Assembly: GCA_963713865.1 (NCBI GenBank)
Contig: OY970208.1
Location: 2,176,001-2,240,000, forward strand
Direction: 5' to 3'
Length of the DNA: 64,000 nt
DNA from: an uncultured candidate division Zixibacteria bacterium
Lineage (GTDB): Bacteria > Zixibacteria > MSB-5A5 > RBG-16-43-9
Shown here: positions 1-64,000 of the stretch, one piece after another
How positions within the stretch are numbered: the first letter of the stretch is position 1
How the letters are laid out: each line of letters starts with the position of its first letter
Notes under the pieces: generated by a model
Databases searched by the model: none
What the model was told of the DNA's origin: nothing
What the model saw: the letters and a program-made list of their open reading frames with translations, nothing else
Translations under genes and position numbers: made by a program

Positions 1-387
1 TGAGAGTGCGCCAATATCTGCAGCATGGGAGCCAACCCAGACCAGATGAGATGCTATTCGAGTTAACTCAGTTAAAAGAACCCTTAGATATTGTGCCTTG
101 GGCGGAGCTTCGACATCCAGCAACTTCTCCACAGCTAAGACATAACCCAGGTTATTAGAAAGATTAGCCACATAGTCAGTCCGGTCAAAAAGGGTTATAG
201 CTTGAGAATAAGTTTTATATTCTGCCGTTTTCTCAATTCCGGTATGCAAATAACCAATGTCCGGGGTAGCTTTCACTACTGTCTCACCATCCAGCTCCAG
301 AACAACCCTCAACACTCCATGAGTAGCCGGGTGCTGAGGACCCATATTCAGAATCATCGTATCCTGTTTTTTCCTTTTTATCTGCAT
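1..387 (-). CDS. nuoD: NADH-quinone oxidoreductase subunit D, 5' part (runs off window)
   Basis: Not in ORF track. Manual translation from ATG at 387 gives [35 protein letters not shown], the NuoD signature; follows nuoABC. Confidence 0.95.
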
Positions 388-441
388 AATTTTGCTGTTT
401 GTTTTTGCTGTTCGCCCTTTGCCTTTCGCTATTCGAGATTT

Positions 442-545
442 TGTCATTCTGAAGGAGTCCGCCTTCGGCGGGACGACTGAAGAATCTGTCGCATTTAACC
501 TTGAGAGAGATTCTTCGTCCGCATCTTGCGGGACTCAGAATAACA
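442..545. repeat. Palindromic intergenic element, TGTCATTCTGA...TCAGAATGACA family
   Basis: Terminal inverted repeats plus inner GAAGAATCT/AGATTCTTC arms; related copies at 2141-2217 and 41730-41830. Confidence 0.85.
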
Positions 546-596
546 ATTCATTATTCCTTTTTCATTTTCCTTCTTTCATCTTACGTCTTACTTTTT

Positions 597-1097
597 TTAT
601 TTTATGATTCTCGGAGGATTATCTTTATTATGGCTGAATGCAATCTCTTCAAAATTCAATGGATAATCTTTTCTTAAGGGATGCCCGACCCAGTCATCCG
701 GCATAAGGATCCTCTGCAAATCAGGGTGATTATCGAACTTCACCCCGAACATATCGTAAACCTCCCTCTCCAGCCAGTTAGCTGCTTTCCAGATAGGGGT
801 AACTGAATTAACCGATTCACCTCCAGATACTCTAATTTTCAGCCTTATTCTCCATCTGAAATGTAAGGAGTAAAGGTTATAGATGACCTCAAATCTTTTC
901 TCTCTTTGAGGATAATCCACTCCACAGATATCAGACAAGAAATCATATTTTAACTCTGGCTCATCTTTTAAAAATTTACAGACTAAAAGCAGGTCTTCTT
1001 TCTTAATTTGAATCGAAACCTGCCCTCTATATTCAGTTACATCCAAAATTGAGTTGGGGAAATTCTGTTTTATTTTTTTTAGAGTAAGGTTTTCCAT
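597..1097 (-). CDS. nuoC: NADH-quinone oxidoreductase subunit C
   Basis: ANWLEREVYDMFG, HPDLQRILMP, GHPLRKDYP motifs. Confidence 0.95.
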   Translation of the reverse strand: MENLTLKKIKQNFPNSILDVTEYRGQVSIQIKKEDLLLVCKFLKDEPELKYDFLSDICGVDYPQREKRFEVIYNLYSLHFRWRIRLKIRVSGGESVNSVTPIWKAANWLEREVYDMFGVKFDNHPDLQRILMPDDWVGHPLRKDYPLNFEEIAFSHNKDNPPRIIK

Positions 1098-1103
1098 ATT
1101 ATC

Positions 1104-1613
1104 TTATGCTTTCTCTTTGAAATAACCCTGTTTTTTGACCTTTTCGTGCAGTTTCATAATCCCGTCTAAAAGCTGTTCCGGCCGTGGAGGGCATCCTGGT
1201 ACATATATATCAACCGGTATTATTTTATCCACTCCCTGAACGATAGCATAGTTATTGAACACGCCACCGCAGGAAGCACAGGCACCCATAGCAATCACCC
1301 ATTTGGGCTCAGGCATCTGGTTATATAATTGTCTTATAATCGGAGCCATCTTCCTGGATACCCTGCCAGCTACGATCATTAAATCAGCCTGCCGGGGCGA
1401 GGACCTGAAAATCTCCATCCCGAATCGGCCTAAGTCATACCGGGAGGCTGCGGTACACATCATCTCAATTGCACAGCAGGCAAGTCCGAATCCTAAAGGC
1501 CACATCGAGGATTTCCTTGACCAGCCTACCAGGCTATCCAGGGTAGATAAGATAATCCCATGAGGTATATGTTCTTCCTTTCCAGGGTTAAGGACCTTAT
1601 CATCTACTCCCAT
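1104..1613 (-). CDS. nuoB: NADH-quinone oxidoreductase subunit B
   Basis: [30 protein letters not shown] motifs (N2 cluster). Confidence 0.97.
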
Positions 1614-1960
1614 TTCAGTCCGCCTTTCTTGACTATATATATATAACCGATCAAAAGGACCAGTAAAAATATCCCCATTTCTATTAACCCGAAAATCTTT
1701 AACTCTTTGTAAATAACTGCCCAGGGGAATAAAAACGCAACCTCAACATCGAAAATTATAAAAAGAATAGCCACCATATAGAATTTAACCGGGAATCTCC
1801 CTCTGGCATCCTCTTCCGGGATATTTCCACATTCGTAAGGTAGAAGTTTTTCTTTGGAAGGCACCCTTTTCCCTATGAACCTTGAAAGAATAAGAATAGC
1901 CACCCCCACCCCCCCTACTATAACTATCAACAATGCTAAAGCGATATATGCGTTATACAT
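1604..1960 (-). CDS. nuoA: NADH-quinone oxidoreductase subunit A
   Basis: PYECG, FIIFDVE, FPWA, GGLKWE; three TM segments. Confidence 0.96.
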
Positions 1961-1981
1961 AACTAAGGGTTTACATATATA

Positions 1982-2008
1982 TAACTGACCATAATTACTG
2001 GTCAGTTA
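1982..2008. promoter_or_regulatory. Perfect inverted repeat between the nuoA promoter and start (candidate operator or leader hairpin)
   Basis: TAACTGACCA-N7-TGGTCAGTTA. Confidence 0.5.
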
Positions 2009-2019
2009 AGATTGTGAAG

Positions 2020-2048
2020 ATAATAACAAGTTAGTAAAAAGTTGTCAA
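2020..2048 (-). promoter_or_regulatory. Sigma70-type promoter of the nuo operon
   Basis: TTGACA-N17-TATTAT on the minus strand. Confidence 0.6.
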
Positions 2049-2140
2049 TACAAATTTTGGTTAAGAATGTCATCCAAAGTATGAAAGGATTTATTAAAAC
2101 CTCTTGACAAAAAAACGGAATTATAATAGTTTTCTTTTGT

Positions 2141-2217
2141 TGTCATTCTGAAGGAGTCTCCTACGGGGACAACTGAAGAATCTGTAGATTTTTCACCCCC
2201 CTTGGTTCAGAACAACA
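2141..2217. repeat. TGTCATTCTGA-family palindromic element (degenerate)
   Basis: tgtcattctgaaggagtc...gacaactgaagaatct...tcagaacaaca, matching 442-545. Confidence 0.8.
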
Positions 2218-2302
2218 AATCAGATGAAGGTATCTTCGGTAATCCGGGTTACCCTCAAGCTGGTTGATTCGAAAAGTTAACATCTTTACGCAGGAGAATA
2301 AA

Positions 2303-3766
2303 ATGGCTTTAAAAAACGCAGAAGAATACAAAGATAGTCTCAGGAAGATGAGACCCAACATCTACAAGTTCGGGGAATTGATTAAGGATGTAACCACCCA
2401 TAAAGCCACAAAAAACACCATCGAAGGTCATTCCCAGATCTTCTCTGCCCAGCACAACCCGGAATATGCAGATCTTGTTACCACAACCTCTCATTTAACC
2501 GGAGAAAAAATCTCCAGATATCTTTCTATCATTCAATCACCGGAAGATATGATAGCCAATTCAAAGATGAAAAGGCTCTTATTCCAGTTGACCGGCACCT
2601 GTACTGGAGGAAGATGTGTGGGCTGGAACTCAATCAATGCGATGTGGGCAACCACTTATGATCTAGATAAAGAGTATGGAACGAGCTATCATGAAAGACT
2701 GAAAAACTGGCTCATCTATGCTCAGAGAAACGACATTACCATAGCAGGAGCTTTAACTGACCCTAAAGGTGATCGAACCAAATCACCCACTCAGCAAAAA
2801 GACCCGGATATGAATTTACATATAGTCGAAGTAAAAGAAAATGGCATAATTGTTAGAGGAGCCAAAGTGATGATCTGTGGAGTTGCCGCCTCTAACGAGA
2901 TCTTCGTCCTGCCTGGCTCTGCCTATAAAGAAGAAGATAAAGACTATGCAGTCTCCTTTGTTATACCCAGAGATATAGAGGGATTAACCATAGTTGAGAC
3001 CAGAAGACCCAGCGATACCCGTGAAGAGGAAGAAGGTTTTGATATACCGGTTAAAAAAGGAGGTATTACTCAGGCTTATCTTTTCTTTGAAGATGTCTTT
3101 GTTCCTATGGAAAGAGTTTTTATGTTCCGTGAATATAAATATGCCTTAAGTGCGGTTTTAAATTTTATTATGCCTTATCGAGCTGCCATAGGTGGGTGCG
3201 TAGCTGGGCAGGGTGATGTAAAAATCGGTGCATCGATCTTAGTTGCCAGAGCCAATGGTCTCTCTTCTAAGCTTTTCAATGAAAAACTAACTAAAATGTA
3301 TATCAATAATGAGACCACCTTTGGAATGGGAATCGCTGCTGCAGTCCTGGGTAAAAAACATCCATCCGGAGTCTGGCAGCCGGATCCATTACTATCCAAT
3401 GTAAACAAAGTACACGTGGCGACATTACCCTATGAAACCTCTATATTAGCCCAGGACATAGCTGGCGGGATTGCAGAGACTGGCTGTATCCCTTCATGCA
3501 AAGATTTCTACGACCCTAAATACGGACACTTAGTCCAGAAATACCTCAAAGCATGCTCTTCCGCCGAATCCAGAGTAAAAGCCGCCAGATTAGTGGAATG
3601 GGCAACCATTGGTGCAGGGGTCCCTGGATGTATGCACGGAGGCGGCTCACCTGACGGTGCCAAATTAGTCATCCGGGCAAATGCTGACTTAGAAAAGAAA
3701 GTAGAAATCGCTAGAAGATTAGCTGGAATAGAAGAGGAAATCCCGGACCCGGAGAAAAGGAAATAA
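2303..3766 (+). CDS. 4-hydroxybutyryl-CoA dehydratase / HpaB-family FAD protein (divergent)
   Basis: GALTDPKGDR, IVRGAK, GTCTGGRCVG, GGCVAG, MHGGGSP motifs; AGGAG RBS before ATG 2303. Confidence 0.85.
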   Translation: MALKNAEEYKDSLRKMRPNIYKFGELIKDVTTHKATKNTIEGHSQIFSAQHNPEYADLVTTTSHLTGEKISRYLSIIQSPEDMIANSKMKRLLFQLTGTCTGGRCVGWNSINAMWATTYDLDKEYGTSYHERLKNWLIYAQRNDITIAGALTDPKGDRTKSPTQQKDPDMNLHIVEVKENGIIVRGAKVMICGVAASNEIFVLPGSAYKEEDKDYAVSFVIPRDIEGLTIVETRRPSDTREEEEGFDIPVKKGGITQAYLFFEDVFVPMERVFMFREYKYALSAVLNFIMPYRAAIGGCVAGQGDVKIGASILVARANGLSSKLFNEKLTKMYINNETTFGMGIAAAVLGKKHPSGVWQPDPLLSNVNKVHVATLPYETSILAQDIAGGIAETGCIPSCKDFYDPKYGHLVQKYLKACSSAESRVKAARLVEWATIGAGVPGCMHGGGSPDGAKLVIRANADLEKKVEIARRLAGIEEEIPDPEKRK

Positions 3767-3780
3767 AAGCTTGCCAACCC

Positions 3781-3874
3781 TGTCATTGCGAACCATAGGA
3801 GAAGCAATCCGTTTCTTCCTTAGTCAAAGGATTGCTTCGTCGTCTCGCCTTTGGAGGAACTCCTCGCAATGACA
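3781..3874. repeat. Palindromic element, TGTCATTGCGA...TCGCAATGACA family
   Basis: Terminal IRs plus GAAGCAATC/GATTGCTTC arms; copies at 8310-8383, 22846-22933, 28263-28367, 49202-49309. Confidence 0.88.
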
Positions 3875-4305
3875 AATATCCTCTGTTCTCTGTTGGTCTC
3901 CAGTCCCACTCCACCAAAGGCGGACAAATATGGAACCAAAAGAAAAAAAGAAACAAATCCAAAATTTCAACGTCTATAAGTATTAAAGATATGTGTAGAA
4001 TTATAAAACCACTTAACAGTCATAATCTTGACAAGAAGGAGGTGATAAATCAAAAAATAGTTAAGCCGGAAAATTGTGTATCTCCGAATATGATTCAGGC
4101 ATATCGCTGAATCAAGAGTATGTTCTGACCCGCTTCAGATATAAACGAGTTATTTGCTAGCTTTCTGAAAAACAACTGCAAGTTGAAACTTATTGCAGGA
4201 GCGAGGATTAGTTTTGTAATTACTACGGACTGTTAGTAGATGAATTGCATCTTAAAATGCGATTTACCTGTTTGAATGAAGTAAAATTTTAACTACCAAA
4301 AGGAA

Positions 4306-6210
4306 ATGACCATGAGACAAAAAAACCTAATTATTAGCTTTGGCTGGCTTATCTTGATCTGCTTGGTGAGCTCAATCACCTTTGCCCAGACGGCAAAACA
4401 AATCCCTATGCGGGACTTCTTTAAAAATCCGGAAAAAGCCTATTTCCAGATCTCCCCAGACGGAAATTATATCTCCTTTACCCAGCCGTACGAGAAGCGG
4501 ATGAATATTTTCGTTCAGGCTCGGGGCTCAAATGAGGCAAAAAGGATTACTTCCATAACTGACCGGGACCTGTCTGAATACTTCTGGAAAGGGAATGACC
4601 GGCTGCTCTACCTCAAAGATTTTGGCGGTGATGAAAATTTTCACTTGTTTGCAGTTGACAGAGAGGGTAAAGATACCAAAGACCTCACCCCTTTTGACAG
4701 TGTACAGGTAAGGCTCATCGACGACCTGAAGGACCACGACACAGATGTCATTATCGGTATGAATAAACGGAATCGGGAAATTTTCGATGCCTACAGGCTG
4801 AATACTGCCACTGGAGAGCTTACCTTTGTGGCAGAAAACCCCGGTAATATCACCGGGTGGGTAACAGATCATGACGGCAGAATCAGGGTTGCTATAACCA
4901 CAGACGGGGTTAATACCAGTCTCCTCTACCGGGAAAATGAAAAAGATAGTTTCAAGGTAATACTTACCACTAACTTCAAAGAGAGCTTCAGCCCCCTGTT
5001 TTTTACCTTCGACAATAAGAATTTATATGCTGCCTCCAATCTTGGACGGGACAAAGTCGCCATTGTAAAGTTTGATCTGGCAAGCGCCAGGGAAATCGAA
5101 TTAATCTACGAGAATCCGGAGGTAGATGTCGATGGTATGACTTATTCCAGACTGCGAAAAGTGCCAACCGTGATCTCCTATACCACCTGGAAGACCGAAA
5201 GAAAATTCTTGGATAAAGAGACCGAAGATCTTTATAAGAAACTGCAGAAACAACTTCCCGGATACGAGGTTTACATCACCTTTAACAACAAAAACGAGGA
5301 TGTCTTCACTGTTCGAACAATTAGCGACCGCACCCTGGGATCATACTATATTTATGATAAAAGCACAGATAAATTAACCAAGCTGGCAGATAGGAATCCC
5401 TGGTTAAACGAAAATGATTTAGCCGAAATGAAACCGATTTCCTACAAATCCAGAGATGGTCTGACCATTGACGGGTACTTAACTCTCCCCAAAGGCAAAG
5501 GTCAAAAAAATCTGCCTGTGGTGGTCAATCCTCATGGTGGTCCCTGGGCAAGGGATATCTGGGGTTTCAACCCTGAAGTCCAGTTTCTGGCTAACCGGGG
5601 GTATGCGGTACTGCAGATGAATTTCAGAGGCTCAACCGGGTATGGGAAAAAATTCTGGGAAACATCGTTCAAACAGTGGGGCAAAACGATGCAGGATGAC
5701 ATATCAGACGGCGCAAAGTGGCTGATCGATCAGGGAATTGCAGACCCTAAGCGTATAGCCATTTACGGTGGCAGTTACGGCGGCTATGCCACACTCGCCG
5801 GGCTTGCCTTTACTCCGGATCTCTATGCCTGTGGAGTTGACTATGTTGGCGTTTCTAATATGTTCACCTTTATGAAATCAATCCCTCCCTACTGGAAACC
5901 CTATCTTGATATGTTCCATGAGATGGTCGGCGATCCCTCAAAAGATAGCCTGTTATTTGTATCAGTTTCACCAGTCTTTCATGTGGATAAAATTAAGGCA
6001 CCTCTTCTGGTTGCTCAGGGAGCAAAAGATCCTCGCGTGAACCTCAATGAATCCAATCAGATAGTCGAGGCTCTTAAAAAAAGAGGCATTGATGTCCCAT
6101 ATCTGGTCAAGGATAACGAGGGTCACGGGTTCGCTAATGAAGAAAACAGATTCGACTTCTACGAAGCGATGGAGAAATTCTTAGCTAAGCATTTACTGAA
6201 TCAAGAATGA
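4306..6210 (+). CDS. Secreted S9-family serine peptidase (acylaminoacyl/dipeptidyl peptidase-like)
   Basis: Signal peptide; HGGP, GGSYGG (Ser), KDPRV (Asp), EGHGF (His). Confidence 0.93.
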   Translation: MTMRQKNLIISFGWLILICLVSSITFAQTAKQIPMRDFFKNPEKAYFQISPDGNYISFTQPYEKRMNIFVQARGSNEAKRITSITDRDLSEYFWKGNDRLLYLKDFGGDENFHLFAVDREGKDTKDLTPFDSVQVRLIDDLKDHDTDVIIGMNKRNREIFDAYRLNTATGELTFVAENPGNITGWVTDHDGRIRVAITTDGVNTSLLYRENEKDSFKVILTTNFKESFSPLFFTFDNKNLYAASNLGRDKVAIVKFDLASAREIELIYENPEVDVDGMTYSRLRKVPTVISYTTWKTERKFLDKETEDLYKKLQKQLPGYEVYITFNNKNEDVFTVRTISDRTLGSYYIYDKSTDKLTKLADRNPWLNENDLAEMKPISYKSRDGLTIDGYLTLPKGKGQKNLPVVVNPHGGPWARDIWGFNPEVQFLANRGYAVLQMNFRGSTGYGKKFWETSFKQWGKTMQDDISDGAKWLIDQGIADPKRIAIYGGSYGGYATLAGLAFTPDLYACGVDYVGVSNMFTFMKSIPPYWKPYLDMFHEMVGDPSKDSLLFVSVSPVFHVDKIKAPLLVAQGAKDPRVNLNESNQIVEALKKRGIDVPYLVKDNEGHGFANEENRFDFYEAMEKFLAKHLLNQE

Positions 6211-6232
6211 AATTTATCTGACCTACTCTGTT

Positions 6233-6257
6233 CGGGCGGGAGTAAAACTCCCGCCCG
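6233..6257 (+). terminator. GC-rich hairpin after the peptidase gene (possible terminator)
   Basis: CGGGCGGGAGT-AAA-ACTCCCGCCCG; no clear U-tract. Confidence 0.45.
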
Positions 6258-6422
6258 TAAATATTAATGTAAGTCAAGTATATCCTCTGAATTGCTTGAC
6301 AAAAATAGTAAATCCATGTTACCTTTGATCTGGATATGAAAATGAAATGTCCGACTCCCCGCCAAAGGCGAGGTCGGACCCTATGAAAAACTTATGAATT
6401 CATTTATCTGTAAACATGGAAC

Positions 6423-7307
6423 TTGATGACCAGAGAGCTTAAAGGTTATTTCTTCATCCTTCTAGGTGCAACTCTCTTAGGAAGCATCGGAGTTTTAGGC
6501 AGAGCAATCTATCAATATGAGCCTGACCCGATAAAAGTAGTAACTTACAGGGGAATCATCGCTGCTATATTGCTAATCGGAGCTCTTGCCATATTCAGTC
6601 CCGAAAAACTCAAACTCAAATTAAAAGACCTCTCCTTCTTTGCGATCTACGGATTTTTAAGCGTTACCATGACTTTTATCTTATTCTTTTATGCCATAAA
6701 ATATACCACTGTAGCTATGGCAACGATTTTAATCTACACCTATCCTGCCTGGGTGCTACTGTTCTCTTTGCTAATTTTAAATGAAAAGTTAGATAAACAA
6801 AAAATTACAGCACTACTTTTAACCTTTTCAGGATGTTTACTGGTGGTGCAAATATATAATCCTTCAGTCTTGAAATTTAATCTAAAAGGGATTATCTATG
6901 GTCTGTTTTGCAGTTTGGGAGCCGCTTCTTATACCCTCTTTGGCAAAAAGGCTACTTTTAAATACGATTCCTGGACCGTGGTTTCTTATGCCTTAGGTTT
7001 TGGAGCTTTATTCCTATTATTTTTTCGAGGACCTTATACTCTTTTAAATTTTAATTATCCTGTATCTGCCTGGATTTTTATTTTCACCTTAGCGATAGTC
7101 CCGACCCTCTTAGGATATTCTTTTTATACCAAAGGATTGAAGTATTTGGAAGCAAGCCACGCAGGAATAGTTGCCACCTGGGAGGTAGTGGTCGCAACTG
7201 TTTTAGCCTTCATCATTTTTGAAGAGAAATTATCTCTAATCCAGATATTAGGAGCAGTCTTGATTTTCTGGGGAATTTTTATTATAAAGAAACGTAGAGG
7301 CGTATAG
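6423..7307 (+). CDS. EamA/DMT-family transporter
   Basis: About 10 TM segments in two repeats; ending in FEEKLS...GAVLI. Confidence 0.9.
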   Translation: MMTRELKGYFFILLGATLLGSIGVLGRAIYQYEPDPIKVVTYRGIIAAILLIGALAIFSPEKLKLKLKDLSFFAIYGFLSVTMTFILFFYAIKYTTVAMATILIYTYPAWVLLFSLLILNEKLDKQKITALLLTFSGCLLVVQIYNPSVLKFNLKGIIYGLFCSLGAASYTLFGKKATFKYDSWTVVSYALGFGALFLLFFRGPYTLLNFNYPVSAWIFIFTLAIVPTLLGYSFYTKGLKYLEASHAGIVATWEVVVATVLAFIIFEEKLSLIQILGAVLIFWGIFIIKKRRGV

Positions 7308-7430
7308 AATGCGTCTCCATATTCTGTAGGGGCGGGACTTGAACTCCTGCTCCAACGACCAGCCAGGAGAAATGTAGGGACAGAACATTGTTCTGTCCTC
7401 TCGTTGCGTGTAGGAATTCCAATTCCCGCA
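7297..7430. repeat. Cluster of GTAG-type REP hairpins
   Basis: GTAGGGGCGGG..., GTAGGGACAGAACATTGTTCTGTCC, GTAGGAATTCCAATTCC; the ACAGAACA/TGTTCTGT hairpin recurs at 46153-46178 and 55726-55751. Confidence 0.75.
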
Positions 7431-7443
7431 CAAACAAAAAAAT

Positions 7444-8277
7444 ATGAACAAAATTTACAAAGAAATTCAAAATTTAAAAAGACAATTTTCTTTATCCTCA
7501 ACTGAAGCAAAAGAATACTATAGTATCATCCAGCAGAAATTAGAGAAAGAAACCTCGGTAGTTAAAAAATTAAATCTCCTCAAGGGAAACATTATTTTGG
7601 AATGCTCAACCGGGTCGGGAAACTTCACCCGAAAGCTCTTGGATAAAATCTTGAAACCTGATCAGACTCTTTACACTATCGATTCTTCTCCGGAGATGAT
7701 AAAAAAAATCAGCTCCAGTATCAAAAGAAAAAATCTTCATCCTCAAGTAGCCGAACTGTGGAAACTCCCTTTCCCTGATAACCATTTTGATGCCCTCGTT
7801 TCACATTATACCCTTCACGGCCTTCGTTCCAAAAACCGGGATTTCCTGAAACCTATTAAGGAGATGGTCAGGGTATTAAAACCCGGAGCTCCATTTGTAG
7901 CTATGACTTTTTATTATGCTAAGGGGAAGAATTTGCCAGCTTATTTTTATCACCGCTTAATTCAACTAAATTATCTGGATAAAAAGATGAATTTCTTTGG
8001 TCTTCAGAAACCGGAAATTTATAAAAAGCTTCTAAGGAAAGCTGGATTAAGACAGATTAAATCTAAGGTGATAAATTACGATTCTATTAAATTTCCAGAA
8101 GAACTTAGAAATAAACTCTGGGATGCTCGATTAAAAGAAGAAAAAAGGTTGATTAAAAAAATTAAATCGTCTAAACTAAAAAGGGAAGCTCAAAAAGTTT
8201 TAAAGAGTTTTGAGGATAAACCAGAATTAAAAAAACAGAAAATAGGACCGACCCTTTTATTATGGGGTAAAAAGTAA
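7444..8277 (+). CDS. Class I SAM-dependent methyltransferase
   Basis: LECSTGSG (motif I-like), IDSSPEM, LPFPDNHFD, RVLKPG. Confidence 0.85.
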   Translation: MNKIYKEIQNLKRQFSLSSTEAKEYYSIIQQKLEKETSVVKKLNLLKGNIILECSTGSGNFTRKLLDKILKPDQTLYTIDSSPEMIKKISSSIKRKNLHPQVAELWKLPFPDNHFDALVSHYTLHGLRSKNRDFLKPIKEMVRVLKPGAPFVAMTFYYAKGKNLPAYFYHRLIQLNYLDKKMNFFGLQKPEIYKKLLRKAGLRQIKSKVINYDSIKFPEELRNKLWDARLKEEKRLIKKIKSSKLKREAQKVLKSFEDKPELKKQKIGPTLLLWGKK

Positions 8278-8309
8278 GGGGCACAGCGTGCTGTGCCCTT
8301 GTCAAGAAC

Positions 8310-8383
8310 TGTCATTGCGAGACGAAGGCGAAGTCCCGCCAAAGGCGGGACTTCGTCGTCCAAATGGACTCCTCGCAAAGACA
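8310..8383. repeat. TGTCATTGCGA-family element carrying a CCGCCAAAGGCGG mini-palindrome
   Basis: tgtcattgcga...gaagtcccgccaaaggcgggacttcgtcg...ctcgcaaagaca. Confidence 0.8.
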
Positions 8384-8393
8384 CTTAATAATT

Positions 8394-9641
8394 TCACCCC
8401 ATATTCTCAATAATCGCAGTGCCGAACTCCGAGGTTTTTAGCTTAGTAGCACCTTCCATCAACCTTTCCAAGTCATAGGTAACTCTCTTCTGTTTTATCG
8501 TCTCCTGAATACCTTTATAGATTTTCTCAGCTGCTTCTTTCCAGCCAAGATATTCCAACATCATACAACCGGATAAAATCACCGAGCTGGGATTGATCAT
8601 ATCTTTATCTGTATATTTAGGTGCGGTCCCATGGGTGGCTTCAAACAGAGCTATAAAATCACCGATATTTCCACCGGGTGCCATTCCTAAGCCACCTATC
8701 TGAGCGGCACAGGCATCAGAAAGATAATCCCCATTCAGGTTAGGAGTGGCCACAACTTCATATTCATTTGCCCGGGTCAATATCTGCTGAAGCATACTAT
8801 CTGCAATCCGGTCTTTGATCACGACTTTACCTGCTGGAACCTGCCAGTTATAATCCTTTTCCAGCTCAGCTTCAGTTATAATCTTATCCCTGAATTCTTT
8901 TAAGGCTAACTCATAACCCCATTCCCGGAATGCACCTTCGGTATATTTCATAATATTACCCTTATGCACCAGGGTAACCGACTTGCGATTATTCTCTATA
9001 GCATGTTTTATCGCTTTCCGGACTAATCTTTTGGTTCCGGTAACGCTAATCGGTTTTATACCTATACCTGAATCTGACCGGATTTTGGTTTTCATGGTTT
9101 TATTTAAAAAACTGATCACTTTCTTTACCTCTTTGGAACCTTTGCGCCACTCGATTCCAGCATAGACATCCTCGGTATTCTCCCTGAAAATGATTATATT
9201 CATATGCTCTGGATGCTTAACCGGTGAGGGAACACCTTCGAAATATCTAACCGGACGAACACAGGCATAAAGGTTTAACAGCTGCCTTAAGGATACATTC
9301 AGGCTCCTGAATCCTCCACCAATAGGAGTAGTCAAAGGACCTTTTAAAGCTACAATATAATACTTTATCGCATTCAAAGTATCTTTAGGCAGAAGCTCGC
9401 CATACTTCTCCTGAGCTTTTTCACCTGCATAGACATCGAACCAGACGATCTTCCTTTTTCCGCCAAAAGTTTTTTCTACCGCAGAATCCAGAACACGACG
9501 GGATGCCTTCATAATATCCCTACCCACCCCATCCCCTTCAATCACCGGGATAATCGGGTTATCCGGCACCTGGAGTTTATCTTTAACGATCTCTATCTTC
9601 TTACCCTCTGCGGGCGGGGTAATCTTGTTGAACTTAAACAT
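8394..9641 (-). CDS. icd: Isocitrate dehydrogenase (prokaryotic NADP-type)
   Basis: [54 protein letters not shown]. Confidence 0.96.
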
Positions 9642-9675
9642 CCTTACTCCTTTCTTTCTTTTTGAAAGTTATTCT

Positions 9676-10176
9676 TTAATCTATTTTGAAATCGCCGTGT
9701 TTCTGAATATGATCAATTAACCCGCCATCGTTCAAGATATTGATCATCGCCTTGGGCAGAGGAGCGAAATTCAGAACAACCCCATTGGTCAAATCTTTTA
9801 TCACTCCTTTTTCTAAATCAATTTCTAGCTCATCACCTGAAGAAATTTTATCCGTGTCGCAGATCATAACCGGCAAACCCACATTAATAGCATTCCGGTA
9901 AAAAATACGGGCAAAAGATTTGGCTAAAACTGCAGAGACTCCAGCCAGTTTGATAATCGTGGGGGCATGCTCTCTGGATGAGCCGCATCCAAAATTCTCA
10001 CCTCCAACTACAAAATCACCTTTCTGGACTTTGGTAGCAAAAGATGTATCTGCATCCTCCAAGACATGCTTAGCCATCTCCGGAAGATTGGAGCGCAGGT
10101 GAAAATATCTGCCTGGAGCAATTAAATCTGTGGAAATATCATCCCCGAATTTAAAGACTTTTCCTTTTAAAATCAT
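9676..10176 (-). CDS. 3-isopropylmalate dehydratase/homoaconitase small-subunit family
   Basis: DDISTDLIAPGRY, GENFGCGSSREHA, SFARIFYRNAIN; start at ATG 10176 after GAGG. Confidence 0.92.
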   Translation of the reverse strand: MILKGKVFKFGDDISTDLIAPGRYFHLRSNLPEMAKHVLEDADTSFATKVQKGDFVVGGENFGCGSSREHAPTIIKLAGVSAVLAKSFARIFYRNAINVGLPVMICDTDKISSGDELEIDLEKGVIKDLTNGVVLNFAPLPKAMINILNDGGLIDHIQKHGDFKID

Positions 10177-10192
10177 AAATTCCTCTTTTTTG

Positions 10193-10252
10193 GTAGGGGC
10201 GTATGCAATACACACCTACATTTTCTCGGAGACGCATGCGATGCGTCTCTAC
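10193..10252. repeat. Two REP hairpins between the large- and small-subunit genes
   Basis: GTAGGGGCGTAT...ACCTAC and GAGACGCAT-GCG-ATGCGTCTCTAC; the latter recurs at 18142, 40102, 55641. Confidence 0.8.
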
Positions 10253-10254
10253 GT

Positions 10255-11562
10255 TTATTTTCTTTTCCTTTTTACTACCTTTACTTTTTTGCCTTTAGGT
10301 TTCTTCTTGGTTACAAATTCTCTTGGGTCAACTATTTCCCCGGCAACTGCAGCTGCAACTGCGGTAGCGGGTGAAGCAAGATAGATAAACCCTTCAGGAT
10401 TACCCATCCTCCCTTTGAAATTCCGGTTCATAGTGGAAATACAGCTTTCCCCATCGCCTAAAATCCCTTCATGAACCCCTACACAGGGACCACATCCCGG
10501 AGCTAAGATTGCAGCTCCAAATTCCACTAACTCACGGATATATCCCTTCTTCAGTGCTTCTAAGAAAACCGCCTTTGATGCTGGGACAATTATGAACCTG
10601 GTCTTTTGATTTTTCTTCCTCCCTTTGATTATCTGGCAGGCAACTTCTAAATCTTCTAACCTTCCATTGGTGCATGTTCCCAAAAATACCTGGTCTATCT
10701 TTATCCCTATTGCTTGGTCAATCGGCTTGGTATTATCAACTGTATGCGGGAAAGAGATAGTAGGAACAAGCCTTGAACCATCGATTTTTATCATCCGCTC
10801 ATAAATAGCATTCTCATCCCCTTTAAGGACCTTGAATTTACTTGCTCTCCCATGCTCTTTCAAGAATTTTTCTGTTATTTTATCAGACCCTATTAAACCC
10901 GCCTTCGCACCTGCTTCTATCGCCATATTGGAAAGGGTCATTCGACTACTCATCGACATATTCTCAATAGTATCCCCGGTGAACTCTAACGATTTGTAAG
11001 TAGCTCCATCTGCTCCAATTAAACCTATCAGGTATAAAATTAAATCTTTGGAATAAACTCCAGGCTGGAACTCTCCTGTAACCTCAATCTTGAAGGTCTC
11101 AGGAACCCTGAGCCAGGTCTTGCCTAAGGCAATACCGATAGCCACATCAGTTGAGCCCATTCCAGTAGAAAAAGCTGCCATTGCTCCACCGGTGCAGGTA
11201 TGAGAATCAGCTCCGATCAGGATTTCACCTGGATTGAGGTATGATTCAAATATTATCTGATGGCAGATCCCCATCCCCACGTCCGAAACCTGACAGCCGG
11301 TCTTCTCTGCAAATTTCCTGATGGTCATATGGTCGTTGGAAAGCTCTTTCCTGGGAGAAGGGGCAGAATGGTCGATGAACAAGACTGTCCTTTTAGGATG
11401 AGCTGCTTTTTCCAAATTTATTTTCTGTAATTGTCTTATCGCTAAAGGTGCAGTCCCATCCTGCATTAGACAGACATCCACCTGCACCAGGACTATCTCT
11501 CCAGCTTTTACTTCTCTGCCAGCATGTTTACCGATTATTTTTTCAGCTAAGGTTTTACCCAT
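10255..11562 (-). CDS. 3-isopropylmalate dehydratase/homoaconitase large-subunit family
   Basis: GICHQ, GADSHTCT, GTCTNGR, PGCGPCVG, NRNFKGRMG, YLASPA. Confidence 0.93.
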   Translation of the reverse strand: MGKTLAEKIIGKHAGREVKAGEIVLVQVDVCLMQDGTAPLAIRQLQKINLEKAAHPKRTVLFIDHSAPSPRKELSNDHMTIRKFAEKTGCQVSDVGMGICHQIIFESYLNPGEILIGADSHTCTGGAMAAFSTGMGSTDVAIGIALGKTWLRVPETFKIEVTGEFQPGVYSKDLILYLIGLIGADGATYKSLEFTGDTIENMSMSSRMTLSNMAIEAGAKAGLIGSDKITEKFLKEHGRASKFKVLKGDENAIYERMIKIDGSRLVPTISFPHTVDNTKPIDQAIGIKIDQVFLGTCTNGRLEDLEVACQIIKGRKKNQKTRFIIVPASKAVFLEALKKGYIRELVEFGAAILAPGCGPCVGVHEGILGDGESCISTMNRNFKGRMGNPEGFIYLASPATAVAAAVAGEIVDPREFVTKKKPKGKKVKVVKRKRK

Positions 11563-11734
11563 TTTGTTCCTCTCTGTTCTCTATTTGATATTTGATAACA
11601 ACTTAAATCTGCTTTTGGATGTGTAATTTAAAATAAAAATGGTTTAAAGTCAACTTTTTTTGTGAGATTTTTCGGGGAATAAATTGGAGTATAAACCTTT
11701 AGGTTTATTAGTAAAGCTAAAGCTTTACACTCTA

Positions 11735-11768
11735 GAAAAACAATCGGGCAACCATAGGTTGCCCGATT
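11735..11768 (-). terminator. Rho-independent terminator after citrate synthase
   Basis: 12-bp stem AATCGGGCAACC/GGTTGCCCGATT followed by GTTTTT on the minus strand. Confidence 0.7.
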
Positions 11769-11788
11769 TATCTTTCCCTGTCTACTAT

Positions 11789-13093
11789 CTACTTACCTAC
11801 TACATTCTTCTTAATCCATTCAGTAGTCACCGACTTTGGCCGCTCAATTGGAAAGCCCAAACCTCTATCCCAGATAAGTTGCGCTAAAACACCCATCGCC
11901 CGTGAAACTCCGAACAGAACCGTGTAGAAATCATATTCCCTGACCCCGTAATACCACTGCAATACCCCTGAATGTGCATCCACGTTGGGCCAGGGATTTT
12001 TGGCTTTACCATGCTTCGTCAAAATATCAGGCGCAACTTCATAGATCATACTGACTAATTTGAAAAGCTCATCATCCGGCATATGCTTCAGGGCAAATTC
12101 TCTCTGAGCAGTATACCTTGGGTCTGTCTTTCTTAAAACCGCATGTCCGTATCCGGGTATAACCTGCCCGCTATTCAATGTATCCCATAAAGCTTTGGAA
12201 AGTTCTTCCTTGGTAGGGAGCTTCCCGCCTAATTTCTTCATCAGATTCTGAATCCAGCGTAAAACCTCCTGATTAGCCAAGCCATGTAAAGGACCAGCCA
12301 ATCCATTCATACCAGCGGAAAGTGAGTAAAAAGGATCAGACAAAGCGGAGCCAACCAGATGAGTAGTATGTGCGCTGACATTTCCACCTTCATGGTCGCA
12401 GTGCAAAACCAGATATAATCTCATCAGGTCATAGTATTCTGGATTATCAATTCCCATCATACGGGCAAAATTTGCACCCCAATCCAGTTTATTATCTGCG
12501 GGAACTCTTTTACCGTCTTTGTAAGTTCGGCGATAAATATAAGCAGCAATAGCTGGGAGCTTTGCCAGAAGATTCATCGTATCCTCATAGGTAGGATCCC
12601 AGTAATCAGCTTTTGGTATACCCTGATCATATTTATTAGCAAATAAAGATGCGGTCTGAAGGGAAAGGATACCAATAGAAAACTGCGTCATAGGATGCAT
12701 ATTTTTGGGAAGTGCATCCAGAATCTTCCAGGTTTCCTCGGAAACATTTCCTCGGCTCTGCCATTCTTTGGTTACTTCCCTGACATCATCCTCGGTAGGA
12801 AGCTCACCGGTTAGAAGAAGCCAGAAGATTCCTTCCGGCAAGGGTTCTTCCCCACCAGCTGCTTTAGGTAATTTTTCACTAACTTCCGGGATGCTATATC
12901 CACGAAACCTGATCCCTTCCATAGGGTCAAGCAAAGAGGTTTCCCAAACCATACATTTTATACCCCTCATCCCACCGTAAGCTTGCTCAACCGTCGCTTC
13001 AGAAATAACCTTAGCTCCGTACTCCTTTACCAGAGATTTGATCTCGCTCTGTGTCTCTTTAATTTTGTTTATCAGTTTCTCTTTTAAGGGCAT
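11789..13093 (-). CDS. gltA: Citrate (Si)-synthase, eukaryotic/mitochondrial type
   Basis: [63 protein letters not shown]. Confidence 0.96.
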
Positions 13094-13214
13094 ATCAGTT
13101 CCTCCTGTTTAATTATTTTTTAATATGGAGTGTATCCACCTAAGCCGGATAGCTTTACCTTTCAACCTTGTGAATTTTTTCACTATAATATAAATATAAA
13201 AAATATACCGTCAA

Positions 13215-13619
13215 CTATTTTCTACCAAAAAAGAAATCTATCTCTATCTTTGCATTTTCATTGGAATCTGAAGCATGTACCGAGTTATGGCAGATATCCA
13301 GTCCAAAATCAGCTCTTACTGTTCCTTTCTCTGCTTTTTTAGGGTCTGTAGCACCAATAAGTTTTCTAAGTTTTTCTACCGCCTTTTCTCTTTTCAGCCA
13401 GGTTACCACTATCTTACCGGAGGAGATATAATCAACTAATTCCTGGTAAAACGGTTTACCTTTGTGTACCTGATAGAATCTACCACCTTCTTCCGGAGAG
13501 ACTTTAAGCATTTTGAGCCCTTCGATCCTGAAGCCATCAGCCTCCACCCTTTTTAATATCTCACCAATTATATCTCTGTTAACAGCATCCGGTTTAATAA
13601 TTAAAAGCGTCTGTTCCAA
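13215..13619 (-). CDS. ndk: Nucleoside diphosphate kinase
   Basis: TLLIIKPDAV, GTVRADFG, NSVHASDS; TTG start at 13619 after AGGAGG. Confidence 0.95.
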   Translation of the reverse strand: MEQTLLIIKPDAVNRDIIGEILKRVEADGFRIEGLKMLKVSPEEGGRFYQVHKGKPFYQELVDYISSGKIVVTWLKREKAVEKLRKLIGATDPKKAEKGTVRADFGLDICHNSVHASDSNENAKIEIDFFFGRK

Positions 13620-13756
13620 AACTCCTCCTCTCAGTCTTGTAATTCGATTTTCTGTTTCTGTCAGGTCCACTGACCTGATAGATAAAATTTCTAAGATTAT
13701 AACTTGCCAGGTCAGGGGACCTGGCAATCACGGCCATCTGCTTTGAGCAGAACCTG

Positions 13757-14344
13757 CTACTTTGGCTTTTTCCTTTTTCTTTTTTGTTTATTCGCCAGCT
13801 CAAATCCCAACTCTACTGCTTTCAGGTTCAAATCCAGCATCGCCTTGGGAGATTTACTTTTAACTGCCTCGATAAACGATTCTTTCGAGACTATTTTGGT
13901 CAAGGAGACAATGACTCCCAGGGCTATTATATTGGCAACCACCGGAGTACCTAAGTTCTCCTTGGCAGTTTTAGTTAAAGGGAGGCTGATTATCTCTCTG
14001 GCTGGTGGCTGATCCACCAAACCTGAGTCAACTATTAATATACCTTCATCCTTCAGGTTAAGATAATAGGTATCGCAGGCTTCCTGGGTTAAAGCTAAAA
14101 GCAAATCCAATTTTAAAGCTTTGGGGTAATAGATCTCTCCTGAGCTGAAAACTATATCCGAGCGGCTAGCACCACCCCGTGCTTCAGGTCCGTAACTCTG
14201 GGTCTGGGCAACGTTTTTATCCTCATATATTCCTAAAGCCTCAGCTAAGATTGTTCCGGCAAAAACCAACCCCTGGCCACCGGAGCCGGACAGCCTTATA
14301 TCGTATCTATCCTCATAATCAACATCCATCTTCCTGACTTTCAT
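13757..14344 (-). CDS. korC: 2-oxoacid:ferredoxin oxidoreductase gamma subunit (copy 1)
   Basis: GSGGQG, SYGPEARGG; start probably ATG 14344. Confidence 0.9.
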   Translation of the reverse strand: MKVRKMDVDYEDRYDIRLSGSGGQGLVFAGTILAEALGIYEDKNVAQTQSYGPEARGGASRSDIVFSSGEIYYPKALKLDLLLALTQEACDTYYLNLKDEGILIVDSGLVDQPPAREIISLPLTKTAKENLGTPVVANIIALGVIVSLTKIVSKESFIEAVKSKSPKAMLDLNLKAVELGFELANKQKRKRKKPK

Positions 14345-14354
14345 ATCAAATCCT

Positions 14355-15197
14355 TTACTTGGAAGCTTCTGGCTGAGACTGGAATTGAGCAATCACCTTA
14401 TCATACTCCTCGCAATATTCCGGGAAATCCACATCCCAGAGCACGCCTATCAAAAATTTATCTTTGAGTTTATCTGGTGGAAGTTTGGCAGCCGCTTGAA
14501 TCGGGATGGCATGCTCTTTCTGCCATTCCATCATCTTGACTGCGGTCCCTTCCTTGTTAAGCCTTCCGTAAAAAGTATGGCAGTGGCTGATAACCTCAAC
14601 CAGGGAAAAACCCTTTTTCACAATCGCCTGCTGAATTAGTTTCTCCAGTAAAGTCACATGATAGACCGTTCCGCGGGCAACAAAAGTCGCTCCAGCAGAT
14701 TTAGCCAAACTACAGATATCAAAATCCCTCTCACGATTTCCATAAGGAGCAGTTGTCCCTATCTTCATAAAAGGGGTAGTGGGCGAATATTGACCACCGG
14801 TCATCCCGTAAATACTGTTATTTATCAGAATAGTAGTGATATCTATATTCCTTCTGCAGGTATGGATAAAATGGTTACCGCCGATAGCCAAACCGTCCCC
14901 ATCTCCGGTTATGACCATTACCTTAAGCTTCGGGTTAGCTAATTTCACCCCGGTAGCAAACGCTAAAGCCCGGCCGTGAGTAGTATGCAGGGTATTGAAA
15001 TCCACATAAACCGGCATCCGGCTGGAACAGCCGATCCCTGAGACCATAGCCACATCATCCCGGTTTAATTTCAAACTATCTATCGCCCGGATAATTGCCC
15101 CTAAGGCTATACCTATACCACATCCAGCACACCAGACATTGGGAAACTTCTTTTTTGTGCGTAAATAATGATGAGTAACTTTAGGCATAGTTTCCAT
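14355..15197 (-). CDS. korB: 2-oxoacid:ferredoxin oxidoreductase beta subunit (copy 1)
   Basis: WCAGCG, SGIGCSS, HGRA, GDGD, NNSIYGMTGGQYSPT (TPP binding). Confidence 0.93.
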   Translation of the reverse strand: METMPKVTHHYLRTKKKFPNVWCAGCGIGIALGAIIRAIDSLKLNRDDVAMVSGIGCSSRMPVYVDFNTLHTTHGRALAFATGVKLANPKLKVMVITGDGDGLAIGGNHFIHTCRRNIDITTILINNSIYGMTGGQYSPTTPFMKIGTTAPYGNRERDFDICSLAKSAGATFVARGTVYHVTLLEKLIQQAIVKKGFSLVEVISHCHTFYGRLNKEGTAVKMMEWQKEHAIPIQAAAKLPPDKLKDKFLIGVLWDVDFPEYCEEYDKVIAQFQSQPEASK

Positions 15198-15199
15198 AT

Positions 15200-16339
15200 C
15201 TATCTAACCTCCCTGATCTTGGCAAAGATCTGTTCCGGGGTTAAGATATCACCATCAAATCTGTTCAGACCATAGATTTTGGCTTTTCCACAATTGGTCC
15301 GCATAACTTCTCCTATTAACTGCCCCTGGTTCAGCTCTGCCACGATTATTATCTCTAACTGTTCTGACATCTGTTCCATATAGATATCCGGGAATGGCCA
15401 GATCGTCAAAGGCTGGATTAAGCCTACTCTGATTCTTTTATGCTGAGCCATCCTGATTGCTTGTCGGGCTGCCCGGGCAACGATCCCGTAAGCGAAAACC
15501 GCAATGGTAGCCTCTTCCATAAATTCTTCTTCCACCTGCACTATGTCGTTCACGTTATGCATTATCTTTTTCTCTAATTTATCCAGCTTAGCCTGTATCT
15601 CTTCTGAACGAGAGGTGGGAAACCCGAGCGGGTCATGGGTTAACCCGGTTACATTATACCGGTAACCTTCGCCAAAGCTTGCCATAGGCGAGACGAAATG
15701 AGGATTTATCTCAAAATGCTGATACCATTCGGGTGGAACCGTTGGCTTCATCCGGTTAAAAACTTTGATCCCTGCTGGATCTGGTAGAATTATCTTCTCC
15801 CGCATATGTCCTAAAACCTCATCCATAAGGAGAATCACCGGAGTCCTGTATTTCTCCGACAGATTAAAAGCCCTGACCGTCAGCTCAAAACATTGCCTGA
15901 CAGAAGAAGGAGCTAAAGCAATAGAATGATAATCCCCGTGAGTGCCCCATCTTGCCTGCATCGTATCAGACTGTGAGACTTTAGTAGGAAGTCCGGTAGA
16001 GGGACCTCCCCTCTGTACATCCACTATCACGCAGGGAACCTCAGCCATATAGGCATAGCCAAGATTTTCCTGCATCAAGGAAAATCCTGGACCGGATGTT
16101 GCGGTCATTGCTTTTGCCCCGGCAATAGAAGCTCCTATAACTGCGGCTATGCTGGCTATCTCATCCTCCATCTGGATGAACTTGCCACCCCGGCGGGGGA
16201 GATTCCTGGCCAAATACTCAGCGATCTCTGTGGAAGGGGTAATCGGATAGCCGCCAAAGAAATTAACTCCTGCAGCTAAAGCTCCTAATGCACAGGCTTC
16301 ATTCCCCTGGATAAGCTGTGCCTTCTGATTTTGATTCAT
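15200..16339 (-). CDS. korA: 2-oxoacid:ferredoxin oxidoreductase alpha subunit (copy 1)
   Basis: GYPITPSTE, QMEDE, TSGPGFSLMQE, RGGPSTGLPT. Confidence 0.93.
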   Translation of the reverse strand: MNQNQKAQLIQGNEACALGALAAGVNFFGGYPITPSTEIAEYLARNLPRRGGKFIQMEDEIASIAAVIGASIAGAKAMTATSGPGFSLMQENLGYAYMAEVPCVIVDVQRGGPSTGLPTKVSQSDTMQARWGTHGDYHSIALAPSSVRQCFELTVRAFNLSEKYRTPVILLMDEVLGHMREKIILPDPAGIKVFNRMKPTVPPEWYQHFEINPHFVSPMASFGEGYRYNVTGLTHDPLGFPTSRSEEIQAKLDKLEKKIMHNVNDIVQVEEEFMEEATIAVFAYGIVARAARQAIRMAQHKRIRVGLIQPLTIWPFPDIYMEQMSEQLEIIIVAELNQGQLIGEVMRTNCGKAKIYGLNRFDGDILTPEQIFAKIREVR

Positions 16340-16360
16340 CTTCTTTAATCCTTATAATCT

Positions 16361-16672
16361 CTAAGATTTTCCTTCCTTAAGCTCTTTGGGCTTAACGGTT
16401 ATAGCGAAATCCGGACATCTCAACTCGCACATTCTGCATTGAGTGCATTTTTCCGGGATCAATACTGGAAGCCCATCCTTGTTAGCTACCAGAGCTCCTG
16501 TGGGGCAAAAAGATATACAGATATTGCATCTTTTACACCAGGCTGCGAAGACGTGGACTTTTTCTTCTTTTTCTTCCTCTTTTGTAATCCTGGTTATTTC
16601 TGGTTTCTTTATGTTTTCTTTTTTTGTATTTTCAGTCAAATTCTCTTCTTCCTCCTTATCCTGAATACGCAA
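16361..16672 (-). CDS. korD: 2-oxoacid:ferredoxin oxidoreductase delta subunit (2x[4Fe-4S])
   Basis: CKRCNICISFCP and CTQCRMCELRCPDFAI. Confidence 0.88.
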   Translation of the reverse strand: MRIQDKEEEENLTENTKKENIKKPEITRITKEEEKEEKVHVFAAWCKRCNICISFCPTGALVANKDGLPVLIPEKCTQCRMCELRCPDFAITVKPKELKEGKS

Positions 16673-16685
16673 GCTGGAAAAAAAT

Positions 16686-16730
16686 CTTGACTTTTTCAGG
16701 TATATATGCTAAACTTAGTAAAAAGTCAAG
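16686..16730. promoter_or_regulatory. Overlapping divergent sigma70-type promoters for korDABC and hdrCB
   Basis: Plus: TTGACT-N17-TAAACT (16687-16715). Minus: TTGACT-N17-TATATA (16729-16701). The ends form an 11-bp inverted repeat. Confidence 0.65.
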
Positions 16731-17198
16731 GTGATTCTGATGAAATCCGTCAACTTCAAATTCAGACATAAACTCAATACTATTATCGGTGGAGATGCTC
16801 ATAACTTTTGTTATCAATGCGGCGCCTGCGTGGGAGATTGCCCTGCCGCTCTATACTCACCAGCTTTTAATCCCAGAAATATCCTGCTTATGGCTCTTTT
16901 AGGGGATGAGGAATCTTTAGTTGGACCTGATTCAATAATCTGGGACTGTACCAACTGTAATACCTGCTATGAACGGTGTCCGCAGGCTGTAAGACCGGTA
17001 GAAGTCATAATCGCTTTGAAAAACATCTGTTTTGAAAGAGGAACCAACCCTCCGGAGGTTAAATCTATTCTGGACAGTGTTAAAGAAAGCGGCAGAACCG
17101 TAAAAGAAAGCTCTCTTTCTGAGAGAAGAAGAAAAGAGTTGGGTTTAAAAGAAATAACTATAGTACCATTGGAGGAGCTGAAGAAGTTATTGGAATGA
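16731..17198 (+). CDS. hdrC: Heterodisulfide reductase subunit C-like
   Basis: CYQCGACVGDCP and IWDCTNCNTCYERCPQ. Confidence 0.9.
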   Translation: MILMKSVNFKFRHKLNTIIGGDAHNFCYQCGACVGDCPAALYSPAFNPRNILLMALLGDEESLVGPDSIIWDCTNCNTCYERCPQAVRPVEVIIALKNICFERGTNPPEVKSILDSVKESGRTVKESSLSERRRKELGLKEITIVPLEELKKLLE

Positions 17199-17269
17199 TG
17201 GATTAGCCTGTAGCAAGTAGCTTGTAGCTTTTTAACGGTCACGAGCAACGGTCAACGAGGAACGTTTTT

Positions 17270-18136
17270 ATGAAGTATGCTCCTTTTTTCGGTTGTATGA
17301 TCTCCGTCAAATACCCCCAGATGGAAGCCTCTGTTCGAAAGACTATGGCAAATTTAGGGATTGAGCTGGTAGATCTGGAAGGTTTCTCCTGCTGTCCTGA
17401 TCCCATATATTTCAAAGCTACGGACAAGCTTATCTGGATGACCTTAGCCGCCAGGAATATAACCATAGCTGAGGAAGCCGGACTTGATCTGGTAACAATG
17501 TGCTCAGGTTGTACTGCTACTTTATCTGAGGTGAATTTTCATCTTAAACACGACCCAGAGCTGAAGGAAAAAGTAAACCAGAAACTAAAGAAAATAGGAA
17601 AAGAATATAAGGGAACGATCTCAGTCCGGCATATAGTAACGGTTTTAAGGGATGACTTAGGAATCAGCAAAGTAAAATCCTCAGTTAAAAAGCCATTGAA
17701 TTTAAAAGTAGCTATCCATTACGGCTGTCACCTTTTAAAACCGAGTGAGATAATGAGAGTGGATGACCCGGACCATCCCACTATCCTGGAAAACCTATTT
17801 GAAGCCACCGGAGCAGAGACCATAAAACATGAAAAACAGGTCCTATGCTGTGGCAAAGCCTGTACGCACGAGGAAATCCCGGAGAAGATGACCTTAGACG
17901 TTTTAAGCTCAATCAAAAAATCCGGGGCTGACTGCATGGGATTGATCTGCCCCACCTGTTTTGACGAGTTCGATTTAGGACAGATAAAACTTTCAAGAAA
18001 ATTCTCAGTCGATTTAAATGTTCCCATAATCTATTACTTCCAGTTCTTAGGACTCTCCCAGGGGCTTTCGCCTGAAGATGTAGGCTTACATCTGCACAAG
18101 ACCAGAGTAGATGAGATGTTAAAAAAAATAACTTAA
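17270..18136 (+). CDS. hdrB: Heterodisulfide reductase subunit B-like (two CCG domains)
   Basis: FFGC, SCCP, LAARNI, CSGC, HYGCHLLKP, LCCG, CPTC. Confidence 0.92.
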   Translation: MKYAPFFGCMISVKYPQMEASVRKTMANLGIELVDLEGFSCCPDPIYFKATDKLIWMTLAARNITIAEEAGLDLVTMCSGCTATLSEVNFHLKHDPELKEKVNQKLKKIGKEYKGTISVRHIVTVLRDDLGISKVKSSVKKPLNLKVAIHYGCHLLKPSEIMRVDDPDHPTILENLFEATGAETIKHEKQVLCCGKACTHEEIPEKMTLDVLSSIKKSGADCMGLICPTCFDEFDLGQIKLSRKFSVDLNVPIIYYFQFLGLSQGLSPEDVGLHLHKTRVDEMLKKIT

Positions 18137-18251
18137 ACTCTGTAGAGACGCATCGAATGCGTCTTTTTTTATTTATATATTTCACGCTGGTTGTCCAATG
18201 GACGTCTACAACTTTGTTGGTGAAAACACTAACAAAGAGCAAAAGTTTTTT

Positions 18252-18300
18252 GTAGGGACGCATTGCAATCCGAATGGATCCATTCTGGATACGCCCCTAC
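18252..18300. repeat. GTAG...CTAC REP with a nested palindromic insert
   Basis: gtagggacgcattgcaAT[ccgaatggatccattctgg]ATacgcccctac; compare insert-free copies at 10193 and 22629. Confidence 0.75.
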
Positions 18301-18320
18301 GGTATCAAAAGAAGTGACCT

Positions 18321-19082
18321 ATGCTTGAGATAAAAACCATCTCTTCAGAAAACGTTACAGATCTTTATAACCTCTGTACTCCTCCCAAGGAGGATTATCA
18401 AAAAGCCTCAAAGGAATCAGCAGATTTCTTCTTAGAAAAACAAAAAGTTGGCTGGCAGGGATTAGTTCTGTATGACGGTCAAAACCCTGTAGGTCGGGCT
18501 GAATTCCATCCTTTAGAAGAATCCTTTAATGCCATCAGCGGAGATAATCTCTATTTTATTCCTTGCTTCTGGATAAAACCTGAATATGAGAAAAAAGGAT
18601 GTGGCAAAAGATTGATGGAGGAAGTATTAAAAATGACCCTTAACCGAAAAGGTGTAGCAACCGTTACCGCATCTGGCTGGATGCCCCAGGAATTTTTCTT
18701 AAAATTTGGTTTTGAAAAAATTCAGGAAAAGGGAACAGTTCAGCTTTTATTAAGAAAATTTCAGAGAGATGCTTCCTGTTACTGGTTCGGGCCATCCTTT
18801 ACACCGCAAAATCAAAAAGGGCGGATAAATGTCGATGTAATCTATAACCTGAGCTGTCCTTATATCGTAGCTAACTGGCGCAATTTAATAAGAAAAGCCA
18901 AAGAAATAACCGATAAACTCGAACTTAATATCTATCAGCAAAAAGATAGAAAAGATTTGGAAAGATATGGGGAGGCAAATATTTATATAGATGGAGAAGC
19001 ACCCTTTTACGGACCGGCAAGTGAAGAGGAGATCGAAAAGATAATCAAAGAGCACCTGAAGAGAAAAGGACTTCAGAAATAG
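18321..19082 (+). CDS. GNAT-family N-acetyltransferase with C-terminal extension
   Basis: CFWIKPEYEKKGCGKRLM (acetyl-CoA motif A), FFLKFGF. Confidence 0.75.
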   Translation: MLEIKTISSENVTDLYNLCTPPKEDYQKASKESADFFLEKQKVGWQGLVLYDGQNPVGRAEFHPLEESFNAISGDNLYFIPCFWIKPEYEKKGCGKRLMEEVLKMTLNRKGVATVTASGWMPQEFFLKFGFEKIQEKGTVQLLLRKFQRDASCYWFGPSFTPQNQKGRINVDVIYNLSCPYIVANWRNLIRKAKEITDKLELNIYQQKDRKDLERYGEANIYIDGEAPFYGPASEEEIEKIIKEHLKRKGLQK

Positions 19083-19146
19083 TTTTTGTAGGGGAGGGGT
19101 TCATCCCTTCCCGCTTTATATTCAGATTAGAATTCGGATAAAACGG

Positions 19147-19662
19147 ATGAATAAAAAAACAAAAATGGTTCTGATCGGAAATCAACTTATCGGCTTGGTC
19201 GGTTTGGATGAAATATTTGAGGAGCTTCTTAAAAAAGACCAGAAACCAAACGAGTCCATTCAAAATAAATTGCTCTCTTTAGCTCGAAAAGATAATTATA
19301 TCCCTTCAAAGCAAGAGAAAATTTATTCAGAAGCACTGCTCAGAGAGTATTCTATTTTTTATCAGAAAAAAATAGGTGGCTCTAAAGACGAAACCTCAGT
19401 TTATTGTGAAACCTGGCAGGGAATCCCCAGGGAAACCATCCCCTGGTATCCAACCGTATATGAAGAAAAATGTGATGGTTGTGAAAAATGTTATGATCTG
19501 TGCCCTCAGAAAGTCTATTTCTGGGAGGAGAAGATAAATAAGCCCAAGGTGATTAATCCATTCGCCTGTATAGTTGGCTGTTCTGCCTGTGCTGAGATCT
19601 GCAAACTGAAAGCCATCAGCTTCCCGCCCATAAGTATTCTGGATAACCTAAAATCCCATTGA
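19147..19662 (+). CDS. Ferredoxin-family protein with N-terminal helical domain
   Basis: WQGIPRETIPWYP, CDGCEKCYDLCP, CIVGCSACAEIC. Confidence 0.8.
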   Translation: MNKKTKMVLIGNQLIGLVGLDEIFEELLKKDQKPNESIQNKLLSLARKDNYIPSKQEKIYSEALLREYSIFYQKKIGGSKDETSVYCETWQGIPRETIPWYPTVYEEKCDGCEKCYDLCPQKVYFWEEKINKPKVINPFACIVGCSACAEICKLKAISFPPISILDNLKSH

Positions 19663-19667
19663 ACCAT

Positions 19668-19853
19668 AACGTCCGACCATCGTGTCGGACGTTTAAGTTC
19701 GTAGAGCAAGGCTTTTAACCTTGCTTTTTAATTACTCTGGGTTCGATAAATCGAACCCCTACCTTCGAATTTGTAGTTGCTTGATTAATCAGGCAAACGG
19801 GAGGGGACAAGCCCCTCCCCTACGAAAGATTCTTAGACCCTTTCAGGGGTGCA
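19668..19853. repeat. Array of about six different REP-like hairpins
   Basis: CGTCCGAC/GTCGGACG, AGCAAGG/CCTTGCT, GGGTTCGAT/ATCGAACCC, GGGAGGGG/CCCCTCCC, ACCCTTTCAGGG; the first, second and last recur elsewhere (22554, 43542, 22596, 43493). Confidence 0.8.
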
Positions 19854-19917
19854 TAGTATAGTGATGTATTGCCATATACCCTTATAAATATTTCGTATAA
19901 ATTTTAGGTAGGTAATT

Positions 19918-20574
19918 GTGAAAAAGAGAGTGTTACTATTTTCGATAATATTTTTATTTTTCATATCTGGATGTGAAGAGGAACAGCCAATAAAGGGACA
20001 GAAAGAGCTTGAGATCAAATATTACGATGGTAAAAAATTATCTATAATAAAAGACTTCCGGGAAAATTCCATCAAAGGACCTCAGCATATCGATAAAGAA
20101 AAATGCCGGCTTGAAATCACCGGCTTGGTCATCAATCCGAAAACCTACACTTATGACGAGGTAATAAACAACCACAAATCATACAAACAGCTGGTTGAAC
20201 TTAATTGCGTGGAGGGATGGAGTGTAAATATACTCTGGGAGGGGGTTCTGGTAAAGGATTTATTAACCGAAGCTCAGATATTACCCAGAGCAAAGGTGGT
20301 CATATTCCATTCTTATGAGGGATATTCAACCTCTTTCCCCATTGATTATATTATGAATAACGACATAATTATGGCATACAAAATGAACAATGTTACCATA
20401 CCAGCAGAAAGAGGTTTCCCTTTTCAACTTGTGGCACAGGGTAAGTGGGGATATAAGTGGATAAAATGGATAACCAGAATCGAGCTGTCTGAGGATATAA
20501 ATTATCGTGGTTACTGGGAACAAAAGGGATATTCTAATGATGGGAATTTGAATGAAGATTTTTTGGGGAAATAA
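19918..20574 (+). CDS. Molybdopterin-dependent oxidoreductase lipoprotein (sulfite oxidase/MsrP-like family)
   Basis: Lipobox ISG-C; LNCVEGWS, WEGV, GFPFQLV, WGYKWIKW, GYWE. Confidence 0.85.
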   Translation: MKKRVLLFSIIFLFFISGCEEEQPIKGQKELEIKYYDGKKLSIIKDFRENSIKGPQHIDKEKCRLEITGLVINPKTYTYDEVINNHKSYKQLVELNCVEGWSVNILWEGVLVKDLLTEAQILPRAKVVIFHSYEGYSTSFPIDYIMNNDIIMAYKMNNVTIPAERGFPFQLVAQGKWGYKWIKWITRIELSEDINYRGYWEQKGYSNDGNLNEDFLGK

Positions 20575-20713
20575 ATCTTCAAGTGTTTCTCAACGAAACT
20601 ATATAATAGAGAATATGGGCAGACACATGGGTCTGCCCCTTCAACCTATGGTCACGTCTTTTTATCCGTCATTCGTCATTTGATATTCGATATTCGTAAT
20701 TTATCTTTTTATT

Positions 20714-21514
20714 TTATCTGATCAGCCTTCTCTTCATCAGGTTTATGGACAAAATGAAGAAAAAAGGAGTGGCAACCACTATCCAGAAAAGGTTAAATAA
20801 AAGGTTCGTGGTAAATCTTCCAATAGTTAATGCCCTGGTGAGTACCACAACGTGATATAAAGGTAAAAATAGCTTGGAGACAATCTGCACCGCTTCAGGC
20901 AGGTTATGGGTGGAGAAAAATGTTCCGCTTAAAATGAACATCGGGGTGATGAATAAAAAAGAGGGATAGTTGAACGAATCTATGTTAGGGGTGATGGCGG
21001 TGAAACACATTGCCATTGCCGAGAATAAAAGCCCGACTAAAAATGCCAAAGGTGGAATGAGTAAGAACAACGGACTTGAGACCAGTCCAAAGGCAAATAC
21101 TACGCCTAAGACTATGGTGGAGTTTATCAGGCTCTTGGTAGCACCCCATAAGAGTTCACCAGCAATGACTTCTTCCAGGCTTACTGGGGTAGCGATTATT
21201 GCTCCAAAGGTTTTCTGGTAGTACATCCTGACGAAGGAGGCATAAGTGCATTCGAAAAAGGAAGAGAACATCATCGAAATTGCCACCAGGGCTGGAGCGA
21301 TAAACGCAATATAAGGCAGACCCTCTTGAGGTTGAACAAAACCTCCCAATCCGAAACCCAACCCCACTAAATAGAAAATGGGTTCAAGCAAAGGCGGGAA
21401 AAAATTGACTCTGTAAGTCTTCATAAAGACTTCGAGGTTTCTCCTCCATACCCTCCAGATACGATAACTCAGCTCCGGGACATGGAAATATGAAGCTACA
21501 TCCTTTGTTCTCAT
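20714..21514 (-). CDS. ABC-2 type permease (NodJ-like)
   Basis: YIAFIAP, ATPVS...GELLW, PMFILSGTFF. Confidence 0.9.
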   Translation of the reverse strand: MRTKDVASYFHVPELSYRIWRVWRRNLEVFMKTYRVNFFPPLLEPIFYLVGLGFGLGGFVQPQEGLPYIAFIAPALVAISMMFSSFFECTYASFVRMYYQKTFGAIIATPVSLEEVIAGELLWGATKSLINSTIVLGVVFAFGLVSSPLFLLIPPLAFLVGLLFSAMAMCFTAITPNIDSFNYPSFLFITPMFILSGTFFSTHNLPEAVQIVSKLFLPLYHVVVLTRALTIGRFTTNLLFNLFWIVVATPFFFILSINLMKRRLIR

Positions 21515-22431
21515 TCTTTTAACCGCCTGCCGGTTAATTTCAGAAACACATCTTCCAGGTTGGCATCTCTGATCATCGCTGACCTGAAGCTGTATTTATT
21601 CAGGATTTCGGTGAAAACGCCCCTGGTATGATTGGTGAAAACCTGGATCCTGTCTCCTAAAATCTCAAGTTTTGCCTCAGGAAACGTATCCTTGAGGAAT
21701 TTCAGGACATCCTCGTCACAGGCTACTTCCAATACCTCTTCTCCCGCATGTTTTTTAACTAAATCCAAAGGTCTGCCTTCCTCGATAATTTTCCCATAAT
21801 CCATAATAACAGTTCGCTCGCAGAGCTGGGCTGCTTCCTCCATATAATGGGTAGTCAGAACTATGGTGACCCCTTGTTTCTGTAAACTTCTGATTTTGTC
21901 CCAGATCAGATGCCGGGCTTGAGGGTCTAAGCCGGTGGTTGGTTCATCTAAGATAAGAATCTGCGGCTCGTTTATTAAGGATCTGGCAAGAATAAGCCTT
22001 CTTTTCATCCCTGCGGATAACTGGTCGATTATGACATCCCGTTTATCCCCTAACTGGACGAATTTCAGAAGTTCCTCTGCTCTTTTTTGAGCTTTTACTT
22101 GAGGTATGTCAAAATAGCGGGCATAGACTATGAGATTATGCAAAACCGTGAAATCCGGGTCAAGGTTATCCTCCTGCGAAGCAACGCCGATCATCTTTTT
22201 AATCTCTCTTCCCTCTCTGGTTACGTCCATACCTGAAACCGAAAGACTGCCTGAGGTTAAGGGCAACACACACTGGACCATTTGCATGGTTGTGGTCTTC
22301 CCAGCCCCATTAGGACCAAGAAAACCAAAACACTCACCTTTATATACCTGGAAGCTGATTTGGTCCACCGCTGTAAAATCTCCAAATTTTTTGGTAAGAC
22401 CCTCTGCTTTAATGAGAACTTCTGATTTCAT
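21511..22431 (-). CDS. ABC transporter ATP-binding protein (NodI/DrrA-like)
   Basis: GPNGAGKTT, LSAGMKRR, LDEPTTGLD, TTHYMEEA. Confidence 0.93.
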   Translation of the reverse strand: MKSEVLIKAEGLTKKFGDFTAVDQISFQVYKGECFGFLGPNGAGKTTTMQMVQCVLPLTSGSLSVSGMDVTREGREIKKMIGVASQEDNLDPDFTVLHNLIVYARYFDIPQVKAQKRAEELLKFVQLGDKRDVIIDQLSAGMKRRLILARSLINEPQILILDEPTTGLDPQARHLIWDKIRSLQKQGVTIVLTTHYMEEAAQLCERTVIMDYGKIIEEGRPLDLVKKHAGEEVLEVACDEDVLKFLKDTFPEAKLEILGDRIQVFTNHTRGVFTEILNKYSFRSAMIRDANLEDVFLKLTGRRLKE

Positions 22432-22668
22432 AATTTGCCTTCCTCACACCCACCAATTTATTCAGTATGAAGTGCATGCAATTTATGCTGTGGAATAAGT
22501 ATAGTCAAGATTTTTTAGGGACATGTTGCAGCCTACCCCTACCTTAAAACCGTAACGTCCGACCATCGCATCGGACGAATAAAAAAAATTTAACTCGTAG
22601 TGCGACCCTTTCAGGGTTGCATAGCAATGTAGGAGCGTATTGCGATGTGCCCCTACCATAAATAAAAT

Positions 22669-22815
22669 TTATTTCTTTTCTTCCTCTTTAATCCTTCTCA
22701 CCGAGTTCGACTGGCACTTGGGGCAGGCGCGTTCCACTAAAGGACCCTTCGGGTCAAAGGGCATTTTGAACTCATGCCCGCAGCGTAAGCATTTGAATTT
22801 GGCTTCTTCTGGCAT
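22669..22815 (-). CDS. Small zinc-ribbon/rubredoxin-like protein, 48 aa (not in ORF track)
   Basis: MPEEAKFKCLRCGHEFKMPFDPKGPLVERACPKCQSNSVRRIKEEEKK*, two CxxC knuckles. Confidence 0.8.
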   Translation of the reverse strand: MPEEAKFKCLRCGHEFKMPFDPKGPLVERACPKCQSNSVRRIKEEEKK

Positions 22816-22845
22816 AGTAAAAACAGTTTAAAAGTTTATTAATAC

Positions 22846-22933
22846 TGTCATTGCGAGCGACTGCAAGGAGCAAAGCAATCTTTTTACTATGAAGGGATTG
22901 CTTCGTCGGTCAAATGACCTCCTCACAAAGACA
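22846..22933. repeat. TGTCATTGCGA-family palindromic element
   Basis: tgtcattgcgag...aagcaatc...gattgcttcgtcg...ctcacaaagaca. Confidence 0.85.
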
Positions 22934-23043
22934 GCAAGATCAAGGGCAGACACGGAGGTCTGCCCCTACGATTTACGGTCACGAAACACGAATGACGGTC
23001 ACGTTTTTTTCTTTTCCTTTTTCCTTTTTCAGTCTTCCTTTTT

Positions 23044-25485
23044 CTATGCAGTCTTAACTGCTACCTTCACCTTCTTCGTCCCTTTTGGTTTCAGGTCTGA
23101 CAGGGCTTTTTTGGTGAACTCTATTTCCTCTTTGGTAACTATCTTCCTCATCTCTTCCATCACTCTCATCACCCGGGCAAATTTCTGACCTTCTGCCGCG
23201 CTAATCCACTCCAGCTGCAGTCTTTCCGGACGAATCCCTTTCTTCTCCAATTTATCCCACAGCCTTTCCACCCTTCTTTGAGTCCATCTATTCGCATCGA
23301 TATAATGACAGTCTGCAAAATGACACCCGGAAACCAAAACAATGGGAGCACCCTTCTGAAAAGCATATAAGACGAACTGTTCATCTACCCTGCCCGAACA
23401 CATTGTCCTGATCAGCCTTGAGGTAGTGGGATACTGCAATCTGGAGATGCCTGCCATATCTCCACCCGCATAGGAGCACCAGTTACAGGCAAAGACCACG
23501 ATCTTCTCCTCAGGGTTTTCATCTAAGATCGCATCTATCTGAGAGAAAATCTGCCTGTCAGTGAAATGCCTCATAGTGATGGCACCAAAAGGACACTCCG
23601 CTCCGCAGGTTCCACACCCGGCACAGGCCGCCTCGATTATCTCCGCCGGAATTTTCTTTTCACGATCGACAATTATTGATTTAAAGGGACAGGCACGGTA
23701 GCAGATCTCGCAGGCAGTACAGATTTCTTTATCTACAATCGAGGTAATGGCTTCAATTTCTAATTTATCTGAGGCTAATATAATTCCCGCACGTGCTGCT
23801 GCAGCAGATGCCTGGGTTACGCTGTCCTTTACATCTTTAGGAGACTCAGCTACTCCTGCGAAGAAGACCCCTTTGGTAGGAGCATCTATCGGTTTTAATT
23901 TGGGATGTGATTCCATATAAAATCCATCCTGGGTTCGGGAAAGAGTCAAAAGCTGCTGGATAGGGTCATTTTTCCATTTAGGCTCGTATCCGATAGATAA
24001 CACCAGCATGTCCAAATTATGCTTTTCCACCTTCCCGGTGGTGGTGTTCTCTACGGAAAGCAGAAGATTTTTGGTTTCAGGATCTTCCTCTATGTCGCCA
24101 GGGATTCCTCGAATATATTTTACTCCTGCCTCCTTGCTTCTTTTATAAAGGTCCTCAAACCCCTTGCCGAACGTCCGCATGTCCATATAGAAGACTTTCG
24201 CCTCTATGTCCGGATAATGGTCCTTTAAAAGCACTGTATCCTTAACCGTATTCATACAGCAGATATTACTGCAGTAAGGGTTCCCTCTCTTCTCCGAGCG
24301 TGAGCCTACGCACTGGATAAAACCGATGGTTTTAGGGGCTTGGTGATCAGCCGGTCTGATGAAATGCCCGCCAGTTGGACCTCCGGCGCAGATAAGCCTT
24401 TCAAATTCCAGACTGGTGATTACGTTCTCAAAGCGGGTGTAACCGTATTCATCTAATTGAGTGGGGTCATAAATATCCAAGCCCGTAGCGGCGATTATCG
24501 CCCCTACTTCTACATCGATTATCTGATCCTGCATATCGTAATCGATACATTTCTTCTCGCATACCTCAGCGCATTTCCCGCAGGCAATAGGATTATTCCC
24601 CAGACAATCATTCATATTTATCAGATAAGCAGAAGGGACGGCTTGAGGGAGTTGTATATAAATAGCTTTGCGCGAGGAGAAACCCATCTGGTATTCATCC
24701 GGCACTGCAACCGGACAAACCTTAACGCATTCTGCGCAGGAATTGCACTTGGTCTCATCCACATACCGGGCTTTTTTCCTGATCTTAACCTTAAAATTTC
24801 CAATATAACCTGAGACTTTTTCAACTTCACTGTAAGCGTAGAGCTTAATCTTCGGATGTCGACCGACATCCATCATCTTCGGTCCCAGAATTCATATGGA
24901 ACAGTCCATCGTGGGATAGGTCTTATCAATTTGTGCCATTATCCCGCCAATAGAAGGGTCTTTTTCAACCAAATAGACCTGATAACCGGTATCCGCTAAA
25001 TCTAAAGCGGCTTGAATTCCCGCTACACCTCCACCGATAACCAGAGCTTTATTCGTAACTGGAACTACCTTCTCAATCTGCGGCTCTAAAAACCTTGCAC
25101 GTGCTACTCCGATTTTCACCATATCCTTTGCCTTATCCGTAGCACCTTTCCTGTCGTGCAGATGTACCCAGGAACAATGCTCTCTCAGATTTACCATCTC
25201 CAGTAAATATGGATTCACGCCCACATCTGCCACGCAGGCTCTGAAAGTAGGCTCATGCATTCTGGGAGAACAGGAAGCCACCACTACCCGGTTGAGATTA
25301 TTTTCTTTGACATACCTTTTGATCTCATTCTGTCCCGGGTCCGCGCAGGTATATTTGTTCAAAACCGAAACCTTTACATCCGGTAGGGTCTCAGCAAATT
25401 TCCTGACCTCTTCGCAGTCTAAAGAGCCAGCGATATTCAGCCCGCATTCACACACGAAAACCCCGACCCTCAACTCTTCTGCCAA
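23044..25485 (-). CDS. hdrA: HdrA-MvhD fusion, probable selenoprotein (about 813 aa; TGA at 24892-24894 read as Sec)
   Basis: ORFs 24892-25494 and 23044-24876 are in frame: ...[25 protein letters not shown]. HdrA motifs [41 protein letters not shown]-terminal MvhD motifs [32 protein letters not shown] 25485 is 8 nt after AGGAGG. Confidence 0.92.
24853..24894 (-). promoter_or_regulatory. Bacterial SECIS-like hairpin after the in-frame UGA of hdrA-mvhD
   Basis: UGA, then stem GGAUGUC / loop GGUC / GACAUCC; loop starts 27 nt after UGA. Confidence 0.75.
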
Positions 25486-25487
25486 GC

Positions 25488-25558
25488 TACTCACCTCCTA
25501 TGGCTAAAGCCAAAAGTAAAGTTAAATTCATGATATCGTTTTTTTAGTTCTTATTCTT
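25488..25558. repeat. Degenerate copy of the hdrD 3' end (direct repeat of 27066-27136)
   Basis: 30-bp exact match TACTCACCTCCTATGGCTAAAGCCAAAAGT (25488-25517 = 27066-27095) plus ~40 bp of decayed match; reads [16 protein letters not shown] versus [16 protein letters not shown]. Confidence 0.9.
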
Positions 25559-25591
25559 GGCTATTATTGCATAAATGCATATTAATACCTT

Positions 25592-26209
25592 TTATAAAAA
25601 TCTTTCATAACAATCTTTAATAACTATAATAACCTGTTTTCTCAATAATTTATTATTCCACCATATTATTAGACATATAACAGTGGAAGTTATCCCTACT
25701 AATAGGAATCTCATGAATTCGATTTGAACTGTAGAAATTAATAAACAATACGCAAATGCTGCGATTAATGCAAGTGGAGTTGCGATAATTAATGAAAAGT
25801 CTATCGAAATAAAATCCATCCGCTTTCTGACCCACTCGCGTAACCATTCATATCTTTTTAATTTTTCGATATCTTCCAGTTTATCAGTTTTTGTAGTAAG
25901 GATTACAGTATGAGCTTCGATGACTGGTTCGTCCTCAACAGCTGGACTAAACTGTTTATTTGCTTTCCTTAAAGCTGACCTAGACATACCCAGACAAGGA
26001 AGCCACAAATATAAACACTGTTGAAATGCAGATAAAATGTAACCTGCTGGAATAAAAGAAACACCTGCTATTACGCCAATATCACGAAAAGAATTTTCAG
26101 TTTGAGTTAGTAAACAGGGAGATATCGCCCAAATCCATCCGATTACAAGCCCCCAAAAATATGCTCCTGGAATTCCATTTCGTTCAAACCAGTTCACTCT
26201 ATTCTCCAA
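25592..26209 (-). CDS. Hypothetical membrane protein (about four TM segments)
   Basis: 205-aa ORF with two hydrophobic pairs flanking a charged loop; start may be GTG 26197. Confidence 0.65.
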   Translation of the reverse strand: MENRVNWFERNGIPGAYFWGLVIGWIWAISPCLLTQTENSFRDIGVIAGVSFIPAGYILSAFQQCLYLWLPCLGMSRSALRKANKQFSPAVEDEPVIEAHTVILTTKTDKLEDIEKLKRYEWLREWVRKRMDFISIDFSLIIATPLALIAAFAYCLLISTVQIEFMRFLLVGITSTVICLIIWWNNKLLRKQVIIVIKDCYERFL

Positions 26210-26219
26210 TGGCTAAAGC
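26199..26219. repeat. Third, short copy of the hdrD 3'-end sequence
   Basis: Minus strand GCTTTAGCCATTGGAGAATAG (ALAIGE*) versus GCTTTAGCCATAGGAGGTGAGTAA (ALAIGGE*). Confidence 0.6.
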
Positions 26220-26244
26220 ATATGTTATTTTAAAATATTTCATC

Positions 26245-27072
26245 TCATTTCGTTGTTGTGCTAACATATTTCCCCCAATTTTCTAATAATTCTTCTTTAC
26301 TAATATTGTTATCATTAATGATAGGGCTTATCAATTCTATCTTTTCTTCCATCAAATATTTTTTATCAACTCTCTCCAAAAAACTGATCAGTGAATCTCT
26401 AACCCATATAATATTTTCATAAGCAGTCTTCGCGCATTCATAGTTAAAAGAAGAAAAATCTTTTCCTATCTTCGAGATTGGCCAAAAATTATCTGGAAAA
26501 TTATCAGTAAGTTCATGCACTCTATCGGGCTTTAGTTTAGCTAGTACCATGAATGGTTCAGGTTTACCATGCATAATAGAATTCCTTATCTCCACCAATT
26601 CCTCGAAAAGACTAAATGCCTTTGTATTCTTTCTAAAATAGACCGCAGGTGGCGACAGTTGAGAGTTGCATAGAGTCGGTAGAAAATAGACCTTATCTAC
26701 AAGACGCCAGTAATCAATATGATTTTTTCTCTGGTGTCTACTCAGTAGATTCTTAGGCAGATCATCTTTTGCTCTAATAGAGAAATCTTTTAAAACATTA
26801 TTAGCAAATGCCTCAATTCCAGCTATACCCATAATAAAACAAGCTCTGGATGCAGACTTTTCTTTCATCCATAAATCTTGATTGAATTCTTGTGGTTTTG
26901 ATGGATCTTGTCCATGAACTTTTTGATACAATTCTCGTGCCTCATTGTAATAATATTCCATGCTATAAAATAGCGACTGGAATGGACGTCTAATATATTT
27001 AGCGAATTGCCACGGCATAGTAAATTCTTTTGTGTCAGGGTGAGATCCTGACATAATTTGAAATTTACTCAC
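26245..27072 (-). CDS. Hypothetical protein with a HEPN-like RxxxxH motif
   Basis: 275 aa, AT-rich; helical SRACFIMGIAGIEAFAN and ELVEIRNSIMHG. Confidence 0.6.
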   Translation of the reverse strand: MSKFQIMSGSHPDTKEFTMPWQFAKYIRRPFQSLFYSMEYYYNEARELYQKVHGQDPSKPQEFNQDLWMKEKSASRACFIMGIAGIEAFANNVLKDFSIRAKDDLPKNLLSRHQRKNHIDYWRLVDKVYFLPTLCNSQLSPPAVYFRKNTKAFSLFEELVEIRNSIMHGKPEPFMVLAKLKPDRVHELTDNFPDNFWPISKIGKDFSSFNYECAKTAYENIIWVRDSLISFLERVDKKYLMEEKIELISPIINDNNISKEELLENWGKYVSTTTK

Positions 27073-28216
27073 CTCCTATGGCTAAAGCCAAAAGTGTAGT
27101 TAAGTCTATAATATCAATTTTTAATTCTTCTTTCTTTTTCCCCTTTTCTTTTTCTGAACCAGACTGAGCACACTTAAAATGAATCTGGCATTTTGGACAG
27201 GCAGTTACCAGTATCTCTGCTCCAGTTGACCTTGCCTCTTTCAACCTTTCATCTTGAATCTTTTTGGAAGAAGCATCACAGTTTATCCAACCAACAGTAC
27301 CACAGCAGATAGCTTTAGCACCGCTTCTTTTCATCTCTTTAAAATCTACCCCTTTAATGCTGTTAATGACCTTACGGGGAGCTTCATATATGTTCATAAA
27401 TCTGCCCAATCTGCAGGGATCCTGGAAGGTAACTTTTTTATCCAGACCTTTTATTTTTATCTGGGGTAATCTTTCAGCTAAAAACTCGGAGATATGCATA
27501 ACCTCATAGTCAACTTTTCCCACCAAATCCGGATAATCTATTTTCAGGGTCATAAAACATTCCGGACAGGAAGTGATGATTTTCTTAGCCCCGGTTTTTT
27601 TAATCCCGTTTATATTATGTTGAGCTAATTTTTTGAAATTCTCAAAATCCCCGGTCCATAAAAGATCGTGCCCGCAGCACCTCTCATTGGGCATAATCTG
27701 AGGCTCTACTCCTAAGAGATTTAAGATTTTTAAAGTTGAGCGAGCAATATCCAGAGAACTGGCTTTAATATCTGAGAAGAATGTGTCAAAATAGGGCAGA
27801 CAGCCAACAAAGTAAAGATATTCGCCATTTTTTGAAGTTTTTAAATCGGGAGTTATCCAGCCAGTTCTGTCCTGATTCAATTCTGGTGCAGTCATTATCT
27901 TCATAAGAGAATGCAAAGCCCCACCGTGAGAGCATTTCCCTTCCTCGCCAATTTTCTTAGCCTCAAACCTTAGAAGCTTGGTGAACTCAACATAATCCAC
28001 GTCCGAAGGGCAGATATCCTGACACCTCCTGCAGGTCAGACAACTCCATAATCCTGCATCCTGCAAGACATAATCATCTGAGCGGTTCACCGTCAGAGTT
28101 ACCAGTTTTCTCGGAGAATATCCATTCTTGACATTAGCAATCGGGCAAACCGCAGTACATTTACCGCAATCAAGACAATAATAGGCTTTGGTTTTTTTGA
28201 TGATATCTTCTTTCAT
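27065..28216 (-). CDS. HdrD/GlpC-like Fe-S oxidoreductase (2x[4Fe-4S] plus two CCG domains)
   Basis: CLDCGKCTAVCP, WSCLTCRRCQDICP, YFVGC, ERCCG, SCPEC, QDPCRLGR, ICCG, ACPKC. Confidence 0.92.
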   Translation of the reverse strand: MKEDIIKKTKAYYCLDCGKCTAVCPIANVKNGYSPRKLVTLTVNRSDDYVLQDAGLWSCLTCRRCQDICPSDVDYVEFTKLLRFEAKKIGEEGKCSHGGALHSLMKIMTAPELNQDRTGWITPDLKTSKNGEYLYFVGCLPYFDTFFSDIKASSLDIARSTLKILNLLGVEPQIMPNERCCGHDLLWTGDFENFKKLAQHNINGIKKTGAKKIITSCPECFMTLKIDYPDLVGKVDYEVMHISEFLAERLPQIKIKGLDKKVTFQDPCRLGRFMNIYEAPRKVINSIKGVDFKEMKRSGAKAICCGTVGWINCDASSKKIQDERLKEARSTGAEILVTACPKCQIHFKCAQSGSEKEKGKKKEELKIDIIDLTTLLALAIGGE

Positions 28217-28262
28217 AATTTTGCTTTTCGTTTTTGGCTGTTCGCTGTTCGATATTTGATGG

Positions 28263-28367
28263 TGTCATTGCGAGCGATTCCGTAATTTGCTGGAGAGCGA
28301 AGCAATCTGTTTACCCAGATTGGGCGGATTGCTTCGTCGTCCCCTACGGGAACTCCTCGCAATGACA
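28263..28367. repeat. TGTCATTGCGA-family palindromic element
   Basis: tgtcattgcgag...gaagcaatc...gattgcttcgtcg...ctcgcaatgaca. Confidence 0.88.
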
Positions 28368-28405
28368 GCTTTCATCTATCCTTCATTCATCATTTATTTT
28401 TCCCC

Positions 28406-28849
28406 TTAAACCTTTGAACTATTGAACTTTTGAACCTTTCTTAATGGGCTCGGTCCTACTTTCTTCACGTCCTCCACGAACTCCTTGATCAGTTGAGCCC
28501 ATCTCCCGCCTTCTGCGGCTGAGACCCATTCCAGTCTCAATCTTTCCTTTTCTATCCCTAACATCTTCACTAAATTCTTGGTAATCTCGAACTGCTCCAC
28601 TGCCCGGTAATTTCCGAAAACGTAATGGCAATCCCCGAAATGGCAACCTGACCACATCACCCCATCTGCACCTAATTCAAATGCTTTCAAAATAAAAGCA
28701 GGCCTGACCCTTCCTGAACACATCACCCGGATTAGCCTGACATTTGGAGGATACTGCAATCTGCCTACCCCGGCTGTATCCGCACCCGCATAAGAACACC
28801 AGTTGCAGGCAAACACTATAATTTTAGGCTTGAATATCTTTTCCGTCAT
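28406..28849 (-). CDS. mvhD: MvhD-like [2Fe-2S] subunit
   Basis: [35 protein letters not shown]. Confidence 0.93.
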   Translation of the reverse strand: MTEKIFKPKIIVFACNWCSYAGADTAGVGRLQYPPNVRLIRVMCSGRVRPAFILKAFELGADGVMWSGCHFGDCHYVFGNYRAVEQFEITKNLVKMLGIEKERLRLEWVSAAEGGRWAQLIKEFVEDVKKVGPSPLRKVQKFNSSKV

Positions 28850-28855
28850 AATTGT

Positions 28856-29344
28856 TTACTCCCCGAAAAAAGTCTGAGCAAAAATCCCGGCTATCGGTGG
28901 AAAGATAAGGGTAGATAAAAATCTCACTATCGCAACTTTAGGACCGATTATCGCCACCTCCACAGGAATCCTGTAAACCTGCCATAAAGACCAGGCAGCC
29001 ACAAAACCAACAACTGCACCCAGACTGGCACCTGCCTTATAAAACCCTGCTACAATGGGAAAGGATATGTAAGGTGCGCCCGGGGTTAAAGCTCCAGCCA
29101 CACAACCGATTAGAATCCCCTTATATCCAGACTCAGTTCCAATCCATCTGGCTATCACCTCTTTTGGAATCAAAACCTGCATCAAACCTGCAATGGCAAA
29201 GGAAACAATTAGAATGGGCAGGATGCTGATGAACATCTTCCCACCGTTTTTAAGCCCAGCCAGTGGTAAGTCTGAACTTTTTATATAGGCTATCACACAC
29301 AATATTATAGCCAGCACAATCATCACCCAGGTCGCACCAGACAT
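28856..29344 (-). CDS. Predicted permease (DUF318/ArsP-like half)
   Basis: GILIGCVAGALTPGAPYISFPI...GAS; hydrophobic; start ATG 29344 (the longer ORF start lies in a REP). Confidence 0.75.
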   Translation of the reverse strand: MSGATWVMIVLAIILCVIAYIKSSDLPLAGLKNGGKMFISILPILIVSFAIAGLMQVLIPKEVIARWIGTESGYKGILIGCVAGALTPGAPYISFPIVAGFYKAGASLGAVVGFVAAWSLWQVYRIPVEVAIIGPKVAIVRFLSTLIFPPIAGIFAQTFFGE

Positions 29345-29372
29345 TTTATTTTCCTTTATGTTTTCTGAATCC

Positions 29373-29434
29373 GCGTAGGGGCGGAGTTTACCTCCGCCCT
29401 TGGGGACGGGTGGAGACAAGCTCCACCCCTACGC
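29373..29434. repeat. REP doublet (REPIN-like) downstream of the RAYT
   Basis: GCGTAG-GGGCGGAG tttac CTCCGCCC...GGGTGGAG acaag CTCCACCC-CTACGC; near-identical to 29911-29972. Confidence 0.9.
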
Positions 29435-29875
29435 AAATAGCTCATTTCTTTCTTTCTCCAACTCTTTCTTCAATCGATTATTTAAAATATATTGTGCTTT
29501 TTCAAGATAATCCTTCTCATTTCTAATCACATGATCATAAAATCCTCTCTGCCAAATCTTTTCACTGACACCAAATTCTTCTCGTATGTCTTTAGCAGTA
29601 ACAGATTTAAACCTCTGAATAAGTTGGGATAAAGTGTAATTCTGTTTCTGATTGAAAAACAAAATCAGATGTATATGATCTGGCATAACGCAGAAATGAT
29701 CGATCTCCAACTTATCTATTCTATTTAAATCTTTAAGATTTTTCTCTGCAATCTCCTTAAATGGAATTGTTTTAAAATACCCCTTTTTATTATTACAACT
29801 GATCGTGACAAAGTAAGCCCCTTCAGAGGAATAATCATAATCCTTTAATCTTAATGAGTTCTTTCTTCTGTACAT
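29429..29875 (-). mobile_element. REP-associated tyrosine transposase (RAYT, IS200-like Y1 HUH family)
   Basis: RLKDYDYS..GAYFVT, VMPDHIH (HUH), WQRGFYDHVIRN, YILNN; flanked by GTAG REP doublets. Confidence 0.9.
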
Positions 29876-29910
29876 TGCTTCTCTTTCTCTGCTCTTTATC
29901 TATTCAGTTC

Positions 29911-29972
29911 GCGTAGGGACGGAGTTTACCTCCGCCCTTGGGGAAGGATGGAGATAAGCTCCACCTCTATGC
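29911..29972. repeat. REP doublet (REPIN-like) upstream of the RAYT
   Basis: 62-bp direct copy of 29373-29434 with a few substitutions. Confidence 0.9.
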
Positions 29973-30710
29973 TATTGATCTCTTATACAACTCCAAAGTT
30001 TTATCTATCGTTTCTAAATGTTCCTTTTCATGCTCTAAAAATCTTCTTAACACTTTTCCAAACGTCCATTTTTCATCTTTATATTTAGCATATTTCTTGG
30101 GGATATTTATTCTATTTTTATCTTCTTGGGAAAGATTTTTCAAAATCTTTACAGCTAATTCCCTGGTCTTTTTTAATTTCTCAAATATTTTTCCCGGTGG
30201 GCATTTATATACATAGGGTAAAGCATAAAGCTCCTTGTAATCTTTCATCCTGGAAAGATACCACCACTCGGCATTGGCAATATGATTTAAAGTATCTCTG
30301 ATAGAACGTTTATCTTTGTTTGCTTTCCAGTCTAATGTCTCATCCGATAATTTTCTGACCTTATTCAAAAGCTCTTTCCGGTTATATCCCATCCATTTCA
30401 GACATTTTTTAATAAAATCTTTCGTTGGTGGAATTAAATCGTAAGAGAACAAAGCAGCCTTGCTTCCGCTGATAAGGGGGCAAGTTCCTTTCTGGGTCTC
30501 CACGATTTCGAACTCAATCTTCTTAGGAATTAGCAAACTTTTCTCACCATTTTTCTTTAGATATTCAAGATGTTCTTTTATCACTTCAGGAATTTTTTTT
30601 AAAGCTTTCTTTTCAGTTTTATCCCAGACAAAACATCCTGGGAGTTCCCGGACGTGAGCCATACAATAACCTTTTTTATCAACTTCAAGATAAACTTGAT
30701 ACTTTCTCAT
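29967..30710 (-). CDS. HicB-like N-terminal domain fused to a DinB-like domain
   Basis: AHVRELPGCF...TEKKALKKIPEVI; SIRDTLNHIANAEWWY; KVLRRFLEHEKEH; start ATG 30710. Confidence 0.75.
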   Translation of the reverse strand: MRKYQVYLEVDKKGYCMAHVRELPGCFVWDKTEKKALKKIPEVIKEHLEYLKKNGEKSLLIPKKIEFEIVETQKGTCPLISGSKAALFSYDLIPPTKDFIKKCLKWMGYNRKELLNKVRKLSDETLDWKANKDKRSIRDTLNHIANAEWWYLSRMKDYKELYALPYVYKCPPGKIFEKLKKTRELAVKILKNLSQEDKNRINIPKKYAKYKDEKWTFGKVLRRFLEHEKEHLETIDKTLELYKRSIA

Positions 30711-30811
30711 ATTTTTTGTTTCCCTTCTTGCAGGGCTGGGAGCCCTGCCTACGGGAACAAAAGATTTTGTTTTTCGTAGGTCGGGCACCTTTGCTCGACC
30801 GATTTCATCGC

Positions 30812-31285
30812 TTATTTATAACCGTACAAATCCGGGGGTTTAATACCCAACAGTCGTAAGTAAGTAAACAGCTGACCCCGGTGATGCCAGTGCTCATCAT
30901 GTATTGATGAAAAGCAAATCCAGGTTGGGAATTGGTCTCCCCAGAATACCTTCACATTCTTTTTCATCTGAGTTGGCGTGAGCTTTTTTGCGATTCGGTT
31001 AGTATTTTGATGAACCTTCTTGGCATATTTGATTAAATCATCTATGCTCTTAGCTTCACACGTAGCCTTTTTGAAATCGTCCTCAGAGATAACACCTTTC
31101 TTAGCTCCGTCTGCAAATACTTTCTCACTTTTATAAATATGACAGACCAGCTCTTTTATGGACATAACTTCTGGACAGGGTTTGAAATCGAGCTTGTCCT
31201 CAGGAATTAACTTAATCGCTTTCAAGGTTACCTTATGAACTTTATCAAAGTAACCGAGCATACCCATCACATCTTTTTTCTCCAT
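30812..31285 (-). CDS. DinB/YfiT-family protein
   Basis: LDFKP...SIKELVCHI; HEWHHRGQLFTYLRLLG. Confidence 0.88.
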   Translation of the reverse strand: MEKKDVMGMLGYFDKVHKVTLKAIKLIPEDKLDFKPCPEVMSIKELVCHIYKSEKVFADGAKKGVISEDDFKKATCEAKSIDDLIKYAKKVHQNTNRIAKKLTPTQMKKNVKVFWGDQFPTWICFSSIHDEHWHHRGQLFTYLRLLGIKPPDLYGYK

Positions 31286-31312
31286 AAGACCTCCTTCTAA
31301 AATTAATTCTGT

Positions 31313-31479
31313 GTAGGGGCGAGGTTTCCTCGCCCTTAATTGGGGCAGGGGAACCCTGCCCTTACAAAAATCATTATTCTCAGTGCTTTTCCGTCAGGTC
31401 AGTCCTCCTTAGGTGGACGACGGATACAAATCCGTTTTGCTATAAGGGCACGTTGTCCGCCAAAGGCGGATGCCCCTAC
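31313..31479. repeat. REP cluster downstream of the long hdrA
   Basis: GTAGGGGCGAGGTTTCCTCGCCC + GGGCAGGGGAACCCTGCCC (also at 44982 and 46077), plus two mini-palindromes. Confidence 0.8.
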
Positions 31480-31481
31480 TT

Positions 31482-34400
31482 TTATTCAAAGAGCAAACAG
31501 CTTTCTACCATCTCTTCGATCTGTTCATCCGTAAAGTGATGAGCCACAATTGCACCAGTGGGACACAAAGCCGCACAGGTACCACACCCTTTGCACAAAG
31601 CCTCATTGATCCTGGCTATATATAAACCATCCTTTTCCTCTAAGGATGGAGCATGAAACTCACATATCTTCACACAGGTTCCACATCCCCGGCATAATTC
31701 GGATTCAACTACCTGACAGACAATAGGGGCAAGGTTAATCTTATCCTTGGAGGCAAGGATTGCTGCTTTCCCTGCAGCACCGATCGCCTGTCCAATCGCC
31801 TCCGGAATTAGCTTAGGAGATTGTGCACATCCACAGATGAAAATCCCCTCGGTATTTGTCTCCACTGGTCCTAATTTGGAGTGTCTCTCCATAAAAAACC
31901 CATCTAAACCCCGCGGAGTTTTCAGAAGCTCCTGCAGAAAGGCAAAATCTTTTTCTTTTGGAACCATCCCCACTGACAGAATAACCAGATCTGCTGGAAT
32001 CTCCACCTCGGTTTTGAGTAAAGGCTGGGGAATCTTTACCATCCTTAATTTGTTATCTCCTAAAACCTCTGGAAGATTCTCTTCATCATATCTTAAAAAT
32101 AGAACTCCCAAGCCCCGTGCTTTTCTATATGCCTCTTCAGCCCCTGGGTTAAAAGCCCTTAAATCCCTGTATAAAATAGTTACTTTAATTCCCTTCTCTG
32201 CTAAGGCAATTGCCTGTTTTATCGCTACCTGACAGCAATAGCGTGAACAATATTTTCTCCCTTCTTTTTCTCTTGAGCCGACACATTGGATAAAAACCAC
32301 CTGCTCCGGCTTTTTATCTCCAGTTTTAAACTCTTTCTCCTGTAACAGCTTTTCCGTATCCAAGTTGGTAATCACTTCTGAAAATTTACCATACCCGAAT
32401 TTACCTTTAGGATCATACAAGTCTGAACCTACTGCTAATATTATAGTCCCCGCTTTTAGTTTTGAAGTTTTCTTTTCGCCTTTCGTTTCAACGGTTACTT
32501 CAAAATTCCCTACAAACCCTTCAACCTTCTTGATTTCAGAAGAAGTTAAAATCTTCACCTTATTTTTATTTAGCTCTTCAACTTTTCTTTTCACCAGTTC
32601 TTTCCCGTAAATATCAGAGAAACCGAGCTTGCCTAAAGAAGCAGTTCTCCCTCCTAAGTTCTTCTCTTTTTCTATTAAGGTAACTTTATAACCCTGGGAT
32701 GAAAGGTCTAAAGCTGACTGTATTCCAGAGATTCCACCGCCTATTACCAAAATCTTAGAGTTCATCTGAACTTCCCTGGATTCAAGAGGCTGAAGCATTC
32801 TTGCCTTACTTACTGCCATCCTTATCAAATCTTTAGCTTTAGATGTCGCTTCTTCTGGTTCATTTGCATGCACCCAGGAACACTGGTCCCTTATATTTGC
32901 CATTTCAAAAAGATAAGGATTGAGCCCTGCTCTTTGACAGGTCTCCTGAAAAATAGGCTCATGTGTTCTCGGTGTGCAAGCTGCTACTACCACCCTATTC
33001 AGGTTATGTTCTTTAATTTTATCCTGGAGAAGTCTTTGAGTTCCATCCGAGCAGACGAAAAGGTCTTTCATCACAAAAACCACATCTGGCAGGCTCTTAG
33101 CATACTCCTCTACTGCATTAACATCCACCACTCCCGCGATATTTATCCCGCAATGGCATACAAAAACACCAATTTTGGGAGAACCGGAAATATCAATCGG
33201 CTCGACTTTTACTGGCTCTTTCTTTACCCTTTGACCTTTAAGATGAGAAGAGACTTTCAAAGCTGAGCCAGACCCAAAAGCCACTGAATCGGTGATATCT
33301 TTCAACCCGCCTGCACAGCCACAAAGATAAACCCCCTCTTTGGTTGATTCTAGAGGAGAAGTTATATCTTTGGTTTTGAAAAATCCAGAATGATCCAGCT
33401 CAATCCCTAAAATCTCTGCTAACTCTTTTGTACCAGAAGATGGAACTGCCGCAGAGGAGAGGATGGTTAAATCGACCTTAATCCTTTCGATCTTGCCAGT
33501 ATCCATATTTTCAACTGCAATCCATAGCTCCTTTGTTTTTGGATCTTCAATTATCTTTGAAGGTTTCCCGTGATAGAAAACAACTGATGGATCAGCTTTA
33601 GCTTTTAAATAAAGGTCTTCATATCCCTTTCCAAAAGCTCTTAGATCGTGATAAAAGATATAAATTTTCTCGATCTCCGGCTCGTGTACTTTAGCCATAA
33701 TCGAGTTTTTAACTGCATTCATACAGCAGAAATAGGAACAGTAGGGAACCCCTTTATTATCATTTGACCGGGAGCCAACACACTGGATAAAAGCTAAGGT
33801 CTTGGGCAGTTTTCTATCCGAAGGTCTCCGAATATGACCGCCAGTTGGACCTGAAGCATTGAGTAACCTTTCGAATTCTAAGCCGGTAACCACATCCTCG
33901 TGCAGTGAGTAATCAAAACAGCTTAAAATGGTGGGATCATATTCTTCAAAACCGGTAGCCAGAATAATCGAGCCGACATTAATCTCTATATCCTTATCCA
34001 GCATATCATAATCTATCGATTTTGGCTTGCACACTTCAGAACAGCGCTCGCATACGATAAACTTTTTGTTTAAACAGTACTCCCTGTCGATGATATAAGC
34101 CCTGGGAGAGGCTTGAGGAAAAGGTGAATAGATGGCTTTGCGCGCTCCCAAGCCTAAATCAAAAGCATTCGGGACAATTACCGGGCATTCCTTGGCACAA
34201 TCACCGCAACCCACACAGCTATTCTCGTCCACACCTCTGGATTTCCGCCTGACTGTTACTTTGAAATTACCCTTTTCCCCAGTTACTTCTTTAACTTCAG
34301 AGTAAGTCCAGACTTTTATATTCGGATGCCGACCGGCATCTAACATCCTGGGACCCAGGATTCATATAGCGCAATCCATAGTGGGGAAGGTCTTATCTAA

Positions 34401-34532
34401 TTGAGCCATCTTACCGCCCACAGTAGGCGATTTCTCAACTAAATAGACCTGGAAATCTGCATTGGCTAAATCTAAAGCCGCCTGAATCCCAGCCACCCCA
34501 CCACCGATTACCAAGGCACCTTTTTTCGACAT
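31482..34532 (-). CDS. hdrA: Long double-FAD HdrA-like protein, probable selenoprotein (1016 aa; TGA at 34362-34364 = residue 57)
   Basis: ATG 34532 gives [23 protein letters not shown]...[28 protein letters not shown], in frame with the 954-aa ORF; two GGGxxG sites, two CVGSR/CSxxCC sets, ferredoxin motifs. Confidence 0.92.
34325..34364 (-). promoter_or_regulatory. Bacterial SECIS-like hairpin after the in-frame UGA of the long hdrA
   Basis: Stem GAUGCC / loop GGUC / GGCAUC; loop starts 27 nt after UGA, same geometry as at 24853-24894. Confidence 0.75.
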
Positions 34533-34542
34533 ATATTATTAG

Positions 34543-35094
34543 TTATTTTGAAGCTTCTTTTACTTCCTGCCCAAATTGAAAACCCTTTTCAAACGCTTTC
34601 AAGTTCAAATCTTTGAGTCTTTCCGGAACAGAAGTTGAAACGGCTTTTTTTACCGCTTCTGGCGATACCAATTCAGTTACAGCAGTGAAAAATCCTAACA
34701 TCACGATATTGGCAACGATCTTTGCCCCCATCTCCTCGGCAAAACGGGTTGAGGGGATGGCATAAGTCTTGATATTCCCTTTTGCTTCCTGCGGAGTGAC
34801 TAAATCATCGTCGATGATCAGAATGCCGCTCTCATCTAAATTTGGTAAAAATTTAGTATAAGCTTCTTGAGACATGGACACTAAGATGTCAGCTGTGGTT
34901 ACATAAGGATAGAGGATCTTATCCTCGGAGACCAATACCTGGGAACTGCAGGCACTCCCTCTTGCCTCTGGACCGAAGCTCTGGGTCATAGTTGCATATT
35001 TATTATCATATAGAGAGGCGGCTTTTCCTATAATATAACCACACCTGATAACCCCCTGTCCTCCGTAACCGGAAATCCTTATCTCAATCATCAT
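34543..35094 (-). CDS. korC: 2-oxoacid:ferredoxin oxidoreductase gamma subunit (copy 2)
   Basis: GYGGQG, SFGPEARG, ANIVMLG. Confidence 0.9.
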   Translation of the reverse strand: MMIEIRISGYGGQGVIRCGYIIGKAASLYDNKYATMTQSFGPEARGSACSSQVLVSEDKILYPYVTTADILVSMSQEAYTKFLPNLDESGILIIDDDLVTPQEAKGNIKTYAIPSTRFAEEMGAKIVANIVMLGFFTAVTELVSPEAVKKAVSTSVPERLKDLNLKAFEKGFQFGQEVKEASK

Positions 35095-35977
35095 CGGTTG
35101 GCCCTCCATATTCTACGAATTTATCCTTTAAGACACCTCTTAAACCCTGGTTTAGAGCATCCAGGAAGGTAGGTCTTTCCCGGTCTATGAATTTACCTAC
35201 GACTATCTTGGACTGGAACCCGATATCTAATTCACTCAAGTCTGCACCATGCTTTATGACTGAATTGTCATGATAGAATTTCATAAGGTCTAAGCCTGTG
35301 CCCAGTCTATTCCTTCGGGCATAGAGAGTTGAACAGGGACAGATTATCTCAACGAAAGAGAATCCTTTCTTCTGCAGCGCCTCAGTGATAGATTTAGAAA
35401 GCCTTCTTACATCCAGAGCGGTCCAGCGGGCAACATAAACTGCACCACAGGATGCGGCTAAATAAGGAAGATTGAACGGTTGGTCAAAATTGCCAAAGGG
35501 GGAAGTAGAGGTATTAGCTTTAACCGGGGTGGTGGCTGCACATTGTCCGCCAGTCATCGCATAGATGAAATTATTCACGCATATGACCGTTATATCCATG
35601 TTTCTTCTGGCTGCATGTAAGAAATGGTTCCCTCCTATTCCGATAGTATCTCCATCCCCTGAAAAGACTACAACCTTGAGCTTGGGATTGGCTAACTTCA
35701 AACCGGTAGCAAATGGAATAGCTCTTCCGTGGGTTGAATGAAACGAATCCAGCTTAACATAACCGGCAACCCTGCCAGTACAGCCGATTCCCGATACGAT
35801 CGCCATGTCATTTGTAGGTATCTGCGACTTCTCCAGTGCCATCAAAAAAGCAGTAACTGCGGTTCCGATTCCACAGGTGGGGCACCATATATGAGGCATC
35901 CGATCCATCCTCAGAAGATGCTCCATCGGATGTTCTTCTTCGATCTCTTTTTTCACTTTCACTTCTATCTCACTCAT
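35084..35977 (-). CDS. korB: 2-oxoacid:ferredoxin oxidoreductase beta subunit (copy 2)
   Basis: WCPTCG, SGIGCTG, HGRA, GDGD, NNFIYAMTGGQ. Confidence 0.93.
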   Translation of the reverse strand: MSEIEVKVKKEIEEEHPMEHLLRMDRMPHIWCPTCGIGTAVTAFLMALEKSQIPTNDMAIVSGIGCTGRVAGYVKLDSFHSTHGRAIPFATGLKLANPKLKVVVFSGDGDTIGIGGNHFLHAARRNMDITVICVNNFIYAMTGGQCAATTPVKANTSTSPFGNFDQPFNLPYLAASCGAVYVARWTALDVRRLSKSITEALQKKGFSFVEIICPCSTLYARRNRLGTGLDLMKFYHDNSVIKHGADLSELDIGFQSKIVVGKFIDRERPTFLDALNQGLRGVLKDKFVEYGGPTDDD

Positions 35978-37131
35978 TTTACAGCCTCCTTGATAGCCTT
36001 ATAAATATCTTCTGGTTCGTGCACCCAACCGCCTCCATGCGGGACCAAGATCGACTTAGTTTTCCCCTGGGATGCCCTCTCCACTTCTAAGACCATCTGT
36101 CCATAATTCATCTCCACAACCACAAACCCTTTAATCTTCTGAGCTAATTCATATATCTTTTTCCCCGGAAAAGGCCAGACGATAATCGGCCTTAAATACC
36201 CGACTTTGATTCCTTCTTTTCTTGCTTTCTGAATTGCCGGGATGGAAACTCTTGAACTTATCCCATAAGAAACTACTACCACCTCTGCACCCTCAGTCTG
36301 CTCCTCTTCGATATCTACTAATTCATCTTTAAACAGTCTAACCTTCTCTATTAAGCGCCGCACTAACTTTTCCTGCGCTTCCCAGGTCATCACCGGATAA
36401 CCCTTTTCATCGTGAGTCAAACCGGTTACATGAATCTTATATCCATCCCCGGCTTTAATCATCTCCGGCACTAAATCCTTACCTGGTTTAAAAGGAAGAT
36501 ACTTCTCCGGTGGAAGTTCGGTATACCTTCTCGGATAAAGCTCAATTTTATCCGCTTCCGGGATAACCACCTTTTCAGTCATATGTCCTACACACTCATC
36601 CATCATCACCAAGACTGGTACTCTGAACCTCTCTGAGAGATTGAAAGCTTTTATCAAAACCCAGAAGCATTCCTGGGGAGAATTAGGGGATAAAGCTATG
36701 ATTTCATAATCACCATGCGACCCCCATTTTGCCTGCATCATATCTGCTTGACCAGGAAGGGTAGGAAGCCCGGTAGAAGGACCACCTCTTTGCACATCCA
36801 CCACTACGCAGGGTGCTTCCATCATACAGGCTAAACCGATATTCTCCATCATCAGGGAAAAACCAGGACCTGAGGTCACGGTCATAGATTTAGCCCCACC
36901 CCAGGCTGCTCCTACTACTGCTGCCATAGAGCCAAGCTCATCTTCCATCTGGATGAAAACCCCGCCAATTTCTGGAAATCTCTCTGCCATCCTTTCCACT
37001 ACTTCAGTTGAAGGAGTAATAGGATAACCAGCTACAAAAGTACACCCGGCAGCTAAAGCTCCTTCTGCTGCAGCGTGATCTCCATCTAAATAATGAGCCC
37101 CGGTTAATACTCCTTTGGGATTAGCTTTCAA
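35974..37131 (-). CDS. korA: 2-oxoacid:ferredoxin oxidoreductase alpha subunit (copy 2)
   Basis: GYPITPSTE, QMEDE, TSGPGFSLMME, RGGPSTGLPT. Confidence 0.93.
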   Translation of the reverse strand: MKANPKGVLTGAHYLDGDHAAAEGALAAGCTFVAGYPITPSTEVVERMAERFPEIGGVFIQMEDELGSMAAVVGAAWGGAKSMTVTSGPGFSLMMENIGLACMMEAPCVVVDVQRGGPSTGLPTLPGQADMMQAKWGSHGDYEIIALSPNSPQECFWVLIKAFNLSERFRVPVLVMMDECVGHMTEKVVIPEADKIELYPRRYTELPPEKYLPFKPGKDLVPEMIKAGDGYKIHVTGLTHDEKGYPVMTWEAQEKLVRRLIEKVRLFKDELVDIEEEQTEGAEVVVVSYGISSRVSIPAIQKARKEGIKVGYLRPIIVWPFPGKKIYELAQKIKGFVVVEMNYGQMVLEVERASQGKTKSILVPHGGGWVHEPEDIYKAIKEAVK

Positions 37132-37435
37132 CTTTTACCACCTCCTTACAGGGCGTATCCGCCTGAGGCGGATTATCGCCCTTTTTTTCTTTTACAAATA
37201 AGGCAAATTCAGGACAAAGCAGCTCGCAAAGCCCACAGTGAACACAATCATCCGGGTTTTTAGCTCTGGGAGGATGATAACCTTTATAATTAAACTCTAT
37301 GGAAAGCTCAAGCACATCTTTGGGACAGTATTCCACACAGAAGCCGCAGCCTTTACACCTTTCCCGGATTATATGTATCTCACCATGGGGGATCTGGAGC
37401 TTATCCGCATCTAAGGGTTTACGCCAGAACCTCAT
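37121..37435 (-). CDS. korD: 2-oxoacid:ferredoxin oxidoreductase delta subunit (copy 2)
   Basis: CKGCGFCVEYCP, NYKGYHP, CVHCGLCELLCPEFA. Confidence 0.9.
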   Translation of the reverse strand: MRFWRKPLDADKLQIPHGEIHIIRERCKGCGFCVEYCPKDVLELSIEFNYKGYHPPRAKNPDDCVHCGLCELLCPEFALFVKEKKGDNPPQADTPCKEVVKVES

Positions 37436-37590
37436 CTTTTAACCTCCAGATAGAATTGATTTTTCATACACCAATATGATATAATACAAACAAATCCGTA
37501 TAAGTCAAGGCTTTTACCAAAAATTTTTTTCTCTTTTTCCCTTAATTTTGCTATTCTTTGATGCCCTCACCAGCGAAAATCTATAAAAAA

Positions 37591-37621
37591 CCCCACCTTG
37601 GGGGCAAGGTGGGGCTACCGG
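37591..37621 (-). repeat. GTAG-REP family CGGTAG-CCCCRCCTTG...CAAGGTGGG
   Basis: Similar copies at about 40137-40165 and 50164-50193. Confidence 0.75.
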
Positions 37622-37655
37622 TTATATAAAATGTAGAAGCATATCGTTCTAAAAT

Positions 37656-38612
37656 CTATTTTTTCTTCCTCTTCGGTTTTATAGTTTTTTTAATTATCTT
37701 TTTTCCTCTAATAACTTTTTTAACCTTTGTTTTTGGTTTTCTTTTTTCCAGTTCATTTTTCATCAGCAGAGCAACTTCAGCCGGGCTTTCAGCCACTTTT
37801 ATCCCGACTTTGTTGAATGCGACTATTTTCTCAGCTGCGGTCCCGCTCCCGCCTGAAATAATTGCCCCTGCATGACCCATCCTTTTACCTGGAGGCGCAG
37901 TCCTGCCAGCAATAAAAGCTACCACTGGTTTGGTTACATTTTTCTTAATAAATAAAGCGGCTTCTTCTTCATCAGTGCCTCCAATTTCACCAATCAGGAC
38001 TATACCTTCAGTTTGCGGGTCTTTCTGGAACAACTCCAGGACATCAATGAAGTTAGTCCCGATGATCGGATCTCCGCCAATCCCTAAACTTGTCGATTGT
38101 CCCAGTCCATTTAAAGTAAGAAGATATGCAACTTCATAGGTCAAAGTTCCACTGCGTGATACAACTCCGATCTTCCCTTTTTTATGAATCTGCCCGGGCA
38201 TTATCCCGACCTTTGCTACGCCTGGAGTGATAACACCCGGACTATTAGGTCCTACCAACCGGGTATTGGTATTTTTCAGATAATGGTATATCTTCAGCAT
38301 TTCAGTTGTAGGTATCCCTTCAGCAATACAGACCACCAATTTTATTCCTGCATCTGCCGCTTCATATATGGCATCTGCTGCAAATTTAGAAGGAACATAA
38401 ATCACCGAAGTATTAGCCTTTGTTATTTCGACTGCTTCTTTTACCGAGTTAAAAACCGGGACACCTTCTACTTTCTCCCCTCCTTTACCCGGAGTGACCC
38501 CGGCAACGATTTTTGTGCCGTAAGCTAACATCTGCTTGGTATGAAAAGCACCATCCCTGCCAGTTATTCCCTGAACCACCACTCTGGTATTTTTATCCAC
38601 TAATATGCTCAA
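37656..38612 (-). CDS. sucD: Succinyl-CoA synthetase alpha subunit
   Basis: [40 protein letters not shown] start 38612 after AGGAG. Confidence 0.96.
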
Positions 38613-38715
38613 TTTGATCTCCTTTTGTTTTCTGGAGTGCAAGAGCTTGCTCTTGCATTTTTTCTAACATCAGCCTCAAGGTCAAATTCGACAAGCGATG
38701 CACTCCATATCTTTT

Positions 38716-39874
38716 TTATTTCTCAAACATCTGTAATTGACTTACTTTACTCTTCTCAATCGCCCTTTTAACCACCTCTTCCATAGAAGAAGTTGCTGGA
38801 AGATTTATCTCTTCTAATATCTTTCTAGCCCTATCCTCATTCGTTCCGGTTAACCTGACCACAATCGGGACCCTGGGTTTGAACTCTTTAAGTGCTGCCA
38901 CAATCCCGGTTGCCACGTCATCACAACGCGTGATTCCTCCGAAAATGTTGAATAGAATCGCCTTCACATTCGGATCCCGGGTGATAATCCTCATTGCAGT
39001 CATAACTTTATCCGGGCTGGAGCTTCCGCCGATATCCAGGAAATTTGCCGGCTCAGCCCCGAAATACTTGACTAAATCCATGGTCGCCATAGCCAGTCCA
39101 GCACCATTGACCACACATCCGATATTCCCGTCTAATTTAACAAAAGACAAACCCATCTGCCGGGCTTCGTTTTCGCCCGGCTCTTCCGAATCCAGATCCC
39201 TCATAGCCTCGATTCCCGGATGTCTTTCCAGACCGTTATCATCTATATTTATCTTAGCATCCAAAGCCCAGACCTCACCTTCTGGCGTGGTGATAAATGG
39301 ATTTATCTCTGCCAGAGAACAGTCATTCTCCCAGAAAACTTTATATAGTTTCATTATCACCGGCGTGGTCATATTTGCGATTTTCGAATCAGAATAGAGC
39401 TTATAAGCTAAATTCCGTGCTTGATATGCTTGAAGCCCCAGAATCGGATCAATTTCTAATTTGAAAATCTTCTCCGGGGTCTTCTTAGCCACCTCTTCGA
39501 TATCGATACCGCCTGCTGGAGAGACCATAATAACCGGTTTCTTAGTCCTTCGGTCCACGATTATCCCGATATATGCTTCTGAGGCGATATTTTTGCTTTC
39601 CGTTACTAAAACCTTTTTGACTTTCAGTCCTTTGATATCCATCCCTAAGATATTTTTAGCTTTCTCAAAAGCCTCTTCCGGATTCTCCGCAGATTTTTAT
39701 CCCACCCGCCTTCCCCCTACCGCCAACGTGTACCTGAGACTTAATCATCACCGGTTTGCCAATCTTTTGAGCAATCTCCTTTGCCTGCTCCGGCGTTGTC
39801 GCCATCTCCCCCGGCGGCACCGGGATACCATATTTAAGGAAGATTTCCTTAGCTTGGTATTCGTGTATTTTCAT
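38716..39874 (-). pseudogene. sucC: Succinyl-CoA synthetase beta subunit split by one extra base (real frameshift or sequence error)
   Basis: MKIHEYQAK...[10 protein letters not shown]; removing one base of the 5-nt run at 39694-39698 continues [22 protein letters not shown]...NGAGLAMATMD, NFLDIGG, NIFGGI; 385 aa. Confidence 0.9.
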
Positions 39875-40250
39875 TCTTTACTCCTTGAAACAAGGTTAAA
39901 TTTTGCGTGCAATTTACGTGCAAATATCGTGCAACCGATCAGGGTAATAATTTTAGTTAATGAAGTTCTTTTTAGTTTTATACTAATTTATTTTCTTCTT
40001 ACTCTTCTTGAAAAAATTTATTTTTTTCACAAAGATCATAGAAAAGTTCAAATCATTATAAAAAATTTATCTTGAAATTGCAAATGAAATTTGCCAAAAA
40101 AGTAGAGACGCATAGAATGCATCTCTGATTATATTACCCGCTTTGAGGGCAAGGCGGGGCTACCGGTGAAGAAATAGGATATGACTAAGAGTAGACCCAC
40201 AGCTTGCCCGCAGGGTTGCCCTCAACGTGGGTCAAACATATAATTCAAAT

Positions 40251-40314
40251 CCCCTCTCCCTAACCCTCTCCCACAAGCCGATAATTGCTTTACGGCTCGT
40301 AGAGGGGAGAGGGA
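40251..40314. repeat. CCCTCTCCC...GGGAGAGGG palindromic element
   Basis: Similar elements at about 53095-53136 and 55758-55812. Confidence 0.7.
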
Positions 40315-40337
40315 ATTGTGCACAATGAATTGGGCAA

Positions 40338-41708
40338 CTACAAAAGCTTATGCTTCTTCAAAAACTCTTCTGCTTCTTTTATTAGCAAACCCTCCTGATT
40401 GAATTCCGGCTCATCCAGGACTTTTTCTAAGAGGTGATTTAAGACTTTACCAATGGCAGGTCCGGGAGAAAGTCCAAATTTCTCCATAATCATATTCCCG
40501 TTTATCTTTAAATCCTTCACACTGAAAGGCGGTTTTCTTTCCAGCTCCTCTTTAATCCATTTTTCAAACTCATCCACGTCTTTTCCATCCGCGCCTTTTC
40601 CCTGAGCGACAATATCAGCCCTTCTCACTTCCAATAGCTCAAAAATATGTTCAGGCGTAACTTTGCGAATCAATCTTCTCAAACCTTTATCTGTTACCCC
40701 CATAGCGAACATATGCTTATCCACTAACAGTGTAACTGTGGCGATGACCTCATTGGAGTATCTTAATCTTTGAAGTATATGTTTTGTCACCCTTGCCCCT
40801 TTTTTCTCATGTCCGTAAAAAGTAGCACCATCTTCTGTCAAGGCTTTTGCCTGGGGTTTGAAGATGTCGTGAAAAAGACAAGCTAAGCGGATAACCAAAT
40901 CCATTGGGGCATTGTCAATGGTTAAAAGCGAGTGCTCGAAAACATCATATTCATGATAACCACCCGGTTGCTCCACACTGACACAAGCTTCCAGCTCCGG
41001 CAAAATCTCTTTTAATAATCCGGTCTTATGCATCAGCCTGAAGCCTATGCTTGGATATTTTGCTTTAGTTAATAATTTATTCAGTTCCTCCTGAATCCTT
41101 TCAGCAGAAATTGTATTTATCAATTGTGCATTCTCGCAAAGGCTTTTGTAAGTATCTTTTTCTATCTCGAATTCAAACCTTGCCGCAAACTGAACTCCCC
41201 GGAGCATCCTCAGAGGGTCATCTTTAAAAGAATTCGGATTAGTTATCCGGATAAGTCTATTTTTTATGTCTTTTTTACCATTCAGAGGGTCTATCAATTT
41301 TTTAGTTTCCAGGTCATAAGCCATCGCATTTATCGTAAAATCCCTTCTCGAAAGGTCATCTTCCACTTTGAGATTATGGTCAAAATCCACCTTGAAATCT
41401 TTATGCCCTACTCCGGTACTGTATTCTTTTCGCGGCAGGGCAATATCAAAGGTCTTTATCTCTTCTCCTGAGAATTTTTTATGCGGGGAAAACTTTATTA
41501 CGCCAAACGACTTCCCAACTAAATCGACCTTCCCGAATTTAGAAAGAAGTGCACAGAGCTCATCCATTGGAACACCGCAGACCAGATAATCTGTATCCAT
41601 ATCCGATAAAACCGGAGAGATAATCCTGTCCCTCACCACCCCACCCACCTCATATATCCTCCCCTTTTTGAGAATTTCGTCTGTGATTACTTCATTCAAT
41701 CTGGACAT
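40338..41708 (-). CDS. tRNA nucleotidyltransferase (CCA-adding/poly(A) polymerase family) with HD domain
   Basis: VGGVVRD, DTD, DLSRRDFTINAMA, DDPLRMLR, SAERI, DVFEHS, FHDI; start probably ATG 41708. Confidence 0.92.
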   Translation of the reverse strand: MSRLNEVITDEILKKGRIYEVGGVVRDRIISPVLSDMDTDYLVCGVPMDELCALLSKFGKVDLVGKSFGVIKFSPHKKFSGEEIKTFDIALPRKEYSTGVGHKDFKVDFDHNLKVEDDLSRRDFTINAMAYDLETKKLIDPLNGKKDIKNRLIRITNPNSFKDDPLRMLRGVQFAARFEFEIEKDTYKSLCENAQLINTISAERIQEELNKLLTKAKYPSIGFRLMHKTGLLKEILPELEACVSVEQPGGYHEYDVFEHSLLTIDNAPMDLVIRLACLFHDIFKPQAKALTEDGATFYGHEKKGARVTKHILQRLRYSNEVIATVTLLVDKHMFAMGVTDKGLRRLIRKVTPEHIFELLEVRRADIVAQGKGADGKDVDEFEKWIKEELERKPPFSVKDLKINGNMIMEKFGLSPGPAIGKVLNHLLEKVLDEPEFNQEGLLIKEAEEFLKKHKLL

Positions 41709-41729
41709 AATTTCTATTCTGCCTGCTCC

Positions 41730-41830
41730 TGTCATTCTGAAGGAGTCCCGCTAAAAAGCGGGACGACTGAAGAATCTTCGCTTTAGATGGATTCAGATTC
41801 TTCCCCCGCCAAAGGCGGGGTCAGAATGAC
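41730..41830. repeat. TGTCATTCTGA-family element with two mini-palindromes
   Basis: tgtcattctgaaggagtc-ccgctaaaaagcgg-gacgactgaagaatct...agattcttc-ccccgccaaaggcgggg-tcagaatgac. Confidence 0.85.
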
Positions 41831-41890
41831 CTTTGATCTCAAAATTACAACAGGATACTATTAAATCTGTCTTCTTCAGTCTTGATTGAA

Positions 41891-43460
41891 TCACTGGACT
41901 AACTGTATCTTAATCCTTTGACCAGCGACACCAAAGTAACCTGATCTGGAATATTTCAGTTTAAAACTCTTACTAAATATTTCCAGGTTTTTAAATTGAT
42001 AGGGAGGCTGTTCTGCAAGTTTAACCGGCTCCCCATCCAGTGAGATCGAATCTATCTCTGGAACAAAAAATACCACCTTTTTTTTCTTCACATTCCAATC
42101 GTTCTCTTCATACAAACCAGCATCATGCAGCTCCAAAAAAAGGTTGTTGTTCTTAAGAACATAAACGTCATAATGGCTGCGAAGTTCCCGTGTACCTTTA
42201 TCCATAATCCAGTTCCTGACAGAGGAAGAACGGGATCGTGATAAATTTTGGGAAGACAAATCTACTTCTATGCGATAACCCGGTTGGGATTCAAACCGCA
42301 TCAGCTCCTGATCGAATCCATCCTGATATTCCAGAATGAGCCTGTTAGTGGATACAAGTACCTTTTCGTAACCATATCTGTTTTTTGCTTTTATTAAAAG
42401 ATTTTCTAATTCCCCTTCATTTATTTTAAGATGATTTCTAAAAAGCTGGGCAGATGTGAACTCCGGACCAGCTTTTTGAGCTTCACTTTTCCAGTCGATC
42501 TTGAAGTAGTCTAACAAGAACCCCTGTGCACTTCCGACTGGATAGATTCTGTTGCGGGGCATATCCTCAGGTGAAACCGAGTTTCCTCTCATTCGCTCCT
42601 GAAAATCTTTTAGGAGATATTCAGGCATGGAAACTGAAGAAAAATCTTTCAGCAGCGAGCCTGTCAAATTATCGAGTGACGATCTGTATTTCAGCTGCTT
42701 CATAAGAGCAATGCTCTTAAGCTCCACATATTTGGCCGTTCCCTCATTGATCTCCTGCCCCTGCTCATATCTTGCCACAAAAGGTTCGCTTTGCTTCCAG
42801 CGCTGATCTCGAACCGCCACAAACTGCTTTACATATTCACGGCATTTATTTTCATCATCCGCCTTCGCCATCTTTAATGCATCCATCAACGATTTCATCT
42901 CCAGATAAGCAAGCGCTGTATTCTCCGCATCTTGAACCGGATATTTTTCTTCCCGCTCCCAGGGGATTTCACCAAAAGCAGGATGTTTACCATATTGTTG
43001 ATATTCATGAAAGTTCTCGTGAACCAAAAATGCGAAAAGCTCTACTGCAGATTTCTCAGTATAAGGAACTGCTGCCACATCCACTGTATCAATAGCAAGG
43101 TCAAAAGCAAGCTGTCCGGCTAAATCTTTATACTTCCCCGGATGAAATTGCACGTTCGTTCCAAGGTCAGGCCAATCTGCTGGATAAGATGTGAAACCTT
43201 CTGTTTCCTTTGAGTAGTTGAACAGGAGCACCCATTTTTCGGGCATATAAAAGATAAATGGTCTCTGGTCAAAGTTAAACCCGGGCCAGAACAGAGTCCG
43301 GGAACTGCTTGAACAATTGAATAACGTCTTCGCAGACTTTTAAAGCGGTATAGTCATTATCAGATAACTTGTCAATTTTAAAATCCTCCGTCAAAAGAGG
43401 TGAATAAATAAACAAAATGTATAAAAAAGCAACCAATGAGAATCTGATAATTTTTTTCAT
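41891..43460 (-). pseudogene. Secreted HEXXH (gluzincin-like) metallopeptidase split by one extra base
   Basis: Signal peptide MKKIIRFSLVAFLY...; removing one base near 43290 joins FPDSV to WPGFNFDQRPFIFYMPEKW; HENFH and INEGTAKY motifs; 522 aa. Confidence 0.75.
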
Positions 43461-43589
43461 TGTTATTTCGATAAACCTGTAATGATTTTTTTCGTAGTGC
43501 GACCCTTTCAGGGTCGCTGAAACCAAGTTGAAAGCTTTTTTAGCAAGGCTGAAGCCTTGCCCAACGCTCTTCAATCTGTTAAAGAGATT

Positions 43590-44840
43590 CTAAAACTGTT
43601 CTAAACTCCGTTTTATAATATCCCGACTCTCCTGGATTTGCGTTTCATTGATAACCAGGGGAGGAGCGAAGCGAATAATATCGTTATGAGTAGGTTTTGC
43701 CAGTAATCCGTTTTCAGCCAACTTCAGACAAACATCCCAAGCGGTTTTGGTCTCACCCTTTACGGTAATTGGTTCAATTACCAACGCATTAAGCAATCCC
43801 TTACCGCGAACGGTTTTGATCAAAGGAGAATTGAGTTTCATCAGCCCCTCTCTGAAAATCTTCCCCATTTTAGAAGCATTCTCTGCTAGATTTTCTTCAA
43901 TTAAGATTTCGATAGCCTCCATCGCAATCCGGCAGGCTAAAGGATTCCCACCAAAAGTAGAGCCGTGCTGACCTGGTTTAATGTTTAACATAATTTCGTC
44001 ATCAGCTAAAACAGCAGAAACAGGCATAAAACCACCAGATAAGGCTTTGCCCAGAATTAAAATATCCGGTCTAATATCTTCATACTCACAACAGAGCATT
44101 TTGCCAGTCCGACATAGACCGGTTTGAATTTCATCCGCAATCAAAAGGACACCAGTTTCTGTGCAAATTTTTCGACAGGTTTTAAGGTAACCATCTTCAG
44201 GCACATGAACACCAGCTTCCCCCTGGATCGGCTCTACCAGAAAAGCGACTGTGTTGTTATCTATAACTGAGCGAAGCGCTTCAGGATCATCAAAAGGAAT
44301 CTTGACAAAACCAGGAGTAAAAGGACCATAACCACCATAGCTTTCCGGATCAGTTGAAAAACCAACGATGGTGATAGTCCGTCCATGAAAGTTGTTTTCA
44401 CAGATGATAATCTTTGCCTGATTGGAAAGCACTCTCTTTTTATCATAACCCCAGCGTCGGGCTAACTTGAGAGCAGTTTCAACCGCCTCAGCTCCGGAAT
44501 TCATCGGGAGTAATTTATCATAGCCGAATAGCTTGGTCATCTTCTCTTCATAGGGTCCAAGCCAGTTATTGTAAAAAGCGCGAGAGGTTAAAGTCAAAAT
44601 GCCGGCTTGCTCCTGGATGATTTTCACCAAACGCGGATGGCAGTGCCCCTGATTTACCGCCGAGTAAGCCGAAAGGAAATCATAATAACGTTTCCCCTCA
44701 GGACTAAAAAGATATACCCCCTCGCCCTTAGCCAGAACCACCGGAAGCGGATGGTAGTTGTGTGCGCCATACTTATTTTCAAGCTCCATAGCTTCTTGAG
44801 AAGTAATATTTGCATATTTCAACTGTTTTGACTTTGCCAT
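43590..44840 (-). CDS. rocD: Ornithine-oxo-acid aminotransferase
   Basis: [54 protein letters not shown]. Confidence 0.96.
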
Positions 44841-45107
44841 CTTACTTTCCTCCTGTTGTCAGATTCAAATAACCTGGTTTTATCGTAATGCGACTCCGCA
44901 CTTCGTCAGGCATAAAGCCCGACGCTACATTATTCGTGACCGTCATCCACCTAAGGTGGATTGACCTGCCTGAAATTTTTTGTAGGGGCGAGGTTACCTC
45001 GCCCCGGGTTTGGGCAGGGGAACCCACCCCTACAATTATATTACCGCAAGGCTAATGCCTTGTCCTACACTTTTTCACTTGCCTTTGAACTTTTGAACAA
45101 TTGAACT

Positions 45108-46052
45108 TTAAACTATTATTCTGGTACCTGCTTTCCTTTTGACCGAATCATAAGCTTTGGGAATCGAAGTGATGATAACCTCTTTGCCACCTGATTCTAA
45201 GAATTGAATTGCAGATTCGATTTTAGGACCCATACTCCCTTCTGGAAAATGCCCTTCTTTTAGATATTTTTTAGCCTCCTCTAAAGTCATCTTATCCAGC
45301 TCTTTTTGATTAGGTGTGCCATAATTCAAAGCTACTTTCTCCACTTCAGTCAAAATCAAGAGTAACTCTGCACCTATGTCCCGGGCTAAGACAGCTGAGG
45401 CTCTATCCTTATCGATAACCGCATCCAACCCTTCCAGGGTTCCATCCTCTCGTCTGAACACTGGGACTCCACCACCGCCTGCTGCTATAACTATGAACCC
45501 TTTTTCTACTAAACTTTTAATAGAATCCTTCTCCACTATCTCTAAGGGAATGGGTGAGGGTACTACCCTTCTCCAACCTCTATTTGCATCCTTTTTTACA
45601 ATCCAGCTTCGCTCTTTTGCAAAATTTTCAGCTTCTTTTTTAGTATAAAATTGTCCTACAAATTTCGAAGGATTTTTTGTAGAAGTATCCTCTTTATTTA
45701 CAACAACCTGAGTGACCATAGTAGCAACTTCACGGTGAATATTCTCCTGCTTTAATTTATTTCTCAGGCATTGTTCGATCATATAACCCATTCCACCCTC
45801 AGTATCCGCCACACAGATATATATGGGAAGATAAGGTGCTTTCCCGCGGGCTAATTCTACCCGGTAAATGACATTCCCTACCTGTGGACCATTCCCGTGA
45901 GTAATAGCTAAATTAAAACCATCTTTTATCAGTTCAACTACACCGGATAAACTCTGGGTCGTATTTCTGAACTGGTTTTCAATGGTATCCTCTTGCTCTT
46001 TTCGGGTAATCGCATTCCCGCCCAGAGCCACAACTGCAGTTTTTCTTCTCAT
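45108..46052 (-). CDS. arcC: Carbamate kinase
   Basis: ALGGNAI, THGNGPQVG, WRRVVPSP, GGGGVPV, AVIDKD, GSMGPKI. Confidence 0.96.
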   Translation of the reverse strand: MRRKTAVVALGGNAITRKEQEDTIENQFRNTTQSLSGVVELIKDGFNLAITHGNGPQVGNVIYRVELARGKAPYLPIYICVADTEGGMGYMIEQCLRNKLKQENIHREVATMVTQVVVNKEDTSTKNPSKFVGQFYTKKEAENFAKERSWIVKKDANRGWRRVVPSPIPLEIVEKDSIKSLVEKGFIVIAAGGGGVPVFRREDGTLEGLDAVIDKDRASAVLARDIGAELLLILTEVEKVALNYGTPNQKELDKMTLEEAKKYLKEGHFPEGSMGPKIESAIQFLESGGKEVIITSIPKAYDSVKRKAGTRIIV

Positions 46053-46201
46053 TTTATAACCTGATTACGAATTTCGTAGGGACGAGGTTTCCTCGCCCTC
46101 TTCTTATAATGGATTGGGAGCGGGGGAAGCCCGCCCCTATAAAATACTCAATGGGCAGAACAATGTTCTGTCCCTACACCCTGTCTCCTATCTACTCTCA
46201 A

Positions 46202-47527
46202 CTACCTACTATCTTTTACAAATTTACCCAATACTTCTCTCAGATCCGGCTTGCCAATCTCCTGTAATTCGTATCTAACCCTGACCGAAGGTTTATTTAT
46301 TTTTAGAATCCTGCCCAAATCTATCGGAGTAGCAATTACCACTGCATCGCACTTTACTGAATTTATCACCCTCTGCAATTCACCTATTTGCTTTTTACTA
46401 TACCCCATGGCCGGAAGGAGTGTGCCAATATGTGGATATTTTCTATAGACCTCTTTTAATGACCCCACAGCATAAGGTCTGGGATCGATTATCTCCTTAG
46501 CACCAAATTTCTCCGCGGCTACAATTCCGGCTCCGAAGCTCATCTCGCCATGAGTTAAAGTGGGTCCATCCTCTATCACTAAAACTTCCTTATCTCTAAT
46601 AAGCTCAGGTTTATCTAAGAAGATAGGGGAAGCCGCTTCGATGATTATCCCTTTTGGATTTGCATCTTTGATATTCTGTCTGACCTCTTCGATATTCTCC
46701 AGGCTGGCTGAATCGATTTTGTTAATCACCAAAACATCTGCAGAGATCAGATTGCTCTCCCCCGGGAAATAGGTGATCTCATCCCCGGGCCTTAAAGGAT
46801 CGAGTACCGTTATATACAGGTCAGGAAAATAGAAAGGTAAATCGTTATTCCCTCCATCCCAAACTAAGATATCTGCTTCCTTTTCAGCTTCTCTTAATAT
46901 TATCCCATAATCCACGCCTGCATAAACAATGTTACCTCTCTCAATATGAGGCTCATACTCTTCCCTTTCTTCAATCGTGCATTTATATTTATCTAAGTCA
47001 GAGATTTTTGAGAACCTCTGGCAGACCTGCTCAGACAAATTACCATAGGGCATAGGATGACGAATCACTGCTGTTTTTTTGCCATACTCTTTTAAGATTT
47101 CACAAACCTTACGGGTGGTCTGACTTTTTCCACTACCCGTACGGGCGGCACATACTGCTATAACCGGCTTCTTTGACTTAAGCATAGTGCTTTTTTTACC
47201 AAGGAGCCCAAAATCTGCACCTGCGGATATAACCTGAGAAGCTTTATGCATAATATATTCATACGAGACGTCACTGTAGGAAAAAACCGCTTCGTCGATC
47301 TTATGTTTTTTGATAAGCCCCATCAGATTTTCCTCGGACCAGATAGGAATCCCTTTGGAGTACAATTTGCCGGCTAATTTCGGGGGATATTTTCGACCCT
47401 CGATATCTGGAATTTGAGTAGCGGTGAAAGCCACTACCTCATACTGAGAATTATCCCGGTAAACCAAATTGAAATTATGAAAATCCCTTCCTGCTGCTCC
47501 CATTATAAGAACTTTTCTCTTACTCAT
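46202..47527 (-). CDS. arcE: Arginine synthetase-like P-loop protein (cyclic 2,3-diphosphoglycerate synthetase/'GTPase' family)
   Basis: GAAGRDFHNFN, AFTATQIP, RTGSGKSQT, RHPMPYG, TIEEREEYEPH, WDGGNND, EDGPTLTHG; directly upstream of arcC. Confidence 0.8.
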   Translation of the reverse strand: MSKRKVLIMGAAGRDFHNFNLVYRDNSQYEVVAFTATQIPDIEGRKYPPKLAGKLYSKGIPIWSEENLMGLIKKHKIDEAVFSYSDVSYEYIMHKASQVISAGADFGLLGKKSTMLKSKKPVIAVCAARTGSGKSQTTRKVCEILKEYGKKTAVIRHPMPYGNLSEQVCQRFSKISDLDKYKCTIEEREEYEPHIERGNIVYAGVDYGIILREAEKEADILVWDGGNNDLPFYFPDLYITVLDPLRPGDEITYFPGESNLISADVLVINKIDSASLENIEEVRQNIKDANPKGIIIEAASPIFLDKPELIRDKEVLVIEDGPTLTHGEMSFGAGIVAAEKFGAKEIIDPRPYAVGSLKEVYRKYPHIGTLLPAMGYSKKQIGELQRVINSVKCDAVVIATPIDLGRILKINKPSVRVRYELQEIGKPDLREVLGKFVKDSR

Positions 47528-47624
47528 AAACTCCCTTTGTTACTGATTCGCACTCGGTATATAAATTTTTAGGGGTGGGCAAATTGCCCACCCTCTTTTT
47601 TAAAACTCGAAAATTTAAAAACTT

Positions 47625-49118
47625 CTACTGTACGTCGATCTGCGCTTTTTGAAGCTTTCCACTGAAGTCAATATAAATAGCTTTCCATTCGGAAAAAACA
47701 TCTAAAGCCGCCACGCCTGCTTCTCTATGTCCATTTCCAGTCTGATTGGTTCCACCGAATGGTAGATGCACTTCTGCTCCAATGGTAGAAGCATTCACAT
47801 AGAATATTCCGGTATAAACATCCCTCATCGCTACAAAAGCTTTATTCACATCCTGAGTATAAATCGAAGCAGAAAGACCATAGATCGTTCCGTTGCAGAT
47901 CTCAATTGCCTGCTCTAAACTATCACAGGGTATAACCGATACAACCGGCCCGAAAATCTCCTCCTGGGCAATCCTCATCTTGGAATCGACCTCTCCGAAA
48001 ATAGTTGGTTCATGGAAATATCCATACTGATAGTTACCAGAGGCCAATCTGTTCCCTCCACACATAAGTTTAGCACCTTCATCTTTTCCTATTTTTACAT
48101 ATTCCATTACCGTATTGAGCTGACCCTCGTTAATTGAAGGTCCCATCTCTACTGAGGAATCAAGGCCATTGCCCACTATCAGAGTCTTAGCCCGTGCCAC
48201 GAATCTATCGATGAATTCTTTATAAACTTTTCTATGAACAATCACCCTGGAGGCGGCAGTACATCTCTGTCCTGTTGTTCCGAACCCTCCCCAGACCGCA
48301 CCCTCAACTGCTAAATCTATCTTGGCATCGTCCATCACCATAATCCCGTTCTTGCCACCCATCTCCAGATGGACATGTTTGAAGCTTGGAGCACAGACCT
48401 CAGATACGGTCCTGCCAATCTCGGTTGAGCCAGTAAAAGTGACCAATTTGACATCTGATGATTTCATCAAAGGCATTCCCACTTCTGAGCCGGAGCCGGT
48501 GATTAAATTTACCACTCCTTTAGGTATCCCGGCTTCCTCACAGGCTTTAACTAAATTATAGGCCGATAGAGGAGTATCAGTTGCAGGTTTGAAAACCACG
48601 GTATTACCGAGGACCAAAGCTGGCATAAGTTTCCAGGAAGGGATTGCCATTGGAAAATTCCAGGGGGTTATAAGAGCGCATACTCCCATCGGTTGACGGA
48701 TTGACATATTAAACTTATTGGGAAGCTCAGAAGGGGTTGTTTGTCCGAACTGTCTTCTCCCTTCACCTGCCATATAATAGGTCATATCAATCGCTTCCTG
48801 AACATCACCTCTGGTTTCCTTCAATACTTTCCCCATCTCCTGGGTCATCTGCTTGGCAAAATCTTCTTTTCTTCTTACCAGGAGCTCACCCAATCTGAAT
48901 AACATCTCAGCCCTTTTTGGAGCAGGGACTAACCTCCATTTCTTATGGGCTTCTTTAGCTGAATCGATAGCTCTTTTTACATCTTGTTCATTCGACTTCT
49001 GGAAAATACCTAATACCTCTCTGGTATCAGCTGGATTTCTGTTCTCAAAGGTTCTCTTGGTAACAGAATCCACCCATTCACCGTTTATATAATTTTTGTA
49101 AATTTTAGGTTCAGGCAT
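47625..49118 (-). CDS. NAD(P)-dependent aldehyde dehydrogenase
   Basis: [37 protein letters not shown]. Confidence 0.95.
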
Positions 49119-49201
49119 AAATGACCTCCTTCGAATTTTAGATTTTTAATATAGGTATTTCTACAATCTCTGTCAACTGATTTTAATGGATTTACCCCTG
49201 C

Positions 49202-49309
49202 TGTCATTGCGAGGAGTTATCCCGCTCCTGGCGGGGAACGACGAAGCAATCTGTTTCTTACAGCGTAAACGAATTGCTTCGTCTCGCCTTCGGCAGACCC
49301 GCTATAACA
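49202..49309. repeat. TGTCATTGCGA-family element (degenerate)
   Basis: tgtcattgcgagg...gaagcaat...attgcttcgtc...cgctataaca. Confidence 0.75.
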
Positions 49310-49330
49310 TTGACCATGTATAGACGAGCC

Positions 49331-50107
49331 TTAAGGAATATCTATATTCAGACCATCAAAAGCGAATATTAGATTCTCACAATTAAAATCTTTTGCTCTT
49401 TTAATTATCCAATCTTTTTTTCTTTCGACCTCCTCAGGAATATGGGTCATTATGGTTGATTTCACCTTTTTTCTGCCGATTAACGCTAAAAGTTCTTCTA
49501 CCTCTATATGTGTGCTTTCACAGATGAGGAGATCTATACCTTCGATTAAACTCTCGATATCATTTTTATCTGCAATATCACTGGTATAGACAATCTTTTT
49601 ATCATTAGATTCTATAAGAACACAATAGCTTTCCATTTTATTGGGAAGGCTTTCTTCTAAGATAAACTCTTTATTAGAAAAGAGATGCTGATTCAGATGA
49701 GCCTTTAAGATTATGTTTTCATCTCTAAATTCAAATCCCGGAGAAATCGGTTTGAGATCAAATCTAACTTTTAGTTTCTCTTTAAAGAGGTATAAACAAT
49801 CGAACATATTCTCAAACCAGAATAACCTTTCTTCAGGCAGATAAATACACAAATTTTCTTTTCTCTCTAAAAGGTGCATCATCTGAACCAGCATAAAGAT
49901 TCCAACCGAGTGATCTGCGTGGGTATGCGTTATAAAAACCTCTTTGATTTTATCGGGATTAACTTTATGTCGTAAAAACGCGGAGGCACATCCCTCACCT
50001 GCATCCAGGAGATATGATTTTTTCTCAGTCTCAATCAAAATCGAAGAGCAAGCCCTATCCGGTTCTGGCATACCAGAGGATGAGCCTAAGATAATTATCC
50101 TGTTCAT
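49331..50107 (-). CDS. Metallo-beta-lactamase fold hydrolase, RNase Z-like
   Basis: LGSSSGMP, LDAGEG, THTHADH, YTSD, ICEST, MTH. Confidence 0.85.
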   Translation of the reverse strand: MNRIIILGSSSGMPEPDRACSSILIETEKKSYLLDAGEGCASAFLRHKVNPDKIKEVFITHTHADHSVGIFMLVQMMHLLERKENLCIYLPEERLFWFENMFDCLYLFKEKLKVRFDLKPISPGFEFRDENIILKAHLNQHLFSNKEFILEESLPNKMESYCVLIESNDKKIVYTSDIADKNDIESLIEGIDLLICESTHIEVEELLALIGRKKVKSTIMTHIPEEVERKKDWIIKRAKDFNCENLIFAFDGLNIDIP

Positions 50108-50187
50108 AATTTGATTATTTTTTATAAACGATAAACCCACCTGCCTTAAAGGTGGATTTATTATCCCGATTTGAGGGCAAGTCGGGA

Positions 50188-51132
50188 TTACCGATTTTTA
50201 TGTGAATTTTTCTCTTGATAATATTTAACTGTTTCTTCTATCCCCTTTTCTAAGGAGTATTGTGGCGACCATCCCAAGAGTTTTTTGGCTTTGGAATAAT
50301 CTAAAACGCTTCTTTTTTGTTCTCCTGGTTTTGCTGGACCATGAATTTCTTTCTGCTTGGAGTCGGTTTTTTCCTTCAGAAGTCTAAAAATATTATTGAC
50401 ATCAGACTCTATCCCAGTCCCGATATTGAAATAATCTGACTTTGGATAATTCAGGGCTGAAAGATTAGCCTTAACCACATCTTTGACATAGACAAAATCT
50501 CTGGTCTGTTTTCCATCTCCGTTGATTATGGTTTTTTCGCCCGATAGAAGTTTTTTTGTAAAAATAGCCACAACCCCAGCCTCACCCCAGGGATTCTGCC
50601 TTGGTCCATAGACATTAGCATATCTTAAGGAGATATAATTCAATCCAAAAACCTCTTTATAGAAATAGAGATATTTCTCAATGGCAAGCTTGGCAATCCC
50701 GTAAGGGGAAAGAGGTCTTTCCGGATGTTTTTCATCAGCTGGAAAATAGTCTTGCTCTCCATAAAGAGCTCCTCCAGTTGAGGCAAAGATAACCTTTTTT
50801 GTTTTATACTTAATACAGTTACTCAATAGATTTAATGTCCCTTCAATATTAATTCTGGCATCATGAATAGGGTCCTCTACCGATTTACGCACATCTATCT
50901 GTGCCGCATGATGGCACAGAGTTTCAATCTTTTCCTTTTTGAAAATCTCTTCAATTTTTTTACTTCTTATATCCACCCTGTAGAATTTAGCCCCGGGATT
51001 GATATTTTCTCTGAAACCAGTGCTTAAGTTATCCACTATCACCACCTTATGCCCCAGAAAGACAAAGTTGTCTGCCACATTCGACCCGATAAAACCAGCC
51101 CCACCTGTAACTAAAATTTTAGCCAATTTCAC
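50188..51132 (-). CDS. NAD-dependent epimerase/dehydratase (UDP-glucose 4-epimerase-like)
   Basis: TGGAGFIG, ASTGGALYG, YGIAK, RYANVYGPRQ. Confidence 0.92.
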   Translation of the reverse strand: MKLAKILVTGGAGFIGSNVADNFVFLGHKVVIVDNLSTGFRENINPGAKFYRVDIRSKKIEEIFKKEKIETLCHHAAQIDVRKSVEDPIHDARINIEGTLNLLSNCIKYKTKKVIFASTGGALYGEQDYFPADEKHPERPLSPYGIAKLAIEKYLYFYKEVFGLNYISLRYANVYGPRQNPWGEAGVVAIFTKKLLSGEKTIINGDGKQTRDFVYVKDVVKANLSALNYPKSDYFNIGTGIESDVNNIFRLLKEKTDSKQKEIHGPAKPGEQKRSVLDYSKAKKLLGWSPQYSLEKGIEETVKYYQEKNSHKNR

Positions 51133-51265
51133 TCCTTATTAAATATGTGAAATTTGTAACTAATAATAAAACTCAGGATTTTTAAAGTCAATGAAAAATT
51201 AGACCTGTGGGTTAGGATTCAAACCTACCCCTACAAATACCTCTATCAACCTATTAACCCTCATT

Positions 51266-52150
51266 CTATACCTTGTCCTTAACCTGGTGATATTCCTTGA
51301 ACCATGTAAACCCGAATTCTTCCATAATCTTCAGATAAATATTATTCCCCTCAGGCATAGAATCAGCACAATAATGAAGCCCGAAATAATATTGGGCAGC
51401 GTTTATGTATCCCTGTTCTGTTATCTTGTGGATACATTCCCTTGCAAATTCTTCTCCTTTAACTTTTTGGCAAACATCTTCAACCTTTTTGAGGTTTGCA
51501 TCGGTTATTTCACGTTTCCGGTCAATATGTTTTTCATCCAGTGCATCTATAAGTTCCTGGTTTTTCAGGTCATGGTATTTTTCTTGGTGAACCATTAATT
51601 TCACACCAAGCTTTTTTGCAGGTTTAGGCTTTGCTTTTGGATATCCCAGGCAAAGCAGTACCACCGGGAATACACCATCTGGCAATTTAAACAGGTCACG
51701 CAGGTCTCTAAAACACTCTAAGACCGTGCCGACATAAACCGAGCCCAATCCAAGTGAATCTGCGGCCGTACAGATATTCTGAGCACAGATTAGCGTATCC
51801 TGAAAAGAAATCCAGAAGTGCCGGAAAGAGCTGGTAGCAGTGAATGGTGCTATTTTTAGTTTAGCCCATCTTTCCAAACGATGGAAATCGATACAAAAAA
51901 GCAGATTAGTTGGAGCTTTAGCTATGAATCCCTGCTTTCCGCAAAGTTCTGCTAACTTTTGTTTTGTTTTTTCCTTTTCGATTTTTATTATGGAATAGGG
52001 CTGCAAATTCCCGCCCGAAGGCGAATGGATTCCGGCTTCAAGAATATATTGCAGGACATCTTTTGGTATTTTCTTGTCAGAAAAACTCCTGCAGCTTGCC
52101 CGCTCAAAAAGTAATTTCAAGGTTTGATTGGGGTAATCGGTTTTTTTCAT
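51266..52150 (-). CDS. Nitroreductase family protein (NfsA/FRP-like)
   Basis: RASCRSF, SPSGGNLQPYS, AQNIC.AA.SLGLGS.YVG, LCLGYP. Confidence 0.9.
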   Translation of the reverse strand: MKKTDYPNQTLKLLFERASCRSFSDKKIPKDVLQYILEAGIHSPSGGNLQPYSIIKIEKEKTKQKLAELCGKQGFIAKAPTNLLFCIDFHRLERWAKLKIAPFTATSSFRHFWISFQDTLICAQNICTAADSLGLGSVYVGTVLECFRDLRDLFKLPDGVFPVVLLCLGYPKAKPKPAKKLGVKLMVHQEKYHDLKNQELIDALDEKHIDRKREITDANLKKVEDVCQKVKGEEFARECIHKITEQGYINAAQYYFGLHYCADSMPEGNNIYLKIMEEFGFTWFKEYHQVKDKV

Positions 52151-52283
52151 AATGTTCCTTTCTCCTCGTCAATCATTCTTTAATATTTGGAATTTCAGGG
52201 AGTTGAGGGACGGGTAAGGATACTTTTGCAGGGGTTCAATCCGCCTCTGGCGGATAAACCCTGTTTACATAATTATTATCCCC

Positions 52284-52970
52284 TCAGTCACCTTTGACTA
52301 TTTCTTTCAGCTTTTCTCTATTTTTAAGGATAATCTCCTTTGAACCGGGTGCGAGAATCCCCATTTTTTTGAAACGGCTTATTACCCGAATAGCCGTCTC
52401 CACTGTTGTTCCCACGAAATCAGCCATATCCTGTCGGGTAAGTTTCAGGCTGATCTTGATCCCTTCAGGAACGTTTGAGCCATGTTTTTCCGTAAGCCCG
52501 AGCAGAAGTGCCGCTATCCTTTTCTCTACCTTTCTTGAGATCAGACTAATCATCATCTCATGTGCTTGCAGGAGTTTCTTGCCCAGAAAGATTATAACCT
52601 CTAAAGCTAAATTCTGATGATTTTTGATAAGAAAAAGCAGATCTTTTTTGGACAGGGAATATACTTTCGATCTTTCCTCAGCCCGGGCTGAAGCATATTG
52701 GGTTTCGGAGAAGATGGTTCCTCCGCCGCAGATCTCGCCTGGAGTTATAACCTCCAGCACTATCTCTCTACCCTGGGCTGAATGTTTTAAGACCTTCACC
52801 TTTCCGGTTTTTATCACATATAAGCAGGCAGCTGGCTCGCCTTCCCAGAACAGATATCCCCCTTTTTTAAACTCCTTTTCAATAAACTTCTGGCTGATTT
52901 GCAAAAGCTCATTTTCTTTTAAACTGGAGAAAAAGGGGATTTTCCTGATTATCTCTGTTTTTTTTATCAT
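52284..52970 (-). CDS. Crp/Fnr-family transcriptional regulator
   Basis: cNMP-binding beta-roll (GKVKV...GRE...PGE) and HTH LTRQDMADFVGTTVETAIRV. Confidence 0.93.
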   Translation of the reverse strand: MIKKTEIIRKIPFFSSLKENELLQISQKFIEKEFKKGGYLFWEGEPAACLYVIKTGKVKVLKHSAQGREIVLEVITPGEICGGGTIFSETQYASARAEERSKVYSLSKKDLLFLIKNHQNLALEVIIFLGKKLLQAHEMMISLISRKVEKRIAALLLGLTEKHGSNVPEGIKISLKLTRQDMADFVGTTVETAIRVISRFKKMGILAPGSKEIILKNREKLKEIVKGD

Positions 52971-53249
52971 TTAAAGAAAAATAACTTTAAGCCTCGAAAT
53001 TCTTTGAAGACAATTTAACCCGCTTGCATTTCATGTCAAGGATAAAAAGTTTTTGTAATAGTTCATAAATTGTTCTTACAGAGCTGAATTTGACCCCACC
53101 CTGTCCCTCCCCTGCAGGATAGGGTCAGGGAGAGGTCAAAATCTCTGTTGGTCTGGAGGTCAACGGAGAGCATAAGAATAAAGGAAAAGAAAATAAAAGA
53201 TGATAGAACAAACTTCAAAGCTGGTATGAGCCAGTTTTTAATCAGAATT

Positions 53250-55442
53250 CTAAAATCTGGTAATCAAGCTGACTATCAAATTCCTTCCCGGTTCTACCAC
53301 CGGGTTATAAGGATTGGTAGCATTGTAAGGCTCGCTGTAGAGCTTGTCTGTCAGGTTATTCAGGGATATGTTCAAGCTCTGCCATTTGAAAAGATTCAAT
53401 GAGGTTTCCAGATTCAAGACATCAAATCCCTCAGTGGGAAGTTTGTCCAGATACCTCCCTTCGCTATCCACCGGCACTCTTTTTTGTCTTTCCACATGCC
53501 TCCAGTTCAGCTCAGCTCTGAACCTGTCTTTACTTTCTCTCCAGCCCAAACCCAGATATACCTTTAAAGGTGCAACGAAGATCGGCTGGTCTTGGCTCAG
53601 GTTATCACCCCTGGTATAGGTTAGATTGGCGACACTATAGAATCCTTTGGGAAGTTCAGCTTCAATGGAAGACTCAATCCCCGAAATCCTTACCTCACTT
53701 ATATTGGCATAATGCCAGATAGGAAGCTTTTCCATCCCTAAAGTCATGGAATCGCCAGTGGACTCCAACTCGATGTAGTCCCTGTAATTATTTAAGAAGA
53801 AAGTGAGCGAAGAGTAGATTTTCGAAAAGTTAGCCTTGACTCCCAGGTCTATATTCACGCTTTTTTCCGGGGCGAGGTCATAATTGGGAATCACGAATTC
53901 AGTACCCGAAGCACGTCCGAAGAAATATTTTTCTACAACATTTGGTATACGGAAAGCGCTGGCAACATTTCCGGTTAAGTTTAGATGGTCAGTTAATCTG
54001 TAAACCACGCCTATTCCTCCGTTCAATGAGCTTGTGCTCTGTGTCTTTGAGGGAAAAGGCTCTGGAGGAGTTTTGCTGTAATCCTCATAATCGGATGTTT
54101 CTCTGGTTTTCAGGTTGAAGTAATCATATCTTAATCCCATAGTCAAAAGTGCCCGGTTAAATGGATTGTATTCGTTATTAACGTATATACCCAAAGCATC
54201 TAAACTATTTTCCGGAACAGTGGAAAGGGTGCTGACATCGTCAGAAACTACCGCAGTATCGAACATAGCAACTGTATTTCTCAAATATCTGCTTCCATCT
54301 ATTATCTCCCGGTAATAATCCATTCCCCAGGTTAGATGCTGATCTTTACCCGTGAGAAAAAGCTCCTGAAAGCTTGCCCCAAAAGATTCAACCTTAGTCA
54401 AAGTCCGGCTGAAGGAACGAAGACTTATCGGAGGGAAGGGATTGATCGAAGTGGTCAGATCCGACTCGAAATTTTTACTGATGTCCTGGTAATATACTTT
54501 GGCTTTCAGGGACAGGAGATGTGAGGTCAGATTCTTCGCCTCGTATCTTAGCGCTACTTTATCCCGGTTATGATAAGGAAAATAGAATTTGGGGGACAAC
54601 TCATTTGGTGTTCCAGGATAACCGATCCCTTCGGCTCTAAATCTTTGACCCTCCAAACTAAGGTTTTGATTTGAGGTTAAATTGTATTCCCCTTTAAAAT
54701 CTAAGTTGTCATCCTGATCAATACCCGAATTAACTACTTTTCCCTGTGGAGATTTATAATCATCCGCTTTCCGGATATTCCCGCCTAAGAGAAAACCCCA
54801 TTTATGATTTCCTCCACCTAATTCTAATCGGGCCTTCCTCTGCTCATCGATAGTTGAATATTTTAAATTAAGGCTTCCGGATAAACTGAATCTCCTATTT
54901 CCTGAGAACTGCAGCTTTTTGGTGATTATGTTTATTACTCCGCCCAAGGCATCAGAGCCATAGAGAATCGAGCCCGGACCGTTGATTACCTCAATTCTCT
55001 CTACCTGACCTACATCCACCAAAGAAAGCTGGGCACCGGAAAAGGTCGATTCCCGGATATCGTTTAACCTTTCCCCATCCACTAATATCAGAACCCGGCT
55101 GCCGAACATCCCCCGGATTACGGGTCTCGTTCTAAAAGGACCAGCATCATTGACTTCAACCCCCAGCTCCACCTTTAAAAGATCGGATACTATCTGGGGA
55201 TTCTGTGTTTCTATCTCCTGTCTGGTGATTATGGAAACCGACTGCGGAAGATCGAAAGCATCTTTTTCATAGCGATTGGCAGTAACCACCATATCTTTCA
55301 AAAGATAAACCGGCACCTTAGAACTGTCGGCTTTTGCAGGCTCTTCTGCTCTAACCGGATTTGGTATGAAAGAAATTACCAGCAAGACAAACAAAAAACA
55401 ACCGGCTTTAAATCCGAGGTTTTTAAAACTGAGTTTTGACAT
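53250..55442 (-). CDS. TonB-dependent outer-membrane receptor
   Basis: Signal peptide, MVVTANR, plug IRG...VDG, ERIEV..GPGS.LYGSDALGGVINI, FRIPN, C-terminal Phe. Confidence 0.95.
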   Translation of the reverse strand: MSKLSFKNLGFKAGCFLFVLLVISFIPNPVRAEEPAKADSSKVPVYLLKDMVVTANRYEKDAFDLPQSVSIITRQEIETQNPQIVSDLLKVELGVEVNDAGPFRTRPVIRGMFGSRVLILVDGERLNDIRESTFSGAQLSLVDVGQVERIEVINGPGSILYGSDALGGVINIITKKLQFSGNRRFSLSGSLNLKYSTIDEQRKARLELGGGNHKWGFLLGGNIRKADDYKSPQGKVVNSGIDQDDNLDFKGEYNLTSNQNLSLEGQRFRAEGIGYPGTPNELSPKFYFPYHNRDKVALRYEAKNLTSHLLSLKAKVYYQDISKNFESDLTTSINPFPPISLRSFSRTLTKVESFGASFQELFLTGKDQHLTWGMDYYREIIDGSRYLRNTVAMFDTAVVSDDVSTLSTVPENSLDALGIYVNNEYNPFNRALLTMGLRYDYFNLKTRETSDYEDYSKTPPEPFPSKTQSTSSLNGGIGVVYRLTDHLNLTGNVASAFRIPNVVEKYFFGRASGTEFVIPNYDLAPEKSVNIDLGVKANFSKIYSSLTFFLNNYRDYIELESTGDSMTLGMEKLPIWHYANISEVRISGIESSIEAELPKGFYSVANLTYTRGDNLSQDQPIFVAPLKVYLGLGWRESKDRFRAELNWRHVERQKRVPVDSEGRYLDKLPTEGFDVLNLETSLNLFKWQSLNISLNNLTDKLYSEPYNATNPYNPVVEPGRNLIVSLITRF

Positions 55443-55567
55443 CTTTACTCCTTTTTAATTTTTTATTTTCACGTCTCACATTTTTCTTCTTACGTCTAAT
55501 CTTACTATCAGCTGCCAACTCCTTTAAAAATATCTTTGAGATTATAATTATACTGTTTGTCCTGAAA

Positions 55568-55583
55568 TATGACCAAAATCATA
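55568..55583. promoter_or_regulatory. Candidate Crp/Fnr-type binding site upstream of the receptor gene
   Basis: Perfect TATGA-N6-TCATA palindrome. Confidence 0.55.
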
Positions 55584-55815
55584 AAATCGTAATTATTATT
55601 ATTAAATTATATTTGGAGGTTAGATAATATCGGGGAAACAATAGAGACGCATTCGATGCGTCTCTACAACCTGTAGGGACAGGACACCGTCCTGTCCACC
55701 AAGATGTTTGTTCCACCAATATAACAGGACAGAACACTGTTCTGTCCCTACAAAAATTCCCTCTCCTTTTTTCCCAAAAGGGATCCGTAGGAAAGGAGAA
55801 GGAAGGGAGAGGTTA

Positions 55816-56856
55816 TTATTTAAACAACCCCTCAAACACCTCAATAGTCTTCAAAATATCCTCAGTATTCACATCCAGATGTGTCACCAATCTCATCCTG
55901 GTTTTTCCAAAAGGGAGAGAAAGAATCCCGTTCTCTTTCAATTTCTCCACTAACCAGTTTGAATCCTTCCCCTTCTCTTTTATATCCAAGATAACCATAT
56001 TAGTCTGAACAGACTCTAAATCGATATATATCCCCTTGAGTTTCGCTATACCATCAGCTAAAACCCTGGCATTTTTGTGGTCTTCAGCCAGGCGATCAAA
56101 ATTATTTTCGATTGCATAAATCCCTGCGGCTGCAAGAATCCCCACCTGTCTCATCCCACCACCAAACATCTTCCTGTTTTTCCGTGCCTTCTTGATAAAC
56201 TCAGCACTTCCGGAAACAACTGAGCCGATTGGCGCACCTAATCCCTTGGATAGACAAACAGAAACCGAATCAAAATAGCGGGCATACTCTTTCATCGGAA
56301 TCCCGGTAGCAATCGAGGCATTCCATAAACGGGCACCATCTAAATGCATTTTAACATTATGCTCTCTGGCAACAGTATGAATCTTTTTTATCTCTTCAAG
56401 CGGATAAATCGTTCCCCCTGCCCGGTTATGGGTATTTTCTATGATGATCAAAGACGTGGAAGGATGGTGAATATTATCCGGTCTTATCTCTTCCAGGATT
56501 TGCCCAGCCTTTAAAATCCCCCTTTCCCCCATTAGTGGATGAAGCTGTAACCCGGAAATGGCTGAGGCTGCACCTACTTCATAGTTATAAATGTGAGAAT
56601 TTACTTCCAGAATTACCTCGTCCCCCGGACTAGTTAAAGATTTTAAAGATACCTGATTACCCATAGTCCCGGAAGGGACGTAAAGTGCACCCTCTTTCCC
56701 CAAAATCTCAGAGACCATTTTCTCTAATCTCATAACTGTGGGATCATCCCCCAAAACATCATCTCCCACCTCAGCTTCTGCTATAGCTTTTCTCATTTTT
56801 TTTGAGGGTTTTGTAACCGTATCGCTTCTTAAATCTATGAATCTTTTTTGCTCCAT
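55816..56856 (-). CDS. ltaE: Low-specificity L-threonine aldolase
   Basis: DLRSDTVT, PSGTMGN, ENTHN, HLDGARL, CLSKGLGAP, GGGMRQ. Confidence 0.95.
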   Translation of the reverse strand: MEQKRFIDLRSDTVTKPSKKMRKAIAEAEVGDDVLGDDPTVMRLEKMVSEILGKEGALYVPSGTMGNQVSLKSLTSPGDEVILEVNSHIYNYEVGAASAISGLQLHPLMGERGILKAGQILEEIRPDNIHHPSTSLIIIENTHNRAGGTIYPLEEIKKIHTVAREHNVKMHLDGARLWNASIATGIPMKEYARYFDSVSVCLSKGLGAPIGSVVSGSAEFIKKARKNRKMFGGGMRQVGILAAAGIYAIENNFDRLAEDHKNARVLADGIAKLKGIYIDLESVQTNMVILDIKEKGKDSNWLVEKLKENGILSLPFGKTRMRLVTHLDVNTEDILKTIEVFEGLFK

Positions 56857-57003
56857 ATAATTCTCCTTCTAATAAGGTAGGTCAAATATGTTTCGCATGT
56901 AGAGGAAGGCTTTAGCTTTCCATATTTTAATGGAGGTCTGAAGACCTCCGCTACATTTTTTCACCTTAAGGAATAGACAAGATGTCTGTTCTACCTATAC
57001 TGA

Positions 57004-57583
57004 TTACAATAAAATCAAAATCTCCATTATCAGTCCGCAGACCAGCGGAACGCTCAGGTTATCATCAATCGGAATACTCAAAGCCTCAATTCCAGTCGCT
57101 ACTGCTGCGCCTATGGCACCTATCCAGAAGGGTAACCCGGGAAGGAAAAGGGCAATCAGGAGACAGATGGAAAGGAAAGCCAGAACTTCCCTCTAAGCTC
57201 TTTTTTTCGATTTTGGTTCTTCCATAAACCCTTCCTACCAGAGCTGAAGCGATATCTCCTAAGATAATATAGGCTATAGCGGCTATGGCAACTTTTTTAT
57301 TAAAAAAGATAATAGACAAAACCGAAGCAGAGAGGATGTGACTTGAGCCGGTCAGGCTATAACTTTCGTGCTCCCTCAATACCGGACCTAAAAGCCAGTT
57401 GAAAAAACCAGCTAAAGGTAGATTCCTCAGCCGGATTATATCTATCAGGATCGAGCCTATGGTTATCGGGACAAGAATCAATAGAGCAGTCTTTTTAGGC
57501 AGAATGTAATACCCTAAAGGGATAGACAGGGCAAAGAGATGAACAGCTTTCCTCTTGAGCTCATTGTAAAGAGATATTTCCAA
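57004..57583 (-). pseudogene. Phytol/dolichol kinase-like CTP-dependent membrane kinase split by one extra base
   Basis: RKAVH, GD.ASALVG, KSLEGS; removing one base near 57184 gives LAFLSICLLIALF...PIDDNLSVP...LL* (192 aa). Confidence 0.85.
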
Positions 57584-57703
57584 AGATTTTCTTGCTAAAA
57601 CATTTATTTTAGATACTGCAATTTACTTTTTACCGAAGCTGCATCTCTTTCGCTTCTTTAAAAAGTAAAGATACCACTTCAATCCGCAGAGAAAAAATTT
57701 GCG

Positions 57704-59452
57704 TTACTTTCCTTTTCCCTTTTCAGATCCGCTGGAGGGTTTCAATTTAAACTTCTTGACTGATTTCTCATTAACCCAGATCTCCTCCCCTTCCCTTAAG
57801 GATTGCTCCCATTCTGCGTTGACTTTCTTCTGTTTCTCCTGGCTTACCAGAGTTTTTATTTTATCTTTATATAGTATCACCGGGGAATCGCTTCTTCTTT
57901 CCACTAATTTGATAAGATGATACCCCCACTCGGTTTTAACCGGATGACTTACCTCGCCTACCTGTAATCGAGTTGCTGCCTCGTAAAATTCAGGGGAGAT
58001 ATCCTTATCTGAAATGAAACCTAAATCATAGGCTACATCCCGAATCTCTTTTTCACCTGGATAATATTCCTTAACCATCTCCACGAAATCAGCCCCCTCC
58101 TGTATCTTTTTCAGAACCTCCTCCGCTTTCAGGGAATCACTGAAGATTATATGATAAACATGAATAGAGCTGTCCGGTGGAAACTCTTGCCGGTGGGAAA
58201 GGTAATAATCATTGACTTCCTCATCCGAAGGAACGGTTGGTTTCAAGGTCCTGCCGGCTAAAACTCTTTTTTCAGCTTCTTTGAACCTGAAATTGTTCAT
58301 CTCCTCGCTATATTCAGGTAGTTTTTCATAACCTCCCCTTTTCCCCTCGAGGACCAGGATGTTATAAAGAGAACTGTAATCCCGGAGGAGTTTCTTTTTA
58401 TCCTCCAGATCTAAGGTGTCCTTTTTCAAATAAGCTCTATACGACTCCAGGTCACCTTTGTATTTTGAAAATCTAACCGTGTCTTGATTATCTATTATCA
58501 GAACCCAGGGATCATCTTTAATTGAATCAGGTTTTTGATTTAAAACTTCTTCATTGTATTGATAGTTGGTCCGGCTCTTTAAACTGTCCAGATACTCGCC
58601 AACTCTTTTCTTTTGCTTCTCTTTGCTTAGCGTTAACTTTATGCGGTTTTTGAGATCGTCATTATACTCTATAAGCTCCCCGGGGAGCTTATCAGTATAT
58701 TTCAAAATATGATATCCGTATTTGGTCTTGAAAGGCTTGGAAACTTCCCCTGGCTGTAGAGTAGAAATTTGTTCTTCAAACTCTTTAAGCATCATCCCTT
58801 TGGGAAGTAACCCCAACTCGCCACCTTTTTCTCTGGTCTTCTCCTCATCTGAAAACTGCTTTGCCAGAGCTGAAAAATCTTCACCGGCTATAATCCGGTT
58901 GTAGATCGATTCGATCTTCTCCAAAGCTTTTTTCTCCGCTTCTTTTTCCTGTTCTGGATCATCTTTCTGCAAAGTATCTTTCTTTATCTCGACCAATATA
59001 TGGCTGATCTTATACTGTTCCGGTTTATTGAAGAGTTCACCCTTATTCTTCTCGTAAAAAGCGGCTATCTCACTATCCTGAACCTCCGCTTTCTCTGCAA
59101 TCTCCTTTTTATACATCAACTCTACCAGGTAATCCAGGGAATGTTTTTCTTCCTTCTTTTTCCACTCCTCATCCTGACTCAAGTCCATCTTCTTTGCCTT
59201 TTGCTCCACTAATTTATCGGTGATAAGCAGATCCAGGGTTTCCCTTTTGGTCTTTTGCTCCTCCTCTTGGTTATCCCTGGTAACAAAATTAATGGACTCT
59301 AACTTCTTTTTAAAATCATCCTTGGTTATAACCTCTCCATTTACCTTAGCCACGGCATCCTTATCTTTGGAGCCGGCATTGGAATTTATAGTCTGGCTTA
59401 TAGAAAATAGCCCCAGGATAAGAAATTGAAAAAGAAGTTTCGGTCTAATCAT
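57704..59452 (-). CDS. Exported parvulin-type peptidyl-prolyl isomerase (SurA/PrsA-like, two PPIase domains)
   Basis: VAKVNG, SHIL, FSALAKQFS, GGELG, PFKTKYGYHI; second domain VYHI...PVKTEWGYHLI. Confidence 0.9.
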   Translation of the reverse strand: MIRPKLLFQFLILGLFSISQTINSNAGSKDKDAVAKVNGEVITKDDFKKKLESINFVTRDNQEEEQKTKRETLDLLITDKLVEQKAKKMDLSQDEEWKKKEEKHSLDYLVELMYKKEIAEKAEVQDSEIAAFYEKNKGELFNKPEQYKISHILVEIKKDTLQKDDPEQEKEAEKKALEKIESIYNRIIAGEDFSALAKQFSDEEKTREKGGELGLLPKGMMLKEFEEQISTLQPGEVSKPFKTKYGYHILKYTDKLPGELIEYNDDLKNRIKLTLSKEKQKKRVGEYLDSLKSRTNYQYNEEVLNQKPDSIKDDPWVLIIDNQDTVRFSKYKGDLESYRAYLKKDTLDLEDKKKLLRDYSSLYNILVLEGKRGGYEKLPEYSEEMNNFRFKEAEKRVLAGRTLKPTVPSDEEVNDYYLSHRQEFPPDSSIHVYHIIFSDSLKAEEVLKKIQEGADFVEMVKEYYPGEKEIRDVAYDLGFISDKDISPEFYEAATRLQVGEVSHPVKTEWGYHLIKLVERRSDSPVILYKDKIKTLVSQEKQKKVNAEWEQSLREGEEIWVNEKSVKKFKLKPSSGSEKGKGK

Positions 59453-59469
59453 ATACTCTCCTTTTTTAT

Positions 59470-60432
59470 TTAGAGTTTAACCTTTAAAGAGACTCGATAA
59501 CTGTTGTCTAATTCTTTATGGCTTAAGAATGCTAAATCCACCTCAAATTTTTTAAAACTCAGGCCTCCTCCTGCGGAGAAATTTCCCCGGTCAAACCCCA
59601 GCCGGGCTGATACTCTTTCTAAATAGACCACCTCCCAGCCATAATGCATATCTGCGGATATGTCCCCCTGCCAGTACTGGGCAGAATATCTTCTACCTTC
59701 AAAATTTAATTCCGCCTCAGTGGTGAATAGAAAAGAAAAGTTTTTAATATCTTTTTTCAAGCCAAATCCGGTCCTTAAAGATGGGGAGATGGTTTCCTTG
59801 GTTCCGTTATCATAAGATAAGAAAGTAGAGACTGCATCTTTGAGATTAGCTCCTAAACTGAGATGGCTGGTCGGAGAATAAAGCAATCCTAAATCGATTC
59901 CCAGGCCAAAAGCGGAATTATCCACTATATGGCGATAGATGAGTTTGGCATTCCCACCAAAAGAGAGCTTGGGATTTGTTTCTCTGGCAAAGGAGAAGGT
60001 TAAAAGGTAATCTGCATGTCCGGCCTCTTTTTTTACATAGGGACGGTTGGCACTGCTTATCGGGTTGTTCGGATCAGGAAGTTCGGTTACCTTTATATCC
60101 CCACCACCCAGTCGCATCAAACTAAATCCGAGAGTATAATTTTGATATCGATTATGTAGAGGCAGAGCCCAGCTTATGAAGTCGTGATTTAAAAGGGAAC
60201 CGAAGGTTTCCGCATGCATAAAGACGAGCTCCTGAGAAGATATTTGAGAAAGCCCGGCCGGGTTCCAGTAAGTAGCAGTAGCATCATCTGCAATAGCCAC
60301 GAAAGCACCACCCATCCCTAAGGCTCTCCCGCCAACCCCAAGGTTCAGGAATTCTCCGGCATATTTAGCCCCATTGGCTTGATTATAAATCAGGAATAAA
60401 ACCAAGATTAAAAAAAGGTATCTTCTTATCAT
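59470..60432 (-). CDS. PorV/PorQ-like outer-membrane beta-barrel protein
   Basis: Signal peptide; FLNLGVGGRALGMGGAFVA.ADD...YWNPAGL; alternating beta-strand pattern. Confidence 0.85.
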   Translation of the reverse strand: MIRRYLFLILVLFLIYNQANGAKYAGEFLNLGVGGRALGMGGAFVAIADDATATYWNPAGLSQISSQELVFMHAETFGSLLNHDFISWALPLHNRYQNYTLGFSLMRLGGGDIKVTELPDPNNPISSANRPYVKKEAGHADYLLTFSFARETNPKLSFGGNAKLIYRHIVDNSAFGLGIDLGLLYSPTSHLSLGANLKDAVSTFLSYDNGTKETISPSLRTGFGLKKDIKNFSFLFTTEAELNFEGRRYSAQYWQGDISADMHYGWEVVYLERVSARLGFDRGNFSAGGGLSFKKFEVDLAFLSHKELDNSYRVSLKVKL

Positions 60433-60632
60433 AATGTTTAATAATAATTCAAGAAACGACCAGTGTCAATAAAATTCATCCTTTTCTGTACTCTGGATAG
60501 GGTATTTACCCCTATCTTACTTCCTCGCTGGTTGCAAAATGAGGTCAATCCAGAGGGTCGTAAAAGCAGAGTCTGGCATAGTATTATTATTCCTTTGTAT
60601 ATCCATATTTAGTTAATAGTAATTCCCCATCT

Positions 60633-60662
60633 TTGACAAGACCGATCCCGGGGGCATATAAT
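60633..60662 (+). promoter_or_regulatory. Consensus sigma70 promoter pointing antisense into the gene at 60697
   Basis: TTGACA-N18-TATAAT. Confidence 0.45.
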
Positions 60663-60696
60663 TTATACTCTTTGCTATTTGGTTCTAACATAATCT

Positions 60697-61269
60697 CTAA
60701 GACATTACTCTCGTTTGTCGTTTATAGTTCACAACTGAAAATATGAGGATAAGCACAATGGGCATACCTAAAGCTACAGGCAAAACATGGCTGGGGTTTA
60801 AATTGCGCTTGGGTTTAACCTGGAAGCTTATGGTGCCACTGACCTGTGGTATTTCACTCCCCGAACGGATGGCAACAACGATTAACGAATATATTCCTGC
60901 CTTAACAAAGTGAATTTTCCAATTAAGAGGAAGTATTTGATCGGGCTCAATCGTTCCAATATATAATCCTTTTTCACCGCTCCAATCTTCTAAGTCAACT
61001 GGTAGTTTATTCTGGGTATCCACCAGTGATAAATACGTAGTAACGTCAGTAATAAGTTGCTGACTGGTATTTTTTATTTGTGCATTCACGGTGACATAAT
61101 CACCAGCCGTGCCACTCAATTTATCAGATGATAATATTTCTAAGGCTAGAGGATTGCTTTGGGTATGTTGGGATTGTGCATTGAAGCCGATGGCGTTAAG
61201 AGTGAGAACGATAACCGCAATATAGATTAATGTCTTTACCCGATTGTGATATGGATTATGCTTAAACAC
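60697..61269 (-). CDS. Hypothetical exported protein (beta-rich, possibly Ig-like) with C-terminal TM anchor
   Basis: N-terminal hydrophobic segment, beta-rich core, C-terminal TM followed by YKRQ. Confidence 0.7.
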   Translation of the reverse strand: MFKHNPYHNRVKTLIYIAVIVLTLNAIGFNAQSQHTQSNPLALEILSSDKLSGTAGDYVTVNAQIKNTSQQLITDVTTYLSLVDTQNKLPVDLEDWSGEKGLYIGTIEPDQILPLNWKIHFVKAGIYSLIVVAIRSGSEIPQVSGTISFQVKPKRNLNPSHVLPVALGMPIVLILIFSVVNYKRQTRVMS

Positions 61270-62032
61270 TTTTGGTAACTCCTTGCTTCTGAAATCTATT
61301 TAAAGAGAAAATCAAAAAAACGAAAGCTATCACACAAAAGAGAAATAGCGGCCACAAATACCGCCAGTTTTCTAATAAGGATAAGTGGTAGTCAACCAGC
61401 ACATTATCTAGACACTCAAATATATTCTCAAGCGGATTAATTCTTCCCAAGATTAGAGCAAGACTATTGTTTTTTAAAGCGGAAGAAAAAAGCGCGGGAA
61501 CAGACAAAGCCAATAAGATAATCAGTGAAGTAGTAAGTGTATTTTTAGTAGAGCGGTACAGGAATGAAACGCCAAAAGTCAGCATGATCATGCCAGAAAT
61601 TCCGATAGTTCCTAAAAAGAGTACATATCCCAGGAATGGCAAAACAAGGTGGGTTCCAAATGATGTAACTACTATATATGGGATTGCGACCATAGAAATA
61701 GCAAACCAGAGGGTCAGGGAAGCCAATAGTTTACCTAAAATAAAATTTTTGATGTCTACCGGCGCAAGAAATAAACTCTCGGCCGTTTCTTTCTCAAATT
61801 CCGAGTTTATAATAGAAGAAGAGTCAATAGCCACAATCAAAAAAGCCACGCCGATAATGACTTTGCTAAGTAGCCATAGCAATTCAGTCTGGTCAAGAAG
61901 GCTTAACTCTTTATCGGTCAGCAATAAATAGCTGGTAAAGCTGAATAACAGGGAAGCAATCACCAGCCACAAGGTACCTTTCCAGGTGTAAATCTGGGCT
62001 TTGATTTCTTTGAGCCAGAGATATATGACCAT
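61262..62032 (-). CDS. ABC-2 family permease
   Basis: EFEKETAESLFLAPV...ILGKLLA; about six TM segments. Confidence 0.85.
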   Translation of the reverse strand: MVIYLWLKEIKAQIYTWKGTLWLVIASLLFSFTSYLLLTDKELSLLDQTELLWLLSKVIIGVAFLIVAIDSSSIINSEFEKETAESLFLAPVDIKNFILGKLLASLTLWFAISMVAIPYIVVTSFGTHLVLPFLGYVLFLGTIGISGMIMLTFGVSFLYRSTKNTLTTSLIILLALSVPALFSSALKNNSLALILGRINPLENIFECLDNVLVDYHLSLLENWRYLWPLFLFCVIAFVFLIFSLNRFQKQGVTKSV

Positions 62033-62036
62033 TTTA

Positions 62037-62957
62037 TTATCTGCTCGTCAAGTTAAGGAAAATATCGGTCAGGTTGTCACTTTTTGAGCGAAATTCCAAG
62101 ATTTGAATGTGTTTGAGCCGCAACCCGTCAATCAAGGTATTGGCATTTTTAATATCACCTTCATACAGAAACTCGATGATGTCAGAATAGCGCTTTATTT
62201 CGATTACCTGGTTGCCAAGAACCTGATTGTCAATGTCCTTTAAGTCACCTTTGATTTTTAGGTAATAGGTGCTTTTAAGGTTAGTCTTCTGCTGCAGTTC
62301 ATCCATGGTTCCCTGGATAAGAAGCTTGCCTTTATCTATAATGGCAATGCGGGAACATAAATCCGAAACCTCATGCAACAGATGAGAAGAGAGAAAAATT
62401 GTTACCCCATTCCGATTGAATTTTGTAAGCAAATTTTGAATGTCCTCTTGGCCCTGGGGATCAAGGCCTAAGGTCGGTTCATCCAGGAAAAGTATTCTGG
62501 GATTATTAATCAGAGCTCTTGCTAACCCCAATCGTTGTTTCATTCCCCGCGAATATGTCCCGATTTTGTCGGTTTGTCTATTAAGCAAGCCTACTTGGTT
62601 CAGTAACAACTGAATACTTTCTGGTTGCAGGGACTTTCTAACGCTGTAAATGGTTGAAAAGAATTGCAGGTATTCGAAAGCAGTCATCCATTCATAAAAT
62701 CCTCGACTTTCTGGAACAACGCCGATAATCCGGGCAATCTTTTTTCGTTCGTCAATAGTAAAATCATCAATAAGAATTTCTCCATGATCCGGCGGTATGA
62801 TACCCGTGAGCATTCTAATCGTGGAAGTTTTACCCGCACCGTTAGGCCCAACAAAACCAAAAAACTCACCTCGCTCAATGATTAAGTCTATCCCGTCAAC
62901 TGCTTTGACCTGCTGGTATGATTTGCTCAGGTTTTTTACTGAAATGATTGTATTCAC
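62037..62957 (-). CDS. ABC transporter ATP-binding protein
   Basis: GPNGAGKT, YSRGMKQR, LDEPTLGLD, SSHLL; start probably GTG 62957. Confidence 0.93.
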   Translation of the reverse strand: MNTIISVKNLSKSYQQVKAVDGIDLIIERGEFFGFVGPNGAGKTSTIRMLTGIIPPDHGEILIDDFTIDERKKIARIIGVVPESRGFYEWMTAFEYLQFFSTIYSVRKSLQPESIQLLLNQVGLLNRQTDKIGTYSRGMKQRLGLARALINNPRILFLDEPTLGLDPQGQEDIQNLLTKFNRNGVTIFLSSHLLHEVSDLCSRIAIIDKGKLLIQGTMDELQQKTNLKSTYYLKIKGDLKDIDNQVLGNQVIEIKRYSDIIEFLYEGDIKNANTLIDGLRLKHIQILEFRSKSDNLTDIFLNLTSR

Positions 62958-62959
62958 AA

Positions 62960-63157
62960 CTATTCTGTATTTGTATTTCTTGATTTGTGGGTTTTCCAGA
63001 ACACGTTTATTAACATACTCGATATCCCAATAATTATTAAAAACCAACTTACGAAGAAATTTATAACTTCCTGATTATCAGGCACGTCATAAAAGAATTT
63101 CAAATATATCCCAACACCCACAATAGCAAGAGAGATGAAAAGAAAAACCTGTTTCAT
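62960..63157 (-). CDS. Small two-TM membrane protein
   Basis: 65 aa, two hydrophobic helices, packed 1-2 nt from both neighbours. Confidence 0.65.
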   Translation of the reverse strand: MKQVFLFISLAIVGVGIYLKFFYDVPDNQEVINFFVSWFLIIIGISSMLINVFWKTHKSRNTNTE

Positions 63158-63158
63158 A

Positions 63159-63767
63159 TTATTTATTTTCCCAATGAAAAGTATTTGTAACTGACGAAAA
63201 GATGGATGAGAGGGCAGAAAACTCGTTTTGTTTGGTGGTAAAGGTTATAATACAGGCTTCATCTGACCCAGCAATATAGGTTTGGATGGTTTGATATTGT
63301 CCTCCAGTGTGCGTGTTTTGATATAGTAGCTGATAAGCCTCTGCGTCATTCACTATTAGTTTCCTATAATCTATTCTTTTGTAATTACTGACAGTTTTTT
63401 TCAGCTTCGGCTCTTCCTGGCTTAGTACAAAAAGCTCTAAGGTGCTGTTATCGGGAACGTCGGTTAAACTGATGGTCCCACTTCCTCCGCTGAAATTTAA
63501 TGCATATCCGCCTGGTTTGCCCGGGATAACTTGCCATCCTTTTGGAAATTCAAGAGTATAAAAGTTCTCAGGTAAATCCTTGTTGTGGTATGCAATAAAA
63601 GCCATGCTTTTGTTATCGACGGCCACTTTTTGGGAACCAGCAGGTTTAAGGGAAACAGGATTAACTCTAGTCGTTGTTTTTTGGGTCAGCGGACCAAAGG
63701 CATATATAGCCAAACCAATAAGCGCTACAACGGTAAGAACAAGAATTGCGACAATTTTTTTATTCAT
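63159..63767 (-). CDS. Membrane-anchored exported protein, PsbP/Mog1-like
   Basis: N-terminal TM; YTLEFPKGW; C-terminal IITFT...FSSVTNTFHW pattern. Confidence 0.6.
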   Translation of the reverse strand: MNKKIVAILVLTVVALIGLAIYAFGPLTQKTTTRVNPVSLKPAGSQKVAVDNKSMAFIAYHNKDLPENFYTLEFPKGWQVIPGKPGGYALNFSGGSGTISLTDVPDNSTLELFVLSQEEPKLKKTVSNYKRIDYRKLIVNDAEAYQLLYQNTHTGGQYQTIQTYIAGSDEACIITFTTKQNEFSALSSIFSSVTNTFHWENK

Positions 63768-64000
63768 AATAAGCTTCTTTGAATATCCACAAAAAATTAG
63801 TATAATTCCAGTGGCTTAAAATCGCAAGTAGAAATCTCTCCTAATGTGAAGAGGCCAAAAAACAAATCATAGAACGGTTTTTTATTTAGAAACAGGCAAA
63901 GGTCAGTAAGTCTACTTTCCCTCAACAATTTTTGAGCTAGGCTATTCCTCTTTTTATCCTAAATATTCTTGGCTAATGCTATAAATTATTATCATATTCA

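Follow-up and report, generated by a model that had tools for sequence, protein, structure and literature searches.

The stretch of DNA analysed here (hereafter the window) comprises 64,000 nucleotides from an uncultured candidate division Zixibacteria bacterium, and it raises the question of how two AT-rich genes came to lie between hdrD and hdrA, two genes of an energy-metabolism operon, with a copy of the hdrD 3′ end at every boundary. A preliminary description read the arrangement as an integron-like stacking site in which single genes are repeatedly captured at the end of a housekeeping gene. We favour, with moderate confidence, another answer: the hdrD-hdrA junction is an insertion slot that was filled by insertion with long target duplication and then reworked by homologous exchange.

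Copies of the hdrD 3′ end

The hdrD-like gene (27065..28216, minus strand) is intact and encodes 383 residues with a 4Fe-4S dicluster and two CCG domains (Pfam CCG, E 5e-34, plus Fer4_8), 93% identical to the orthologue in the related genome G001. On the same strand follows hdrA (23044..25485), which carries a fused MvhD (FlpD) domain and begins with the TTG at 25485. Its in-frame TGA at 24892-24894 is probably read through as selenocysteine, and the split of hdrA at this position is also present in relatives.

The end of hdrD occurs three times in direct orientation, as had been claimed, and all three copies lie on the minus strand. Copy 1 (27066..27136) is the functional coding end of hdrD (14 residues) and contains GGAGGTGA. 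Copy 2 (26199..26220) is a short one of 22 nt, TGCTTTAGCCATTGGAG followed after a three-position gap by AATAG, with GGAG 6 nt before the GTG of orf205. Copy 3 (25488..25567) is a non-coding remnant before hdrA, in which the 30 nt adjoining hdrA are exact and hold GGAGGTGA 5 nt before the TTG, and in which the 41-50 nt upstream are about 66-72% identical to the hdrD end (27/41 matches ungapped). The two long copies form a direct repeat of 71 nt (25488-25558 and 27066-27136, 1578 nt apart) that is 80% identical, the first 30 nt exactly; its local alignment scores z = 20 against 60 shuffles, and with gaps the homology reaches about 80 nt.

The 18-mer TGGCTTTAGCCATAGGAG has exactly two occurrences in the 2.72-Mb genome, which are the two long copies, and their exact 30-mer is likewise found only twice. 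The short copy is a match with 3 mismatches; at this tolerance the genome holds 10 matches on both strands, 3 of them in the hdr locus, and a reversed control gave 4. In the related metagenome contig L054, the orthologue of the short copy is the one that stands before hdrA (7325-7350), and the two have a junction in common, which falls between ...AAATAACAT and TGGCTTTAGCCAT.GGAG. Folding of the three copies as RNA revealed nothing beyond shuffles (z -1.95, -0.65 and +1.03). A donor for the diverged part of copy 3 was sought among all hdrD ends of family f1, the copy's own included, and none was clearly closer than the others (72-80% identity throughout). Among 13 alleles of this family, the roughly 26 nt that precede hdrA hardly vary, be they part of the hdrD coding sequence or of a spare copy. 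In family f2 the motif GATTTGAC...TTAGGAGGTGAA before hdrA may be read as an old remnant of the same kind; when this region was aligned with the hdrD end of the same genome, the result did not reach significance.

The preliminary description held that each copy supplies the next gene with a ribosome site. This is borne out for orf205 (GTG at 26197) and hdrA, and does not extend to orf257, whose start we place at the ATG at 27018 (MPWQFAKY) rather than at the GTG at 27072 because every listed homologue begins to align at query residue 17 or beyond, the closest at residue 19. Translation of orf257 from this ATG would therefore make no use of the site in the hdrD end.

Repeats could in principle mislead an assembler, and the whole arrangement would then be a chimeric join at a repeat. 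We regard this as highly improbable: the genome is a single 2.72-Mb contig, with the hdrD-hdrA site at 2.20 Mb, its ORFs here are all intact, and the orf257 cassette recurs with identical junctions in independent assemblies (L054, and contig C166 of genome G006). One DNA run in which the window has a small share, X1, also yielded 13 short contigs; three are 100% identical to the window (26206-26350, 27530-27757 and 28125-28275), and none covers a joint.

Cargo genes of the insert

One gene lies between each pair of copies, and the insert has a GC content of 0.29-0.40 as opposed to 0.44-0.48 in its flanks, so the earlier claim of AT-rich single genes stands. The gene next to hdrD, orf257 (26245..27018, minus strand; 257 residues, listed as orf275 from GTG 27072), belongs to a small unnamed family with 53 representatives among 1.84 billion. 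Its AF2 model (pLDDT 95.5) is predicted to have a HEPN fold: in a VIA structure comparison the top 7 of 48,161 chains were HI0074, TT1696, AF_0298, ST0689, sacsin HEPN, an AMPylated HEPN toxin and SO_3166, at Z 7.5-8.6, a range common for helical models. We take all seven to be HEPN-type proteins, in part by entry title. Across 33 aligned family sequences, residues E69, R145 and H150 do not vary, and R145 and H150 make up an Rx4H motif (IRNSIMH). Foldseek found nothing in the PDB at E <= 0.001, Pfam and NCBIfam gave no match, and no curated HEPN sequence model matched at significance; the PADLOC model RTasHEPN aligned weakly (E 0.0088 over 21 residues). A phage origin was also looked for, and no relatives were found in viral contigs. 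We consider orf257 a putative RNase toxin or defence protein.

The second gene, orf205 (25592..26197, minus strand), encodes an orphan membrane protein of 201 residues from GTG 26197, the length of the database's own copy, in which four hydrophobic helices can be made out by eye. A search of 5.8 billion clusters gave only 3 relatives; Pfam, NCBIfam and PADLOC contained nothing that matched, and a protein atlas offered only unnamed clusters, with recognition below benchmark. The cargo is probably toxin-like or defence-like; we infer this function, and likewise its co-transcription with the hdr operon. A scan for terminators gave 5 consensus matches where 2.8 are expected, all of them weak 5-6-bp stems within coding sequence. 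Between the hdrD stop and the orf257 start lies a REP-like hairpin, GTCAGG-N7-CCTGAC (27034..27052), of a family with 37 copies in the genome, against a chance count of about 0.6 estimated from base composition.

The insert was also said to have no integrase or transposase adjacent. None is present within it, and neither cargo protein matches a mobility family in Pfam, NCBIfam or PADLOC. The statement needs amending only for an IS200-like Y1 transposase gene 2.3 kb upstream (29429-29875), which we consider unlinked because G001 has the same gene and yet an empty site.

Empty and filled junctions in relatives

Two expectations followed from the preliminary description, namely that related genomes should include empty sites with one copy and sites with alternative cargo and duplications of their own. 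Both occur. The site is empty in ten close relatives (the genomes G001, G007 and G004 and 7 metagenome contigs; HdrD 81-93% identical), where hdrA starts 1-3 nt past the hdrD stop and its ribosome site (GGAGGTGA) lies within the last hdrD codons. Counted by locus, the junction is empty in 8 of the 21 genome loci of relatives (alignment gaps 3-53 nt) and, L054 excepted, in 7/7 close metagenome contigs in which it could be read. It is filled in the other 13 genome loci and in 12 of the 31 metagenome loci with hdrA downstream (gaps 313-3086 nt). Across the order at least 11 cargo sets separate hdrD from hdrA, in a comparison that ranges from species up to families rather than among strains of a single species; they include toxin-antitoxin pairs, MNT/HEPN pairs and a PNPOx-like gene, and in other lineages such cargo comes with its own duplication of the hdrD end.

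The orf257 cassette itself recurs in L054 and in G006, with the same 3′ junction and a different partner gene. Together with a homologous hairpin leader, orf257 stands beside one set of neighbours in the window and another in L054/L130, and orf205 is missing from L054. A 58-nt double hairpin related to the REP-like one of the window is present twice in L054, around a CAAX-protease-like gene. The stacking part of the earlier proposal is therefore real; its integron-like, site-specific part fared less well, as discussed below. Between the window and L054, dS (NG86) is 0.84 for orf257 and 1.37-1.89 for hdrD, hdrA and mvhD, values that are near saturation, the one for orf257 being possibly biased downward because its GC3 is low (0.29). 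Within hdrA, a tract of 317 nt (24854-25170) has 1 mismatch to L041 against a background of 91%, and the expectation of such near-identical runs under uniform divergence is about 1e-6. This tract and the lower dS of orf257 show that recombination and transfer have taken place at the hdrD-hdrA locus. A foreign hdrD 3′ tract that arrived with a cassette was also looked for; identity to G001 stays at 84-95% right up to the hdrD end, and none was seen.

The same distribution might be explained by loss, if the cassettes were old and the empty sites came from repeated precise deletion between direct repeats, with little or no capture. Recombination of copy 1 with copy 3 would indeed restore a perfect empty site, and orf257 is found in two genera of family f1. 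However, the insert is markedly poorer in GC than the genome and the flanks, the dS of orf257 is about half that of the flanking genes, and the unrelated cargo sets, which number at least 11, cannot all have been there from the start. In addition, of the 12 close relatives whose junction could be read, 10 have an empty site, and their branches fall on either side of those with a filled one, and the duplications differ widely in age, from about 93% to 73% identity. We therefore consider an ancestral arrangement very unlikely.

Independent duplications and the rules of the junction

At least five separate insertions duplicated the hdrD end, over lengths of 18 to 136 nt. Beside the window (about 71-80 nt), these are L026, where 136 nt at about 93% identity follow a DUF4258 toxin-antitoxin pair (z 73); L037, where 64-74 nt at 73-75% identity follow an unrelated pair (z 14.5); L055, with 56 nt at 84% identity; and L054, with 18 nt exact (z 5.4) in addition to its 58-nt duplicated double hairpin. 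Depending on the event, 18-24, 56-74, about 80 or 136 nt were duplicated, without a fixed crossover point. The right edge of the duplication falls within 0-6 nt of the hdrD stop in 4/5 events, even where a spacer of about 60-110 nt was available (L026, L037), which hints at a positional preference beyond selection. All cargo that is Pfam-supported or conserved is co-oriented with hdr, whereas a wider ORF listing includes antisense ORFs without family match. Co-orientation could reflect the mechanism instead of selection; it is no more than suggestive, since most neighbouring genes in bacteria point the same way in any case.

The exact core of 30/30 beside a diverged arm of 27/41 matches also resembles the crossover core of an att site, as seen at tRNA genes. 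The insert could accordingly be a decayed integrative element, which entered at the hdrD 3′ end by means of an integrase that was later lost, restored hdrD with its attP end, and left the 30 nt as attL/attR core. The low GC of the insert would agree with this, and a survey of long target duplications names site-specific integration as their main look-alike (PMC2853133). Nevertheless, the 1.58-kb insert contains no integrase remnant, its two ORFs fill it without a mobility match, and it is modular, with a third copy inside it and with orf257 occurring apart from orf205. Five decayed elements would be needed, and none of 25 filled alleles examined has an integrase. The hdrA initiation region, in which empty alleles too show almost no variation, also accounts for the conserved core. 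Overall, we find such an element quite unlikely.

A dedicated site-specific system acting in trans, integron-like as first proposed, would rely on a recombinase encoded elsewhere that recognises the ends of hdrD or of expressed genes and inserts promoterless circular cassettes in one orientation. The repeated use of one junction, the entry so close to the hdrD stop, the compact and co-oriented family-supported cargo and the identical 3′ junction of orf257 in two arrangements are all as such a system would have it, as are at least 7 such sites in one genome and a cargo of toxin-antitoxin pairs and HEPN/MNT genes, types that are typical of chromosomal integron arrays. At position 753,928 the genome even holds a 99-aa fragment resembling the C-terminus of an integron integrase. 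This fragment is, however, the best match to TIGR02249, which matched nothing at its cut-off; a search of the whole genome with PF00589 and TIGR02249 produced matches only at 0.75, 1.13 and 1.58 Mb, all more than 600 kb from the site, and the only intact tyrosine recombinase is the one at 1.125 Mb. The copies are hdrD coding sequence rather than palindromic sites, and an inverted-repeat search (as distinct from an attC covariance model) found no local attC-like palindrome at the cassette ends. Older cassette boundaries in the long arrays of L037 and L055 have neither an attC-like nor any other repeat in common. The duplicated sequences at other sites in the genome are mutually unrelated, and 24/26 tested loci of orf257 relatives lack flanking gene-end repeats. 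We regard an integron-like mechanism as unlikely, because the duplications vary in length, attC-like repeats are absent and no recombinase is nearby.

We also considered whether the orf257 family carries its own duplication with it, and rejected this: among 29 loci class-wide, flank repeats were found in only 2 of the 26 that could be tested, the window (z 4) and L131, where they are REP-like (z 16).

Other gene ends in the same genome

The preliminary description suggested that other duplicated gene ends might bound inserted genes in the same genome, and such ends were found. At least six more gene 3′ ends, those of mnmE, a czcD-like gene, clpB, a Zn-ADH, pepF and a 375-aa ORF, are duplicated 0.8-5.3 kb downstream, around co-oriented genes. 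A genome-wide screen returned 16 candidates, 8 with the expected geometry, 5 with the opposite one and 3 ambiguous, so that geometry alone is not significant; the six loci that hold 7 of the 8 expected-geometry candidates were checked by Pfam.

A model for the slot

We propose that, on at least five occasions in the order, foreign single genes or pairs without mobility genes entered directly behind the hdrD stop, and that each entry would have brought a direct duplication of the hdrD end of variable length (18-136 nt). Staggered-break repair, a replicative template switch, and Campbell-type integration of a circle carrying one copy are candidate routes. Selection would then retain those events after which hdrD is whole and a fresh end of about 30 nt, the translation initiation region of hdrA, stands before hdrA. 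Because only such events keep the operon working, the 30 nt beside hdrA would remain exact, and the remainder of the spare copy would decay. Both the insertion chemistry and this selective filter are what we infer from comparing the alleles. Once in place, the copies, the flanking hdr genes and the REP-like hairpins may serve as portable homology, through which homologous recombination between lineages could add, stack, swap or delete cassettes. In the window, the HEPN cassette, common to L054 and G006, and the orf205 cassette would have been stacked by such exchange, and the cargo would ride on transcription of the hdr operon. The two cassettes of the window may have entered in either order; if orf205 came second, its copy of about 80 nt would not be derivable from the local 22-nt copy.

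A rather unlikely variant is that Zixibacteria possess a dedicated, non-integron process that inserts promoterless single genes, in sense, after the stop codons of expressed genes and copies a variable length of gene end behind them. Its enzyme might be linked to the abundant REP-like hairpins and Y1/RAYT-type transposases, or to a repair polymerase. If such a process does exist, it would have produced not only the slot at hdrD-hdrA but also the mnmE array, the czcD slot and four or more further sites in this one genome.

Comparison with known systems

The hdrD-hdrA slot fits best with a known type of insertion and not with a new integron. Insertion with long target duplication was reportedly described for restriction-modification gene units by Nobusato et al. 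in 2000. Furuta, Abe and Kobayashi later surveyed restriction-modification units inserted in this manner (2010; PMC2853133), and the portion of their paper that we draw on screens for a repeat longer than 30 bp, a relative with an empty site, the absence of any other mobile element, and R and M genes in the insert, and describes the mechanism as unknown. At the hdr locus the repeat is 71 nt ungapped and about 80 nt gapped, the single copy at the empty site of relatives aligns with both repeats, no mobility gene lies in or beside the insert, and the repeat is not dispersed in the genome, the 18-mer being confined to the two long copies. Also alike, as far as that portion of the paper goes, are a repeat of variable length that can overlap a gene 3′ end and an insert GC below the genome average. 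The cargo differs: the insert here encodes a predicted HEPN-fold protein and a membrane protein, and relatives have toxin-antitoxin, MNT/HEPN and other genes; in the text we draw on, R and M genes define the screen rather than the type of rearrangement (PMC2853133). Unlike restriction-modification units, the hdr site joins two translationally coupled genes in an energy-metabolism operon, its duplication carries the ribosome site of the next gene, at least five insertions fell on this one junction, and its cassettes lie stacked.

A second resemblance is to the minimal mobile elements of Neisseria, said to go back to Saunders and Snyder in 2002. For these, the part of a later article that we draw on describes a fixed site between conserved genes with alternative clusters of up to 3 genes by strain, without mobility genes, and ascribes exchange to homologous recombination in the flanks (PMC1797815). 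The hdr slot is alike in holding at least 11 alternative cargo sets between two conserved genes, here from species to families, and unlike in that it lies inside an operon and its recent cassettes are each bounded by a copy of the upstream gene end. Natural transformation, for its part, is not known in these uncultured bacteria.

Chromosomal integrons also have compact, co-oriented cassettes, mostly single genes without evident promoters, beside a fixed entry point that the newest cassette adjoins, and toxin-antitoxin-type cargo, in which the hdr locus is rich, is typical of them. In contrast, the locus has neither IntI nor attC, and its boundary repeats are host coding copies of variable length. 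Integrative elements at the 3′ ends of tRNA or protein genes share direct repeats that include the gene 3′ end, a restored gene, and an exact core with a diverged arm, but the alleles seen here have no integrase, inserts of 1-2 genes, and a repeat length that varies by event. Among HEPN toxins (HepT/MNT, AbiV-type and RnlA-type), orf257 is alike in its predicted helical HEPN fold and its invariant R-x4-H with N after R. It is unlike them in being about twice the minimal HEPN size and in having no MNT partner, its neighbour being a membrane protein here and CAAX-protease-like in L054.

Implications

The locus shows that toxin-like and defence-like genes can land in a core energy-conservation operon without breaking it, with each insertion duplicating a stretch that bears the ribosome site of the next gene. 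The lineage provides a natural series at one junction, of differing ages and cargo, together with more sites in the same genome, and from such a series the rules of the junction (entry point, duplication length and orientation) can be derived by comparison. In annotation, such spare copies of gene ends are markers of accessory genes acquired recently, and they account for small in-frame pseudo-ORFs upstream of operon genes.

Three copies of the hdrD end in the hdr operon

On the minus strand of the window the hdr operon runs in the order mvhD (28849-28406), an hdrD-like gene (28216-27065) with a 4Fe-4S dicluster domain and two CCG domains according to Pfam, orf257 (27018-26245), orf205 (26197-25592) and hdrA (25485-23044), which carries a fused MvhD/FlpD domain at its end. 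The insert between the hdrD stop and the hdrA start is 1,578 nt long and has a GC content of 0.29-0.40, against 0.44-0.48 in its flanks and 0.404 in the genome. A repeat search identified a direct repeat of 71 nt at 25488-25558 (the spare copy before hdrA) and 27066-27136 (the intact hdrD 3' end), with 80% identity and the first 30 nt exact. Local alignment against shuffled sequences gave z = 20 and a homology of about 80 nt with gaps allowed, and the core 18-mer of the repeat has exactly two occurrences in the 2.72-Mb single-contig genome. The middle copy at 26199-26220, TGCTTTAGCCATTGGAG-AATAG, matches the hdrD end with three mismatches; at up to three mismatches there are ten matches genome-wide on both strands, three of which are at the hdrD-hdrA locus. 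This short copy is more than chance, because L054, a metagenome contig of a relative, shares the same junction (...AAATAACAT abutting TGGCTTTAGCCATAGGAG...), placed between its orf257 homologue and hdrA and immediately adjacent to both. All three direct copies of the preliminary description are thus real, and a single low-GC gene, orf257 or orf205, lies between each pair.

It had also been proposed that each copy gives the next gene a ribosome site, and this applies to orf205 and hdrA. The former has GGAG 6 nt upstream of its GTG at 26197 (the database copy of the protein is 201 aa), and the latter has GGAGGTGA 5 nt upstream of a TTG start at 25485. The start of orf257 is the ATG at 27018, so this gene does not use the site in the hdrD end; none of its listed homologues aligns before query residue 17, and the closest begin at residue 19. 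The spare copy also contains an ATG that opens a mini-ORF of 14 codons (25487-25531, minus strand) with its stop 1 nt before the hdrA TTG, which could keep termination-reinitiation coupling or be an accident.

In empty alleles 1-3 nt separate the hdrD stop from the hdrA start, and the last hdrD codons contain the GGAGGTGA site, so that an insertion at the junction cuts hdrA off from its initiation region unless this region is duplicated. Coding or spare, the ~26 nt immediately upstream of hdrA (TTGGCTTTAGCCATAGGAGGTGAATA) hardly vary among 13 alleles of f1, the family that includes the window's lineage. The 30 exact nt of the spare copy may be an att core, but the near-invariance of this stretch in both contexts explains their survival beside a decayed remainder without one.

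The hdrA gene contains an in-frame TGA at 24892-24894 (minus strand), which when read through gives ...TMDCSIUILGPK...; judging from its position in the DCSI-U-ILGPK motif, the product is probably a selenocysteine HdrA. The break between the N-terminal and C-terminal parts of hdrA occurs at the same place in all relatives examined. A second hdrA-like gene (31482-34346) begins at the equivalent position (MLDAGRHP) and for this reason may extend upstream via a TGA.

Occupancy of the slot in relatives

An HdrD-like match was found in 36 of 41 genomes searched, including that of the window. At 21 orthologous genome loci both the hdrD end and hdrA were readable: the junction is empty in eight, where hdrA follows the end of hdrD by a few nt (alignment gaps of 3-53 nt), and filled in 13, with a gap of 313-3086 nt. 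One of the eight is G001, a genome of the same genus whose HdrD is 93% identical. Eighty metagenome loci comprise 31 with hdrA downstream in the fetched flank, two without the hdrD end and 47 without hdrA in the fetched part; these last mostly have an HdrD only ~50% identical or are short contigs, and they include an empty site with a frameshifted hdrA (L043). The gap is at most 75 nt in 15 of the 31 loci, 150-203 nt in four and at least 468 nt in 12. Of the relatives whose HdrD shares 81% identity or more and whose junction can be read, ten have an empty slot (G001, G007, G004, L040-L044, L053 and L069), and the two that are filled, L054 and G006/L130, carry a CAAX-protease-like gene together with orf257.

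In f2, another family of the same order, a PNPOx-like gene is kept in the slot with variable extras. Extras in f2 and beyond include proteins of 332, 411 and 123 aa, DUF4258 toxins with two unrelated antitoxins, a ParE pair, an aspartyl protease and two kinds of MNT/HEPN pairs. Both the empty alleles and the alternative cargo that the preliminary description expected therefore exist, the latter in at least 11 sets when counted as arrangements. All cargo with a Pfam match or conserved between alleles is co-oriented with hdr; greedy ORF picking also took some antisense ORFs in the slot, none with a family match.

Independent duplications and the question of a dedicated mechanism

When each genome's own hdrD end was aligned to its own slot gap, significant copies were present in five alleles, and the remaining filled alleles had none by the same test. 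The copies are of ~71-80 nt in the window, before hdrA; of 136 nt in L026 (~93% identical, z 73), 21 nt behind a DUF4258 toxin-antitoxin pair; of 64-74 nt in L037 (73-75% identical, z 14.5), behind another toxin-antitoxin pair; of 56 nt in L055 (84% identical), where only a 59-nt hairpin-bearing spacer separates the copy from hdrD; and of 18 nt, exact, in L054 (z 5.4), before hdrA. Because the toxins of L026 and L037 are only 29% identical and their antitoxins are unrelated, these two represent separate events. Duplications in five alleles with varied cargo support the earlier suggestion that genes were captured repeatedly at a coding 3' end. In f2 the sequence that precedes hdrA (GATTTGAC...ATGAAAGCTTAGGAGGTGAA) may be an old vestige of an ancestral ...DLT...LGGE* end.

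The same suggestion invoked an integron-like, site-specific process, and this is not supported. The length of the duplicated stretch differs between events (18-24, 56-74, ~80 and 136 nt), the copies derive from host coding sequence and are not palindromic sites, and the older boundaries within the nine-gene array of L037 and the seven-gene array of L055 have no common repeat. Where orf257 relatives occur in other genomes, they lack flanking gene-end copies. Genome-wide, the tyrosine recombinases consist of one intact gene (1.125 Mb), one frameshifted gene (1.58 Mb) and one 99-aa fragment (753,928), none of them near the slot at 2.20 Mb, and no match in the whole-genome search attains the integron-integrase cut-off. 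Nevertheless, the right edge of the duplication lies 0-6 nt from the hdrD stop in four of the five events, even where spacer was available, and cargo orientation is strict, for which reasons we grant a dedicated insertion mechanism behind such slots a small but not negligible probability.

The claim that no transposase is adjacent requires qualification: at a distance of 2.3 kb there is an IS200-like Y1 transposase gene, but G001, with its empty site, also has that region. This gene (29429-29875), possibly of RAYT type, is bracketed by direct double-hairpin REP-like copies at 29382-29406 and 29920-29944 (GGTGGAG..CTCCACC and GGGCGGAG..CTCCGCCC). It belongs to a second low-GC stretch of the hdr cluster (29429-31285, 0.30-0.38) that also holds a HicB-like/DinB fusion gene and a DinB-family gene and is present in G001; on comparison with the window, G007 and G004 have no match to the part with the transposase and permease genes. 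Fragments of the Y1-flanking hairpins, and of other short elements in 28300-31600, are found again on many contigs in these three genomes. A REP-like family, GTCAGG-N(3-12)-CCTGAC, has 37 copies in the window's genome, often paired and often as GTCAGGAGGTAACTCCTGAC, where base composition gives an estimate of ~0.6. One copy lies at 27034-27052, between the hdrD stop and orf257, and in L054 a 58-nt double hairpin of this family brackets the CAAX-protease-like gene in two copies (90% identical).

Other duplicated gene ends in the genome

A genome-wide screen looked for ORFs of 120 codons or more whose 3' end is covered by a unique direct repeat, with a repeat length of 35-220 nt and a spacing of 0.3-9 kb. 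Eight of the 16 candidates have the geometry expected for insertion behind a gene, and six such loci were annotated with Pfam, with repeats of 41-149 nt placed 0.8-5.3 kb downstream and co-oriented genes between; in this one genome, then, other duplicated gene ends around putatively inserted genes were found as anticipated. On the window's contig they are the ends of clpB (31090-32707; 41 nt, around a dockerin-domain protein), a 375-aa ORF (583334-586202; 55 nt, around an M4 peptidase), mnmE (668393-673751; 50 nt, 92% identical and 5.3 kb apart, around six co-oriented ORFs, one SieB-like), a czcD-like transporter (707538-709185; 55 nt, around an HNH nuclease gene), a Zn-dependent dehydrogenase (1248920-1249808; 54 nt, around DUF5674 and one more gene) and pepF (2502299-2507233; 149 nt, 4.8 kb apart). 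The integron-integrase-like fragment lies ~80 kb from the mnmE array; it is an isolated 99-aa open frame (753928-754134) that corresponds to the C-terminal quarter of the integron-integrase model (E 2e-30, below cut-off).

Nature of the cargo

The orf257 family is small and unnamed, with 53 cluster representatives among 1.84 billion proteins and members in 32 of 285 genomes of the class. The protein has no Pfam or NCBIfam match but carries an R-x4-H motif (IRNSIMH), and all 33 aligned members share E69, R145 and H150. A HEPN fold is probable: in a structure search with the AlphaFold model (pLDDT 95.5) against representatives, the top seven matches are HEPN-type at Z 7.5-8.6, a range common for helical models; Foldseek returned weak matches only, several of them HEPN toxins, and PADLOC a marginal RTasHEPN match on the motif. 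We regard the product as a putative RNase of toxin or defence type. Visual inspection of the orf205 protein shows four hydrophobic helices; among 5.8 billion clusters it has three relatives only, and Pfam, NCBIfam, PADLOC and a protein atlas give no family match. Its pairing with orf257 is not obligatory, since in L054 and G006 the HEPN gene adjoins the CAAX-protease-like membrane protein instead.

Assembly of the locus

Between the window and L054, dS (NG86) is 0.84 for orf257 and 1.37-1.89 for hdrD, hdrA and mvhD, values that are near-saturated and accompanied by a low GC3 in orf257; the lower figure indicates that the cassette copies are younger than the split of their hosts. A tract of 317 nt in hdrA (24854-25170) has one mismatch relative to the metagenome contig L041 against a background of 91% identity; it is the product of a recent exchange between lineages by homologous recombination, and lies ~300 nt from the slot. 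The order hdrD-orf257-copy-orf205-copy-hdrA could have arisen by crossover between two single-cassette alleles within a shared copy, and would equally be obtained if a circle with one copy integrated. Either gene may have entered first.

Furuta, Abe and Kobayashi (2010; PMC2853133) describe restriction-modification units inserted without other mobile elements and flanked by long, variable direct repeats. Repeats of more than 30 bp were required, and the tables list about 45 to over 400 bp; they duplicate sequence that is single-copy in the empty-site relative and sometimes overlap the 3' end of a gene. The mechanism is left open there, with double-strand breakage suggested as possibly involved. 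The window agrees with this description in all but the kind of cargo. The slot also resembles a Neisseria "minimal mobile element", as the term is used in PMC1797815: alternative small cassettes between two conserved genes with no mobility genes. The locus best fits a type of rearrangement that is already known, insertion with long target duplication, here at a swappable slot. What is unusual for such insertions is that the hdrD-hdrA slot lies between coupled genes of a core operon and has been reused many times.
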